DNA from: Lama guanicoe
Lineage: Eukaryota
Direction: 5' to 3'
DNA length: 64,000 nucleotides
NCBI GenBank assembly: GCA_013239625.1
Contig: MU053559.1
Location: forward strand, 868,001-932,000
Under the pieces are notes generated by a model. That model was given only the letters and a program-made list of their open reading frames with translations. It did not search any database and had not been told where the DNA came from. A program made the position numbers and the translations under genes. The stretch's first letter is position 1; each line of letters starts with the position of its first letter. Positions 1-64,000 of this stretch are shown piece after piece.

Positions 1-1017
1 ATTCAAGTCTACCATTTGAGACATACCAACACCCACTGGCAGCATTACTGGACACACCTCCTCTGGCACTGGAGGCTTGGCTGGGGCTGGCAAAGGCAGA
101 TGTGGCAGAGGACCCAGTTCTCTCCTGGCAACCCTGCAGGTGTGAAATGGGCACAACCAGACAGGGGCTCAATGGGCAAAGCTGGCTGGAAAGGGAAGAC
201 CCAGAGCAAGGTGGTAGCAGGAGAGCAGATGTGATGGGGCAGGTCTAGCGGGAGACAGACGGACCCGGATTGGACTGGCAGGGGCCAAGGCTGACAGAAA
301 GGGTTGGGACCTCATGGTATGGTAAAGAGTGGACCAAGATGGGTGGGGGCAGGGGCACGACTGCCGTGACAACTTGAATTCTCAGCATTCCAAAGCAGAA
401 TCATCAGGGAGGTCGTCTCACACTCACCTATTCCCCCATCCCAACATTTTCCCAGCACCTCTGGCCTGGGGAGTATTAACAATTACACAGAAGTCGGTCA
501 AAGTACACTCATCAGGTGCCAATTACATACCTGATGGCCTGGGATGGGGGACTGTGGGGAACAAGGGTCACTGGCACCTAAGGTCACGTCTCCCCTGACA
601 GAAAAGGACTCACCAAGCAGCCCAGCCACCAACTACCACCAACTGTAGTTGAAGTTTTGGAACTGGGTCCTGTGGCCAGAGAGACAAGCTGAAGGGCTAT
701 CAGGGGATATTAAAATCTCTTGTTCTTCTAAAATTTGTAAATATAACTCTGAACAGTGGGAGATGAGGGCAGGGCAGATCCCCTGGCCTCGCCCAGGTTC
801 AGGATAATAAGGGGGATAGAAGAACGGACAGAAATTTTGAGGACCACTCTCCCAAGGAGGCATAGACAGAGACAGGAGACCAAACAGTGAACAGAGAAGC
901 ACCGAGAAACTCTGAGATGCCCGAGAAAAAAGTGGTGAGAGAAAGAGGTATGTAAAGAATTCACGGAATGCCACCCTTGCAGAGGGTGTTAAGTACAGGA
1001 CCTCAGTTGAGCAGGGC

Positions 1018-4000
1018 TCAGTTGTCCACTTTGGAGCGCAGGTCGCTGGTGAGTGGGTCATGCTGGATGGTCTGGTGAAGCATCAGGGCCAGCAGCCCTG
1101 CCCGATTCATCATGGCTGTGCGCACCTTCTGCTCCAGCCCCATCAGCTCTTCCAGCTTGTGCAGCTGTGAGCGGGTGAGTGTGAGAGGGGGCTTCTAGAC
1201 CCAATCCCGCCCCTCAGCCCCACTCAGCCTCATAGCCTACCGTGCGCACACGCTCTAGGTCCACCTCGGCACGTCTCAGCTTCTCCCAGCAGTAATGGAG
1301 GCTGCACAGGTGTTTGGGGAGGCGACAGAAATCACCAGTGGACTCAAAGACATTTTGCATTAGTGGGCAACCACACACCTCATCCTCAGGTACCTGCGGG
1401 CAAGAATGAAGGATGATGGAGGAGGGTGGCAATGGAGGGTGAAAAGGCAGGCAAGATGAGAGGAAGAAGGGAAAGGAGGGCAGTCTGGCATGTAGGAGAG
1501 GAATGGGGAGGGACCTGGCAGGGGGGATGAGAGGAACTCAGTGATTAAGTAAAGGAGAGGGGGCAAAACGGGGGTGATCAAGCACGAAGGATGGAAGAAG
1601 AAGTTAAGCAGGGATGTAGGAATGGAGGTGATCCAGCAGGAAGGGCAGAAGAACAGAAAGAGGTCAAAGAGGAAGGAGAAGAAGGATGGAGGGGAGGTCT
1701 GACAGGGAGAATTAGATGAATAGGGACTGGTAAGACACTGGAGGAGGCGAGGGATGAAATTGGAGGGTGGGAGGTACAGGGACTGATTAAACATGGAGGG
1801 AGAAGGGATTAAGGAGATGATAGGCAGGGAGAAGGTGATTGGGGCAGTGAGGCAGGGAGAATAGGAATGGAGGGAAGTCAGAAAAAGAGAAGAGAGGAAT
1901 TGAGGGTGGCCATGCAGGGAGGAGGGGAGGAAGGTGGGGTGGTCAGGCAGGGGCTGGGAAAAGAACAGAGGATGGGCAAGCGAGGAGATGGGAACAAGAG
2001 GGAATGGTTATGAAGAAGGGAGCAGAGGAATGGAGGCTGGTCAGGCGGAGACAGAGAGAAATGGGGGGCGGGCGGCTCAGGCAAGGAGGTTATGAATAAA
2101 TAAATAGCAGCCAGGCAGAGAGGAAAGTAAGGCTGGAAGGTGACTTGGCCATGAGGAAAGGGGAGTATAGGGTGGTTAGGAAGGGAGGAGGGGACACAGC
2201 GGGGTTGGTCAGGAGGTCTGAAGGCATTCAGGCAGATGGAAGAAGGGATGGAGGCAATCAAGTACGGAGGACAAGAGGAAGAGGGTGGCCAGGTAGGGAG
2301 GAAGGGAGGAAGGGAGGTTGATGAGGTTGAGAAAGAAAAGGCTCACCTTGGGGTCCTTTGAGTGCTCAGGGCATAGCACCTGGAGCCGCTTACAGTATCT
2401 CTTACTTTGTGGGTTGTAAACATCACAGAAGAGCCTTGTGGCTCTAGGGAGAGGGTCAAAGTGAGAAACTAAGGGTCAGGAGGAGGGTGATCCCACCCTG
2501 TACCCTGCTGACACTTTGTCCCCAACGTCACCCATACCCTGCCCCTAACCCACCTACCTCTGTCTCAGAGCCCACCCACATCCTGCCCCTGATCTTGCCC
2601 ACCCTGCTCCCGCCCCTGCCCACATCATGCCTTTGACCCTGAGTAGCACCCACACTCACCCTTCAATGCAAGTGGGGTACAAGGATCCAAAGGTCGACTT
2701 GCACTCATACTGGGGAAAGAGAGTAGAAATGGGAGGAACTGTGGACATAGACCAAATGCCCTCCCATGACAGAGCCCCAAACAACCCATTTGTCCCCTGT
2801 GGACCCTATGCTGTCTGCCCAGTTAATGCCCCTGCCACCAGTAGCTGATGCCCAAATCTTGGCCCTTATACTGGGGATGGAAGAAAAGCACAAATGGGTA
2901 GAGCCATGGGTGTGTGTTGTATTCTTATCTACAACAAACGCCCAGGTACCAAACCTGCCCCCGCTCCCCAGGGACTCCACCCAGCCAAAAACACCCTTGC
3001 CCCATCTGCTCCCAGCCAATGCCCCAACCTTGACAAAGCAGCGCTCCATGTGGTGCAGGGCAACATGCACACTGATGGCTTGCCCGCAGGAGACACAGAA
3101 GATCTGCAGGTCGACACTGTTCCTGCCAGGTTTGTTGCTCTGCATAGGACAACAGAGGGGACAGCGAAGCAGTGCAGAGTGGGGATGGCAAGGCAAGATA
3201 CCAGGCACCTTTCGGCTCCACCCCACCCATTCCCACTCACCTCTTCATCTTCGCACACAGCCTGCTGCTTGCCACGCAGAATGATGGCCTCAAGTTCGCT
3301 GAAATGGCACTCTAACTCCTTCAGGCGAGTGTGGGTGTCCTGCTGTTCACGGTGGATGCGCTCGAGCATTTTCTTGCCAAGCTCCTCAGCAATGCAGGGG
3401 CTCTTCTGCCACTGCTGGATGCTCTTGGGCAGGATCTCATAGATGCGGCTGGAAGGGGGGACAACAAGAAATGGGTATGTGGGGGCATTCAAAGAAGAAG
3501 AAATGGATGTGTGACCAAATAGTGAAGATTTAGGCTAATGAATGGTAGATGAGTGATTGTTGGTGAGTGAGTGATTAAATGGTGGACGGTTGCCTGGATA
3601 GGTAGATAGCTGAGTGAGTAATGATGACTGAGTGGGTTGGTGGGTGGAACGTGGATAGGTGGTTCAGCAGGTAGGTGGATGTAAGAATGGACAGATCGGT
3701 GGGTGGAGGGATAAATGATAGGAGGATACTTGGGTATAGGAGGGTGGATGGACCTACCCTCCACACCCTGTTCCTTAATCCCAGTGCACTCACTCAGCTG
3801 CCAGCTTCATGCCACAGTCATTCGAGCAGTACTTGGAGCCTGGCCGGGTGGGAAACACACAGCCGGGTCCCAGGCACTGCCGCAGCGAGGCTGAGTCGTT
3901 GACTTTTGACTGCTCTGGGTCTTCACACTCTCCCTTGAGCTTCTGCTTCTGGTTCTTCTCCTTCTGTGGGACACAAGTGGTCAAGGCCAGGACAGGGGAG

Positions 4001-4131
4001 TCAATGTCAGCCCCCTGACCCTGTACTCCTGTCCTGCATCCCGCCCCCAACCTCTGCCTCCATGCCCCCCACTCCACCATTTCTGTCACCTTCCACTCCA
4101 CTTTTCTCTTCAAATTCTCCATTTTCTTCAT
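1018..4131 (-). CDS. CXXC1/CFP1-like paralog, N-terminally truncated 325-aa ORF (position matches human CXXC1P1); coding status unproven
   Basis: Minus-strand exons 4131-4090 (MKKMENLKRKVEWK), 3963-3794 (..QCLGPGCVFPTRPGSKYCSNDCGMKLAA), 3448-3241 (RIYEILPKSIQQWQKSPCIAEE..), 3139-3029 (..DLQIFCVSCG..HMERCFVK), 2709-2660 (YECKSTFGSLYPTCIEG), 2443-2347 (ATRLFCDVYNPQSKRYCKRLQVLCPEHSKDPK), 1393-1241 (VPEDEVCGCP..HYCWEKLRRAEVDLERVRT), 1164-1018 (..NRAGLLALMLHQTIQHDPLTSDLRSKVDN*). All 7 introns are GT-AG with compatible phases and there is no internal stop. Peptides match the C-terminal half of CXXC1 as I recall it. The start codon is inferred. Confidence 0.75.
1396..2340. repeat. GA-rich polypurine/polypyrimidine low-complexity intron
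   Basis: The + strand is almost entirely G/A runs (ggag, gaag, aggg) over ~950 bp. Confidence 0.75.
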
Positions 4132-4588
4132 ATCCACTGCTTGGTTCTGCAGTCAGAATCTAAGAACCGGAACCCTTCAATGTTATTCATCCAGGGTTGT
4201 AGGCCAGGAAAAAGCTGATGTCTCTGCAACCTGTTTCTTAAGGGATCTTTGGGCCCTCCCTGCCTCCTCTCTCCTCATTGCTGACCCTCCCTGTCTTCAC
4301 TGTCCCCATCCTTCTACCCAGGGGCCCTGCCAGACACTTATCAGGCTTTGATTGTCAAAAGTCTCTTATGCAAAACTCCTGGTATAAGTTTCAGTCCTGA
4401 GGCAGGTCCTTTTCAGACAACAACTGGTGTGGAGCTGTTGTCTGAGGTGCTTCCTTTACTGCCAGTGGCATCACCACCACCTGGTACTCCTAGGACAGCC
4501 CAGACTTCTGCAGTTGAGGCAGCTGTGACTGAGTGGGCAGCTGCCAGTGGGACCATGGCAAAGTTTCCGATGGTGTTACAGGTAAGAG
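4132..4588 (-). pseudogene. Decayed upstream exons of the CXXC1-like gene (acidic/central region)
   Basis: 4588-4342 reads LLPVTPSETLP..LS*EYQ..VKEAP..LSEKDLPQD*NLYQEFC, homologous to CXXC1 LSPVTPSESLP..VKEPP..LSDEDLPLDPDLYQDFC. It has stops at 4492-4490 and 4393-4391, a frameshift near its end and the donor ATAAGT. The next exon (PWMNNIEGFRFLDS, from ~4196) has acceptor CAA instead of CAG and a 1-nt frameshift at ~4152. Confidence 0.8.
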
Positions 4589-5119
4589 CTGAAGGGCAGA
4601 CTCTCGCACCGGCTCCACTCCCCCATCCATCCTGTGTCCTGGATCCACCAGAGACCAGGGATTACAAAAAGGGTTTCTGTGCTGATGGGAGGAGGGCTCT
4701 GGGTCAGCACTAAGCGGGTGGGGAGGGGCTCATCTTGCCCCAGCACTCCTGGCCTCACTCTCTGGCCACTGTGGCTGGGGCCCACAGCATCGGCCTGGAT
4801 ACACCTGGGAATGACTGGCACCACCTGGCCCTGCTTGCCCACCTTATTCAGGCACACTTGGCTAGTCTATCTGGCTCCACCTTGCCCACTCAAATGCATA
4901 AGGCCCTGCCTATCCACCCAGAAAAACTAGACTTTACCTCCTTACACTTGCACGGCTCAGCCTGCCTTGCTCACCCTCCAGGACACACCTGCTACCCTGC
5001 TTGCCCTGCACAGTGGACCCTGACAAGCCCCCTCTGCCCAGCCCGCCAGAACACTCATGGCCCCGCCCCTAGACACGTTCTGCCTATCTTGTTGCCCCGC
5101 CCCATAGGCCTAGTCTCTC

Positions 5120-5400
5120 CAGGCTCCACGTGCCCGACTCTGCCCTCTTGGACACTCTCTGTCTCGCCTTAAGGCTCCCAGCGCTAAGTGCCCCATACGC
5201 TGCACCAGGGCAAACCCAGCCCTGCCCTGTGCCAGGCCCTGCCCCCTTCCCACACTCTCTCAGCTTCATATGCCCCGCCCCACTTCCTGCACATGCGCTG
5301 TTCTGGTTCTGCCTTACCTCCCACGTGATGAGCCAGGCCAGCACCACCACGTACGTGCACACGCCCTGCGCCCACCACATGCACACACCACGCGGTGCCC
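5120..5400. promoter_or_regulatory. CpG-enriched candidate promoter/regulatory patch upstream of the CXXC1-like gene
   Basis: E-boxes CACGTG at 5127-5132 and 5322-5327, GC box at 5273-5280, ETS-like CACTTCCTG at 5281-5289, NRF1-like TGCACATGCGC at 5288-5298. Confidence 0.4.
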
Positions 5401-6068
5401 CAACTGCCCTGATTCACTCACCTAGAATAATTTGGCAATCTTTATCCTGAAAAGTACTCCTACCTGAACCCAGTAACACTTAGTAAAATATAAAAATATA
5501 CATATTTTGGAAAATGCGTGTGTTATACACATACAAATCACTACTCTTGGAGATAAAAAGAGCAAGCACACACATACACAGAAAGAATATACACTTTTTG
5601 ATTAAGACAATTATCAACTGGAGAACACATACTATTTTCGAGCTAGAGATGCAATATTAATAAAAATTGACGATGGACATAGTCTTAAAGGAAGTCTAAA
5701 CAATTTCCAATGACTAAGTACACATAGGGCACAGATAAGTTGCATTAGAAACAAAAGGCTTAACTTTTGAGAATTGAAAAGGCATTTCTAAGTAACTCTT
5801 GGTAAAAAGAAAACTAACTGAAATTAGAAAATACTTAGAAATTAAAAATGAAAACAATACATACCCACCTGCGGTCTTAGATGGAACTTTAAGATGACAA
5901 TATAAGAAGAAAGACGGAAGTTAAGAATCTGAGCACTCAAATTAGAACAAGTCCCCGTATTTACACCAAAGATCCCGATTATTAACCCCCACATCCCCTT
6001 CAATGACCCCACACCCACCCCTCCAATTAAAAAACCCACAGTCCCTCCTCAAAGCCCTCACAAGATAC

Positions 6069-6200
6069 CTCAGCGCCGCGGAATGGGCGCTACACCGTGG
6101 AGAGCCTCATGGCAGGTGCAGCGAAAACGCTAGAAGAGTTACTTCCGGCTCCGGAATCAACTTCAGCCTCGCCCCTTCTTGAACTTGTTACGTTTGCGCT
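6069..6200 (-). promoter_or_regulatory. Small CpG-rich promoter / candidate non-coding first exon on the - strand
   Basis: ETS site CCGGAAGT (6148-6141) plus CCGGAA at 6151-6156, a CpG cluster, and donor GAG|GTATCT after 6069. Confidence 0.45.
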
Positions 6201-7269
6201 TGCTCAAGACCCCTTGTGGAGCTGCTGTGCTACCCAAAATTTGAAGGACATGGTTACAGAGAAATCATACGGCCAGGTGCGCGCCAATCTGCAGAACACT
6301 GTCACAGGCCTCAATGGATACATTTGTCTCTTCTGACACCAGCACCTCACTGTATCGCGTATTGGAGTGACTGATCATTGTATTACTGTATGTGGCAGAA
6401 AAGTTGATCCCCTTATCATTTCCAAATATTTTGAATAATTTCATATTATTACTATTGTAATATGTATTATTTTAATCATGAGGTAGACAATGAGAAAAAC
6501 AAGCAAAAACACATAAATCAATATTTAAAAGTCAAGAAAGTAGAAAAAGATTTAGGAAATGGCAGGAAAAATAGAAAGCAAAATGTAAGAAGGTAGGAAT
6601 ACGTTCACATTTGAAATTCATGTATTTATTACATAATCAGTAATAAAAATTGTTAATGGGATATACTCTCCAGTTAAAGTCAGAGATTGTCATTTTGGAT
6701 GAAAATTAACAAATCTAGCCATATGGTGTTTATGCCAGACCTAGCAAATCATAAGGATACAGAAATATTTGGTTTTTGTTTTTTGAGGGTTTTGGTGGGG
6801 GGCATGACATCTTTATTTTCACCAGTCTCTAGTTGAAAGTTAGCATTTGCTTCAATTATGAATGTAGGCAATAAACCACCATAGAATTTGCCATTGACAG
6901 AAATTGCAGTTATTTTCAAATCTCCTGACAGTTGTTACAGATTTCTCAGAATGTCATACATGCACATCAATACAGTGAAATCACAAGAGTTTATTAGATC
7001 AACGCTTGGGCTAAAGAAGCAAATATACTACTCTATCACACATTCTTCTAGTGTTTAGACAACTGTTTTGATATAATTTGTTTCCTTTGCTATCCTATGT
7101 ATTTTATTTTATTAATTTTTTAGAGCTTTGCCTTTTAAACTTACACAGTTATCAAAGAAATAAAGACAACTACAAAATAAGAATCAACAGAACGCAGTAA
7201 CCCAATCATAAAGGACAGTCAAATGTGCTTACACATATTCAAGAAATTAATCATCTAAGTTATAAACAA

Positions 7270-8070
7270 GTAGTTCATTTGTGTCCTTTTTTTAAGATTC
7301 CAAATATAAGTGATATTGTACGGCATTTTTCTTTCTTTTTCTGGCTTACTTCACTTAGAATGACGATCTCCAGGTCCATCCATGTTGCTGCAAATGGCAT
7401 TATTTTATTCTTTTTATAGCTGAGTAGTATTCCTTGGTGTATATATATATACTACATCTTCTTTATCCAGTCATCTGTTGATGGACATTTGGGTTGTTTC
7501 CATGTCTTGGCTATTGTAACTAATACTGCTATGAACACTGGGGTGCATGTGTCTTTTTAAATTACATTTTTCTCTGGGTACATGTCCAGGAGTGGAATTG
7601 CTGGATCATATGATAGGTCTATTTTTAGTTTTTTAAGTGACCTCCATACTGTCCTCCATAGTGGCTGCACCAATTTACATTCCCACCAACAGGGTAGGAG
7701 GGTTCCTTTTTATCCACACCCTATCTAGCATTTATCGTTTGTAGACTTTTTAATGACGGTCATTCTGGCTGGTGTGAGGTGATATCTCATTGTAGCTTTG
7801 ATTTGCATTTCTCTAACAATTAGTGATGTTGAGCATCTTTTCATGTGCTTGTTGGCCATCTGTCTGTCTTCTTTGGAGAGATATCTATTTAGGTCTTTTG
7901 ACCATTTTTGGATTGGGTTGCTTGTTTTTTTGATGTTAAGATGTATGAGCTGCTTGTATATTTTGAAAATTAGTCCCTTGTAGGTCAATCATTTGCAAAT
8001 ATTTTCTCCCATTCTGTAGGTTGTCTTTTCGTTTTGTTGATGGTATCCTTACCTGTGCAAAAAAAAGGAT
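7270..8070 (-). mobile_element. LINE-1 3' fragment
   Basis: ORF 7725-7988 ([29 protein letters not shown]) is the L1 ORF2 C-terminus, followed by typical 3' sequence. Confidence 0.9.
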
Positions 8071-10344
8071 ACAGAAACATTTGAAACAACGGGATGGAAG
8101 AAAATTTGCCAGGTACATGCTAATCAAGATAAAGCAAGGTCAGTTATATTAATATCAGACTAAAAATACTAAGACAAAAAGGTATTAATTGGGATTGAAA
8201 GAGTCATTACATAATGATTTACTTCACCATGAATATGTAAAAAGTTCAATCTTATACACGATTTAAATGGTATAAAATGAATATAAAGGAATAAATATTA
8301 GAACAAAAAGTAAAATAGAAAAAAGTATTATCATTGTGGATGATTAAAACCACACTTCCCTCAAGACCCAGCTTTGGCATCACCATCTGGGAAGCTCTCT
8401 CTACTTCCTTTCCATCTGGATGACCAGCCTCTCTTCTGAATGAATTTATGGACATAATTATATAGCAAGATTGTTTCTTTAATTTTAGTCTTGAAATTAA
8501 GAAGGAAATGGAGGCATTTCCTGAACCTCACACCTGTTTTCTGTCTGTCTTCTTCACTAGAAATGAGGGCAAGGACAATGTTGGTCTTGATCACTACTGG
8601 TTGCCCAGTGTCCAGTTTATACATGACACACAAGAGTGTCCAGTAGCCAATGATGATCAAAAGAATGCACCAGGGACCCTGCCTGGTGTTGCAAAGTGGT
8701 AAGTTATTGAAATCTATCTGGCTCCATATTATTCCTTGAAGAGAAAAGCAAATATATACTGTAACTTACATTAGAGTTACATTTGACTAACCAAGCAAAG
8801 TTTAAAAAAAAATTAAGGTCTTGCTTTTAAGAAGCTATTTTCCTGATCCAAGCCTAGCATCTAAAGACAGTATCCCCAAATAAATCTTCACAGTTTTTAT
8901 TAAATCCAGTTTAGGGATTGGGGCAGGAAGTAAGAAATCTGAGCTGAACTCAGAAGCAGTCCGTGAACTCTAAAGAAAGTAGTACCTCTCTATGGTCGTG
9001 AATGTTTATATCCACTACTTGTGTTGTTCAAACTAATATTTTAACTTTTCTTTGAATTATTTTTCGTCACTGTGGCCCACACAAATGAATCTTTGTCAGC
9101 TTTTTGCTCTTCTTCACCTCTGACTTCAGACCTACTTCTCCAATATCTCCTGTCTCTTTACTGCTGTCTTCTTTCATTCCCAATTCCACAGCCTTGGTTC
9201 AGGTTTCCCATTATTTTACACCATAATGAACTCCTGCCTCTGAGATGTGGCTGGCCAATCCATTTTGCTTCCAGGGTTGCCTTCCCAGAGGGCCACATAT
9301 GAAAAAATATATCACTATTCTCCTTGGCAATCTTCTCTGGATTCCCAGGGTGTTCAGAATCAGTTCTCCTCTCCATGACATGTCCATCAAAGTTCTCTAT
9401 GATAGGCCCCACTTTCCTGTGACAGAAAGTCCTCTTCCCAGGCCCTCCAGGTGTCAAACACTCAGGACATCATGGATAGTCACTATCTTGTCTATCCAGT
9501 CTGGGCTTCCACATTCTGGGACTTTGCTCAGGCTTGTCCTTCTCTTTTGCTAATTCTTGCTCACCCTTCAGGACTCGGTTTTGGCATCACCATCCGGAAA
9601 GCTCCCTCTACTTCCTTTCCAACCAGATGATCTGATTCTCCTCTAAATGCACTTGCGGTGATAATTTCAATAGTGAATGGTGTCCCTTTTATTTTAACCT
9701 CAGAATTATAAAGGATGGGGAGAGCTGCCTGTACTTGTCTGTTTCGTATTTGTTTTTGCCTGTCAACATTCTGCTGATTTTTCAAGGCTAAGCTCAGATG
9801 CCTGCCCCATTGGGAAGTCTTCCCCAAACCCCTTGCTCCTCCTTCTTCGGTTTTCCCACAACATCTCTGTCATTCTGCTTTGTGTCACTGTGTGAGATGC
9901 CGGTATCTCTTCTCTATCAGACAGTGAAGGCAATGCTGGAGTGTGAATGACTCCCAGCCCAGTGATCCTATGACAGTTGCTGGTGATTCTTGACTTACTT
10001 CCGTGGTCTCTTCTGACTTCCCAGATAGACTAGATGCTAACCACTTTCTGAGAAAAAGAGTGTATCTTTAGAGACAAACACTATAATGGCCCTCCAGAAA
10101 GGATGGAGGAAGAACATGAACCATGCCAGGAGGAGGTACTGTAAATTTAACCTTTCTCTGCAGACTATTTCTGTACTTATAATTTTGGTTTTTATAACAT
10201 CCAATAAATCAATATTTTCTTTTATGAATCATAACTAAAATCCTTTGCTTAACTGAAGGTCACAAAGATTTTCTCCTATATTTTCTTTCAAAAGCTTTAT
10301 AATTTTATATTTTACCTATAAGTCTGTGATTGGTCTAAATTAAT

Positions 10345-10455
10345 TTTTTAATTTTAATTTATTATCATTATTTTTAATGGTGGTACTAGGATTGAACCCA
10401 GGACCTTATGCATGCTAAGCATGCACTCTACCAGTGAGCTATACTCTCCTCTCCC
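10345..10455 (-). mobile_element. Short tRNA-derived SINE (camelid vic-1-like)
   Basis: Reverse complement gives tagctcactggtagagtgcatgcttagcatgcataaggtcctgggttcaatcc (A and B boxes) with an A-rich tail. Confidence 0.8.
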
Positions 10456-10624
10456 TGAATTAGCTTTTCTATAAGGTGTGAAGTGTAGGTTGAGGTTCAT
10501 CTTGGTTTTTAATTTTTTTGAGTTTTAAATATATATATATTCAATTACTCCAGAATCATTTATTAACAGTGTCCTTTCTCTGTTGAAATGACTTTGCACT
10601 TTATTCAAAAATCAGTTGACTGAA

Positions 10625-13225
10625 GGAGGATTCTGAGAAGATGAAGAAGTAGAAAGCACCATAAATCTCTCTCCCATCTAAACAACAATTTCACTGGCAG
10701 AATCTGTCTGGTGTAACTATTTTGGAACTCTAGAGAAGAGAGAAAGGAGCAGAGAGAATATTTAAAGAAATAATGGCCAAAAATTCTCTAATTTGATGAA
10801 AGATATGAATATAAACATCTAAGCAGCTCAATGAACTTTAAGTAAGATTTACTCACATAGAGCTACAGAAAGACACATTATAAGTGGTCAAAAGACAAAA
10901 ACAAAGAATTTTGAAAGCAGCAAGAGAGAAGTGACTCATCACATACAAGCCATCCTCCATAAGATCATGAGCAGATTTTTCATCAGAAACTTTGGAGGCC
11001 AGAAGGCAGGGGGCTGATATACTCACAATGTTAAGAGAAAAAAAAACTGCCAACCAAGAATCCTATGTCTGGAAAAATTGTCCTTCAAATGTGAGGGATA
11101 AATTAAAACAATACCATATAACCAAAAGTTGAGAGAGTTCATTACCACTAGGCCTACCCTGCAAGAAATGATAAAGGGAGTCCTGCAGGTTGAAATGAAA
11201 GGACAATAGGCAGTAATTTGAAGACATATGAAAAAATAAAAGATCTCAGTAAAGGTAAATGCACAGGCAGTTATAAAAGGAGGCATTATTGTAACTATGG
11301 TATGTATGCATAGTTTTTGTTTTCTACATAATATGAGACTAATACATTTTTAAAGACCAGTTATTAATCTAGAAGATAGTATTATTCTAATTTTGGTTTG
11401 TAACTCCACATTTTGTTTTCTACATAATTTGACAGACTAATGCATTTCAAAAACAAATTATTAGCTTAAGTTTTTGGACACAATGTATAAAAATGTAATT
11501 TTGTGAAATAAGCAACTGAAAGAGGTGGGGATGGGCTGTTAAAGGAGAAGATTGTGTATGTTACTGAAATTAAGCTGGTATGAATATAAAAAAGAAATGA
11601 GAAGGGAATTATAAGCTTCACTAAAAAAAAAAAGGAAACTCAACAACTAAATACAAAAGAAGACAGTGTTGCAGGAAATGAGGGACCAAAAGCTATAAGA
11701 CATATAGGAAACAAATAGCAAAATGGAACTAAGTCCCTCCTTATCAGTAATTATTTTGAAGGAAATAGAGTAAATTCCAATCAAAAGACAGAGATTGGCA
11801 GAATGGATTTTTTTAACATTTTTTATTGATTTATAATCATTTTACAGTGTTGTGTCAAATTCCAGTGTTCAGCACAATTTTTCAGTCATTCATGGACATA
11901 GGACATATACACACTCATTGTCACATTTTTTTCTCTGTGATTTATCATAACATTTTGTGTATATTTCCCTGTGCTATACAGTGTAATCTTGTTTATCTAT
12001 TCTACAATTTTGAAATCCCAGTCTATCCCTTCCCACCCTCTACCCCCCTGGTAACCACAAGTCTGTATTCTCTGTCCATGAGTCTTTAGATTCCACATAT
12101 GAGTGATCTCATATGGTATTTTTCTTTCTCTTTCTGGCTTACTTCACTTAGAATGACATTCTCTAGGAGCATCCATGTTGCTGCAAATGGCGTTATGTTG
12201 TCAGTTTTTATGGCTGAGTAGTATTCCATTGTATAAATATACCACATCTTCTTTATCCAGTCACCTGTTGATGGACATTTAGGCTGTTTCCATGTCAGAA
12301 TGGATTTTTTAAAAAGTGATTCAACTATTTGCTGTCCACGAGGAATTCATTTTGGACCCCCAAACACTAATAGGTTGAAAGTGAAAGGATGTAAAAGGTT
12401 ATTCCATGCAAATAATAATCAAAAAGAGAGCAAGGATGGCTATATTAATATTAGACAAAATAAACTTTAAATTAAAAAAATGTTAACAAGAGACAAAGAA
12501 GGACATTATATAATTTTTAAAAGTTCAATATAGAAGACTATGTAACAATTATAAACATTTACACACCTAATAACAGACCATCAAAATATATGAATCAAAA
12601 ATTGACCAAATTGAATGGGTATATAGTTCTACAATAATGGATACTTCAAACCCGTCTCCCAATAATGAGTAGGCAAACCAAACAGAAGGTAACTAAGGAA
12701 ACAGAGGACATAAACAACACAATAAACCAACAGAATGGAGAAAATATTTACAAATCATACATCTGATAAGGGATTAATATCCAGAATATAGAGTACCCCT
12801 AAAACTCAACAACAACAACAAAACAACCCAATTTAAAAATGGGCAGAGGACTTAAATAGACATTTTTCCAAGGAAGACATACAGATGGCCAATAGGCACA
12901 TGAACAGATGCTCAACATCGCTATCATTAGAGAACTGCAAATCAAAAGTACAGTGTAATACCACCTCACACCTATTAGGATAGCTACTACCAAAAACCAG
13001 AAGATAACTAGTGTTGGCAAGAATGTGGGAAAATTGGAAACCTTGTGCACTGCTGGTGGGAATATCAAATGTACAGCTGCTATGGACAAAGTATAGCAGT
13101 TTCTCAAAAAAATTAAAAATAGAACTACCATGTGATGAAGCAATTCCACTTCTGGATATATAGTCAAAAGAATTGAAAGCAGGGTCTTAAAGAGATATTT
13201 GTACTCCCATGATCATAGCAGCTCT
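10625..13225 (+). mobile_element. Fragmented older LINE-1 (5' UTR, ORF1, ORF2 pieces)
   Basis: L1 ORF1-like motifs (ttttgaaagcagcaagagagaag, cagaaactttggaggccagaag) and ORF2 endonuclease and C-terminal nucleotide motifs. Confidence 0.8.
11814..12295 (-). mobile_element. Young 5'-truncated LINE-1 inserted in an older L1
   Basis: Flanked by a 15-bp TSD CAGAATGGATTTTTT (11799-11813 and 12296-12310); nearly identical to the copy at ~36532-36840. Confidence 0.85.
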
Positions 13226-13499
13226 CTGAAAGAGCTGTAACTCTCTTCTGCCCCTTCCAGTACCAGGAATATGGCCTTTTCAAGTCTACTACTGAACTGG
13301 GGCACTGAGGGTGGAAGTAGGGAAAGTTAAAACGCCACAGAGTTTACTGTTCTTATTGAGACTCAATATATTTTCTTGACTAAATACTTCCCAGGTAACT
13401 GAAAACCTTTGGTTAATTTTCAGAGTTGTGAAGAAGTTGATTTTGATAATATTTGCCAAATTTTTGTTGCTTTTATGGCAGAGTGAACTTCCAGGGATC

Positions 13500-14460
13500 C
13501 TTACTCCTCCATCTTTGCTGATAGTACTCCCTTTTATCTTTTTTTACATCTTTAGGATCTGCAGTGATTTATCCTCTGTCATTCTTACTATTAATGACTA
13601 GTGTCTTCTCTCTTTTTTTTCAGATCATTCTGGCTTGAGGTTTCAGTTTTATTGATCTTCTCAAAGAACCAGCTTCTGGTTTCCTTAATTTCCTCTATTG
13701 GTTTTCTGGTTTCTATTTCATGAATTTCTGCTCTGATCTTTATTCTTTCTTCTGATTACTTTAGATTTAATTTGCCCTTGTAGCTTTAGTTTCTTAAAAA
13801 GGAAGCATTCTTTTTTTAATATAAATGTTTAGTATAAATATAGTATAAATTTACTTCTAAGTATTTCTTTAACTGCATCCCCAAATTTTTACATGTTGTG
13901 CTCTCACTTTAATTTAGGCCAAAATACCTTCTAATTTCAAGTTTTACTTGTTCTTTAATCTGTAGATTATTTAGAAGTATGTAATTTAGTTTCAAAACAT
14001 TTGGGGATTTTCCAGAGATCTTTCTGTTTCTGATGTCTAATTTAATTCAATTCTGGTCCCAGACCATACTTTATATGATGTGAATACTTTTAAATTTATA
14101 TGATTGGTTTCAAAGCCCTGAATATGGTCTATCTTGGTAAATGGGTTACATGTACTCTTGTAAAGAAAGTATAGTCTGCTGACGGTTGGAGTGTTCTATA
14201 AATGTCAATGAGGGCAAGTTGATTGATAGTGTTATTCAAGTCTTATATATCCTTACTTCTCTTCTGTTTACTTATTCTAGTGATTATTGAGAGGGGGGTA
14301 TTGAAATATTTGACTGTAATTGTGGATTTATCTGTTTCTCCTTACAATTCTATCAGATTTTTCTTGACATATTTTGAAGCTCTGTTATTAGGTCCCTAAA
14401 CATTCAGGATTATGTCCTTGTGATGAATTTCCCCCTTTATAATTACAGAATGAACCTGTC
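13500..14460 (-). mobile_element. Old LINE-1 ORF2 fragment
   Basis: Antisense L1 endonuclease-region motifs (aaagaaccagcttctggtt, atatggtctatcttggt, ttgaagctctgttattagg). Confidence 0.8.
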
Positions 14461-14824
14461 AAGAGAAAACAATTGTGACTCTAATAGTATTTAAAGGTTT
14501 TATTCAACTGATGTCCATCAGCTAGAAACTTAATAAAAATAAACTCCCCAAGCTGAAGCAGGTTTAATTTATATAGGGCAAGAAGAAAGGTAAGTGACTG
14601 TGGTCTTTCCCAACCTGCAATTTTCCTTATCTGTAACTGCTGAAAATTTGTGGTTGGAACTGTTGACTGTTCCAGTTTTTCATGCCCTTTTCTTAGGATC
14701 ATTGGTGCAATATCATGCCTGCAGATTTCAGAACGTTTTTTTGAGAGCTATTTTTGTAATCTTAAAGGTTTTTCAAGGCTTAGGAGAGGAGGAGATTGCA
14801 AAAGGGGGGAGGGAGAAGAGAAGG

Positions 14825-17810
14825 GGAGATCAAGATGGCAGAGTAGGAGGATGTGGAGCTCACCTACCCCCACAATCATATCAAAAATACATCTGCATGT
14901 GGGGAAATTCTCACTGAAAACAAACAGGAGACTGGCAGAAAGACTCTTCTATAACCAAGGCTGTAAGACAGATCCACACAGAATCAAGTAGGAAGGGAAG
15001 AGAAGCAATCAAGTCAGGACCTGTGCCTTTGGAGGAGACACAGAAGAGGAAAGGGATTACATAGGCTTGGAGATCCTCCGTGGGGAGTGAGAAGTTGAAG
15101 CCATATATTGGGCACCCCAGCTTTGGAAGACAAGTCCCCTGAGCTGGCTTGAAAACCAGTGGGATTAACAGGAGGGCTATAAGAAACCTACACTCCACTT
15201 GTGAAGAGTCTGCACATGCTTGCTTACTCCTGGGAACAAGGGGGAGGGAGCAGATTGAAACCGCCCAGGACTCTGGCCAGTTTCCTGCAACCACCCATGC
15301 ATGCACCGCAGTCTGAGCTGAGCATCTGCTCCATGGTGCAGGTCCACATTAGGGTGAGGGCTGCCATGGGAGAAGGGAGTGCACGATTGTGAGGGATGAA
15401 GCTGGCTTGGACCCAGCCTGGCATCTGCATGGAGTGAAGGCAGCCATTGCTGGCACTTGCAGAGGTAGCGAATTAGGAATGGTCTGGAATTCTGGGGCAG
15501 GGACCATCACAGCCTGCATCCTGACCCATGCTGATTGTCTGTTCCAGTCCCTCTTGATCCATCACTGCTCCCCTTTGGGGCAAGGGTGCCAGTGCTGGGA
15601 GGGGAGAGAGCACACACAGATAGGATGGAGTTGGTCACTGAGCAGAGGAGAAGCCCTAGCCCACGCCTGGCTTGGGCTCTAGCCCCTCCATCTCCAGCCC
15701 CATCTCCTACCAAGGTGACAGCTGTCAGCACACCCTGGGAGAAATCATGACTCATGCTCATTTCAGATCCACTTCTCCCACCAAAGCCATTGGGCACTTG
15801 CAGACTGTATAGGGATGCTCCCACACAAGGACACCCCTTGAAGACCAGCATAGGTAACTGTTTCACTTAATTTCATAGAGACAGAGAAAGTTAAGCAGAA
15901 TGAGAAGGCAGAGGAGTTTATTTCAAAAGAAATAACAAGAAAAAAATGTTAAAAATAGCTAATGAAGCAGAAATAAATAATTTACCAGATAGAGTCAAAC
16001 CATTAGTAATAAGAATGCTAACGGAACTAGGGAAAAGAATAAATAAACACAGTGAGAATTTTAAGAAGGAACTAGAAAATATAAAAAAGAACCAACCAGA
16101 ACTGAAGAATACAATGACTAAAATGAAAAATACACTTGAATGAATTAACACTAGGTGATATATACAGACTGCATAAGTGAACTCTAAAGTCTTCACCAAA
16201 AAAACTATTAGAACTAATAAATGAATTCAGTGAGGTTGCAGTATACAATATTAATAAACATAAATCTGCTTAAGAATTTCTATATACTAATAACGAAATA
16301 TAGAAAGGGAAAGTTAAAAAAAATCTCATTTAAAATTGCATCAAAAAATACCTAGGAATAAACTTAACTAAGATGGTGAAAGATCTATACTCTGAAAACT
16401 ATAAAACATTGATGAAGGAAATTGAAGATGATTCAAAAAAATGGAATGATATCACTGTGCTCTTGAATTGGAAGGATTAATATTATTAAAATGGTCATAC
16501 TACCCAAGGCAATCTACAGATTTAATGCAATCCCTATGAAATTACCCATGACAGTTTTCACAGAACTAGAACAAATAATCTTAAAATTTATATGGAATTA
16601 CAAAAGACTTAGAATTGCCAAAGCAATTCTGAGAAGCAAGAGTAAAGCTGGAAGCATAACCGTCCCAGACATCAGACTATACTACAAAGCTAGAGTAATC
16701 AAAACAGCATGGCACAGGAACAAGAAAAAACATGTAGATCAATGGAACAGAATAGAAACCCCAGAAATAAACCCATGCACCTATGGTAAATTAATCTATG
16801 ACAAAGAAGGCAAGAATATACAATGTAGAAAAGACAGTTTCTTCAACAAGTGGTGCTGGGAAAACTGGACAGCTACACATAAAACAATGAGATTAGAACA
16901 TTCCCTCACATTATATACAAAAATAAGTTCAATGTGGCTTAAATACCTAAAGCTAAGACCTGAAACCATAAAATTCCTACAAGTGAACATAGGCATAACA
17001 CTCTTTGACATCAATCTTAGCAATATTTTCTCAGATCAGTCTCTTAAGGCAAAAGTAACAAAGGCGAAAATTAGAAAATGGGATCGAATTAAACTTAAAA
17101 GCTTTTGCACAGTAAAAGGAACTATCAATAAAACAAAAATACAACCTATGAAAGAGGAGAAAATATTTGCAAATGATGCAACCAACAAGGGGTTAATATC
17201 CCAAATATACAAACATCTCATACAACTCAGTATCAGAAAAACAAACAATCCAGCCCAAAAAATGGGCACTGAGGGAGGGTATAAATAGCTCAGTGGTAGA
17301 GCCCATGTTCAGCATACACAAGGTCCTGGGTTCAATCCCCAGTATTCTCATTTTAAAAAATGGGCATAAGACTTGAATACACATTTTTCCAAAGAATATA
17401 TACAGATGGCTAACAGGCACATGAAAAGATGCTCAAGTCACTAATTATTAGAGAAATGCAAATCCAAACCACAATGAGGAATCACTTCACACCTGTCAGA
17501 GTGGCTATCATCAAAAAGTCAAGTAACAAGCTTTGAAGAGGATGTGGAGAAAAGGAAACTTTTGTACACTGTTTGTAGGAAGGTAAATTGGTACAGTCAC
17601 TATGGAAAACAGTATGGAGGTTCTTTTAAAAACTAAAAATAGAACTATGATATGATCCAGTAATTCCACTCTGGGTATGTACCTGGAAAAAATGAAAACA
17701 ATAATTCAAAAAGATACATGCACCCCAATGTTCATGGCAGCAATATTTAAAATAGCCAAGATATGGAAATAATGTAAATGTCCATCAACAGATGACTGGA
17801 AAAAGAAGAT
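14825..17810 (+). mobile_element. Internally deleted LINE-1 (5' UTR, ORF1 start, ORF2 C-terminal region)
   Basis: caagatggc-type 5' start; ORF1-like peptide at 15946-16143; ORF 16491-17288 ([29 protein letters not shown]) is L1 ORF2. Confidence 0.9.
17269..17354 (+). mobile_element. Short tRNA-derived SINE (vic-1-like) inserted in L1
   Basis: tagctcagtggtagag..ggtcctgggttcaatcccc, with a 12-bp TSD AAAAAATGGGCA at 17257-17268 and 17355-17366. Confidence 0.85.
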
Positions 17811-17846
17811 GTGTGTATGTGTGTGTGTGTGTATATATATGTATAT
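17809..17846. repeat. (TG)n(TA)n microsatellite
   Basis: tgtgtgtatgtgtgtgtgtgtgtatatatatgtat. Confidence 0.85.
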
Positions 17847-17956
17847 TTTCTAGGCCACAAAACAGGTTTTTCTAATTACCATAAAGTCTAAGTTAACTCA
17901 TGTAGAAGCCAGAAGGACTATCTCATACCTCAATATGTGAAAAATTCTTCCATCAC

Positions 17957-18600
17957 TTGTATTCATAGACTTTCTCCCCAATATGTATTACCCTAAGCAT
18001 TCAAACTGAAGTCTTTTCTACATTGATTATACCCATAAGAATTTTCTCCAGTGCAATCTTCATGTGACTCCTAAGGGATGTAGGACAATTAGAGGCATTT
18101 TCAGGCTAACTTTCATAGTTTCTCCCCATTTCATATTCTCTTCTGCTTTTTAAAGTAAGAGTTTGTGCTGGAGGCTTTTCCACACTGATTTCACTCATAA
18201 CGTTTTGCTTTACATTTGTGAAGCCTTAACATTCATGAATTCCCATGTATGCTTTAATGGATATGTTCACGCCAAAGGTCTTTCCATGTTGAATACAACC
18301 AGAGGACTTCTCTTCAGTGTGAGTTTTCACATGCTTCCTAAGAGAAGGGAGATCCTTAATGGCTTTCCGAAAGTCATTGCATTCATAGACCTTCACTCAG
18401 TATTCTGTTGTGCTGAGTAAGTTTAATCCTCATGTTGAAAATTTCAAAAGAAATATTATATTCATTCAGTTTCTCCTCAGAATTCACTGTCTATTGTTGA
18501 TTAAGAGATGTGTTATGACTGAAGAAATTCATCTATTCATTATCTTCATTGGAATTCTCCTCTTCTGTTATGGATGTGGTGGATACTATACTTTTAAATG
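17957..18600 (-). pseudogene. Decayed C2H2 (Kruppel-type) zinc-finger array
   Basis: 18396-18226 translates VKVYECNDFRKAIKDLPSLRKHVKTHTEEKSSGCIQHGKTF..*. Further remnants: QCGKA (~18188-18172), TGE (~18053-18044), GEKVYEY (~17981-17960). Many stops and frameshifts. Confidence 0.75.
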
Positions 18601-18910
18601 ATTTCCTGTGCATGTACATGGTTCCTGCCCTAAGGTTTTTTTTCCAAGTTGAAAGGATGACTCTTGTGCAATAGGACTCTGTCATGCTCATTATTTTCAT
18701 ATGGAGATTTTATGATAATTGTTTAAGGCTTAATTATTTTATAAACACTCAATATCTGAGTCAAATTAATGGAAATATGTATGTATGAATTCCCACTGGA
18801 AAAAAAACATGTTTTGAGCTAAATGTATAATATTCATAGTATCTTTTCTGAGACACCGCTTTCTCCTGAGTGAATTCCACTTGCCTAAATGATTTCCCAG
18901 CTCTTAGATG

Positions 18911-19383
18911 GTATATTAGGTTCCTGTTGCCTCTTTAACAAGTTACTACAAACCTAGTGGCTTAAAACAACACAATGTTTTAATCTCACAGTTTTGGAGG
19001 TCAGAGTCTGAATTCAGTTGCCCTGGACCAATGTCAAGGTGTTGGCAGGGCTGGTTCTTTCTGGAAGCTCTGAAGGAAGAATCTTTCCTTACCTTTTTCA
19101 GCTTGTAGTGGCCGCTGGATTATGGGTCCTTTCTCCATCTTCAAAGCTGATTCTGTCATCACATTCCTTCTCTTCTGCAGTCAAATCTCCCTCAGCTTCC
19201 CTTGTATAAGGACACTTGTGATTACATTTAGGGCCCACCTGGATAACCCAGCATGGTCTCCTCATCTTAACATCCTTAACTTCATCACATCTACAAAGTC
19301 TATTTTGCCCATATAAGCTAACATTCACAGGCTCCAGGGATTAGGGTCTGGATAGTTTGGGGTCCGTTATTCAGCCTACTACA
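18911..19383 (-). mobile_element. MaLR solo LTR (MLT1-type)
   Basis: gtggcttaaaacaacac, cttgtataaggacacttgtgattacatttagggcccacctggataa, attcagcctactaca. Confidence 0.8.
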
Positions 19384-21464
19384 CATGGCTTTTCTAATTC
19401 AGGGCACTTTCAATATTTTCTTAATGTGAAAAACAAAGAAATATCCCTTGTGACTCTTACCATGCTCAGGTCATTGCATGGCTGTTCCCCAGATATATCC
19501 TACTGAAAGGTTGACCCTGGGTGTTTAAGTAAACTCTCAATCTGAAACAAACTTGACAGATATTTAAAATATGAAGAAAGAAATGCCAGAATAAAGGTTT
19601 AAAAAGTCAATATGAGGGTCAAAAGGTACAAACTTCCAGTTATAAAACAAACAAATAATGCAGATGTAATGTACTAAAAAAAAAAGTCAGTACAGTCAAT
19701 AATAGATTTCTTCCAAATTCAAAATACGGACCCTTAGTTGGAAAAGAATGCAGTCACAAGCAAAGACGGACTTTGAGAACGTTGGCTGTACAACCATGTT
19801 GGCAATTACAGAAATAATCTGTAGACGTTTTTAAGTCATTTACTAACAATGATTCTATGGCAATTGAGACTGCTGTTGACAAAAAGAAGTTATTATCAGA
19901 AATTAGAAATTAAGAGACCATATTAAAATGTTAAATTTAAAGAAGATAAATAGGTCTTTCTCTGGGATTTGTCTGCTGGGTTTGCATGGTTGATGGCCTA
20001 TTCATGGGAAAGAGTACATGGTATAGGATGATTATGCAGAGAATAAGACCTTCCATGAAATAGCTGCCAACATTTTCACCCTCAGGGGTTCTAAAATAGG
20101 CAAGTGTGACTGTGAGAGCAGCAAATGAGCATATCAAAGTTCTCATCAACCAAATAAAATCTTTCAAAAGGATCCCAAACTCAAAAACCCATTCTGTGCC
20201 TCCAATATACTGAGGATCTCTGATGTGAAACTCATGCCCAAGTATAGATACACATTTAAGGAACCCAAGCCTTTTTACCATGGAGGATTCAAAAAGACAG
20301 TGAAAAGTACAGGTTTTTATTTTCATCGGGAAATCATTAGACAACAAGCTTCAAGATGGAAGGATCATTTTTGTCTTCTGTGCTGGTGTTCTTCCAGTCA
20401 CCAGCCCGCATCCTGGAACAGAATAGATGTTTAAGAAATATTTGCCCTATAAATGACTAAGGGAAGGAATAATGCCATTTGTGCATATTGTCACCAGGTT
20501 GCTGTAGTTCTTCAGCACAACATCTCTGTATAGGATCCTCTGAGGTCTAACAGATCCCCTTTCTCCCCAGGGGAAGTCCATAGCCAAATACCTGAAGGCT
20601 GCTGCTTCCAATAAAACCTCACAGATTCTGTCTCAGTGAGATGCCATCTGCTTTACTGTTCATAGGAGGATGAATGAGATGACAGCCCTGTGGTATGGAG
20701 ACCACATTCACAGGAAATTTAGATGGGTTTTCTACCCTCAAGCTCAGTATCCACACTCAATCCCAAGGAAGTCTACCACATCCTGGTCTCATAACTCTAA
20801 TAGCATCTCTAACACATGTCTTAGCTTATATTTCCAATACTAGACTCTGAGTTCTTCCAGACTGATTCCTCTCTTTCTCCAGCATTGAGCATAGTCCCAA
20901 GAACAATGTAGGCATGAGCAAAACACTCAATAAATGAAAAATTATTTCCCCAGTGAGATTAAGAGATCTCTTGAGGCAAAGAAATCTTCTCTCCTTCTGT
21001 AGTGTCCACCACAGCGCTCAGCAGAATGTGATGTCCAAGGGAGGTCAGCAAGCCCGGGTTAGGAGTTGAATGGGAACATTTCTGTGTAGTCCCTCCTATC
21101 CACAAGCAGCCCTGAGACCTGACAATACATGATCAGGAATCCAGGCAGTGATTGCTGCAGTCTGTTTTAGGGAACTTCTAGCCAGGCAAAGGAGAAATGT
21201 CTACCTGGTGTCTACTTTTTGGAAAAGGGTGAAATTCCTACTCACTTGTGACAAATCTGTCATCGACCCAGAAGCCACTATTTCCTACCCTTGGCTGTGG
21301 AGCCAAGACAGTAAAAGCTTCTCACCTTTCACAGTCACAAGCCTGAATGCTTCTACATACACTAATTTTGAGCTCCTCCTCTCTCCCGCCATATTCACAC
21401 ACTATTGTCATAAGAATTCATGGTAGTCATGTCTTACCCAGCATCAGAAAAGAAGATTCTGGAT

Positions 21465-21805
21465 GAGGAGTGGAGGGGAATGGATGAAGGGAGTCAAAAG
21501 ATACAAACTTCCAGTTGTATGATAAATAAATACTAGGGATGTAATATACATGATTAATATAACTAACAATGATGTATGTTATATTTGAACGTTGTTAAGA
21601 GAGTGAATCCTGAGTTCTTATTTTAAGGAAATTTTTTTCTTTTTTTCTTTTATTTTGTATCTATATGAGATGACAGATAATGCACTAAACATATTGGGGT
21701 AATCAGTTCATGATGCATGTAAGTCAAATCATTATGCTCTACACCTTAAACCTGCATGGTGATGTATGTCAATTATATGTCAATAAAATTGTAAGAAAAT
21801 AAAAG
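21465..21805 (+). mobile_element. LINE-1 3' end
   Basis: gtcaaaagatacaaacttccagtt..tcaattatatgtcaataaaa followed by an A-rich tail. Confidence 0.75.
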
Positions 21806-22054
21806 AGGACTCTGGGCTTTGCTGCCCATGAGGAAGAGATTAACAGTTCTAGCTTGAGAACATAGCTGGCCGGGTCAACTTCATTCCCCCCTAATCCAGT
21901 GGAATCTGGTGTCCTGTTTCATCACCAACCATCAACCAATAGTAATGCGACATAAATCATTAGCTTTCTCATGGCAGTAGACCAGTCCACACATGTGAAA
22001 GTCTTTGAAAATGTAACATGCTCTACATTTTCTAATATATTCACATTAACTTTA

Positions 22055-22290
22055 AGTGCCAGTTTTTGAGGACTCCCTATATGCTGGAGAGCATCCTGAG
22101 AACTTCACCTGCATTTGTCCATTTAACTCTAATTCTGCCAAGTACATATTATTCCTCCCACTTAATGGCTGAGGAAACTTAGGCACAGAGATGATGATGA
22201 ACCTAAGACTGACAGAGTTATTAACATGCCCAGTGGGAAAAAGGCTGAGTTAGGATTTGAATACCAGTCTGTCTGTTTCCAAAGCCTAAA
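22055..22290 (-). mobile_element. MIR SINE
   Basis: gaggaaacttaggcacagag core and aggatttgaataccagtctgtctg. Confidence 0.7.
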
Positions 22291-22394
22291 CTCTCCTAAC
22301 CACTACATTTCTATGGAAAGAAATGTAAAAGTTTTGAAATTTTTGGGGATATTGTGATTCTTTACCATACCCACCCAGGAGATGATCATGCAAG

Positions 22395-22560
22395 GTTACT
22401 AATTCATGTGTTGTGTGTAGACCAGTAGCATGATCTGGGAACGTGTTAGAAATTAAGAATCTTGAGCCCCAACTCAGACCTCCTGAATAAAAATGAGCAT
22501 TATCCTGAACCAGGTCCTCAGGGGTTTCAGGTGCATGGCTGAATTGGAGAAACACTAGGC
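22395..22560. mobile_element. MER5A-like hAT MITE
   Basis: accagtagcatgatctgggaacgtgttagaaat..cagacctcctgaat..ttggagaaacact. Confidence 0.65.
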
Positions 22561-24831
22561 TAGAACTCTGGCAGGTGCCATTAAGCACTAGCAAATGAAA
22601 TGGTCCATTCATTCAGATATCCTGGAGCTCCTCCTGCTGGCAAAACACCTGCATTCAGGCCCCTACCTCTGGCTCACTCATTTATTAAATCCATTCAACT
22701 ATTTATTCAAACCTTGCTACATGGAGGCACTGAGGAGTCATCAGTGAATGATCACAAACCACAGCACATATTGGAGAACTTACAATCTACTGGTTAAAAG
22801 CAGAAATCAAACTACTAATAAATTACATATTGGGTGGTGTTAAGTTCGGTTGGAAAAACAAAGAAAGCTGACGGAGTATGAGGTGCCAAAAACACGCACA
22901 CATCCAAGAGTATTTGTATTGAGAAGCAGGACTGATTTTGAGCAAGATAAGTAAATAGTTATCTTTATGAGCAGATAAGACAAATAACTATTTCACAGAG
23001 CACTATAAATTAAGACCTGGCTTGCTCAAAAAATGTTATTGAAACCTCAAAGCATTAGAAAGAACTTGAAATGTCATCGTTCTGCAAAACCTCTGATGTT
23101 GGTTTACTTCAACTTACCCTAACCAGGAGGTGTTGAAGTCAAACAGTTCTTGGCCCTCTTCTTCTGCAGAGGGCGGAACTTGGGTCTCCTCCCATGCTGG
23201 AAAGAGGCATGACAAAGAGGGTCTAAAGAGTGCTCATGCCAAAAATATGGTCTACTGTCATCCCCTCCCAAATCCACACTTCAGTGTAATCAAGAGAAAA
23301 ATACCAAACACACCCAGACTGGGGGACATTCTACAGGATACTTGGCCAGTACTCCTCAAGACTGTCAAGGTCATGAAAAAACAAGGGGGGAATAAGAAGC
23401 TGTCATAGACTTGAGGAGACTGGGGAGACATGACAACTAAATACAATGTGGTCCTTGGATTGGATTCTAGAACAGAAAAAAGGACATTAATGGAAAAGAC
23501 TGGTGAAATCCAAAAAAGATTGAAGTTTTACTTAATAGCAATGTGTCCCTGTTGGTTTCTCCATTTTTGATAAATAAACCATGGAAATGTAAAATCTCAA
23601 TGATGGGAAAAATTGGAGAGGGGTATACAGAAACTCTTTATAATATCTTTGCAACTTTTCTGTAAATCTAAAATTATTCCAAATTAAAAAGTTTTTTTGT
23701 AAAGAAAACAACCTCAGTTCAAAGATTGGCAAAAGGTTGATACTTGTTGCAGCTGGGTGGTAAGTACAAGGCAACTCATTATACTGTTTTCTCCACTTTA
23801 ATGTCTGTTTGAAAATATCCATAATAAAAATATTTTAAAGAAAAAAGATTTCATTCTGATTATTCGAAATATTCCATAAGGTAAACATGTAGCAAAACTA
23901 AGAAAAATCGAGAGAAAAGTCATCCCAAAAATAGAATGAAAAGGGAGAAATAACTACAAAAGTAACAGTTACTTTAAAAGGCTTACAGAATATTGTAAGC
24001 AATTACACATTAATTCAAAACCTAGTTAATGCTACCTGAATCTGCATATCAATCTTAGTAGTATCACAAAAGGCAGGATGACAGACATTGTCAATCAACA
24101 GAAATATACAGCAATAGAAAGTACAAAATACCATCTACGAAGCATGGCCAAAAAAAAAAAAATTGAACCTAAATCTAATGCAGCACCTAGATCTAGCTCA
24201 CGTTTACAAGAAACAGTACCAAGAATGGAAAAAAATCAAAAGACATCACGATGGAAAAAAATCACGTTGTGGAACGTTGTTCAGGGCAAATGACTAGAAT
24301 TCTCCACAAAGTCAATTTCATTAAAAAAGTGAGAGGACTGTTATGACTTGAGACATTAACAGCCAAATACAAGGTACGAACGTTCTTCTATATTCCTGCC
24401 TTCTTCTCCCTGGATTATTTTGAAGCGAATCCCAGACATCTTATTATTTCTTCTTAAATATTTTCAATGTTACTTTCCCAAATAAGAATACCTTTGAAAA
24501 TAATTACTGTAATACCATTACCACAATTCCAGATTAACAGCAAGTATCCAGTGTTCAAATTACCCCAATTACCTCATACATTCTTAATGAATTGTTTGGA
24601 TCAGGATGCAAATAAGGCTCACAAATTATAATTGGTTGATATAGTTCTTAAATTTCTCAATCTATGTGCTCCTCGTCCACCACGTACCCTCCTTGCACAC
24701 ATTTGTAGATGAAAAGAGATAGTCTTAAAGGAGTTCCAAATGAATGTACTTGGAATGAATTTCCAAATGCACCCCAGGGTGTTCCTCTGCTCCATATATT
24801 TCTGGCAAATTGGTGGTTAGATCTAAAGTCT

Positions 24832-25309
24832 TATCCTGAATATATTGTGGGCTAAGTTCCAGACCACCACAATAAAGCGAATATTGCAATAAAGTGAATC
24901 ACATGAATTTTTTTTGGTTTCCCACTGCATACAAAAGTTATGTTTACACTATATTGTTAAGTATTAAGTGTGCAGTAGCATTAAGTCTAAAAAATGTACA
25001 TACCTTAATTTTAAAATATTTTGTTGCTAAAAAATGCTAACCATCATCTGAGCCTTCAGCAAGTTGTAGTAGTAACATCGAATATCACTGATCACAGATC
25101 ACCATAACAAATATAATAATGAAAAAGTTTGAAATATTATGAGAATTACCAAAATGTGACATAGAGACATGAAATGAGCAAATACTGTTGGAAAAGTGGT
25201 GTTGATAGACTTGCTCAATGCAGGGTTGCCACAAACCTTCAATTTGTAAAAACCGCAATTATCTACAAAATGCAATAAAGCAAATGCAATAAAGTGAGGA
25301 ACACCTGTA
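24832..25309 (-). mobile_element. Internally deleted Tigger1-family (TcMar) DNA transposon
   Basis: Both Tigger1-type ends are present: gttccagaccaccacaataaagcgaatattgcaataaag and cagggttgccacaaaccttcaatttgtaaaaa..aataaagtgaggaacacctg followed by TA. Confidence 0.8.
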
Positions 25310-26129
25310 TTGATAAGATTCTGATTCAATTTTTTTTTTGTCAAAAATACTTCAGAGGCGGTGTGACCAATGCTTCCATCGGGTTATCTTCCATCTTCCA
25401 TGTCAGATTGTCTTTTTTTGTGATTTTAGGAGTAATTGGTGCTTGTTGCCTATTTACACTAATTCCAAATGGTTTCCAAAAGAATGATATTCTATCTCTA
25501 TTACTCCTTCACTTATTAGTAGAGCACTTTTATAAATAAAAACTTTCTTTCATCAATTATTTGGTTATCTTGCGTCAAAGGCCATGTAAGAAGAGCAGGA
25601 GAAATGTTTTATTCTTTCTCTTTATTTAAGCAGATTTCAAATTAATGAAGTGGTTTACTAGCGCCTCCAAATGTGACCTACGAGTTGTTTCTGTATCAAT
25701 ATGAATTCTCAGATTTGAATATATTTAATGTGTTTCAGTCAGTTGCAGTTATCCCTACTGCTACTCAAATTGTCCCATCTTTCACCAGTGGAAGCCTTTT
25801 TGACTGATTTCTGAGTTCTTTTGACATGAATATAGCAGCTTTTGAAAGCATCCTTGCTAGCTGGAATGACAAGACGTGCTGATATCATTTTATACTTGTC
25901 TTTCCTAAAAATCAGTAATTTTGCAAAGGAGCTCTGATTGCTTTTAATGGGTAATAGTATGTATAGACTCCCATCCAGGAGATGGGGTTGCCCATTGCTA
26001 CTGTGTCAGCCACTGCTTCTAAGTCTTTTCGGTGGACAGAGCTACGAAATAAGTATCATGAATCACATTGATACTTCTGATTCAAATTTGGGTATACAGA
26101 TGTTTATACCTCTTATCAGTCTTATATCT

Positions 26130-26548
26130 GTATAGTGGGTTGAATGGTGACCTCCAAGGTATATGTCCACCTGGAACCTCAGAATGTGACCTTATTTGGA
26201 ATAGGGTCTGTGAAGATATAATTAAGGATGATCTTGAGATAGGGTCATCCTGGATTAGAGTGGGCCCTAAATCCAATGACGGGTGTACTTAAAGAGACAG
26301 AAAAGGAGAAGACATACAGAGACAGGAGGGAGATGCCATGTGAAGTCTGAGGCAGAGATTGAAGTGGTATTTCTACAGGCCAAGGATTGCTGACAGTCAA
26401 CAGAAGCGAGGAGAGAGGCACAGAAGAAAAAGAACCAACCCTGCTGGCATCTACATTTTGGACTTCTGGCCCTCAAGAACTGTGAACTTCTGGCCTTTAA
26501 ACTGTTGTTTTAAGTCACCAAGCTTGTGGTAATTTATTAGCTAATACA
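26130..26548 (+). mobile_element. MaLR solo LTR (MLT1-type)
   Basis: tgtatagtgggttgaatggt..acctcagaatgtgaccttatttggaatagggtc..tgttttaagtcaccaagcttgtggtaattt..ctaataca. Confidence 0.85.
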
Positions 26549-27307
26549 ATATATATCTTCATTCTTCCACTAACAACAGCACAAGCCTTGCAGACTAGCC
26601 CACAACAGACACACAGTCTCTAAATAACAATACCACCACTACTACCATTACCATGTATATACACACACATCTTCCTCCACTTTTGAAAAATGGTAGCATA
26701 CTACATGCTTTTTTCCACCTTACTTTTACAATTAACAATATCTATTAGAGATCTCTCATAGTGGTTCATCTTCCTCGTTCCTTTATACAGCTGCATAGTA
26801 TTCCAAACTGTGACTACCATAGCTTACTAAACTGTCCCCTATTAATGAATATTTGAATTGTTTCTAGCCTTCTGTTGTTAAAAATAGTGCTTCAGTGAAT
26901 TGCCTTTTTATACTTTTACCAGTGTAACTTTGAAATAAATTGTAAGGGGTGAGATTGTTGGATCAAAGGGTAAATGCATATGAAATTTCATAAGATATCA
27001 CCAAGTTCTTGTCCCTTAGAAGCTGTACCTGAGATATAGGAAAATACCCATTTCCCCACAGGCTCACCAACTGAGTGTGCTACCAAACTTGGATTTTGGG
27101 TAGATGATATCTTAGTATAGCTTATTTTGTTTTCAGAATTAAATTTTATTTCACGTTGATAGAAGTTGAAAAAAAGTTTTATGTTTTCCCATGTTACAGT
27201 AGAATATTTCATTGTAATGAGAGATTTCTTATCACAAATAAAATCTTCCCACTTTAAATCAACTGAAAGTTTATGTTCTCCAAGGTAAAGGAAAATAATT
27301 CCATAAA

Positions 27308-27465
27308 TCAGGAGTTAGCAAATTATGGCCCATTGGCCAAATCTGGCATGCCATCTTATTCTGTAAATAAAGTTTTATTGGAACACAGCCACATCCATCT
27401 ATTTGCATATTGTCTATAGCTTCTTTCATGCTACAATACAGAGTTGACTAATTGTGACAGAGGCT
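27308..27465. mobile_element. MER58A-like hAT MITE fragment
   Basis: caggagttagcaaattatggcccattggccaaatctggc..gtaaataaagttttattggaacacagccac. Confidence 0.75.
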
Positions 27466-28405
27466 TTACTATCAATTAGAACACAGTTATAAAGAAACAT
27501 TTATAATTTTGTTTGATTAGTAGGAATTTAGCAGACTAATTAATAATAATAGATCAGAAAGCATACATTTCTACCATGTATTAAACCTTGTGGTCTTTGC
27601 ACTACATTTCCAGAATTCGAAATAACCCTTTTTGTATTATCCATTAACAAATTTCCTTCCAAAGGTTGTTTGGCAGTACTCTGAAATATTTTAATTTATA
27701 AAGTCAAGCGATCACTATTTTTATGTTTGTACAAAAACTAATTTTTAAAAATCATTTGACAAAGTCAATTTTTCAAATGAGTCTATTGGCAGGCTTTTTT
27801 TTAAAGCAATTTTTGATGGACTGCTAATTTTTTCACAGTGCTTAGTTTCAAACATAACTAACAAAAACAGAAACAAAAATAACTCAAAGAAATATTTGTA
27901 TATTACCATTACAGATGAGAAAATAACAAAAAAGAAACAAATTTCAATTCAGTTGCAAAACCATAAATTGAGATAGTATCTGCAATTATGTCTATCAAGC
28001 CATTTTGAGAACTTAAATGTGTTGAATATTATAGAATATTTAAGGAAAATGACTTAAGATTCTAAAATTAGTCTTCTCTAAATTAAAAATATTCTAAGAT
28101 GGATAAGAAAAATCTGAACCAGATACCTGTAATAACAATAACATTTACCTTCTTACAGAACTTGTTTTCATTCTATGATACTAGGAGAATCATTTTAGGC
28201 AAAATCATCTTAGAAACCATAATTTTTAATTAAAGTCTTTAAAATTTCAAAACATATTAAAATGTAACACTAAATATTCTTCCAGTTGGTTACAGAAAAA
28301 TAAAACCACAAAATTATTCCTAATCTAAGGTAACTGCTTAAGAAATTAGTATAGAGGCCTAAAGTGGTATCTAGTTTCTTTATGTAATAAATATATATTA
28401 AACTC

Positions 28406-29061
28406 TGTTAGAGCAGGCAGATAGCTAGATATGAGCAGAGCAAGGGGGACACAGACCAAATGGCAGGAATTGGGCAGAAAGGAGGGGCACGGGCCAAATG
28501 CAGGAAACCACACATCATGTAAGCACCAGGGGTCCCCGGGCAGACACAGAAAAGCAGGAAGCTTTGGGCTGATAAGTGGTCACACCTTTTGGGGTGGTGA
28601 GTGGCCTACTACAAAGAAAGAAAAGGCAGGAATTTCCAGTGTCCGAATGTAACCTTTTGCTCATTATGCCCTCATTTCAAAAAAATTAGCCTTGCAGATT
28701 AGAAGTACCCATCATGCACTGATGCCATGACACTTCTGATCCAGACTAAATAAGGACAAAAATCCCTCCTCCCTTTGGGAATGTGGAGTTAGGATGACAA
28801 TCAGAGAAGGGGAATACGACCCCAAACCCTTCCCTCCCCAATGAATATTCTGCTCATTCATTTTTACACCCTATGTAACTCACTTGCCAAAGAAACACAG
28901 GGCAGCCACTCACCTGAGCCTGTCCACTCTCCCCTTGAGAGTGTACTATCTATCCTTTAATCAGTTCTCACTTTACTTTTTTTTAACCACTACTTTTTGT
29001 CTCTGAATTCTTTCTGGGACCGGACAAGAATCTGGAACACTGGTTGCATCCACCGGTAACA
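28406..29061 (+). mobile_element. ERV1-type solo LTR (656 bp)
   Basis: TGTTA...TAACA inverted termini with a 4-bp TSD ACTC at 28402-28405 and 29062-29065. Confidence 0.8.
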
Positions 29062-30529
29062 ACTCCATCTGACTGAGTATGTCAATGTATGAATTGCAGA
29101 TGTCCAAGGCAAGGAGGCAATATTTTATCTGCTATGAGGGGTATTAAAAGAGAAACACAATTTTGTCCCTAAAAGTGAGAAAAGAATGTTAAATAGAAGT
29201 AACATGTGAAAAAAAAGACACATTAGTATCTGAAATAAAGGCACCATTAATAAGGAGAGTAATAATATCACTCATTTATTGATGCTTCAAACTATTATCT
29301 TCCATTGTTGGGAATAATGCAATATCTCTTCATTCTTTTGTGTCACAATCATCACATATATATGAATAAACATACAAAAATACAGACACTGCCCGGTGAC
29401 TAAGCATTTTTGGAACAAATCAAGAGTCTAAGTCACAGCATGCATACGTCATTTGTATCAGAACTGTTAATTTATACCGGTACAAATTTTCATGAAGCAT
29501 ACTAACATTTTTAAATGATGTAATCAAAAATCTCGTTTAAAGAAGGGAGAGACTTCTAGAATGGCTAAGTGAGGAGCTTGGCAAATCCTCTCCCCAAAAA
29601 GCAATTATAAAAGTAGACAAAATTGTCAAAAAGCAACCAGCTAAAGACTCTGGAAATTGACCGAAGTTATCCAACAAATTGAAAAGTGCTGACTCAAGAA
29701 AATCTGCTGAACCTCAGTGAGAACGGTGGGAGTCTGTTAACTGGAGCTGTTCCTTCCCCCTCCAGCTCTGAGACACAAAAGTTTCACTGGGAAAGAACAG
29801 TCCCCACGACTAGCAGCTCTGCTACAGGAGGGGGCTGACTTTATTTGGAGCAGAGTGAGGAAAATTCCATGCCCAGGGGCGTTAGCAAAACCATCAGTGA
29901 CCTCAGTGGCTAACAATCAGGAAAGGTCAACAATGTAGCCTGCTATTAACCAGTCAGTCGTAAATTTAAGAGGGAGATCTAGGGAATGACACAGACAAGA
30001 CAGGCCTTGATAAGATCCTAGTTATCAAGTGATCTAGAAGAACTGTGCACATGAGCAAATCTTCATGCATATTCAGGAGAAACTGGAATGAGCCCTAGCA
30101 AGCTACTCTGCCCTGGTTGAACATAAAATACTGTGAATGCAGAAAGTAAAAACCAAGAGATACTTGGAAAGTAGCTGCACTTTTAATGCATCCCCTCAAG
30201 CTACACCCAGATCCATCAGCAAAGGGTAGCTGCCTTACTGCCTGGAGGTGTGTAACTATAATCTCTGACCAATCACTGATGTCAAGTAAGCTGTGCTGAC
30301 CCAAGGACTACCCTAACAAGGTATATTCTCTACATTTTCTTAAATATAGAAAAACAATGTTTGTAAACACTGAGCAGAAATAAAACTGGCCAGACACTGT
30401 GAGGAAAAACCCTCCTTAGAATGAGTCCGAGCAAGTCACAAAACAAAAACACCCCCCACAGGATAGGGTGATCAGAATCGAGAGTTGTTACAATATATTA
30501 CCTAATATATCCTGTTTTTCACACTGCCC

Positions 30530-31476
30530 ACTCCTCAAGCCAAAAATAGGCAGATCTAAACAAGCAATTCTCCAAAGAAGAAATACAAATGATCAATAGG
30601 CACATGAAAAACTGCTCAATATCACTAATTGTCAGAGAAATGCAAATCAAAACTACAATGAGGTATCACCTCACACCAGCCAGAATAGTCATCATTCAAA
30701 AGTCCACAAATGACAGATGCTGGAGAGGCTGTGGAGAAAGGGGAACCCTCCTACACTGCTGGTGGGAATGCAGTTTGGTGCAGCCACTGTGGAAAACAGT
30801 ATGGAGGTTCCTCAAAAGACTAGAAATAGACTTACCATAGGACCCAGGAATCCCACTCCTGGGCATATACCCAGAAGGAACCCTACTTCAAAAAGACACC
30901 TGCACCCCAGTGTTCACAGCAGCACTATTTACAATAGCCAAGACATGGAAACAGCCTAAATGTCCATCGACAGATGACTGGATAAAGAAGAAATGGTACA
31001 TTTATACAATGGAATACTATTCAGCCATAAAAAACCAACAACATAACGCCATTTGCAGCAACATGGATGTCCCTGGAGAATGTCATTCTAAGTGAAGTAA
31101 GCCAGAAAGAGAAAGAAAAATATCATATGAGATCGCTTATATGTGGAATCTAAAAAAAAAAAGAACATAAAAACAAAACAGAAACAGACTCACAGACATA
31201 GAATACAAACTTGTGGTTGCCAAGGAGGAGGGGGAGGGAAGGGACAGACTGGGAGTTTGAAATTTGTAGATACTGACAGGCATATGCAGAATAGATAAAC
31301 AAGATTATACTGTATAGCACAGGGAAATACATACAAGATCTTGTGGTAGCTCACAGCGAAAAAGAACGTGACAATGAATATACGTATGTTCATGTATAAC
31401 TGAAAAGTTGTTCTCTACACTGGACATTGACACAACATTGTAAACTGACTATAACTCAATAAAAAATGCAAAAAAA
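30530..31476 (+). mobile_element. 5'-truncated young LINE-1
   Basis: ORF2 C-terminal peptides (30589-30840, 30910-31095), 3' UTR with AATAAA and an A tail, flanked by a long direct repeat. Confidence 0.9.
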
Positions 31477-31529
31477 AGAGTTGTTACAATGTATTATCTA
31501 ATATATCCTGTTTTCACACTGCCCCCCCA

Positions 31530-34125
31530 AAAAAAAACAAAAGACAACAAAAAATTATGAGACATGCAAGAAAAAAAGTATGATCTATACACGGGGGAAA
31601 AAACATTCAATAGAAGCTGTCTATGAAGGGGGTCCATATGTTGCACTTAGCATACAAAGACTTCAAAACAGCTATTATGAATATAAATAAATAAGAGAAA
31701 CCATGAGAGAGAAACAATACTTTATATATGTGAGACAATAATATGGATGAGAGTGAATCTCTCATCAGAAAACATGGAGGCCAGAAGGAACTGGCCGTAA
31801 CATTTTTCAAGCGATAAAGTAAAAGAAATGTCAGCTAAGAAGTCCTAACCAGCAAAAAATATCCTTTAGGAATAAAAGCGCAATCAAGCATTCTCAGCTG
31901 AAAAAAAAATCTAAGAGAATCTGTCACCTGTATACCTACCTTGAAAGTATGGCTAAAGGAAATCCTTGTAACAGAAAAGTAATGATAAAAGAAGGAATCT
32001 TGGAACAACGGAAAGGAAGTCAGGACATCTGAAGGAGTAAAAACAGGGGTAAGTGAAATGGACTTGACTTCTCGAGTTTTCCAAATCATATTTGACAGTG
32101 GAAGCAAAAATTGTAAGTTGTTTGATGTGGTTTTCAAAGTATGTAGAGGAAATACTTAATATTATGAAAGGAGGAGGATAAAGGGACTTAAATGGAGGTA
32201 AGGACTTTACATTTTACTCTCCAGGCAAAATAGGGGGGAAATGTGGTATATACACATAATGAAATATTATTCAGCCACAAAAAGGAATAAAGTACTAATA
32301 AATGTTACAACATGGATGAATGAACTTTGAAAACATTATGCTAAGTGAAAAGCCAGATATAAGAGGTCACATATTGTATGATTCCATTTATACAAAATGT
32401 CTAGAATACACACATCTATTAGAGACAGAAAATAGATTTGTGGTTGCTTAGGGCTGGAGAGGACGCAAGAGTGGGCACAGGAGTTCAATTAGGGGTAATG
32501 AAAATGTTTTAAAATTAGATTGTGGTGATGTTGCACAACTCTGTGAATATACTAAAAATCACTGAATTGTACACTTCAAATGTATGGGTTTTACGGTATG
32601 TGAATTATATTCCAATAAAGCTGTTTTTAAAAACTATCATAAACTTCAGATACACATTACTATATTTAAGATGGACAAAGAACAAGGGCTTACTGCACAG
32701 CACAGGAAACTATACTCAATTTCTTCTAATGAGCCATAATGGAAAAGAAACTGAAAAAATATATATGTATGTATGTAGATGTATAACTGAAATGCTTCGC
32801 TGTAACCTGAAACTAACACTGTAAACTGACTATGCTTTGAAATAAGAATAAAAAACAAAAAAAATTATAAACTTAAGTGTAAAACATTACACTACAAAAC
32901 TTCTAGAATAAAACATAGGATAAAATCTTTGCGAGCTAGGCTTGTGAAGACATAACACCAAAAGCATGATCCAAAAAGAAAAATAATCAATAAACTGGAC
33001 TTCAAAAATTAAAACCTTTTGCTCTGCAAAAGACCCCATTAAGAGGACAAAAAGACAAACTGAAAGAAAACATTTGCAAACCATATGTATGACAATGACA
33101 AAGGGTTTGTATCTATAGTATATAAAGAACTCTGAAAACTCAAAAGTTAAAAAAAATTCAATTAGAAAATAAGAAAAGGATGTGAAAAGACACTTCACCA
33201 GAGAGGATTGTGAATGACAAAATAGCACAGGACAAGGTGTTCCACATCATGAACTAAGGCCACAATGAGCTATCACTAAACACCTGATAGAATGGCTTAA
33301 AATGTTTTAAATAGTGACAACACCAAATGCTAGAGAAGATGCAAAAGAACCAGGTCACTCATCCATTGCTGGTGAGACTATAAAATAATACAGCCACTCT
33401 GGAAAACAGTTTGTCAGTTTCTTAAAGAAATTAAACATACACTACCATGCAACCCAACAATTGCATTCCTGGGCATTTATCCTAGAGATATGAGAATTAA
33501 ATCCACACAAAAACCTGTACATGATTGTTGATAGCAGCCTTACTGGTAATAGCCGAAAGCTGGAAACAACCTAAATGTCCCTGAATACATGAATGGTTAA
33601 ACAAACTGTGATACATCCACACCATGGGATACTACTCACAACGAAAGGAAGGAACTACTGATACCTACAACAACTTGGATGGATTTCCAGGGCATTACAC
33701 GGAATGGGAAAAAAAAAAAACGAGTCTCAAAGGGACACATACGGTATAATTCCATTCATAAAACATTCTCAAAATGACAAAATATAGAAAGGGAAAACAG
33801 ATTAGTGGTTGCCAGGAGTTACAGATAATGGAGAGAAGGGTGGGTGCAACTATGAAAGGGTAGCATGAAGCAGATCATTACAGTGAGAAAATATTTCTGT
33901 ATCCTGATTGTGGCAGAAGTTACTGAATCTGCACATGTAAAAAGACAGCATAGAACTGTATACACACATCATACTGACATCAGTTTCCTTTGTTTGATAT
34001 TGTACTATAGTTATGTAAGACTCAACCATTGCAGGAAACTGGGTGAAAGTACACAGGACCTCTCTGTGCTATTTTTGGAAATTCCAGTGAATCTATAATT
34101 ATTTCAAAATAAAAAACTTAATGAA
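31530..34125 (+). mobile_element. Cluster of old LINE-1 fragments (ORF1 end and several 3' ends)
   Basis: L1M-type motifs such as aacatggatgaa..ttgaaaacattatgctaagtgaaa, ccactctggaaaacagttt, gattagtggttgccagg. Confidence 0.75.
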
Positions 34126-34764
34126 GACAAAATACATTCCTAGAGAAAACAAAGACAAGGAGAATTCTTTGTTGGGTGACCCGGCTTAACAAGAAACCAT
34201 AAAAGAAGTTTTAAATTTTTATTTTTAAACTTTATCTATTATAGATTATCTATTGATGATTTTCATGAACATAACTGACCGCATTTTTTGCTATGGCTAT
34301 AGGAAGATTAGAGACAAATTCACAGCTAAGTGCAGATGTAAATTTCGTACCTGCCTCCCAACCTTCTCTGATGCTAATCTTTTACTTCATATTTTCTGTG
34401 ATTCTACCTTTAGTTTTCAATTTTGTGGAATGTGTTCTTATCAGGTTCCAAATATCCAGTGGAAAATAAAATAGGCAATGAATGAACAAATAAGCCATAA
34501 CTCATCTGGGCCTCATTCGTTTCTTGCTCTTCTTAGGTAAAGGCAAAGACAGAGATCTCTGGTCATAGCTGGGGGAGGTTAGATGGTAGGAGGTTGGACG
34601 GGAGGAAGAGAAAATATACGTGGAGATATGAGAGCCTCATATCTCCCAGAAGCACCAGCCTGAAAATGTCTACCTGTAAGCTGGGTAAGAGGTCACCAGG
34701 GGAAGCCAGAGAGGGCCACGTGCTTCTAGCCCCAACCTATGAAGTAGTGACTGACGTGATGGTG

Positions 34765-36107
34765 TAGGGCTGGCAAACTTTCTGTAAAGAGTAAGATAGT
34801 GAATACCTTAGGAATTTCAGGCCATGTGGTCTCTTTAGCAACTACTCAACTCTGCTGTTGTAGAGATGACAAATTGACATTATAATGGAGTAATCATAGT
34901 TCAGGCATACAAAAATGGAGTCGGGCAGCTTTTGAGGATCTGGTCTCAGGCGTATCCTGGCACTACTGAGAACATGAATTTTCTCCGAACTGTATAGAAT
35001 TCAAGAACACCAGCAGCCGTTTTCAAAATGATATCTGCTAGCAGCTGCTAGCTGCAACCTTGCAGTTTCAAAGTCCCCACCACCACCCCGAACCCTTGGC
35101 ACGTATGTAAGCATTTTGAATCCCAATCAATGCTTGCTTAACAAACACCCTTACTTCTTGCCAGCTCCAATCCTAATTTTGACAATTTATGTAAACTCAC
35201 TGGATTTTTTTCTTTTGCCTTTATAAAGCTCTTCCGTTTTGTAGTCCTGCAGAACACAATTCAAGTGCTTCTTGAGTCTGTGTCTCCCAGATTAGTCCTA
35301 ACAAACTCAAAATGAATGCCTCTTTATTTCAACCAAGCCTCCATTCTTGGAATTCTTGGTTAACGTAGCATGAAACCAGTCACAGACGTTAAATTGTTGA
35401 CAGAAGTAACCAATAAACAATCTATGATAGGAATAGGAATAGAAAAGAGCTTTACTTGAGACAAACTGAGGACTACAGCCCAGAAGACAGCCTCTCAGAT
35501 CACTCTGAGGAACTGCTCCAGAGAAACATGGTTTTCAGCACAGTTTTCTATCTTGTCAGAACACAGAACATCAAACAAGTCAGGGATACTTTCCTTCAAA
35601 GTTTAAAAAAAAAGATCAGCATGTACACAGAGAATCAGTATAGCCTTGGCACCTGGGAAGGGAGTCTTATCAAAGAGGACCAGCATTGATGGCCCAGGAA
35701 GGCAGGCATTTAATCTTTAACGTGGACATTCTTTACTTCTGGTCAATCTGCCCTTTTCTTTAATAATTAAAGCAGATGTACAGTGTATATTTGATTGGCC
35801 ACAAACAGGCTGTTTTAGTTAGCACAAAATTCAAGTTGACTCATGTATAAGCCAGAATGACTTCCTTATACCTCAATATGTGAAAATTTCTTTCATCAAA
35901 GTAAACGAATGAGTGTGGCTGTTTAAACCTTTATTATTGAACACTGAAATTTGAATTTCACATAATTTCCCGTATCACAAAATACTCTTCTTTTCACCTT
36001 TTTTGAAGTCTTTAAAAATGTAAACAGTATTCTTAACCTGCAGACAGTAGGAAAACATTAAGGGTCAGCAAACTGGGGGTGGGGGGTTCATAGTGTGCTG
36101 ACCCCTG
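34765..36107. mobile_element. MER58B-like hAT element interrupted by two LTR-like insertions
   Basis: MER58-like pieces at 34765-34860, ~35365-35394 and 35899-36107. Inserts lie at ~34860-35364 and 35395-35898 (TGTTGA...TCATCA termini). Confidence 0.65.
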
Positions 36108-36531
36108 ATGTAAAATTTAGATGTGGAAGTTTGCTATTGGGAGTAGGTGGTGTACAACTGTCACTTAATACTTGCTTTACAATGCAGTGACCTCTGTTAG
36201 ATCAATAATCAATAAATTCCACTTCTAGAAACTTGTCACAAGGAAACAATCATAATATAATAATCATGGTTGCATACAAAAAATTGAACGCAAAGACTGT
36301 TATCCCTTCCTAGACATGTCAACAATTACTGTGTGGTGTGAAAAGAGAAAAAAGCAAATACAGTGAAATATTAACATTTGGTGAATCTAAGTGAAGACTG
36401 TATGGGTGTTCAGTTACTTTAAAAGACTTACTGAATATTCTAAACAATTACACCTTAATTCAAAACCTGGGTGTTCGGTGCCAACTTTTCCGTAGGTTTG
36501 AAATGTAAAAATAAAGTTGGAAACGTTTTTT

Positions 36532-36840
36532 TTAACATTTTTTATTGATTTATAATCATTTTACAGTGTTGTGTCAAATTCCAGTGTTCAGCACAATTTT
36601 TCAGTCATTCATGGACATATACACACTCATTGTCACATTTTTTTCTCTGTGATTTATCATAACATTTTGTGTATATTTCCCTGTGCTATACAGTGTAATC
36701 TTGTTTATCTATTCTACAATTTTGAAATCCCAGTCTATCCCTTCCCACCCTCTACCCCCCCCCCACCCCCCGGTAACCACAAGTCTGTATTCTCTGTCCA
36801 TGAGTCTATTTCTGTCCTGTATTTTTGCTTTGTTTTTGGA
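36532..36840 (-). mobile_element. Young LINE-1 3' end
   Basis: Near-identical to 11814-12086, with TSD AAACGTTTTTT at 36521-36531 and 36841-36851. Confidence 0.85.
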
Positions 36841-37819
36841 AAACGTTTTTTAAAGTAAAAAATGTGGGGGTTTTGGTGAAATGTAAGTTAATAGACTTGC
36901 ACAGACCCATATCCAGCTCATCAGAACTCTGTGTTCTCCATGTATAAAGGTAATAAATGTAACATCCCTTTTCACAGGAAAATGGTATAGATTAACTCGG
37001 TAATATGTGTCTAACCACCTAGTGTGTGTTTCAATTACACTAAACGTCATTTTAACTATATGTAACTTGAGAAAATTTACTTTTAAAATTCTTAATATTT
37101 CCTTTGCAATCATCTTGTTCTAAGGGCAAAGAAAAGCCTGGCTTGCTTAGGTATTAAGCATTTGAAACCAAACTTGCTTTTTAGACAGTAAGCCCACAAA
37201 TTATCTGGGAAGACTTCCCTGATAGGGATGGGTGCTCTAGGCCCTGCAGGCAGGAATAGCATTTGGGGAATCAAGCATTAGGGTTCTCCTTCAGGATCAA
37301 GCCCGGACTTGCTGGGTTAGATGCTGTCATTTGAAAACCTAACACGGGAAATAAATCCATTCAATAATTTGAGCACATAAAAATAAAGTAGTAAAAAGTT
37401 CACACATTTAAACAAAAACATAGGACCTATTTTCAACTACAAGATAACCTATCTTGGGCAGAGGACTTCAGCGACACTCCATTTGACGTCCCCATTTAAT
37501 GAAGTGATTAGACATAGTGCGTTGTCCATCTCTGCTTGAACTCCAGTTATGGGTTTGGGGCCACAGAGCGGGAGTCATCAAAGGTGTATTTCAGAAAATT
37601 GGTCTCCGTTTAAAAACTTTTTTTAAATGTTCACATTCATTCCAATTTTCGGGAGTCAAACCGAAACCTCCCTGTGAAAAATTAAAATCCAGGGCGGTAG
37701 CTCGCAGGGATATACTTTCCTTTTTACAGACCAAACCCATAATCGATTTTTTTGCACATCTGCTTCCGAAGCTCTGACTTTTCAATGCTAAAAGCTTTAC
37801 TCTCTGTCTACCTCCACCT

Positions 37820-38680
37820 GTGCGTCCCGCCTACCCCAGAACCCGCCAAATCCCATCAAACCCCACCCCCACCAGCCACGCACGGTCCCCATAGCCTCGC
37901 GCTCCCGGTTCCCACCGACTGCAGCCTCCGGTAATTTCATCGGATTCGGTAAAACCCCGCCCTTCTCTTCTCTCCGGCGTTTTCTTCCGTTCAGGCCCGC
38001 CCCTCCCCACCTGGTTATTTGGTTGGCCAGCGCCCTCGTCGTACGTCATTTACCCGCGCCACCCGGAAGCTGCGGTTCTTACCAACCGTTCTTTTTGCCG
38101 GCGGCTCTCAGGTAACGGCCGCATTTGGGCGTCCCTGGGTGACGGAGTTCCAGAGTTGGGAGGGGCAGAAGGCGGAACCCCCAGCCTGAGCCGGATGATC
38201 CCACTCACAACGTTGAGAGGGTGCAGATGTACTGTGCTTGAGACCATACTGAGTGGTCAACGTGGTCTTTCCCTTCCCCATTCCTCAGGAGCCCATCATG
38301 GCGACGCCCCCTAAACGGCGGGCGGTGGAGGCCACGGGGGAGAAAGTGCTGCGCTACGAGGCTTTCATCTGCGACGTGCTGCAGCGGGACCTGAAGTGAG
38401 TGACAGAACAGGGGGCGGGGCGCGTGGAGCGGTCCACGTGGTGAGCGGGGCTTTCGAAGTCAGGGCGTAGCCTTCTGATTGGCGGGCGAGGCTTTCGAAG
38501 GCCAGCCCCGTGCGCCATTCGAGTAGGAAGGAGGGGCGATATCCGGGACGGGGGAGGGAGAAACATGGCGGTCTTAGTCCAGAATGTGTCCGCGCATGCG
38601 CGGCCTCGGATGGCGCTTAAAGGTTAAGATCTAGAGTGCCAAAGCCGGAGTTCTCAGGTTCGAATCCCGGCTTGGCTATT
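37820..38680 (+). promoter_or_regulatory. UXT: UXT CpG-island promoter and non-coding exon 1
   Basis: CpG-rich; GC box at ~37996, TACGTCA at 38042-38048, ETS CCGGAAG at 38063-38069, donor CAG|GTAACG after 38111, acceptor before 38289, YY1-like AAACATGGCG at 38561-38570, NRF1 GCGCATGCGC at 38592-38601. Confidence 0.8.
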
Positions 38681-41600
38681 TCGCTTTCCGTGTGAACATG
38701 TACCTCGTTTCCACTTTCTGTGCCTCAGTTTCCTCATGTGTGAAATGGGGAAGTTAATTGAACCTTCATGCGCTGGCTTTGAGTTTTCAATGGGTTCAGT
38801 CCTTGTAAATGATTTAACTTGGATGCTAGAGGCTCAACGAGTATGAAAAATTATTATTACTATCATTATTAATCTGAGCATGAAGTACAGTGTTGAGGAC
38901 TAGGATTATGAGCATCCTAAAAAGGATGGAGGATTTTTCTACGGTAAGAACGGGATATTCCGGCTGAAGGGAGGCATTGGGAATAGAGTGTAATAAGAAG
39001 ACTAATAAATAATAGCTATAACATATATAGAGCTTCCTATTTGGCAGGCCCTATTCTAAGTACTTTATAGTTAACTCTCATTTAATCCTTCTCATGACTC
39101 TATGAGGTAATACTTGTCATCCCTATTTTATAGATGGGGAAATTGAGTTCCAAAGAGGTCACTCACTTGCCAAAGTCACACAGCTAGTAAAAAGGAAAGC
39201 CTGGATTCAAACCGAAGCAGTCTGACCCAGAGTCCAAATCTTGACTTCTGCACAAAAACACCTCTTAGGGCATGGTGACATGAGAGTCTCAGAGGGTCAC
39301 GATATGAGGTATTCCAAGAGGGCCAGGGCTTCCTCTTGGTCACCATTTTACTCTTGTCCCATCATGTCCCATCAGAAAGGTGCTGGACCATCGTGACAAG
39401 GTATATGAGCAGCTGGCCAAATACCTTCAACTGAGAAATGTCATTGAGCGACTCCAGGTAAAGATGCCAGGGTTAGGTACCTTCTTTTTGTGGGCAAAGG
39501 GTGGGGGGAGAGGGAAATACCCCAGCCCCAAACCTGTCACCTGATTAAAAGTTGACCACTGACCCCTACCTCTTTTTCCCTGGCCCCACAGGAAACTAAT
39601 CACTCGGAGTTATATATGCAGGTGGATTTGGGCTGTAACTTCTTCGTTGACACAGTGGTGTGAGTGTCTGCCTGCCCCTCTGAGCCCACAGGGTTCAGCT
39701 TCCTCCTTCATTCAACAAATATTTTTTGAGTATTTGCTACATACCAGACACTGCTAGGGGCTGGAGATGTGACAGTAAATACAAAATAGGACAAAATCCC
39801 TGCCCTCCCAGGGCTTTAATTTGGGGAAGGCGGGGGGTGTGTGTGTGTAAAAAAAAAGCCTTAAATAAACTGTGTGTGGTATGCTAAACAGTGATGAGGA
39901 CTCCCCCACTTCCTCTAACCACTGTTTCCTCAGCCCAGACACTTCACGAATCTACGTGGCCCTTGGATATGGTTTTTTCCTGGAGTTGACACTGGCAGAA
40001 GCGCTCAAGTTCATTGATCGTAAGAGCAGTCTCCTCACAGAGTAAGTCCTTTCCATGAGGATAGTATCTAAAAACACCGCCATTTGCAACACCTTTCTTC
40101 CCCCCCCTGGCTGCCTGCCATGATACATACTTAGGGACCCACCTCCCCTCCCCCTCAGAGCTCGGACTGAGGAAAGTGGGGATGCAAAGCTCAGCCTCAG
40201 GTGTAGCACCTAACAAGCACTCAATAAATCGTCTCTGTATTGGTCACTCACACAAAACTTTATCGGGCATCTGCTGTAGGCTCTGTGCTTGGTGGTGAGG
40301 AAGCAGCAGTGAACAGGACAGAAGGGTTTCTTGAAGGGTTGCATTCTAGAAGGACTGTAACTGTTACACATCAGCACAATTTTGACCAGATCCTGGAGGT
40401 CTGTCTCAGAATCATTAACAATAAAACCAGTTACCTCTGACTTTACCTCCTGCTAATTTTCCTGCTCGTTCACTGTGCTCTGACCACGCTGACCTTCACA
40501 GGCTTCTTTAAACACCCTCAGGATGCTCCCACCTCAGGGCAATTGCGGTGGCTGTTCTCTTTGCCTACAGCACTCTTTCCCCAGGTACCTGCATGGCTTC
40601 CTTTCTCCTTATTCAAATTTAAGTCTTGATTAAATGTTACTTCCTCAACAAGGCTCTCGGTGACAACTTTAAAATTGCAACCCCTGACACCCCTGACTCC
40701 CCTCCCTTGTTCTGTTTTTTTATTTTTTTAACTCCGAGCACTTATGACCTCCTAATACTTACTGGGTAATTTCCTTACTGTGTAATGTTCATTGCCTCCT
40801 CCCACTAGGATATAAGCTTTGCAGAAGGAGGGATTTTGTCTATATCCCAAGTCACTAGAATAGCACGTAGCACATATTAGGCACTCTGTTGAGTGAATTG
40901 AAAACTGTTTGCTGGAAATCGATTAAAGTGGGGATTGAAGCAGATCTCTGGTAGTGGTGGTGAGGGAGGTACCATGGGGAGAAAAGATAGGCTCCGGTTG
41001 AGTTGAAGTTTCCATGTAGAGAAGGGGAATTGGGAGTGCCAGTGAGAGGTCGGAACTGTGGCTCAGGATGGCCTCCCAGAGGAACTGACACTTGGGTCAC
41101 TTGGTTGAGCGAACAAGCTGTGGGGCTATCTGGGGAAGAGCATTCCTGACTAGGGGACCAGTGGGCCTGCCACATTAGAGGAACTGCCCTAGAATGGTGA
41201 ACATTCACTCAACCCAGATGGAGTGAATGAGGTAATGCCAAGTAGTGTACTTAGATTAACAACATTTCACGTGCGACTACCACTGATCTAAAGTTCCTTT
41301 GAGGTAATGTTTCTCTATTCCTACATTCATTTCTTCCAGAGTTGCCTCTCTTAGATTTCAATAATCCTCCCCTTTTCAAACCTTTTCAGGCTTTCAGTGT
41401 TCATAGACCCAAATGAGTCTCAGACCGGCCGAGATTTCTAAATCTCAGTGATTAGACCAGTTGGTGAACAGTTTGGTCAAGGGGCCTGCTCTCCTGGGCC
41501 AACGCAGTTCTGAACTGGTGGCTATTTAGACTAAGTCCATTTTTTTAGAACAAAGCTTTCCTTGTTATGTCACAGGATTCCTGTGCCTTTCAGATAGATT

Positions 41601-44600
41601 TTAATTGTTTGGGACTTGATGTCTGAACCCAAAATGAGGTATTTAAATTGTCACTGCCTGCCCCTTGTCTGGTCTTTTTGATTGATGAACCTTGTCTATT
41701 AGTGTGATGAAAATGTGAATCTCTTATTCTTTTATTATAATTAGTAGGACTCCCTGGAAATTAAATCTTTCTAGGAGATGAGGATTTGAGTCTGTGTAGC
41801 TCACTCTCTTCTTTAAAATACTTGGTTTTTTGAGAAAAAATACTTGTTTATTTGGGATACACTTTAAATAAACTAACTTTCCTTCAGGTTATTTTATGTA
41901 ACCAAAACAGCGTACTAGTCCTTCACGTTCTTAGTCTATTTCTTTGTTTGGGGACGGGGGATCAGTTCTCTGTGTATATTCTTTCTCTTTACACAGAAAG
42001 GCATACCCATCCACACGCATAAACAGATATGATTATAGAACAAACAGAATAACCATATGACTAGTAACACTGTCTTACATATTAAATCAGTAGCAATAAA
42101 TTAAACCTATCCTTTTTGTGTTGCACCTCGCATGCGGTGAACTTTTACATTTTTCTCCTTTTTTTAAGTATTGAACTCATAGTCTTTTAGAATAAGCTTG
42201 TACCATTAACTAACTTTGTTCTCTTTTTTAATGTTCAGATTGTCCCTTAGGCGCTGATCACATTCGTTCCTCTGTTCTTTGAGCTCTACCCCAGATATTC
42301 TTGAAAGCATTCTTGCTCTCTGGCAACAACACCCTGCTCCATTTATATCCTGCGCCATTTATTTTCTTTTGAGGACTTCAGGTTCCTGTGAGTCAAGCAG
42401 TCATTCACATATTCATTCAACATACATTGAGTGCCTACTATATACCACATACTGTTTTGGTTCCTGGGGATACAGCGGGGAATAGAGCCGACCAGATCTC
42501 GGCCCTTACGCAGCTTACATTCTAGTCAGGGGAGACAGACAATTAACAAGTAAATGACAGGTTGACAAAGCTACAGAGAACAGCACGGAATGGAGATAAA
42601 CATTGCCGGGGATGGAGCCATTGCAATTTTGAACAGAATGCTTGGTTGGATGTGGAGTGTGAGAAACAGGGAGGAGTCCAGGGTTTTGGCTGAGCCACTA
42701 AAAGGGTGAAATTGCCATTTTCTGAGATGGAGAAGACAGGAGGAGAGCAGACTTGGTTGCAGGGGAGGATCAGGAGTTCAGTTTAGGACCTGTTAACTGT
42801 GAGGTGCTCATTAAACACTGAAGCTGATTTTCTGAAGAAGTAGTTAAAACTCCCAAGGCTGGAGTTTGGGAGAGAGAGCTGGACTGAAAATATAAATTTG
42901 GGAGATAGTGATATATAAATGGGTTCATACTGGTTTTTTTTTCCAATTGAACATCCTGTGTTGTTGCCTTCTACTTTTCTTAACAGTATTCGATTTTCCT
43001 AAAACTGACTCCTACGTTGACAGATAGTTCAGAACAATAAAATCCACATTCTTTATCATGATATCAAGACCCTGCATGATCCAGCCCCTTCCTACCTCTT
43101 GGACCTTATCTTGTGCCACTTTCCTTCCACCATTCACTTAACTTCTAACACTCTGGCCTCCTGACTGCTCCTCAAAAAGTTCTTTCCTGCCTCTTGGACT
43201 TTTTGTGGAAAAGGCCCTCCTACTCATTCTTCCTGCCTCAGAAAGGACTTCCTTGACCCTTTGTATCAACTAGGATTCTTTCGGGTGAGACCAGTCCCGG
43301 TTGGCTTGTTCATGTAACTCAACAGCCCAGGGCTGGAGTAATTTCAGGCAACTCCAGCTTCTCAGTTGCTTAGGCCTTGGTGTCTTCCTCAAGTCCTCTC
43401 ACACCTGACATCCTCCTTTGGTAAATCATGTTGACCCTACCTTCAACTGTATCCCAAATCCAGTCATTTCTCATCACCTCAACTGCTGCCAGTGTGGCCT
43501 GAGTCTGCATCTCTTACCTGGACTAGTCCAACAGCCTCCTCACTGGACTTCCTCTTCCACACTAGCTGTCCTGATCCCTGGTCAGTTCTCCATACAGCAG
43601 CCACATGGATCCTCTTAAACCCTAGTCAGTTCACTCTGTTCTCTGATCACAATCCTCTCCTGACCCCTATCTCACTTGGAGTAAAAGCCAGAGTCTTCAC
43701 CATGGCCTTGTAGGTTTCACAGCATCTGTCCCCCCCGCAGACCTCTGTCTGTGGCCTCACCTCCCACAGTCCCCCTTCGCTTATTTTTCTCCAGCCACCG
43801 TGGCCTCTTTGCTATGCCTCAAACATGCCACGTACACTCCCACCTCAGAGCCTCTGCATCTGCTACCCCTTGTGTCCTTAACACTCTTTCTCCATATATC
43901 TACACGATTCATTTCATTTTAAGTCTTGACTCAAAACGCTTCTCAGTAAAGCCATCCCTAAGCACTCTGATTGGAATTACAGCCCATACTTCTGCACTTC
44001 TTATCCTCTTACCGCTTAATTTTTTCATCATACTTAAAACCATCTGACATACTCCATATTTTATTCCATCATGTGTCCCTCTTCATGAGAATTTGAGCTC
44101 CATGAGGCTGAGATTTTTGTTTGTTGTGTTTGCTGCTAACTCCCCAGTACCTGAAACAACCTGGCATAGAGCAGGCATTCAGTAAATGTCTTCGAATCAG
44201 TGCAGTCCAGATGGCGGCCAGGCATCTCTGCATAGGAGCAGGTCAGGTAGTAGGGTGTCTTACCACCTGCCCTGTGGAAGTCATCCAGGACGTCGGTAGT
44301 TCTTGAAGTGGTGAGGAAGCATCATCCTCATGATCAGAAGTGGGGCCCACTTCGCCCTTTCTTGTTTCTTTCCTCCAGGCTCAGCGACAGCCTCACCAAG
44401 GACTCCATGAATATCAAGGCCCATATCCACATGTTGCTTGAGGTGAGAGCAGCTCACCCCACTCCCAGACTCTACTTCCAATTGTTTAGGGTGGTAACCT
44501 GAGGAAGGGAGAGAGCCAGAGATGGGAAGGACCATCTTTCCCTCTAAACTGGAGTCAAACTGGAGCCAGGCTGGCTCTGAGGGAAGGGAGATCCCAGCAA

Positions 44601-44708
44601 ACCTGGGGTGGGGCCTGGACCCAGTCTCTGTTCAATCTCTTCTGTTCTCTCTTTCAGGGGCTTAGAGAACTACAAGGCCTGCAGAATTTCCCAGAGCCTC
44701 ACCATTGA
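38298..44708 (+). CDS. UXT: UXT, prefoldin-like chaperone, 156 aa
   Basis: Exons 38298-38395, 39376-39457, 39592-39659, 39934-40041, 44379-44442 and 44658-44708, all GT-AG and phase-consistent. Translation: [94 protein letters not shown]. Confidence 0.97.
38610..38860 (+). mobile_element. MIR SINE at the edge of the UXT CpG island
   Basis: ggttaaga..ggttcgaatcccggc..tctgtgcctcagtttcctcatgtgtgaaatgggg core. Confidence 0.75.
39005..39255 (-). mobile_element. MIR SINE
   Basis: tcatttaatcct..tttatagatggggaaattgag..ccaaagtcacacagctagtaa..ggattcaaacc. Confidence 0.8.
42440..44195. mobile_element. L2 fragments in a UXT intron
   Basis: L2 3'-end motifs (cattcaacatacattgagtgcctacta; cctggcatagagcaggcattcagtaaatg) and internal pyrimidine-rich L2 sequence. 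Confidence 0.65.
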
Positions 44709-44729
44709 CCGCGTCCTACCTCCCCTGAC

Positions 44730-44735
44730 ATTAAA
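44730..44735 (+). terminator. UXT: UXT polyadenylation signal
   Basis: ATTAAA 21 nt after the UXT stop codon, followed by U/GU-rich sequence. Confidence 0.75.
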
Positions 44736-45189
44736 GAGCCTGAATGTCTTTGAGTCACGTGACCCTTCTTTCCCCTCTTAACTCCTCCTGTTTGCTGAAG
44801 TGCCCGGTTTCTAAAGCACAAAGTTACTAAGAGGCCCAGAAATCCAGTCTGTGTGGAACCTTTAAAGCACCACTGAAGTCCCGCCTCCAGCCTGTTTCCT
44901 GGCAGAATTTGCCACTTGACTTTCTGCTCTGCCCACTCTACCGTCACCTGGGCAACCTGGGCCCCCACTGACCCTTCCTTCCATTTCTTTAACTGTACAC
45001 TACTTTGAATTACCAAAGAGAATGGGCCGATTCAGGGTGGAGGTTTTGTTCCCCAAGGCAATCAGCCTTTCACTCCTGGCCCTAAGGTTTACCCCTCTCC
45101 CACACCCCAGTCGTCCCTCAGGTACCTTAAATTACACCCACGCCCGTCTAGGCCAAACCTTGGCCTTGCCCCAGCTTCTAAATAGTTCC

Positions 45190-46200
45190 AGCTTCCACCA
45201 ATGGGCGCAGGGCTGATCCCGCCCTCCCTGGTCCGGCCCCTATTCTAGGTTGAGTCCAGCTTCCGCCAAACGATGCAGAGCCAGGTTCCACCCCTTTATA
45301 ACTGGCTGCAGCTCGACCCTGCCCTCGTAGGCATCCAGTTTCCGTCACTCAACACTCCTTCGCCTGTCTGGCAGCTGTCCGGCCCACCTACCTCTGCTCC
45401 GTTCTAAATTAGTCTTTTCTAGCCAATCACTACAGAGTTACACTGCCCGCCTACGCAGAACCCTGGCCAGACCACCTCCCTGCGGGCTGCTACGCCTGTG
45501 TACTTCTATACAAGTCCTGCTTCCGCTGAGCTGCGTGGAGAGCAGCACCGCCCGGTTGGTATTCTGGCAGCTGTCTGGGAGTCCCTCGCCCGCCAATCAG
45601 CACAAAGCAGGGTCTAACCACCCCTATCCTCGGAGGTTGGCTGTCTTCCATCAAGCCCATATAGGCCAATCAGTGCGAGGCAGGCGCCCCCAGAACCTTG
45701 TCAATCTATCTGTCTGTCTTGAGCCAATCAACGTGGAGCACCGGCGGGGCCGAGCACGTCCCCTCGGAACCTAGACGGCCGTCTGCGTTCCATCAGTCTC
45801 CCTCGGGCCAATCACAGCATAGCTCTGTGGGGCAGGGCCCGCCTCCCCAACCCTGGAAGACGCGCGGTCGAACCCTGGCGCTTTGGCCAATCAGCGAGCA
45901 GCGGAACGCTCGGCTCCTCCTTCAAGGGCCCACGTGAGCGGTGGGGAAACGCAGGGGCGGCTTCTAGGTGCTGCCACCGCCACCGCCGCCGCCACCGCCA
46001 CCGCCGCCTCGGAGCCCGGGCCTGGGGGGCGGTGGGGCCGCGCATGGAGCCCCCGCCCCCCGGAGCTGCTAACACCGCCGCTGCGCTACGCACAGGTGAG
46101 CCCGGGGCCTGGAGGGTGGAGGGCCCGGTCCGTGACCCCACGTATCCTTCCCGCCCCCGCGCGGGGGGATGTGGCTTGGCCCGTGGCCTGCTGGTGTTCA
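45190..46200 (+). promoter_or_regulatory. ELK1: ELK1 promoter, CpG island and non-coding exon 1 (donor after 46095)
   Basis: CCAAT boxes at 45198, 45423, 45593, 45666, 45724, 45808 and 45887; E-box at ~45931; (GCC/ACC)n at 45973-46008; donor CAG|GTGAG at 46095/46096. Confidence 0.85.
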
Positions 46201-46225
46201 ACTCCCCACCGCCACCACCACGGCT

Positions 46226-47175
46226 AGTGGACCTGCTTGTGGCATTGCCCCCTCTCTTGGCCCCTTGTAGTGGATCTGACTGTGGCCTAACCCCCCTTCC
46301 TTTTTTATAATGGATCGGTCTGCGTGCTAATATTTCTCCCCACCCCACCTTACAGTAGACTTGTCCGTGATCTTACCCCCTACCCCCGGTTACAGGAAAC
46401 CAGTCTCTGACAATGTCCAACTCCTTGACAGTAGGTGCATCTGAGTGTTTGTATTTCTGTCCTCAACTTTCAGGGGCCCCGTCTGTGGCCTTGTTTTATC
46501 ACCCCTCCTGTTCCTTGTAGTGAGTCAATCCGTGGCATTGTAACCTCCACCTTTACAGTGAGTTAATCTGTGAATTTGTATTCCTGCCTTCAATCCCCCA
46601 ATGCTTCAGTCCATGGCTATGTCACACACACACAAACACACATCATTTTACAGTGGATCAGTCTACATGCTTGTATTCACGTCCCCCTATTTATCAGATG
46701 ATTGCCCTATTCTCCCTTTTTTGTAGACTGTCACTCCAGTCCTTGGGCTTCTCCCTTCCTTTTTTAATAGTGGATCAGTTTAGTGCTTTCTATCTCCCCA
46801 TTTTCAGTAGCCTAGTCCGTGGCCTTGTCCCCTCTCCTTTTAAGCGGTCCGTGTGATGGCTTTTCTCCCCTCCACTATTGTGAAGTCAGTGTGCTTTTCT
46901 GCTCTCCTTGCCCCTAGTAAGTAAAATGAGCCTTTACACACACACCCCCACTCCCACCTTTGCAGTGGCTCTGTTCATTGGCCTTCCTGCTACCCATGTG
47001 CTGGCATTCACACCTCTCCAGTATCCTCTCCTATGAGATCAGTGCTTTCTAATCCCTCCAGGAGGGTCAGCCTGTGTGCTTTTATTTCCCCCCTCCTTTC
47101 CTTGTGGTGGATCAGTCTGTGGCCTTCCCTGCCCCCCTCCCTCCTCAATAGTGGCTCAGCCTGTGTGCTTGTTGA
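46226..47175 (+). repeat. Degenerate ~40-nt tandem repeat in ELK1 intron 1
   Basis: A recurring unit resembling YAGTGGATCAGTCYGTGGC plus a pyrimidine tract at ~46226, 46268, 46310, 46353, 46518, 46556, 46651, 46768, 46805, 47106 and 47149. Confidence 0.7.
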
Positions 47176-47269
47176 ACCCAGGTCTTTTTCACTCTGGAAC
47201 ACCCCCCATACACACTGTTAACCACTAAGACATCCTGCCCCACTCCACTAAATGAACACATTAGTGGTA

Positions 47270-50200
47270 GTGACAATGCCCTAGGAGCCAACACTTATTG
47301 AGCACCTACTGTGTACCAGGCAAGATGCTATATGTTGATGAGCTTATTTCATCCACACCGCAACCCTGTGAGCTAGGCACTGAGGAAAGTCTGGCATAGG
47401 GAGGTCGAATACCTTACTCAAAGGTGACCCAGGAAGTACCAGGTGAGGTTGCCCCTCAGAACCTAGGATAATTTTTGAGGCTTTCCTCTCTCACTTCATC
47501 CCACCCCACTTGAGGCCCCACTCCTTAAATACCAAATGAATTCCCATTGCCAAGCTTTTGTTTTTGCTGTTCCTTCTGCCAGCAGAGCTGTCTTCATTCC
47601 ACAGCACCCCTCCATCCCCCCTCATCTCAGCAGCCCTGTGACCTTAGTGATTTAACCACTTTCTCTCTGCACCGGTTTCCTCGTGTGTCAAATGGGGGAA
47701 TCAGAGCTCAAATCACTCCAGTTTAAATAAAGAATACCTGCGAGTTCATAAAACAAGTAATCTCTCCGGCCTTACCTCCTACCCGCCCCCAACTCTGTTC
47801 CAGCCATGCTGACCTCCTCACTTACCTTAAATGCACCAGGTATGATCCAGCCTCAGGGCCTTTGCGTTGGCTATTTTTCTACCCAGAACACCCGCTTCTC
47901 TGCATGGTTCCTTTCAAATGTCAACCCGTCCCTGACCATCTGAACCTGCACACCCAGCGGGACTCAGCCCCTTCTCTGCTTTATTTGTGCCTCTGGCCTT
48001 TATCACCATCAGACCTACTGTGTCGCTTACCAGTTCATCGTGTTCATCATATAGATTCTCTTTGCCCATTAGAACGGGAGTCCCATGAGGGCTTACGGGT
48101 TTTGTCTGCTTATTCACTGCTGGGTCTCCAGCACCTAAAAATATACCTAGTACGTAGTAGATACTCAATAAGAATTTATCGCACAAATGAGTGGGAAAAC
48201 ATATAATTTCAGACAAATCAGGGCTCGGGGGCCAGTGGAGATGGAGAAGGCATGTGAGAGCTAGTTAAGAGAGGAGTTAGTCGGGACTGTTCATTCGACA
48301 AACACTGACTGAGCACCTTCCGAGTACCAGGCCTCCTTCTAGGTGCTGGGGCTACGGGAGGGAATAAAACAGGCAGAAATGCCTGCCTTTGTGGAGCAGA
48401 CCTTTGCTAAGAATGGGGGGAGACAGACTATATAAATAAATCGAATTAGGTAGTATGTTAGTGCTGCAAGTGCTAAGAAGGAAAAGTGAAGTAGGGAAGG
48501 TGGGAATGCAGTATCGGGGTGGTTGAAATCTTAGGCACAGGGCAGGCCTCACTTAGAAGGTGACTCTTGAATTGAGGCCTGAAGAAAGTCAGGAAGGGAA
48601 CTGTAAATGTCTAGAAGAGTGTACCAGGCAGAAGGAGCAGCTGGTGCAAAGGCCCTGAGGTGGGATTGTGCCTGGCATGCTCAAGGACCGTGAAGGAGGC
48701 CAGTGTGGCTGGAGCCTAGTGGAGGGAGGGGTAGGAGGCAAGGTCAGAAAGGTGGTGGAGGCCAGGTGGTGAGGCCATGCTGACACGTAAGGTTGGGGGG
48801 GTGGTTAGGGGAGGGAGAAGGGTGTCACGCTAGCTAACAGTAACATTTGTTGAGTGTCTCCCATGCCCCAGAAATAACTTTTCTAAGTCCTTTACATATA
48901 CTGACATTTAATCATCTCAAAAGCCTTTGAGAGCAGGTATATCCTGAGGATATTTTACTTCGTGAGTGAACTATATCCCCCATTTTCCAGATGCAGAAAC
49001 AGACCCAGAGAGGTTAAGTAGCTTGCTCAAGGTCACACAGCTAGAATAGGACAGAGGAGTATGAGGCTGAAGACCCAGAGAGAAGAACAGATTTGCAGGA
49101 GCAGACAGGTTATTCGGCGCATTGGCTCACACAGAGGAAGAATGAATTCTGCCTGGGAGATGCCAGAACTTGACGATGTGTGTAATAGAGGGTTCACCGT
49201 GTGCAGGGAAGAGGGACGAGCACCCCTGGCAGGGAGAACAGCCTATACATATCCTCAGCAGTGGGAACTGGATGGATTCAGGGCACGCATGATGTAGCAT
49301 GCCAAGCGTGGGCCCACCTCACAGCCTCTGTTAATGCTGTTCTCTCGGCTTGAAGCACCCTTCCCACAGATGTCAGCATGGCTTGTGACCTCTCCTCCTT
49401 CAGGTCTCTGCTCAGATGTCACCTCCTCAGGGAAGCCCTCCCTGTTCACCCTGTGTGAAATAGCATCCTTTCACCCTCTAGGAGCCTCCCCTTCTGCTTC
49501 TCCCTGTAGAGAGCTGGTGGTGTAAGGTGGCTCAGATCATTGTCTAGAGCCAATCTGCCTGGGTTTGAACCCTGGCTCTGCTGGCTTCCAGCTGTGTGAC
49601 CTTAGGCGCATTGCTTAACTTCTCTGTGCTTCTGTTTCCTCGTCTAGAAAAATGAGAGGGCAATAATAATGCCCACCCATAGTGGTGGTTTGAAGGAGTT
49701 AAATGACTAAAATGGTTTGCAGTCCACAGTAGTAAGGACGGTGTGACTGGTTCCTATTTTGTGAGTTAATATGACTCTTCGTAGCATACACGTAGGTGTG
49801 TCACAGGCCTCTGAGACTGACCATCTCCAATATTGACCTCCTGATCTGCCCCCAAAAGCTGCTCTCCCGCAGTGCTCCCATCTCAGGTGATAAGGCCAGG
49901 AACCTAGAATCACCTTTAGTGCCTCTCTCACCCCCCTCCACCTGCCCCATCCTATCTGTCAGCAAATCCCATTCGCTCTGTCTTCAGATTTTATCCAGAA
50001 CTCAGCCACTTCTCACCAGTCCTGCTGCTAGCACCACCATCTCTTATGTGGACTATTACAGTAGCCTTTTCAGCCCCCCTCATCTCCTCACTGCAGACAG
50101 AGGGATCCCATTAAAATCCAAGTCACAGCCTGTCACCCCTCTGTTCACAGCCGCCTCATGGCTCCTGTCCCCCTGTCTCACTCAGAGTCAAAGCCCTTAA

Positions 50201-52240
50201 AGGGCTCAAAAAAGCCTCACTCAGTCTGGCTCCCATTGCCCCTCTGGAGAGCTTTTGGTGGGGGGGAGGGTGGTAATTAGGTTTATTTATTCATTTATTC
50301 TTTTTAGTGATGTACCAAGGATTGAACCTGGGACCTTGTGCAGGCTAAGCAGGCACTCTACCACTGAGCTACACCCTCCCCTTCCCCACTGCCCCCCTGT
50401 TCTCACCTCCTCCTCCTTTCCCCTCATTGCCTTCTCCCCAGCCAAGCCAGCCTCCTTTCTCTTCCTCTGACCTGCCAGGTTCTCTGGCCTCAGGGCCTTT
50501 CACCCTGGCTCTTTCCTCTGCCTGGACGTCTGCTCCCCCAGGTCATCACAGACCTGACATCTTCACCTCCCTTAAGCCTCTGCTCAAATATCACCTCCTC
50601 AGTGACTAACCGCCCCCCCCCCGCTTTGACTACCCTTGCAAAAATAACTCCTTCCCTGCTTCATTTTTTTCCCCAGAGCTCTTATCACCATTGACATATT
50701 ATCGTTCTCTTGTTTCTTGTCTGTCTTCCCCGCTAAACTGTAAATTCTGCCAGAGTAGGAATGTTTGTCTGTTTTATTCACTGCTGTATCCCCAGCACCT
50801 GGCCCACAGTAGGCCCTCAAAAGATGCTCGTTAAGTGAACGAAATACAGAGAAGTAAAGGCATATTACTGGAACTCTTATTAGGGGTCACATGGGAGATG
50901 TGACAATAAACAAAGTAGGAGACCCTGTGTACTGCTGAGGCTTGAAGCCAGCCGTCAGATTTCACCTTAACTGATAGATTCTGTTGCAGCTGAAAGAGGA
51001 ACTGGTAAAAGTGCCTGTCGTTGCCACCAGGAGTCACGCTGGACTCTTTGTGCCTCTGAAACAAACAAGCGTTCCAAAAAACCCAGCAAGGTCTCTTATG
51101 ACGGGACTCTTAATCTGGACACTTGGTGGCCTGGTGACTTACATAATTGCCTAAAACTGTGTCTGCTGAAGGCACTTCAAAACAGCTCAGACATAAGAGG
51201 TTCATATTGTATTTCATGACAGATTGAAGAATCAAGCTATAAATAATAGCGAGAGGTTCTCTGAAACCTTCCGATTTTGGAAAGTCTCATCCTTAACCCA
51301 AGACTCCCAGCCAGGTAAACAGTTGACTGATGAAAGCTCATTCCATGAGGAATAGGAAGCTCGTGTTTATTTCTATCTTGCACTCAGCAAAGAGGAGTTA
51401 CGGAGGAGAGGGGGCGCCAGGGAAGGTCCTGTTCTCTGCAGGACATGCTGAGGGCACAGTCAGTATGAGGGGCAGTTTAGTCTGATGGTTTAAAAGCTTA
51501 GACAACTAGAACTCGACTGCCTGGGTCCAAATCCTGGCCCTGCCACTCAGAGCCGTGTGGCCTGTAAATGTCACGTAGACATTTTGTGCCTCCGCTTCCT
51601 CCTCTATAAATGAGAGATAATCAGAGTGCCTATTTCCCAAAGTTGTGATGAAAGCGAAATGAGTCAATACCTATCGAAATAGCAGTACAGGGCTTCGTGC
51701 CCTTATCTAAAACCCCTGGGGCCAGATGTGTTTCACAAAATTGTGAATTTCTCAGATTTTAGAAAGGTAAGAAGGGACTTACACAGGATGTTACATAACA
51801 CCCTGTGTGAGCTCTGCCGTCAGCCACATTCAGATGTCTGCAGCCAGATGTATGAACAGTCACACTCAGTGAAGATCAATAAAGACCACAAAGAGCCTTA
51901 TTTTGTTCCGAATCAGGTTTCAGAGTAGCAGATAAGGATTTAGGAACAAATCAGAAACTAGTATTTCGTAACAGCTTATCATACCCAAGGCATAGTGTAT
52001 TTCATCTGTCCAATAACCCTATGAACTAGGTGGTAATATTATTATCCCCATTTTACAGGTGGGAACATTGAGGCACAGCGAGGTTAAAGAACATGCCCGG
52101 GTTCGCACTGCTAATAAGCAGCAGAACCAGTATTCCAGCCCTGGCAGTCTGGCTCTAGATGATCGTCCAGGAGACCATGTTTGCCTCTGATTGGTACACC
52201 GCACGTATTTAGCGCTCAATAAGTGTTAATTATTGCTGTT
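47270..52240. mobile_element. Cluster of MIR and L2 fragments in ELK1 intron 1
   Basis: MIR cores near 47270-47450, 48830-49060, 49510-49720, 51470-51690 and 52010-52170; L2-like segments at 47780-48790 and 49790-50830. Confidence 0.65.
50252..50384 (-). mobile_element. Short tRNA-derived SINE (vic-1-like)
   Basis: Reverse complement gives gtagctcagtggtagagtgcctgcttagcctgcacaaggtcccaggttcaatcc with an A-rich tail. Confidence 0.8.
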
Positions 52241-52529
52241 TTCAAGAAGGAGAACACAGAGAGACAGGAACAGCTCAGAGGAGTGCAGGGTAGGGAGACA
52301 GAGGAGAGCAGACACTGAGTTTCAGGAATTTTCATAGAGGCAAGGCCCTTTGTGGCTGGGATTTGAACGATGAAGATGATTTCCAGGCAGGGGAAGGGAA
52401 CCTAACATGGAGTGAACAGCCTTTTCAAGGAGCTGGCAGGAGGAACCCCACCACCACCACCACCGGAAAAGTTGACATTTGATGTGGTAGAAAATGCAAA
52501 TGAAAATGTTCAGGTGAGAGGCATCATAC

Positions 52530-53210
52530 CGGCTTCCTATTCGCACGGTAACAAATTATCGCAAACTTTTTTTAACTGTTTAAAACAACAGAAATGATTA
52601 TCTTTGAGTTCTGGAGGTCAGAAGGCCAGCACAGGTCTTACCAGGCTAAAATGCAGATGTCAGCAGGGCTGCATTCCTTTCTGGAAGCTCCAGGGATGAT
52701 CCATTTCCTGCTTATTTAGGTTGCTGGCAGAATTCAGTTCCTCGGGGTTGTGGAATTAAGAGCCCGGTTTCCTTACTGGCTGTCTGCTGAGAGCCACTGC
52801 CAGCTTTAAGAGGCCACTGCATTTCAGGGCTTAGAGCTCCCTTCTTCCATCTTCAAAGCCAGTAATGGCAGGTCAAGTCCCTCTCATGCTTTGAAGCCCT
52901 TCTGCCTCTTCTGCCATCACATGTCTCTGATCTACCTTTCTGCCTCCTTCTGCTTTTATGAAGAGTTCATTAAGAGACACAAACTGCTACGTATAAAATA
53001 AATAAGCAGCAAGGACACATTGCAATCCCCCCCCAAAAAAAGTTCTTGTGATTAGATTGAGCTCACCTAAATAATCTCTCCAGCTTAAGATGCATGACTT
53101 TAAATTCATTTGCAAAGTTCCTTTTGCCAGGTAACAGAATATACTCACAGGTTCCAGAAATTAGGTTGTGGACATCTTGGATGCAGGGGGGCATTATTCT
53201 GCCTAACACA
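52530..53210 (-). mobile_element. MaLR LTR (MLT1-type)
   Basis: ttaaaacaacagaaat..gttctggaggtcagaag..gcagggctgcattcctttctggaagctc..attattctgcctaacaca. Confidence 0.75.
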
Positions 53211-53484
53211 GTCTGCCCTCTGGCCCCCAGAGGTTCACACTTGTCTTACAGGCAGAATATATTCACACTATCCTAACATCTCCAAAAGTCTCATCCCATT
53301 GCAGGGGTCATCCAAAGCCAGACTGAGGAGCTTAGAATTTAGTCTGAGGGTGTTCATGGAATGATGGTGGGAGCTGAGAACAGAGGTGGAGGCAAGAAAG
53401 GAATCCTCCTCCTGCCGACCTCTCCCCCTTCCTGTATCCACAGCCTCTCAGCTCCGAGCTGTCTGCCTTCCAGGTACCCCTGGG

Positions 53485-53493
53485 ATGGCGTGA
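53485..53493 (+). promoter_or_regulatory. ELK1: Minimal uORF (ATG GCG TGA) 14 nt upstream of the ELK1 start
   Basis: gggATGGCGTGAgcgctcccccagcgATGgac; the exon acceptor is before 53474. Confidence 0.85.
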
Positions 53494-53507
53494 GCGCTCC
53501 CCCAGCG

Positions 53508-56500
53508 ATGGACCCTTCTGTGACGCTGTGGCAGTTTCTGCTGCAGCTGCTGAGAGAGCAAGGCAACGGCCACATCATCTCCTGGACCTCACGGGATGGC
53601 GGTGAGTTCAAGCTGGTGGATGCCGAGGAGGTGGCCCGGCTGTGGGGGCTCCGTAAGAATAAGACCAACATGAACTATGACAAGCTCAGCCGGGCCTTGC
53701 GGTACTACTATGACAAGGTAAGGTGTCTGAGACCCGGGCTGGGAACCGCCTCCCTGCTCCACACACACACAGTTGTATCAGTTATTTTATCTTCTTGTCT
53801 TAATTGATACAGCTCTAGCTTTGAAAACAGTATTAAAATTTACCACCTCTTGCCCCATCCTCGGGTACTCTCAAACCAATGTTGGGACTCCCAGCCATTT
53901 AGCAGTTATATTTTATTTTCTTGTATTTTATTTTAGCTTTGGCTAAAACCTTCATAGCAGCATTAACGCTGACCCCTACTCACTCCACTCTCTGAGCGCC
54001 CCAGCGTCCTGCTGTCCCACCGTGCCCCGCACACCATTTCATTTTCTCACCTCATTCCTCTGGCCAGAACTTTTGAAAGCACTATTAATAATGACTCTCC
54101 CTCGTCCTGGACCAGTCCTGGGCTCCCTGCAGTTATTTCATAATCTGCTCTTATCCCAGAATAAGAATTCCAGGATATCCTTGTTCTTAGAGTCAAAGCC
54201 TCTGTGACAGTGTTACGCTAACGTTTCCTTACCTGATCCTCCAGGACCCTGAACACTTTTATCAATTCTTTTCATCTCTTGTTCCATTAGCTAACATCTC
54301 TAAAACAACAGGTATAATGCCCCCTCCACACCACATCCTCTTCTATTCACAGAGCAACCCTGGTCCAGTCCAACATTTATATCAATTATTTTATCGTATC
54401 TTCTTGTTCCTGGAGTTAAAATTGTACATTTTCCTCATCGTATCCTCTCAGACTCCCAAACCAGTGCAAGATACCCACCCCCATGTTTATACCAGTTATT
54501 TCATGTCCTTATTTCTTTACCTGAAACTCCCAAAACACTGTTTTTCTTCTTCCAGTTCTGTTGAGCTATAATTGGTGAACATTCATCATCTCGTAGAGAT
54601 ACAAAATAAAAGAAAAAGGAACAAAAAAATTCTTTCCTTGGGATGACAACTTAGGATTTCCTCTCTTAACAACTTTCATATGTAACATACAGCAGTGTTC
54701 GTTGTATTTCATGTTGTACATTACATCCCTAGTATTTATTTACTTCATAACTGGTAGTATGTACCTTTTGGCTGCCTGCATCCAGTCCCCCCACCTCCTC
54801 TCACCCCTCACTGAAACTTCTAAAACAATATTAATGAATATCCCTTTTCAGTCCTTTTCTGAGAAACAAACCCACCCTGTGACATACGTGACCAGCATTT
54901 AGATGTCTCCAGGGTGCCCTAGTGCCCCCCCTCCCAGATGCCTCTTGTTCCCCAGAACAGCCCTGGACGTGTGCTGCACACCCTTAATCATTTATAGCAC
55001 TTATTCCATTTTTATATTTTAATCTTTTAGCACAAACTGCCAAAACAGCATTAATAATGAGGCTGCCTCACTCTGTGCTCTGAGGCCACTGGAACATCCC
55101 TGAGACCCTCAGACCTATCCTGAAATACCCCAAACATGCTCTGTGACCCGCCCAAGCCAGCTTGAGACTCCCCCAATATTTATGCCATTATTTTAATGTT
55201 CTTGCTAGGTGCTCTCAGTTACTTCAGTTTCTAACTGCCTTAGCGTAAACCTCCACAGCAGTATTAAGAATGAGGCTCCACATCCTGTCCTCCCTGGTGA
55301 CCTTGCCCTGTCCCACGTCTGTGTCACCAGCTTTAAATAATCCTCTAATAATTCATACTTATTAACAATTCATCCCTCCAGTCTTCTACATTCCTTTAGT
55401 CTCTTCCAATACTTAGAGCGATGGCTTCATTTTCCTGTCTTATTGCATTAGCTAGACTCCAAAACTGGGTCCCAGCAGCCGCCCCCAAGGCCTGGCCCTG
55501 TGAGCCCACAGACACCCCTGGTTCCTGGAGCCAGGAGGAAAGCTTGCTCCCGCATCTACTGCCCTAGGCCGGCCCCAGTGTGGAGAGGAGCCAGTGGGTG
55601 TGGCTGTGTGGGGTGGGAGAATGGGACAGATGGGGATGAAGAGAGAGTGAAAGAGGGAGACGTGGAGGGGAGAACAGAGAAGAGGGAGAAGCTCGGGGAG
55701 AATACAGAGAGGAGGATCGGGGTGGGGAAGACGGGGAGAAAGTGGAGGAGAAGGGTGGAGCCCCCAAGTTGGGAGATGGGGTGAGATGTGAAACAAGCCG
55801 GGAGAAGGGAGCCTGTGGGAAGGCGGACACTGAGGTGGGACAGTGCATATGTAAGAGGACAGGAAAGGGGCACAGGGAAAGAAAGACACTGGGAGACACC
55901 CCTCTTCACCCCCTCAGCATCCACACCCTCCCTGGCCCTATCTTCTAAGACGCTTTATCCTGTTTCCCCCTTCTCAGAACATCATCCGCAAAGTGAGCGG
56001 CCAGAAGTTCGTCTACAAGTTTGTGTCCTACCCCGAGGTCGCGGGGTGCTCCACTGAGGACTGCCCACCCCAGCCTGAGGTGTCGCTCACCTCCACCGTG
56101 ACAAATGTGGGCCCTGCAGCTGTCCACACTCTCCCCGGGGACGCTGCTTCTGGGAAGCCAGGCCAACCCAAGGGTGCAGGAACAGCAGGCCCAGGCGGCT
56201 TGGCGCGCAGCAGCCGGAACGAGTACATGCGCTCAGGCCTCTATTCCACCTTCACAATCCAGTCCCTGCAGCCGCAGCCACCGCCACCATCTCATCCTCG
56301 GCCTGCCTCTGTGCTCCCCAATACCGCCCCTGCAGGAGCAGCAGTGCCCCCCTCAGGGAGCAGGAGCACCAGTCCAAGCCCCTTGGAGGCCTGCCTGGAG
56401 GCTGAGGAGGCCGGCCTGCCTCTGCAGGTAAGGACTGGCATATGGAAATTCAGTAGGAGGAGGGATGTCCAATTCCCAAATGGGGAGGGGGGCTGGGAGG

Positions 56501-58602
56501 AGAAGGGACATAAACGTCCTACTGAAGGAGATACTGTGGAAGGAGGGACACAGAAGTCCCCTTGGAGAAAGGGATGGGGAGGAAAGCTATGCAAAACCTG
56601 GGAAGGAAGGGGGAAATCAAGTGCACTACAGTTAGCAGTGCACTCGACATGTAGTAGGTACCCTGAATGTATTTGGTTAATGCACTGGTTCTCACACAGT
56701 TAGCACTCACCAGAAATCACCTGGAGGGCTTTTGAAACCATAGATTTCTGGGGGCCACCCCTAGAGTTTCTGATTAGGTGGGTCTGGGGATGGGCCTGAG
56801 AGTTTGCATTTTTAACTAGTTTCCAGATGAGGCACGTGCTTCTGATACATAAAGCAGATGTTTGAGACCACGGCTTTCATGAGTGGGGGCAGTGTCCCCT
56901 GGAGTCCCGCCCCTAAAGACAGCCCTGCAGCCATCAGGTGTCTCACCCCAGGTCCCCTGTCCCCAGATAGAAGGACCTACTCCAGAAGAACCCCCACTTC
57001 CTTGGCAACGTCCACGTCCTGTTGGAGGACCTGCCTCCACTACCAAGTCCTGCTTTCCAAGGGAAATAATTGGCTTCACTTACCCTAGCAATCCTTACAC
57101 ACCCCCTCTGCACTCATTCCTCTCCCAGGTCATCCTGACCCCGCCCGAGGCCCCAAACCTTAAATCCGAAGAGCCAAATATGGAGCCTGGGTTGGGCCGG
57201 CCACTGCCCCCAGAAGTGAAAGTGGAAGAGCCTAAGGAAGAGTTAGAAGCTGCAGCCAGTAGGGAGGCGGGGTTTGTGCTGGAAGCCGTCAAGGCCGAGC
57301 CCTTTGAGCCCAAGGCCGAGCCCTTTGAGCCCAAGTCGGAGCCCGAAGTCCCTCCTGCAGAGGGCGTGCCAGCCCGGCTACCCGCGGTGGTTATGGAAAC
57401 CGCTGCGCAGGTGGGTGGCCTTGCGGCTTCCACAGCTTCCAGCACGGAGATCGCCCAGCCTCAGAAGGGCCGGAAGCCCCGGGACCTGGAGCTTCCACTC
57501 AGCCCAAGCCTGCTGGGTGGGCCGGGACCCGAACGGACTCCAGGATCAGGAACTGGCTCGGGTCTGCAGGCGCCAGGCCCAGCGCTGACGCCTTCCCTGC
57601 TACCTACGCACACATTGGTGAGAGCCTGCAAAGGGGCGGGGCTGGCACCTGGGACGAATGGGATTGGCGCGGGGCGGGAGAGGGAGGAGTTAGACTAACT
57701 GCGATGGCCAATGCCGTTACCGCTGAGTGAGCGGGAGGGAGGGACCATCGAATGGGATTGGCTGTGCCAAAGGACGGGGCTTAATTGATGCAGGGCGAGC
57801 GAGTCAGCAATGCTGAAGGATCTGATGCCCAAAAGAAGGGCAGGTCTGGGGAGTTTTGTGGGCAGGAACTGAAGAGCCCTAGAGGCTTTCTGCAGGAACT
57901 GTTTCTGGGTTAGGAGCATGGCTTGAGGAACCTGAGTGGGGCTTTTTGGTCTGGGGTTTGCTTAGTGGGTTTCCTGTGAGGTATACAGGTGGAACATAAG
58001 AGTTGGAAGTTGACCCTGAGCTACTGGGATGGTGAGGTTTGAAAACAGCATGTGGATGGGGTCTTGGCACCGGAAGGTCTTGCCCACTGAGGCTGGGAGT
58101 AGGCCCTCAGGAGTTAGGAGGGGAGGAGACCTCTGTGTAAAGTTGGAGAGCTGTCAGGGGCATGGTCTTGGTCGTTACTGTGGTCTAGGCCTGTGCACTT
58201 TTGAGGAATGACCTTGGAAGTATGAGTGGGAAATCTGGTGGGGCTGGCACCGAATTCCTCTGGCTTCCTCCCACCTGCCCTCTTGCTCACTTGCGCACTG
58301 ACCACCCCTTTCCCACAGACCCCGGTGCTGCTGACGCCCAGCTCGCTACCCCCCAGCATTCACTTCTGGAGCACCCTGAGTCCCATTGCACCCCGTAGCC
58401 CTGCCAAGCTCTCCTTCCAGGTAGGATCAGCTCCCCGCATCTCGGAAAAGGTGAGAGACCCCAGCCTGGTCCCCATTCATGACCTCTCCATTTCTGTCCC
58501 CAGTTTCCGTCCAGTGGCAGCGCCCAGGTGCACATCCCTTCCATCAGCGTGGATGGCCTCTCAACCCCCGTGGTGCTCTCCCCAGGGCCCCAGAAGCCAT
58601 GA
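53508..58602 (+). CDS. ELK1: ETS transcription factor ELK1, 449 aa
   Basis: Exons 53508-53717, 55978-56427, 57129-57617, 58319-58420 and 58504-58602, all GT-AG and phase 0. Contains the ETS domain ([47 protein letters not shown]), B-box ([18 protein letters not shown]), D-domain ([11 protein letters not shown]) and C-domain ([20 protein letters not shown]). Confidence 0.98.
54560..54800 (-). mobile_element. LINE-1 3' fragment in an ELK1 intron
   Basis: ttgagctataattg..cttaggatttcctctcttaacaactttc..atgttgtacattacatccctag. Confidence 0.7.
56683..56875. mobile_element. MER5A-like MITE
   Basis: ctggttctcacac..cagaaatcacctggagggctt..gtgggtctggggatgggcctgagagtttgcattttta. Confidence 0.75.
57291..57344 (+). 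repeat. ELK1: In-frame 21-nt tandem repeat in the ELK1 CDS
   Basis: aaggccgagccctttgagccc x2 exact (57291-57332) plus a partial aagtcggagccc. Confidence 0.9.
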
Positions 58603-58776
58603 CTATCACCACCACCACCACCACCCCTTTCTGGGGTCACTCCATCCATGCCCTGAACTTCTCTCCAGCCAGCCGTCTCAAGGAGAAACATATTTCAGCA
58701 GACAGACTCGTGCTCTGGTCGTGGTCGGGTGGGGATTCTTAGGAAGAAGGATCTCTCAATAGCCCTTCCACAAAAA

Positions 58777-58898
58777 NNNNNNNNNNNNNNNNNNNNNNNN
58801 NNNNNNNNNNNNNNNNNNNNNNNNNNNNNNNNNNNNNNNNNNNNNNNNNNNNNNNNNNNNNNNNNNNNNNNNNNNNNNNNNNNNNNNNNNNNNNNNNN
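58777..58898. other. Assembly gap (122 N) in the ELK1 3' UTR
   Basis: Run of N flanked by A-runs on both sides. Confidence 1.
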
Positions 58899-60012
58899 AA
58901 AAAAAAACATACAACTTCTCTCTTCTTGGTCAGTCCCCCAGTGGCCGCCCTTACACGTCTCCTACTGCAAGTGGTGGGGGGCGGTTTATTTATTTATTTT
59001 TTGAAGGCCACTGGGAGGAGCTTGGCCCAACTGTTTTGGGGGGTTGGTGAGGGCATCTCCCCTGTCTCCACATTCTTTCCCCAAGATGAGACAATCGAGG
59101 TCTGGCTTGAGAAGGACCTTTCTTTATTTATTTCTCAGCCTGCCCTTGGGGAGCTGAGGGAGCCCTGTCTCCATGTTGGGGTGTGGGTAGAAGAGCTAGC
59201 TTGCTGTAGTTTATTATTCCCGGCCCTCCCCAAGGGTCCAGGAAGAATTTGTGCCATTTAACGGTTTGGGAGTCTTGGCCAAGGAAGACTCACACCCTTG
59301 GAAATAGGAATTTCCACCTCCCCAGCCTTTCTCTCAGACACCTTATCCTTTTCAACCATCTTCTTGGCCAGGGAGGAATGCCCCTTTTCTTCTTCCCCTG
59401 AGAAGCCATTCCTGTGTCTGCCAAACTCCTGGGGTCCTGCCTGTTACCTCCCAATGGAGGGTTTTTTTGGGGGGAGAGGTCCCCGTCTGGGGGGCCCCTC
59501 CAGCCAGTACTCCAGGTCTCCCTGTCCCCCACCCCCTGCCATTTTGATAGTATAATCTATTTTTAAACAGGGCTTTTCAATAGGGGAGAGGGAGGCATCT
59601 CTTCCTATATCTGAGATGGGGTGGGTGGGAAGGAAGGGATTTGGAGGGGGGGATCATCCTGCCACCCCCAAGTGTTTATTTTTGATACCAAACATGTATT
59701 TTCAGCTCTCTCCCTCCCAGCCCCCCAATTTCCTGCGGGCGGGTACAAAGGACCCTTTAAGTGTCCCTGGAGTTGGGAGGGAGGAGTGAGGGACATAAAG
59801 CTTGTCCTATCTGAATTCCAGGCTGGAGAAGAGTGGGTTCAAAGGACTCCTGGGTTCACCTTCCGTCAGCATCGGCCCAGCCCGGGCCCGGGGACTGGGG
59901 GTTGGTGATTTGGGGGACGGTGCTACACCTGTCTCCACTGTTTGTTTTACTTCCCAAAAAAAAATGAATTTTTTTTTCTAAGAGTCCCAGAGAATGGGGA
60001 ATTATTCCTGTA

Positions 60013-60018
60013 AATATA
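60013..60018 (+). terminator. ELK1: Candidate non-canonical ELK1 poly(A) signal AATATA
   Basis: TGTA immediately upstream, a U-rich tract at 60052-60062 downstream, and a change in sequence character after this point. Confidence 0.4.
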
Positions 60019-60825
60019 TATTTTTAAAGGTGATGCTGGAGGCTCCTAGCGTTTTTTTTTTTCCCTGAAGCCATTGGGTACAAGGCACAGCTTCGTGTGC
60101 AAGGCAGTGAGGGTGTGAGGTTGATTGTGAGAGAGAGCAAGATGGCATGTGTCAGAAACAATAGTAGAGACTACAGATTGGTAAGCAGGGGTGTGAAAAA
60201 GAGAAAACCATGGAAAGCTGTGATGGTGTGTTTATGTTCTTGAAAACATGCATCTGTGTCGAGAGAGTGAAAGTTGTAACCACAAACTTGACACTGTCTA
60301 TGTGAGACATTGCGGCTGGGTGGCAGAAAACCACCGTTAAGACTGAATGAGTGATGAAGGTACCGTACCAGAAACTGGTGACAGGTGCGTGAAATAGTGT
60401 TTATGAGAAGGAAGTGGGGACTGCACATCAGTCACTGTTTGACAGGCTGATGGTGAGCGAGACAGACTGAGGAACCAAAACAATGTTTGAGAGCCTGCAT
60501 GGGCACAAAAGTGTGGCTGAGACTGTCAGGGACTGTGCGGAGGTGCGAAACGGCACCGTATGTAAGCAGATGACTCAGTGTTTGGGAGACGGGTTGTGTC
60601 CGAAATGGTTCACACGAGGCTGTCGTGTCAGCTAATATCATGGGAGCGTACATATGAGACATTGATTGTGTGAGAAAAAAAGGGCCAGGAGGCCAGATGG
60701 GTGCCTGAGACTGAAGATACCAGAATACGTGATTGGGTGTATGAAAACTGTTCACGCGAAGCTGACAAAGACTGTGAGAAACTGAGAAAAAGTGGCTGCA
60801 ACTGGGAGAGTGTGAGAAGCTGTAA

Positions 60826-60861
60826 TTGTGTGTGTGTGTATGTGTGTGTGTGTGTGTGTGT
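60826..60861. repeat. (TG)n microsatellite
   Basis: tgtgtgtgtgtgtatgtgtgtgtgtgtgtgtgtgt. Confidence 0.9.
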
Positions 60862-63269
60862 ACCTGAGCCTAGTGGCAGACTGATGTGCAGTTCCTGCTC
60901 CAGTCTGGTGCCCAGGTTCAGCATGAGAGAAAATAATGGTGAGATTGTCCGAAACTATGCGAGAGACCACATAACTCTGAGTGAGAGGCGAGGAGTGAAA
61001 AGAATGAAGTCAGCACCACGTGAGAGCAAACTGATGACCGAGCAGTGTGTGAGCGTGGGGGGTCTGGGAAACAGTTCATGAGAGGCTGCAAACTGGAGAC
61101 TACATGGGGCTGAAAAACAGAAAATGAAACTTGAGCGAGTGAGACCCATAAAGACCATGCAATCAGCACATGCAGGAAACCAGCGAGGCTGTCATTGTGG
61201 TTGAGTATACGCGACACGCTGGCTGGATGCATCCAGTGATGTTGTGAACCCTTAAGATGGGCCGTGAGAGGCTGTGTGTGTGTGAGACCAGTTGAGAGCC
61301 TGGTAGCGGTGGTGAATGAGTAACCACAGATGTCAAAAGCTGACCAAGGGCAAATGACTGTGACACTGAATGGGAGACTGAGACAGTGCCTGAGAAACCA
61401 TGTGGGTATGTGTAAAACTCTTCAAGAGACCTTATCAAAGGCTGTAAATCCAGGACTGGGTAGGTTGGATGCTGTTTGAGAAGAAACACGAGACCAGGTG
61501 AGTGAGATGGCATCTGAGCCACTGCGGGATTGTGTGTGCGAGTGAAGCTCAGCCATTATCGGGGGCTGTGGGTGTGCAAGATGGGCTGGAGCATGAGGAG
61601 GTGGGAGAGTGAGTTTGTGTGTGTGCGCAAGAAACTTCCAGAGAGACCATCACTGACTATTTGTGTGTGAGAGAAATCGATGACCTGGGTGAGTGGGTGA
61701 AACATCTTACCGAAAGGTGTGACTGCATGTGTATGTGAAACACTGGTACGAGCAAATGTGGTCCTGGCTGAACGAGACAGACTAGAATATGTGACTGTGT
61801 GTGTGAAACTGTTCGTAGGGGACTGTAGTAAGGCTGGGAATCAGTGATAGAAAATGACTCCCCGAGCGAGCGGCCGAGGGGATGTCTAAGAGGCCAAATG
61901 TTCGAGGATGTATGAGCTTGTGGGTAAGAGACCATAGTAGAGGCTGTAAATCCAGAACTGTGTGTGTAAGTATGCAAAAATAAAGAAGAAGAAAAAGATG
62001 ACTGAGACTGAATGAGGCAGTGAATGAGAAATGGTGCATGGAATGTGCCAGCCCAAGGGAAGAGCTCTCTTCTATCAATCCCCTTCCTCCTCAGGCCCCG
62101 GGCTCTCTTCTCCCAGCTCTCCAAAATTTGAAATGCTGGAGTTCCCCGGAGATTGGCCAGGGGCTTCCCTTCCCTCTTCTCAGGAGCCGCGCCCTCTCCA
62201 GGTGATCTGGCCCAGGCCCAGTCCTGGAAACTACTGCTCCCTCCGTGAGGCCCACATTTTTACCTCCAATCCAATCTAGATTATTCCTCTTAGCACTTAG
62301 CAGAATCTCTGCAGCTTTGTTTATTGCATTTCTTTCTTCCTCCATTCAGTAGGCATTTATTGAGCACCTACTGTTTGCTGGTGCCGGTCCAGGCCCTGCA
62401 GACACAGCGGTTAACAACCTAGACACAAATCCCTGCATTTATGGAGCTGGTATTTCAGTGAGGACAACGGACAAGAAACGAATACATCATATCAGGTGGT
62501 GTTGCAATAATTACATGAGATAAGACTCAGTCTCTGTTTATATAAGAAATCTGTAGTCATTTTATTGCCCAAAATGTGTAGGAGAAGATGAAAGTGGCAA
62601 CAATCCTCTTTCTGGGGAATCCCTCAAGTATGTATACAGTTTAGGAACAAAGGAAATATTGATTATAACATTCCCAGGGCAACAGGTGGCTAGATAAAGC
62701 AGCCAACCAGAATTACAGGTTTCTTGCGGGGAGTTTGTTCTCGTAGGATAACAGCACTGATGTCTGAAGTCTTCGAGTCTTAACAAGACCCCTTTGTTCA
62801 AAGCACGCTTTCAAAGACAGGCTTGTATTATCAGGAAGCAGTACATCTGTAACGGATACAAATGTCAACACACCTTGTCACCCATAAAACAAGACCAATA
62901 TTCTTGTGAAAGTTCCATTTTAACACCTGACCAAATCAAATCAAATCCTTCTACCTTGTTTGAACTCGCAGAATGGTATTCCTCCATGGATGCAGGGGAG
63001 GTGAGACATTGCCTTCCTAACGTTCTGACTCCTTTATGTTAATTAAAAAGATTCCTGTTTTTAAAGCAGGCTCTGGAGTTTCACTCGTTAGGGTTGGTTG
63101 GTTGGTTGGTTTGTTTTTAGGGTTTATTTTTTAAAAAGAAAGACAATAGGTCTGTGGAGCGCTACCTACATGAAAAATGGGCTGGATGCAAATGAATTAT
63201 TAACGGGAGAATAAGAATTATGTAGAATAGTTTTTCTACATACATACATTCAGGGACTAGAATGATGGC

Positions 63270-63440
63270 TCTTAAAGTGTGGTCCTCCACCAGGGTCACC
63301 TGGGACCTTGTTAGCAATTCACACTCTTGTGCCCCACCCCCGACCTACAGAATCCAGAACTGGAGTGGGGCCGGACAATCTGGATTTAACAAACTTCCAG
63401 ATGATTCTGATGCACACTAAGGTTTGAGAGCCACTGGGCT
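63270..63440. mobile_element. MER5A-like MITE
   Basis: cttaaagtgtggtcc..cacctgggaccttgttag..gtggggcc..tttaacaa..gattctgatgcacactaaggtttgagagccactg. Confidence 0.8.
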
Positions 63441-64000
63441 AGAGGGTGATGGGTGCCCTACAAAAAAGGTATCTGCAGAGGGCTTCTGTGAGGGAGGTGA
63501 CATTTACGGTCAGTCTCTTGGTCAGTCTCTTTTAGAGCATAAGCCCCTTAAGGGCCAGAATTTGGGACTGGCTTGTCTGCTTCCGTCCAATGCCCAGAAC
63601 AGTGCCTGGCACCCAATAGTTGCTCAATAAATATTGAATTAATGTATCTAACAAAGATCTCCTGCCAAATGCCAGACACTGGGCTTTTAAAAATCTGAAC
63701 TCCCAGTCTTCGCAACAAGTTCTGTGATGTAGGCTGTTGGGGGAGGCTGGTGGTCGGGAGGGCTGGTATGTATGATCTTGGTGGAACATGGCCAAGCCAG
63801 TTCCCTCCAAGCCACTCCCTCCTCAGGCCCTGAAGGTGTCCCCAGCTGGCCCCCAGGGGCAGTGGATTCCCCCGCCCTCCCCCTGTTCAGTCCTTCTGAA
63901 TTCTCCCCACACTCTCGCCACTTCCCCTTCTCACTTCCCTTGTGCTGACCTCCCATCCACATTCTAACCACAAAGAACCTCACTTTTAGGAAATAGGAGG

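Follow-up and report, generated by a model that had tools for sequence, protein, structure and literature searches.

CFP1, the product of CXXC1, directs SETD1 COMPASS to CpG islands and existing H3K4me3. In yeast, Spp1 is a subunit of COMPASS and its C-terminal part contacts the N-SET region of Set1. The accessible text of PMC4879243, which cites earlier ES-cell work, reports that a CFP1 fragment comprising residues 361-656 binds Setd1 and rescues the T-cell development of Cxxc1-deficient thymocytes without the DNA-binding half of the protein, that mutation of C375 (C375A) abolishes the Setd1 interaction and that regions between Cxxc1 residues 169 and 493 mediate the interaction with DNMT1 (PMC4879243).

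Here we analyze a stretch of 64,000 nucleotides from Lama guanicoe (the window) that contains a partial copy of CXXC1. The first-pass annotation of this DNA described the copy as an intact piece inside a pseudogene; what we find instead is an old, 5′-truncated duplicate gene that is modelled as protein-coding in many mammals. It is an old copy of CFP1 preserved by many mammals and lost in human. In our judgement the exons in the window are probably the camelid representative of an old placental duplicate of CXXC1 that has no reader domains and whose product docks on SETD1. A conserved SET1-docking half without both readers would be a built-in means to change where, or whether, SETD1 complexes tether, and the gene also illustrates how a partial duplicate can turn into a gene via a start codon taken from a former intron.

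Structure and origin of the window copy

The gene model was rebuilt from coordinates on the minus strand (4131-1018) and consists of eight exons joined by 7/7 GT-AG introns with matching phases (Table 1), for a total of 978 nt, i.e., 325 codons and a stop, with no internal stop, just as the first-pass annotation had described. The frame of the proposed 325-aa product is indeed open, but that length is one of several: the products possible in the window are 325, 329, 332 or 351 aa, and camel RefSeq models also include a form of 228 aa. The first exon of the model begins at an internal ATG (4131), without an acceptor there, and ends at the donor AAG/GTGACA; a second in-frame donor, ATG/GTGGAG, lies 12 nt downstream (last exon base 4078) and parallels the two alternative donors of CXXC1. 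The putative exon at 5318..5380 can be joined in frame to exon 2 (332 aa) or to an acceptor at 4146 (351 aa). The Pfam profile CpG_bind_C (PF12269) matches 5/6 scanned exons in colinear order (profile positions 4-71, 78-109, 128-157, 158-207 and 210-236), four of the five above the cut-off of 26.3 bits; exons 1 and 5 are too short for the scan. Neither AATAAA nor ATTAAA occurs within 1.9 kb past the stop. Four RNA-seq runs from a single study, labelled reproductive system, contained 0.21, 0.16, 0.11 and 0.09 of the sampled words and four probable DNA runs contained about 0.9, figures that do not bear on expression or tissue.

Table 1. Features of the window, with positions counted from its first letter
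Feature	Position	Strand	Description
Exon 1	4131-4090	-	42 nt, 14 codons; intact 3′ end of the ancestral first coding exon
Exon 2	3963-3794	-	170 nt versus 185 nt in the parent; basic stretch and CLGPGC...YCS.DCG zinc motif including the cysteine equivalent to C375 of CFP1
Exon 3	3448-3241	-	208 nt, parent size; long helix; PF12269 positions 4-71, 55.5 bits
Exon 4	3139-3029	-	111 nt, parent size; CVSC...H..H motif; PF12269 positions 78-109
Exon 5	2709-2660	-	50 nt, parent size
Exon 6	2443-2347	-	97 nt, parent size; PF12269 positions 128-157; most constrained exon, dN/dS 0.03
Exon 7	1393-1241	-	153 nt, parent size; PF12269 positions 158-207, 80.1 bits
Exon 8	1164-1018	-	147 nt including stop TGA 1020-1018, parent size; C-terminal helix in the predicted SETD1A interface
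Broken 5′ part of ancestral first coding exon	4278..4132	-	Ancestral ATG 4278-4276, within former CXXC1 intron sequence
Remnant of the CXXC1 exon for CFP1 residues 223-299	4588..4358	-	49% identical, 2 in-frame stops
Possible camelid-specific first coding exon	5380..5318	-	21 codons, donor GAG/GTAAGG; used by alpaca and camel gene models
Prefoldin-family exon (UXT-like neighbour)	39935..40054	+	Synteny context, outside the gene
Open frame with Ets domain (ELK1-like neighbour)	53343..53804	+	E = 2e-28; synteny context, outside the gene

The parent gene is CXXC1 in the same genome (G000:C6341, loci L001-L002). Exon 3 has two genomic matches only, the window locus and the parent, the latter at 77% identity, and the window product covers the equivalent of CFP1 residues from about 332 to 656. 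Because the last six exons are exactly of parent size, the copy is a DNA-level duplicate; a processed retrocopy is ruled out by the presence of all seven introns at parent positions.

The ancestral start lies ~50 codons upstream of the ATG at 4131, in a former CXXC1 intron. Within 4278..4132 the frame is shifted twice (about 4216-4209 and about 4155) and runs into a stop at 4185-4183. This ancestral first coding part is broken only in camelids, so that the camelid product would begin at the 4131 ATG or in the camelid-specific upstream exon. The newer RefSeq camel models are of 228 aa only and start within exon 3; such a form would therefore be without the zinc motif of the predicted interface. 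Between the 4588-4358 remnant, with its two stops, and the next ancestral exon both splice sites are lost (donor GT to AT, acceptor AG to AA), and the earlier description of the upstream exons as disrupted is thus correct. Upstream of 4588, protein or nucleotide homology to the parent CXXC1 is absent from the window. A tblastn search of the 64-kb window with full-length CFP1 found no remnant of the PHD finger (PF00628); a PHD-like match at 16562-16503 (E = 5.1) contains a stop and was set aside as a chance match. The CXXC zinc finger (PF02008) was likewise not found in the window, and the absence of both domains, noted before, holds.

The two neighbours listed in Table 1 are, judging from domain and gene order, UXT and ELK1. 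In published gene lists the human CXXC1P1 locus sits beside UXT and ELK1 at Xp11.23, and given this common neighbourhood CXXC1P1 is most likely the human ortholog of the window gene; the earlier suggestion that this locus next to UXT is the human CXXC1P1 locus agrees both with the Prefoldin and Ets exons in the window and with the human lists. CXXC1P1 also appears, as a list item only, in an RNA-seq differential-expression table.

Orthologs in placental mammals and constraint on the frame

Orthologs of the window gene are named ‘CXXC-type zinc finger protein 1-like’ (hereafter L). L proteins carrying PF12269 only are present in about 75 species from 10 placental orders (counted from listings, RefSeq and others), PF02008 occurs in none of the L proteins, and the frames of the L models are open in about 75 species. 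In orca there are at least four near-identical intact copies. The models predicted in Bos mutus and Saguinus appear degenerate. L looks to have been lost or to have decayed in some lineages (human, where it is a pseudogene, and probably bovids) and is therefore dispensable at least there. No rodent copy was seen among the matches listed, and this, together with the human pseudogene, may be why L escaped study: the gene seems to be unstudied, a literature search for a CXXC1-like paralog in papers (supplements outside its scope) having returned no paper on it, only unrelated matches including one on eel. Because open copies exist in pig, dog, cat, horse, rabbit, bats and whales, L is directly testable. 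The Logan/ENA proteins P0018, P0024 and P0077-P0079 were rejected as transcripts, being read-through frames of unspliced genomic contigs. Two scans of metagenome contigs for L ortholog DNA gave, in the first, 0/123 pattern matches that were relatives and, in the second, six loci of 43-57% identity that are distant CFP1 homologs of other eukaryotes, with no L ortholog among them.

In the tree, the 34 L rows form one clade (support 100/100) nested in a group of placental CFP1 and L (96/88), with marsupial CFP1 outside. The stem branch of L is long, at 0.18 changes per site, and the window copy, with a path of 0.123 from the Laurasiatheria node, is no outlier within the clade.

Compared with the parent, the window copy has a dN of 0.170 and a dS of 0.884 (omega 0.19, bootstrap range 0.13-0.27), and the differences fall on the three codon positions as 57:49:120. 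When the parent CDS was evolved neutrally in simulation to half of the observed dS, 0/5000 outcomes were stop-free, which excludes chance survival of the frame, and amino acid identity was 43% versus the 70% observed. An unprocessed pseudogene was rejected: 4131-1018 holds no stop or frameshift, omega is low, third positions carry the excess of changes and disabling changes occur only upstream of 4131. The window copy has 16/16 of the cysteines of the CFP1 C-terminal half, bearing out the earlier remark that the Cys motifs are kept; all 16 are also kept in 33-34 L rows, and at 156/325 columns L and CFP1 share the same conserved residue. The first-pass proposal that selection has kept the C-terminal, SET1-binding half fits this dN/dS, the intact orthologs in 10 placental orders and the retention of the C375-equivalent cysteine.

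A family that is real elsewhere could still have a camelid member that was recently inactivated or is dying, its frame open for lack of time. The two frameshifts and the stop past the ancestral ATG, the reduction of the camel RefSeq models to 228 aa and the lack of a canonical poly(A) signal within 1.9 kb past the stop would fit such a course, as would private changes of the window copy at two sites at least 90% conserved in L; one of the two, D>N in the YCSDDCG motif, falls inside the predicted interface. The 6 amino acid differences from alpaca over 311 residues are not obviously below the neutral expectation for close relatives, and over camelid-crown time alone (d = 0.05) the frame stays stop-free in about 18% of simulations, a figure for substitutions only that indels, if modelled, would push lower. 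However, exons 2-8 are undamaged not only in the window but also in the models of alpaca, wild camel and dromedary, which together span two camelid lineages and their shared stem, and camelid branch lengths do not exceed those seen in cetaceans, pig, horse or bats. Two starts are also still usable, namely an in-frame ATG (the Met in ‘..KKMEN..’) that many species retain and the in-frame upstream exon common to the alpaca and camel models. We consider a dying camelid copy unlikely, if worth keeping in view.

Predicted docking on SETD1

Residue C44 of the window product aligns with C379 of the 660-aa CFP1 isoform, which is C375 of the 656-aa isoform, and the equivalent cysteine is conserved in 34/34 L rows. 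Complex prediction was carried out for camel L (P0002 residues 40-328, 93% identical to the window product) and a SETD1A-like N-SET+SET fragment; the pair scored 0.63, against 0.00 for the best of three controls, an in silico result that speaks for likeness and not for binding as such. The 0.63 mark was reached by 51/78 solved complexes versus 2/108 mismatched pairs and, within eukaryotes, by 39/65 solved pairs versus 2/126 unrelated pairs. At least 29% of contacts recur between runs, the partner pLDDT is at least 69, and L and CFP1 share a conserved, identical residue at 28/39 columns of the predicted interface versus 128/286 elsewhere (Fisher p = 0.002). Solved structures of yeast COMPASS exist, and the complex score may reflect likeness to them; the L profile itself matched no PDB chain at E <= 0.01 or even at E <= 10. 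Single-chain AlphaFold2 prediction of the camel ortholog with 26 L sequences was too poor to support a fold search (pLDDT 52.7, pTM 0.22). In keeping with the complex model, the L product would most likely dock on SETD1A/B through their N-SET domain, and a role as a competitor or re-targeting subunit of COMPASS is plausible. However, in the accessible text of PMC4879243, the equivalent engineered CFP1 fragment (361-656) gave rescue and not inhibition.

It is also conceivable that the protein is made and conserved for a job other than SET1 binding, for example contact with DNMT1 or with some other protein that binds the C-terminal half of CFP1, or a function newly acquired on the stem branch. 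The length of that branch is in keeping with this, as are the 5 columns fixed differently in L and CFP1, the 47 CFP1-conserved columns that vary freely in L, the four L-typical extra cysteines found in 71-85% of L rows and the Cxxc1 regions described for DNMT1 (PMC4879243, accessible text). Yet conservation is highest in the C375-equivalent motif and the predicted N-SET interface, and the complex prediction passed while every control scored 0.00; we therefore regard a job apart from SET1 as improbable. That the locus works only as RNA, as a transcribed pseudogene or an antisense regulator of its neighbours with an irrelevant frame, is very improbable, since the RNA-seq table entry for human CXXC1P1 and the differing 5′ structures of the gene models are set against a third-position bias with low omega, zinc ligands all kept across 33-34 proteins and open frames in many species, none of which a function in RNA predicts.

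Proposed history and comparison with known systems

Under the reading we prefer, that of a reader-less duplicate gene with a SETD1-docking product, CXXC1 would have been duplicated in part, introns included, on the eutherian stem, with the copy placed near ELK1 and UXT (an X-linked neighbourhood in human) and the exons for the PHD and CXXC readers never present or lost early. The copy would then have gained its start codon, and moderate purifying selection would since have maintained it as protein-coding. The product would be the natural equivalent of the CFP1 C-terminal fragment, keeping the zinc motif and the helices that hold CFP1 on SETD1A/B, and its docking on the N-SET domain would yield a COMPASS, or a CFP1 competitor, without CpG or H3K4me3 reading. 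The gene structure, homology, age, constraint and loss of the reader domains are shown by the data above; expression of the gene and an effect on COMPASS targeting are inferred, as is SETD1 binding, from in silico work only. The moderate-to-fast evolution, the repeated losses (human, probably bovids) and the amplification in orca hint at reproductive or genetic-conflict biology over housekeeping. A far more specific scenario, in which a germline-expressed, X-linked, reader-less CFP1 replaces or competes with CFP1 on SETD1A/B and uncouples H3K4 trimethylation from CpG islands at particular stages (e.g., meiosis, spermiogenesis or the early embryo), is speculative and we give it little credence.

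The closest relatives of the window gene are the RefSeq/UniProt L models (alpaca P0001, camel P0164, orca P0004, sloth P0006, pig P0232), which represent the same gene, carry PF12269 only and are 96% (alpaca) or 72-80% (other orders) identical to the window product; they are automatic predictions with differing 5′ ends, from 228 to about 400 aa. Human CXXC1P1 has the UXT and ELK1 neighbourhood in common with the window, but it is an annotated pseudogene (known here by name from gene lists), whereas the window copy is an open frame of 325 codons. Yeast Spp1 keeps a PHD finger, unlike L, and the L profile matched no PDB chain. The engineered CFP1 fragment 361-656 (PMC4879243, accessible text) has boundaries near those of the natural product in the window; it is, however, a laboratory construct of CFP1 itself, whereas about 30% of the residues of the natural paralog have diverged. 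With CFP1 the paralog shares the exon-intron layout, including identical sizes of the last six exons, PF12269 and all 16 C-terminal cysteines, 70% protein identity over 325 residues and, in the window copy, both alternative donors of the small ‘VMER’ extension. Unlike CFP1, it is without the PHD finger, the CXXC finger and an intact acidic region, has a start codon of intronic origin, is located beside ELK1 and UXT and not at the CXXC1 locus, has been lost in some lineages and evolves ~30x faster (tip paths of 0.1-0.3 versus 0-0.008).

A CXXC1-derived gene and its locus

The eight-exon structure proposed in the first-pass annotation at 1018..4131 stands when rebuilt from its coordinates: 7/7 introns are bounded by GT...AG, the phases match, and the minus-strand frame of 978 nt (325 codons followed by TGA) has no internal stop. 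The Pfam domain PF12269 (CpG_bind_C), the C-terminal domain of CFP1, is matched in five of the six exons long enough to be scanned, with the order of the profile kept and four matches above the cut-off. A search for exon 3 in the 2.05-Gb genome, in which the window lies on contig C1178, returned exactly two places: exon 3 itself and a locus at 77% identity (L001/L002), which holds CXXC1 in full, its PHD, CXXC and C-terminal exons included. The CXXC1-like gene is single-copy in this genome, and its product is about 70% identical to CFP1.

The last six exons are equal in size in the two genes (208, 111, 50, 97, 153 and 147 nt) and exon 2 differs by five codons. Because all introns occupy the same positions as those of the parent, the gene is a DNA-level duplicate, and a retrocopy origin is ruled out. 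Colinear nucleotide homology with the parent extends from 4292 to 1014 and protein homology to CFP1 reaches 4588; beyond that point, protein and nucleotide comparison of the 64 kb with the parent found no likeness to the PHD/CXXC exons. Short repeats shared with the parent region lie at 10446-10344. Downstream, comparison of window 1-1017 and the locus L007 with the parent's 3' UTR gave no significant homology, and neither AATAAA nor ATTAAA occurs within the first 1.9 kb past the stop codon; an AATAAA is first met about 900 bases past the left end of the window. Intron 6 (1394-2346) measures 953 nt, against 328 nt in the parent, and is 79% purine on the plus strand, hence pyrimidine-rich in the transcript; the only tandem array found in it is short (2291-2317, period 8).

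Features of the CXXC1-like gene and its neighbours (window positions)
Feature	Position	Strand	Remark
Exon 1	4131-4090	-	42 nt
Exon 2	3963-3794	-	170 nt
Exon 3	3448-3241	-	208 nt
Exon 4	3139-3029	-	111 nt
Exon 5	2709-2660	-	50 nt
Exon 6	2443-2347	-	97 nt
Exon 7	1393-1241	-	153 nt
Exon 8	1164-1018	-	147 nt including TGA
Ancestral start ATG	4278-4276	-	alignment with orthologs
Remnant of CXXC1 exon for residues 223-299	4588-4358	-	49% identity, two in-frame stops
Candidate camelid upstream exon	5380-5318	-	donor GAG/GTAAGG (cut after GAG); alpaca and camel gene models
Prefoldin-family exon, UXT-like	39935-40054	+	domain match
Ets-domain open frame	53343-53804	+	E = 2e-28

Head-to-head with the gene, some 35 kb upstream of it, is the UXT-like exon, adjoined by a CpG island (37800-39300, observed/expected 0.79). 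The Ets-domain frame fits the exon of ELK1 that would be expected next to UXT. In excerpts of human gene lists CXXC1P1 stands beside UXT and ELK1 at Xp11.23 (PMC3467283; PMC4657880), in agreement with the first-pass annotation, which has it next to UXT. In other species most chromosome-scale contigs bearing the gene, among the matches listed, measure 120-150 Mb, a size that fits X chromosomes. Between the gene and its UXT-like neighbour, at 6000-38000, about 30 kb are AT-rich (GC 0.32-0.44) and probably consist of interspersed repeats; a run of 122 N at 58777-58898 marks an assembly gap or withheld stretch.

The gene is known in databases as automatic models. In the three papers of the searchable literature that name it, CXXC1P1 is a list item only, and searches of that literature found no relevant description of a CXXC1-like paralog. 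Judged by its sequence, the gene would encode a member of the CFP1 family that lacks both reader domains, undescribed in the literature searched.

Conservation, age and selection

Protein searches and cluster listings gave entries under the name "CXXC-type zinc finger protein 1-like", of 228 to about 400 aa and with PF12269 only, in at least about 75 species of at least ten placental orders among the matches listed: Artiodactyla (camelids, pig, many whales and dolphins), Carnivora, Perissodactyla, Chiroptera, Eulipotyphla, Pholidota, Dermoptera, Lagomorpha, Primates (strepsirrhines and tarsier) and Pilosa (sloth). With the window's product, the alpaca protein shares 96% identity and the proteins of other orders 72-80%. 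In a tree of 57 rows (34 CXXC1-like, namely 33 proteins and the window's model, and 23 vertebrate CFP1), built after a quick tree from which 10 partial or oddly spliced rows were left out, the CXXC1-like rows form one clade (100/100) whose internal grouping broadly tracks mammalian orders. Placental CFP1 joins this clade in a wider group (96/88) that leaves out marsupial CFP1, an arrangement that places the duplication on the eutherian stem, before the sloth/boreoeutherian split. The description of the frame as lying inside an apparent pseudogene is therefore not borne out; it is a conserved gene across placental orders rather than a lucky remnant.

Among the matches listed there was no rodent, anthropoid, afrotherian or marsupial copy save a Saguinus prediction (P0029, 140 aa, degenerate-looking); the exceptions also include a Bos mutus 'hypothetical protein' (P0054). 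Both predictions look degenerate, with cysteines lost and reading on into introns, which hints at independent losses in bovids and New World monkeys, beside the human pseudogene. In orca a single 132.5-Mb contig encodes at least four different full-length proteins of 373 aa (P0004, P0167, P0174, P0175), 1-8 residues apart, and the common dolphin has at least two or three (P0172, P0177, P0180); these sequences suggest that intact copies have multiplied recently in delphinids.

Comparison with the parent gene of the same genome (NG86, 325 codons) gave dN 0.170, dS 0.884 and omega 0.19 (bootstrap range 0.13-0.27), with differences by codon position of 57:49:120. Per exon, omega against the parent was 0.92 (exon 1, 14 codons only), 0.21, 0.12, 0.39, 0.22, 0.03, 0.09 and 0.37. 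CFP1 is nearly static in placentals (tip branches of 0-0.008 in the 57-row tree), and hence nearly all of dN but only about half of dS falls to the CXXC1-like gene, so that its own long-term omega is estimated to be nearer 0.4. In neutral simulation from the parent coding sequence at d = 0.44, frames gathered 9.6 stops on average, identity fell to 43% and no frame stayed free of stops (0/5000). At d = 0.05, 18% of frames were stop-free, so the camelid-crown interval is not by itself enough to prove function at the present day. The path from the Laurasiatheria node to the window's copy is an ordinary one (0.123, against 0.131 for orca, 0.115 for horse and 0.11 for pig), which argues against relaxation in camelids.

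Upstream decay and the start codon

Upstream exons had been described as disrupted, and the remnant exon bears this out: besides its two stops, it now has AT in place of the donor GT, and at the next acceptor AA stands in place of AG. In orca, sloth, horse, horseshoe bat and gray whale the orthologs start with M-[KR]-R-E-E-A and continue without interruption into the next CXXC1 exon. This ancestral start codon sits in former CXXC1 intron sequence, and its context persists in the parent's intron of the same genome (L001, about 6445; 29/33 bases identical); by this alignment the gene appears to have recruited intron sequence for its start codon.

In the window the ancestral ATG is followed by two frameshifts (about 4216-4209 and about 4155), and its frame is ended by a stop at 4185-4183. 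The ATG at 4131 thus encodes a methionine from the interior of the ancestral first coding exon: the proposed 325-aa product holds as an open frame, but its first codon is not the ancestral start. Both CXXC1 alternative donors, with and without four extra residues, are kept in frame (4090/4089 and 4078/4077, minus strand), and use of the second, 12 nt downstream of that of exon 1, gives 329 aa. The candidate camelid upstream exon can be joined in frame to exon 2, which yields 332 aa, or to an acceptor at 4146, which yields 351 aa; newer camel RefSeq models have only 228 aa, starting at a methionine inside exon 3. The camelid product thus has several candidate forms (228, 325, 329, 332 and 351 aa) and an uncertain N-terminus. 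The surroundings of the candidate first exon (5000-5400; GC 0.65, CpG observed/expected 0.51, several CCCGCCCC boxes) may be a promoter.

Conserved residues and predicted docking on SETD1A

The cysteine motifs are kept, as first noted: the C-terminal half of CFP1 has 16 cysteines, every one of them present here, and across 33-34 CXXC1-like rows fifteen are conserved at 100% and one at 97%. Columns at least 90% conserved and identical in the two families number 156 of 325; five are fixed differently, and 47 conserved in CFP1 vary in its paralog. Four extra cysteines typical of the paralog occur in 71-85% of rows, and two highly conserved sites carry changes private to the window's copy.

Structure prediction of the monomer gave a poor model. 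A complex was predicted between residues 40-328 of the camel ortholog (P0002) and the N-SET+SET fragment (residues 170-469) of P0242, a SETD1A-like protein 85% identical to a UniRef-named SETD1A; the run made no use of the alignment supplied. It scored 0.63, against 0.00 for the best of 3 controls, with contact agreement between runs of at least 29% and partner pLDDT of at least 69. The score mark is reached by 51/78 solved complexes and 2/108 mismatched pairs, and in a eukaryote benchmark by 39/65 solved pairs without a like older complex and 2/126 unrelated pairs. In the predicted interface, N-SET helices lie against the CLGPGC...YCSDDCG motif with its following helix and against the C-terminal 'NRAGLLALMLH' helix. 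Conserved columns identical in the two families make up 28/39 of this interface and 128/286 elsewhere (odds ratio 3.1, p = 0.002). The prediction supports docking on the N-SET of SETD1A without demonstrating it; what it shows is a likeness. Solved yeast COMPASS structures exist, and the pass may owe something to them.

By alignment, C44 of the window's model corresponds to C375 of CFP1, and an excerpt of PMC4879243 reports that C375A abolishes the Setd1 interaction. An engineered C-terminal fragment of CFP1 (residues 361-656), which the same excerpt reports to bind Setd1 and to rescue Cxxc1-deficient thymocytes, is nearly equalled by the natural CXXC1-like product.
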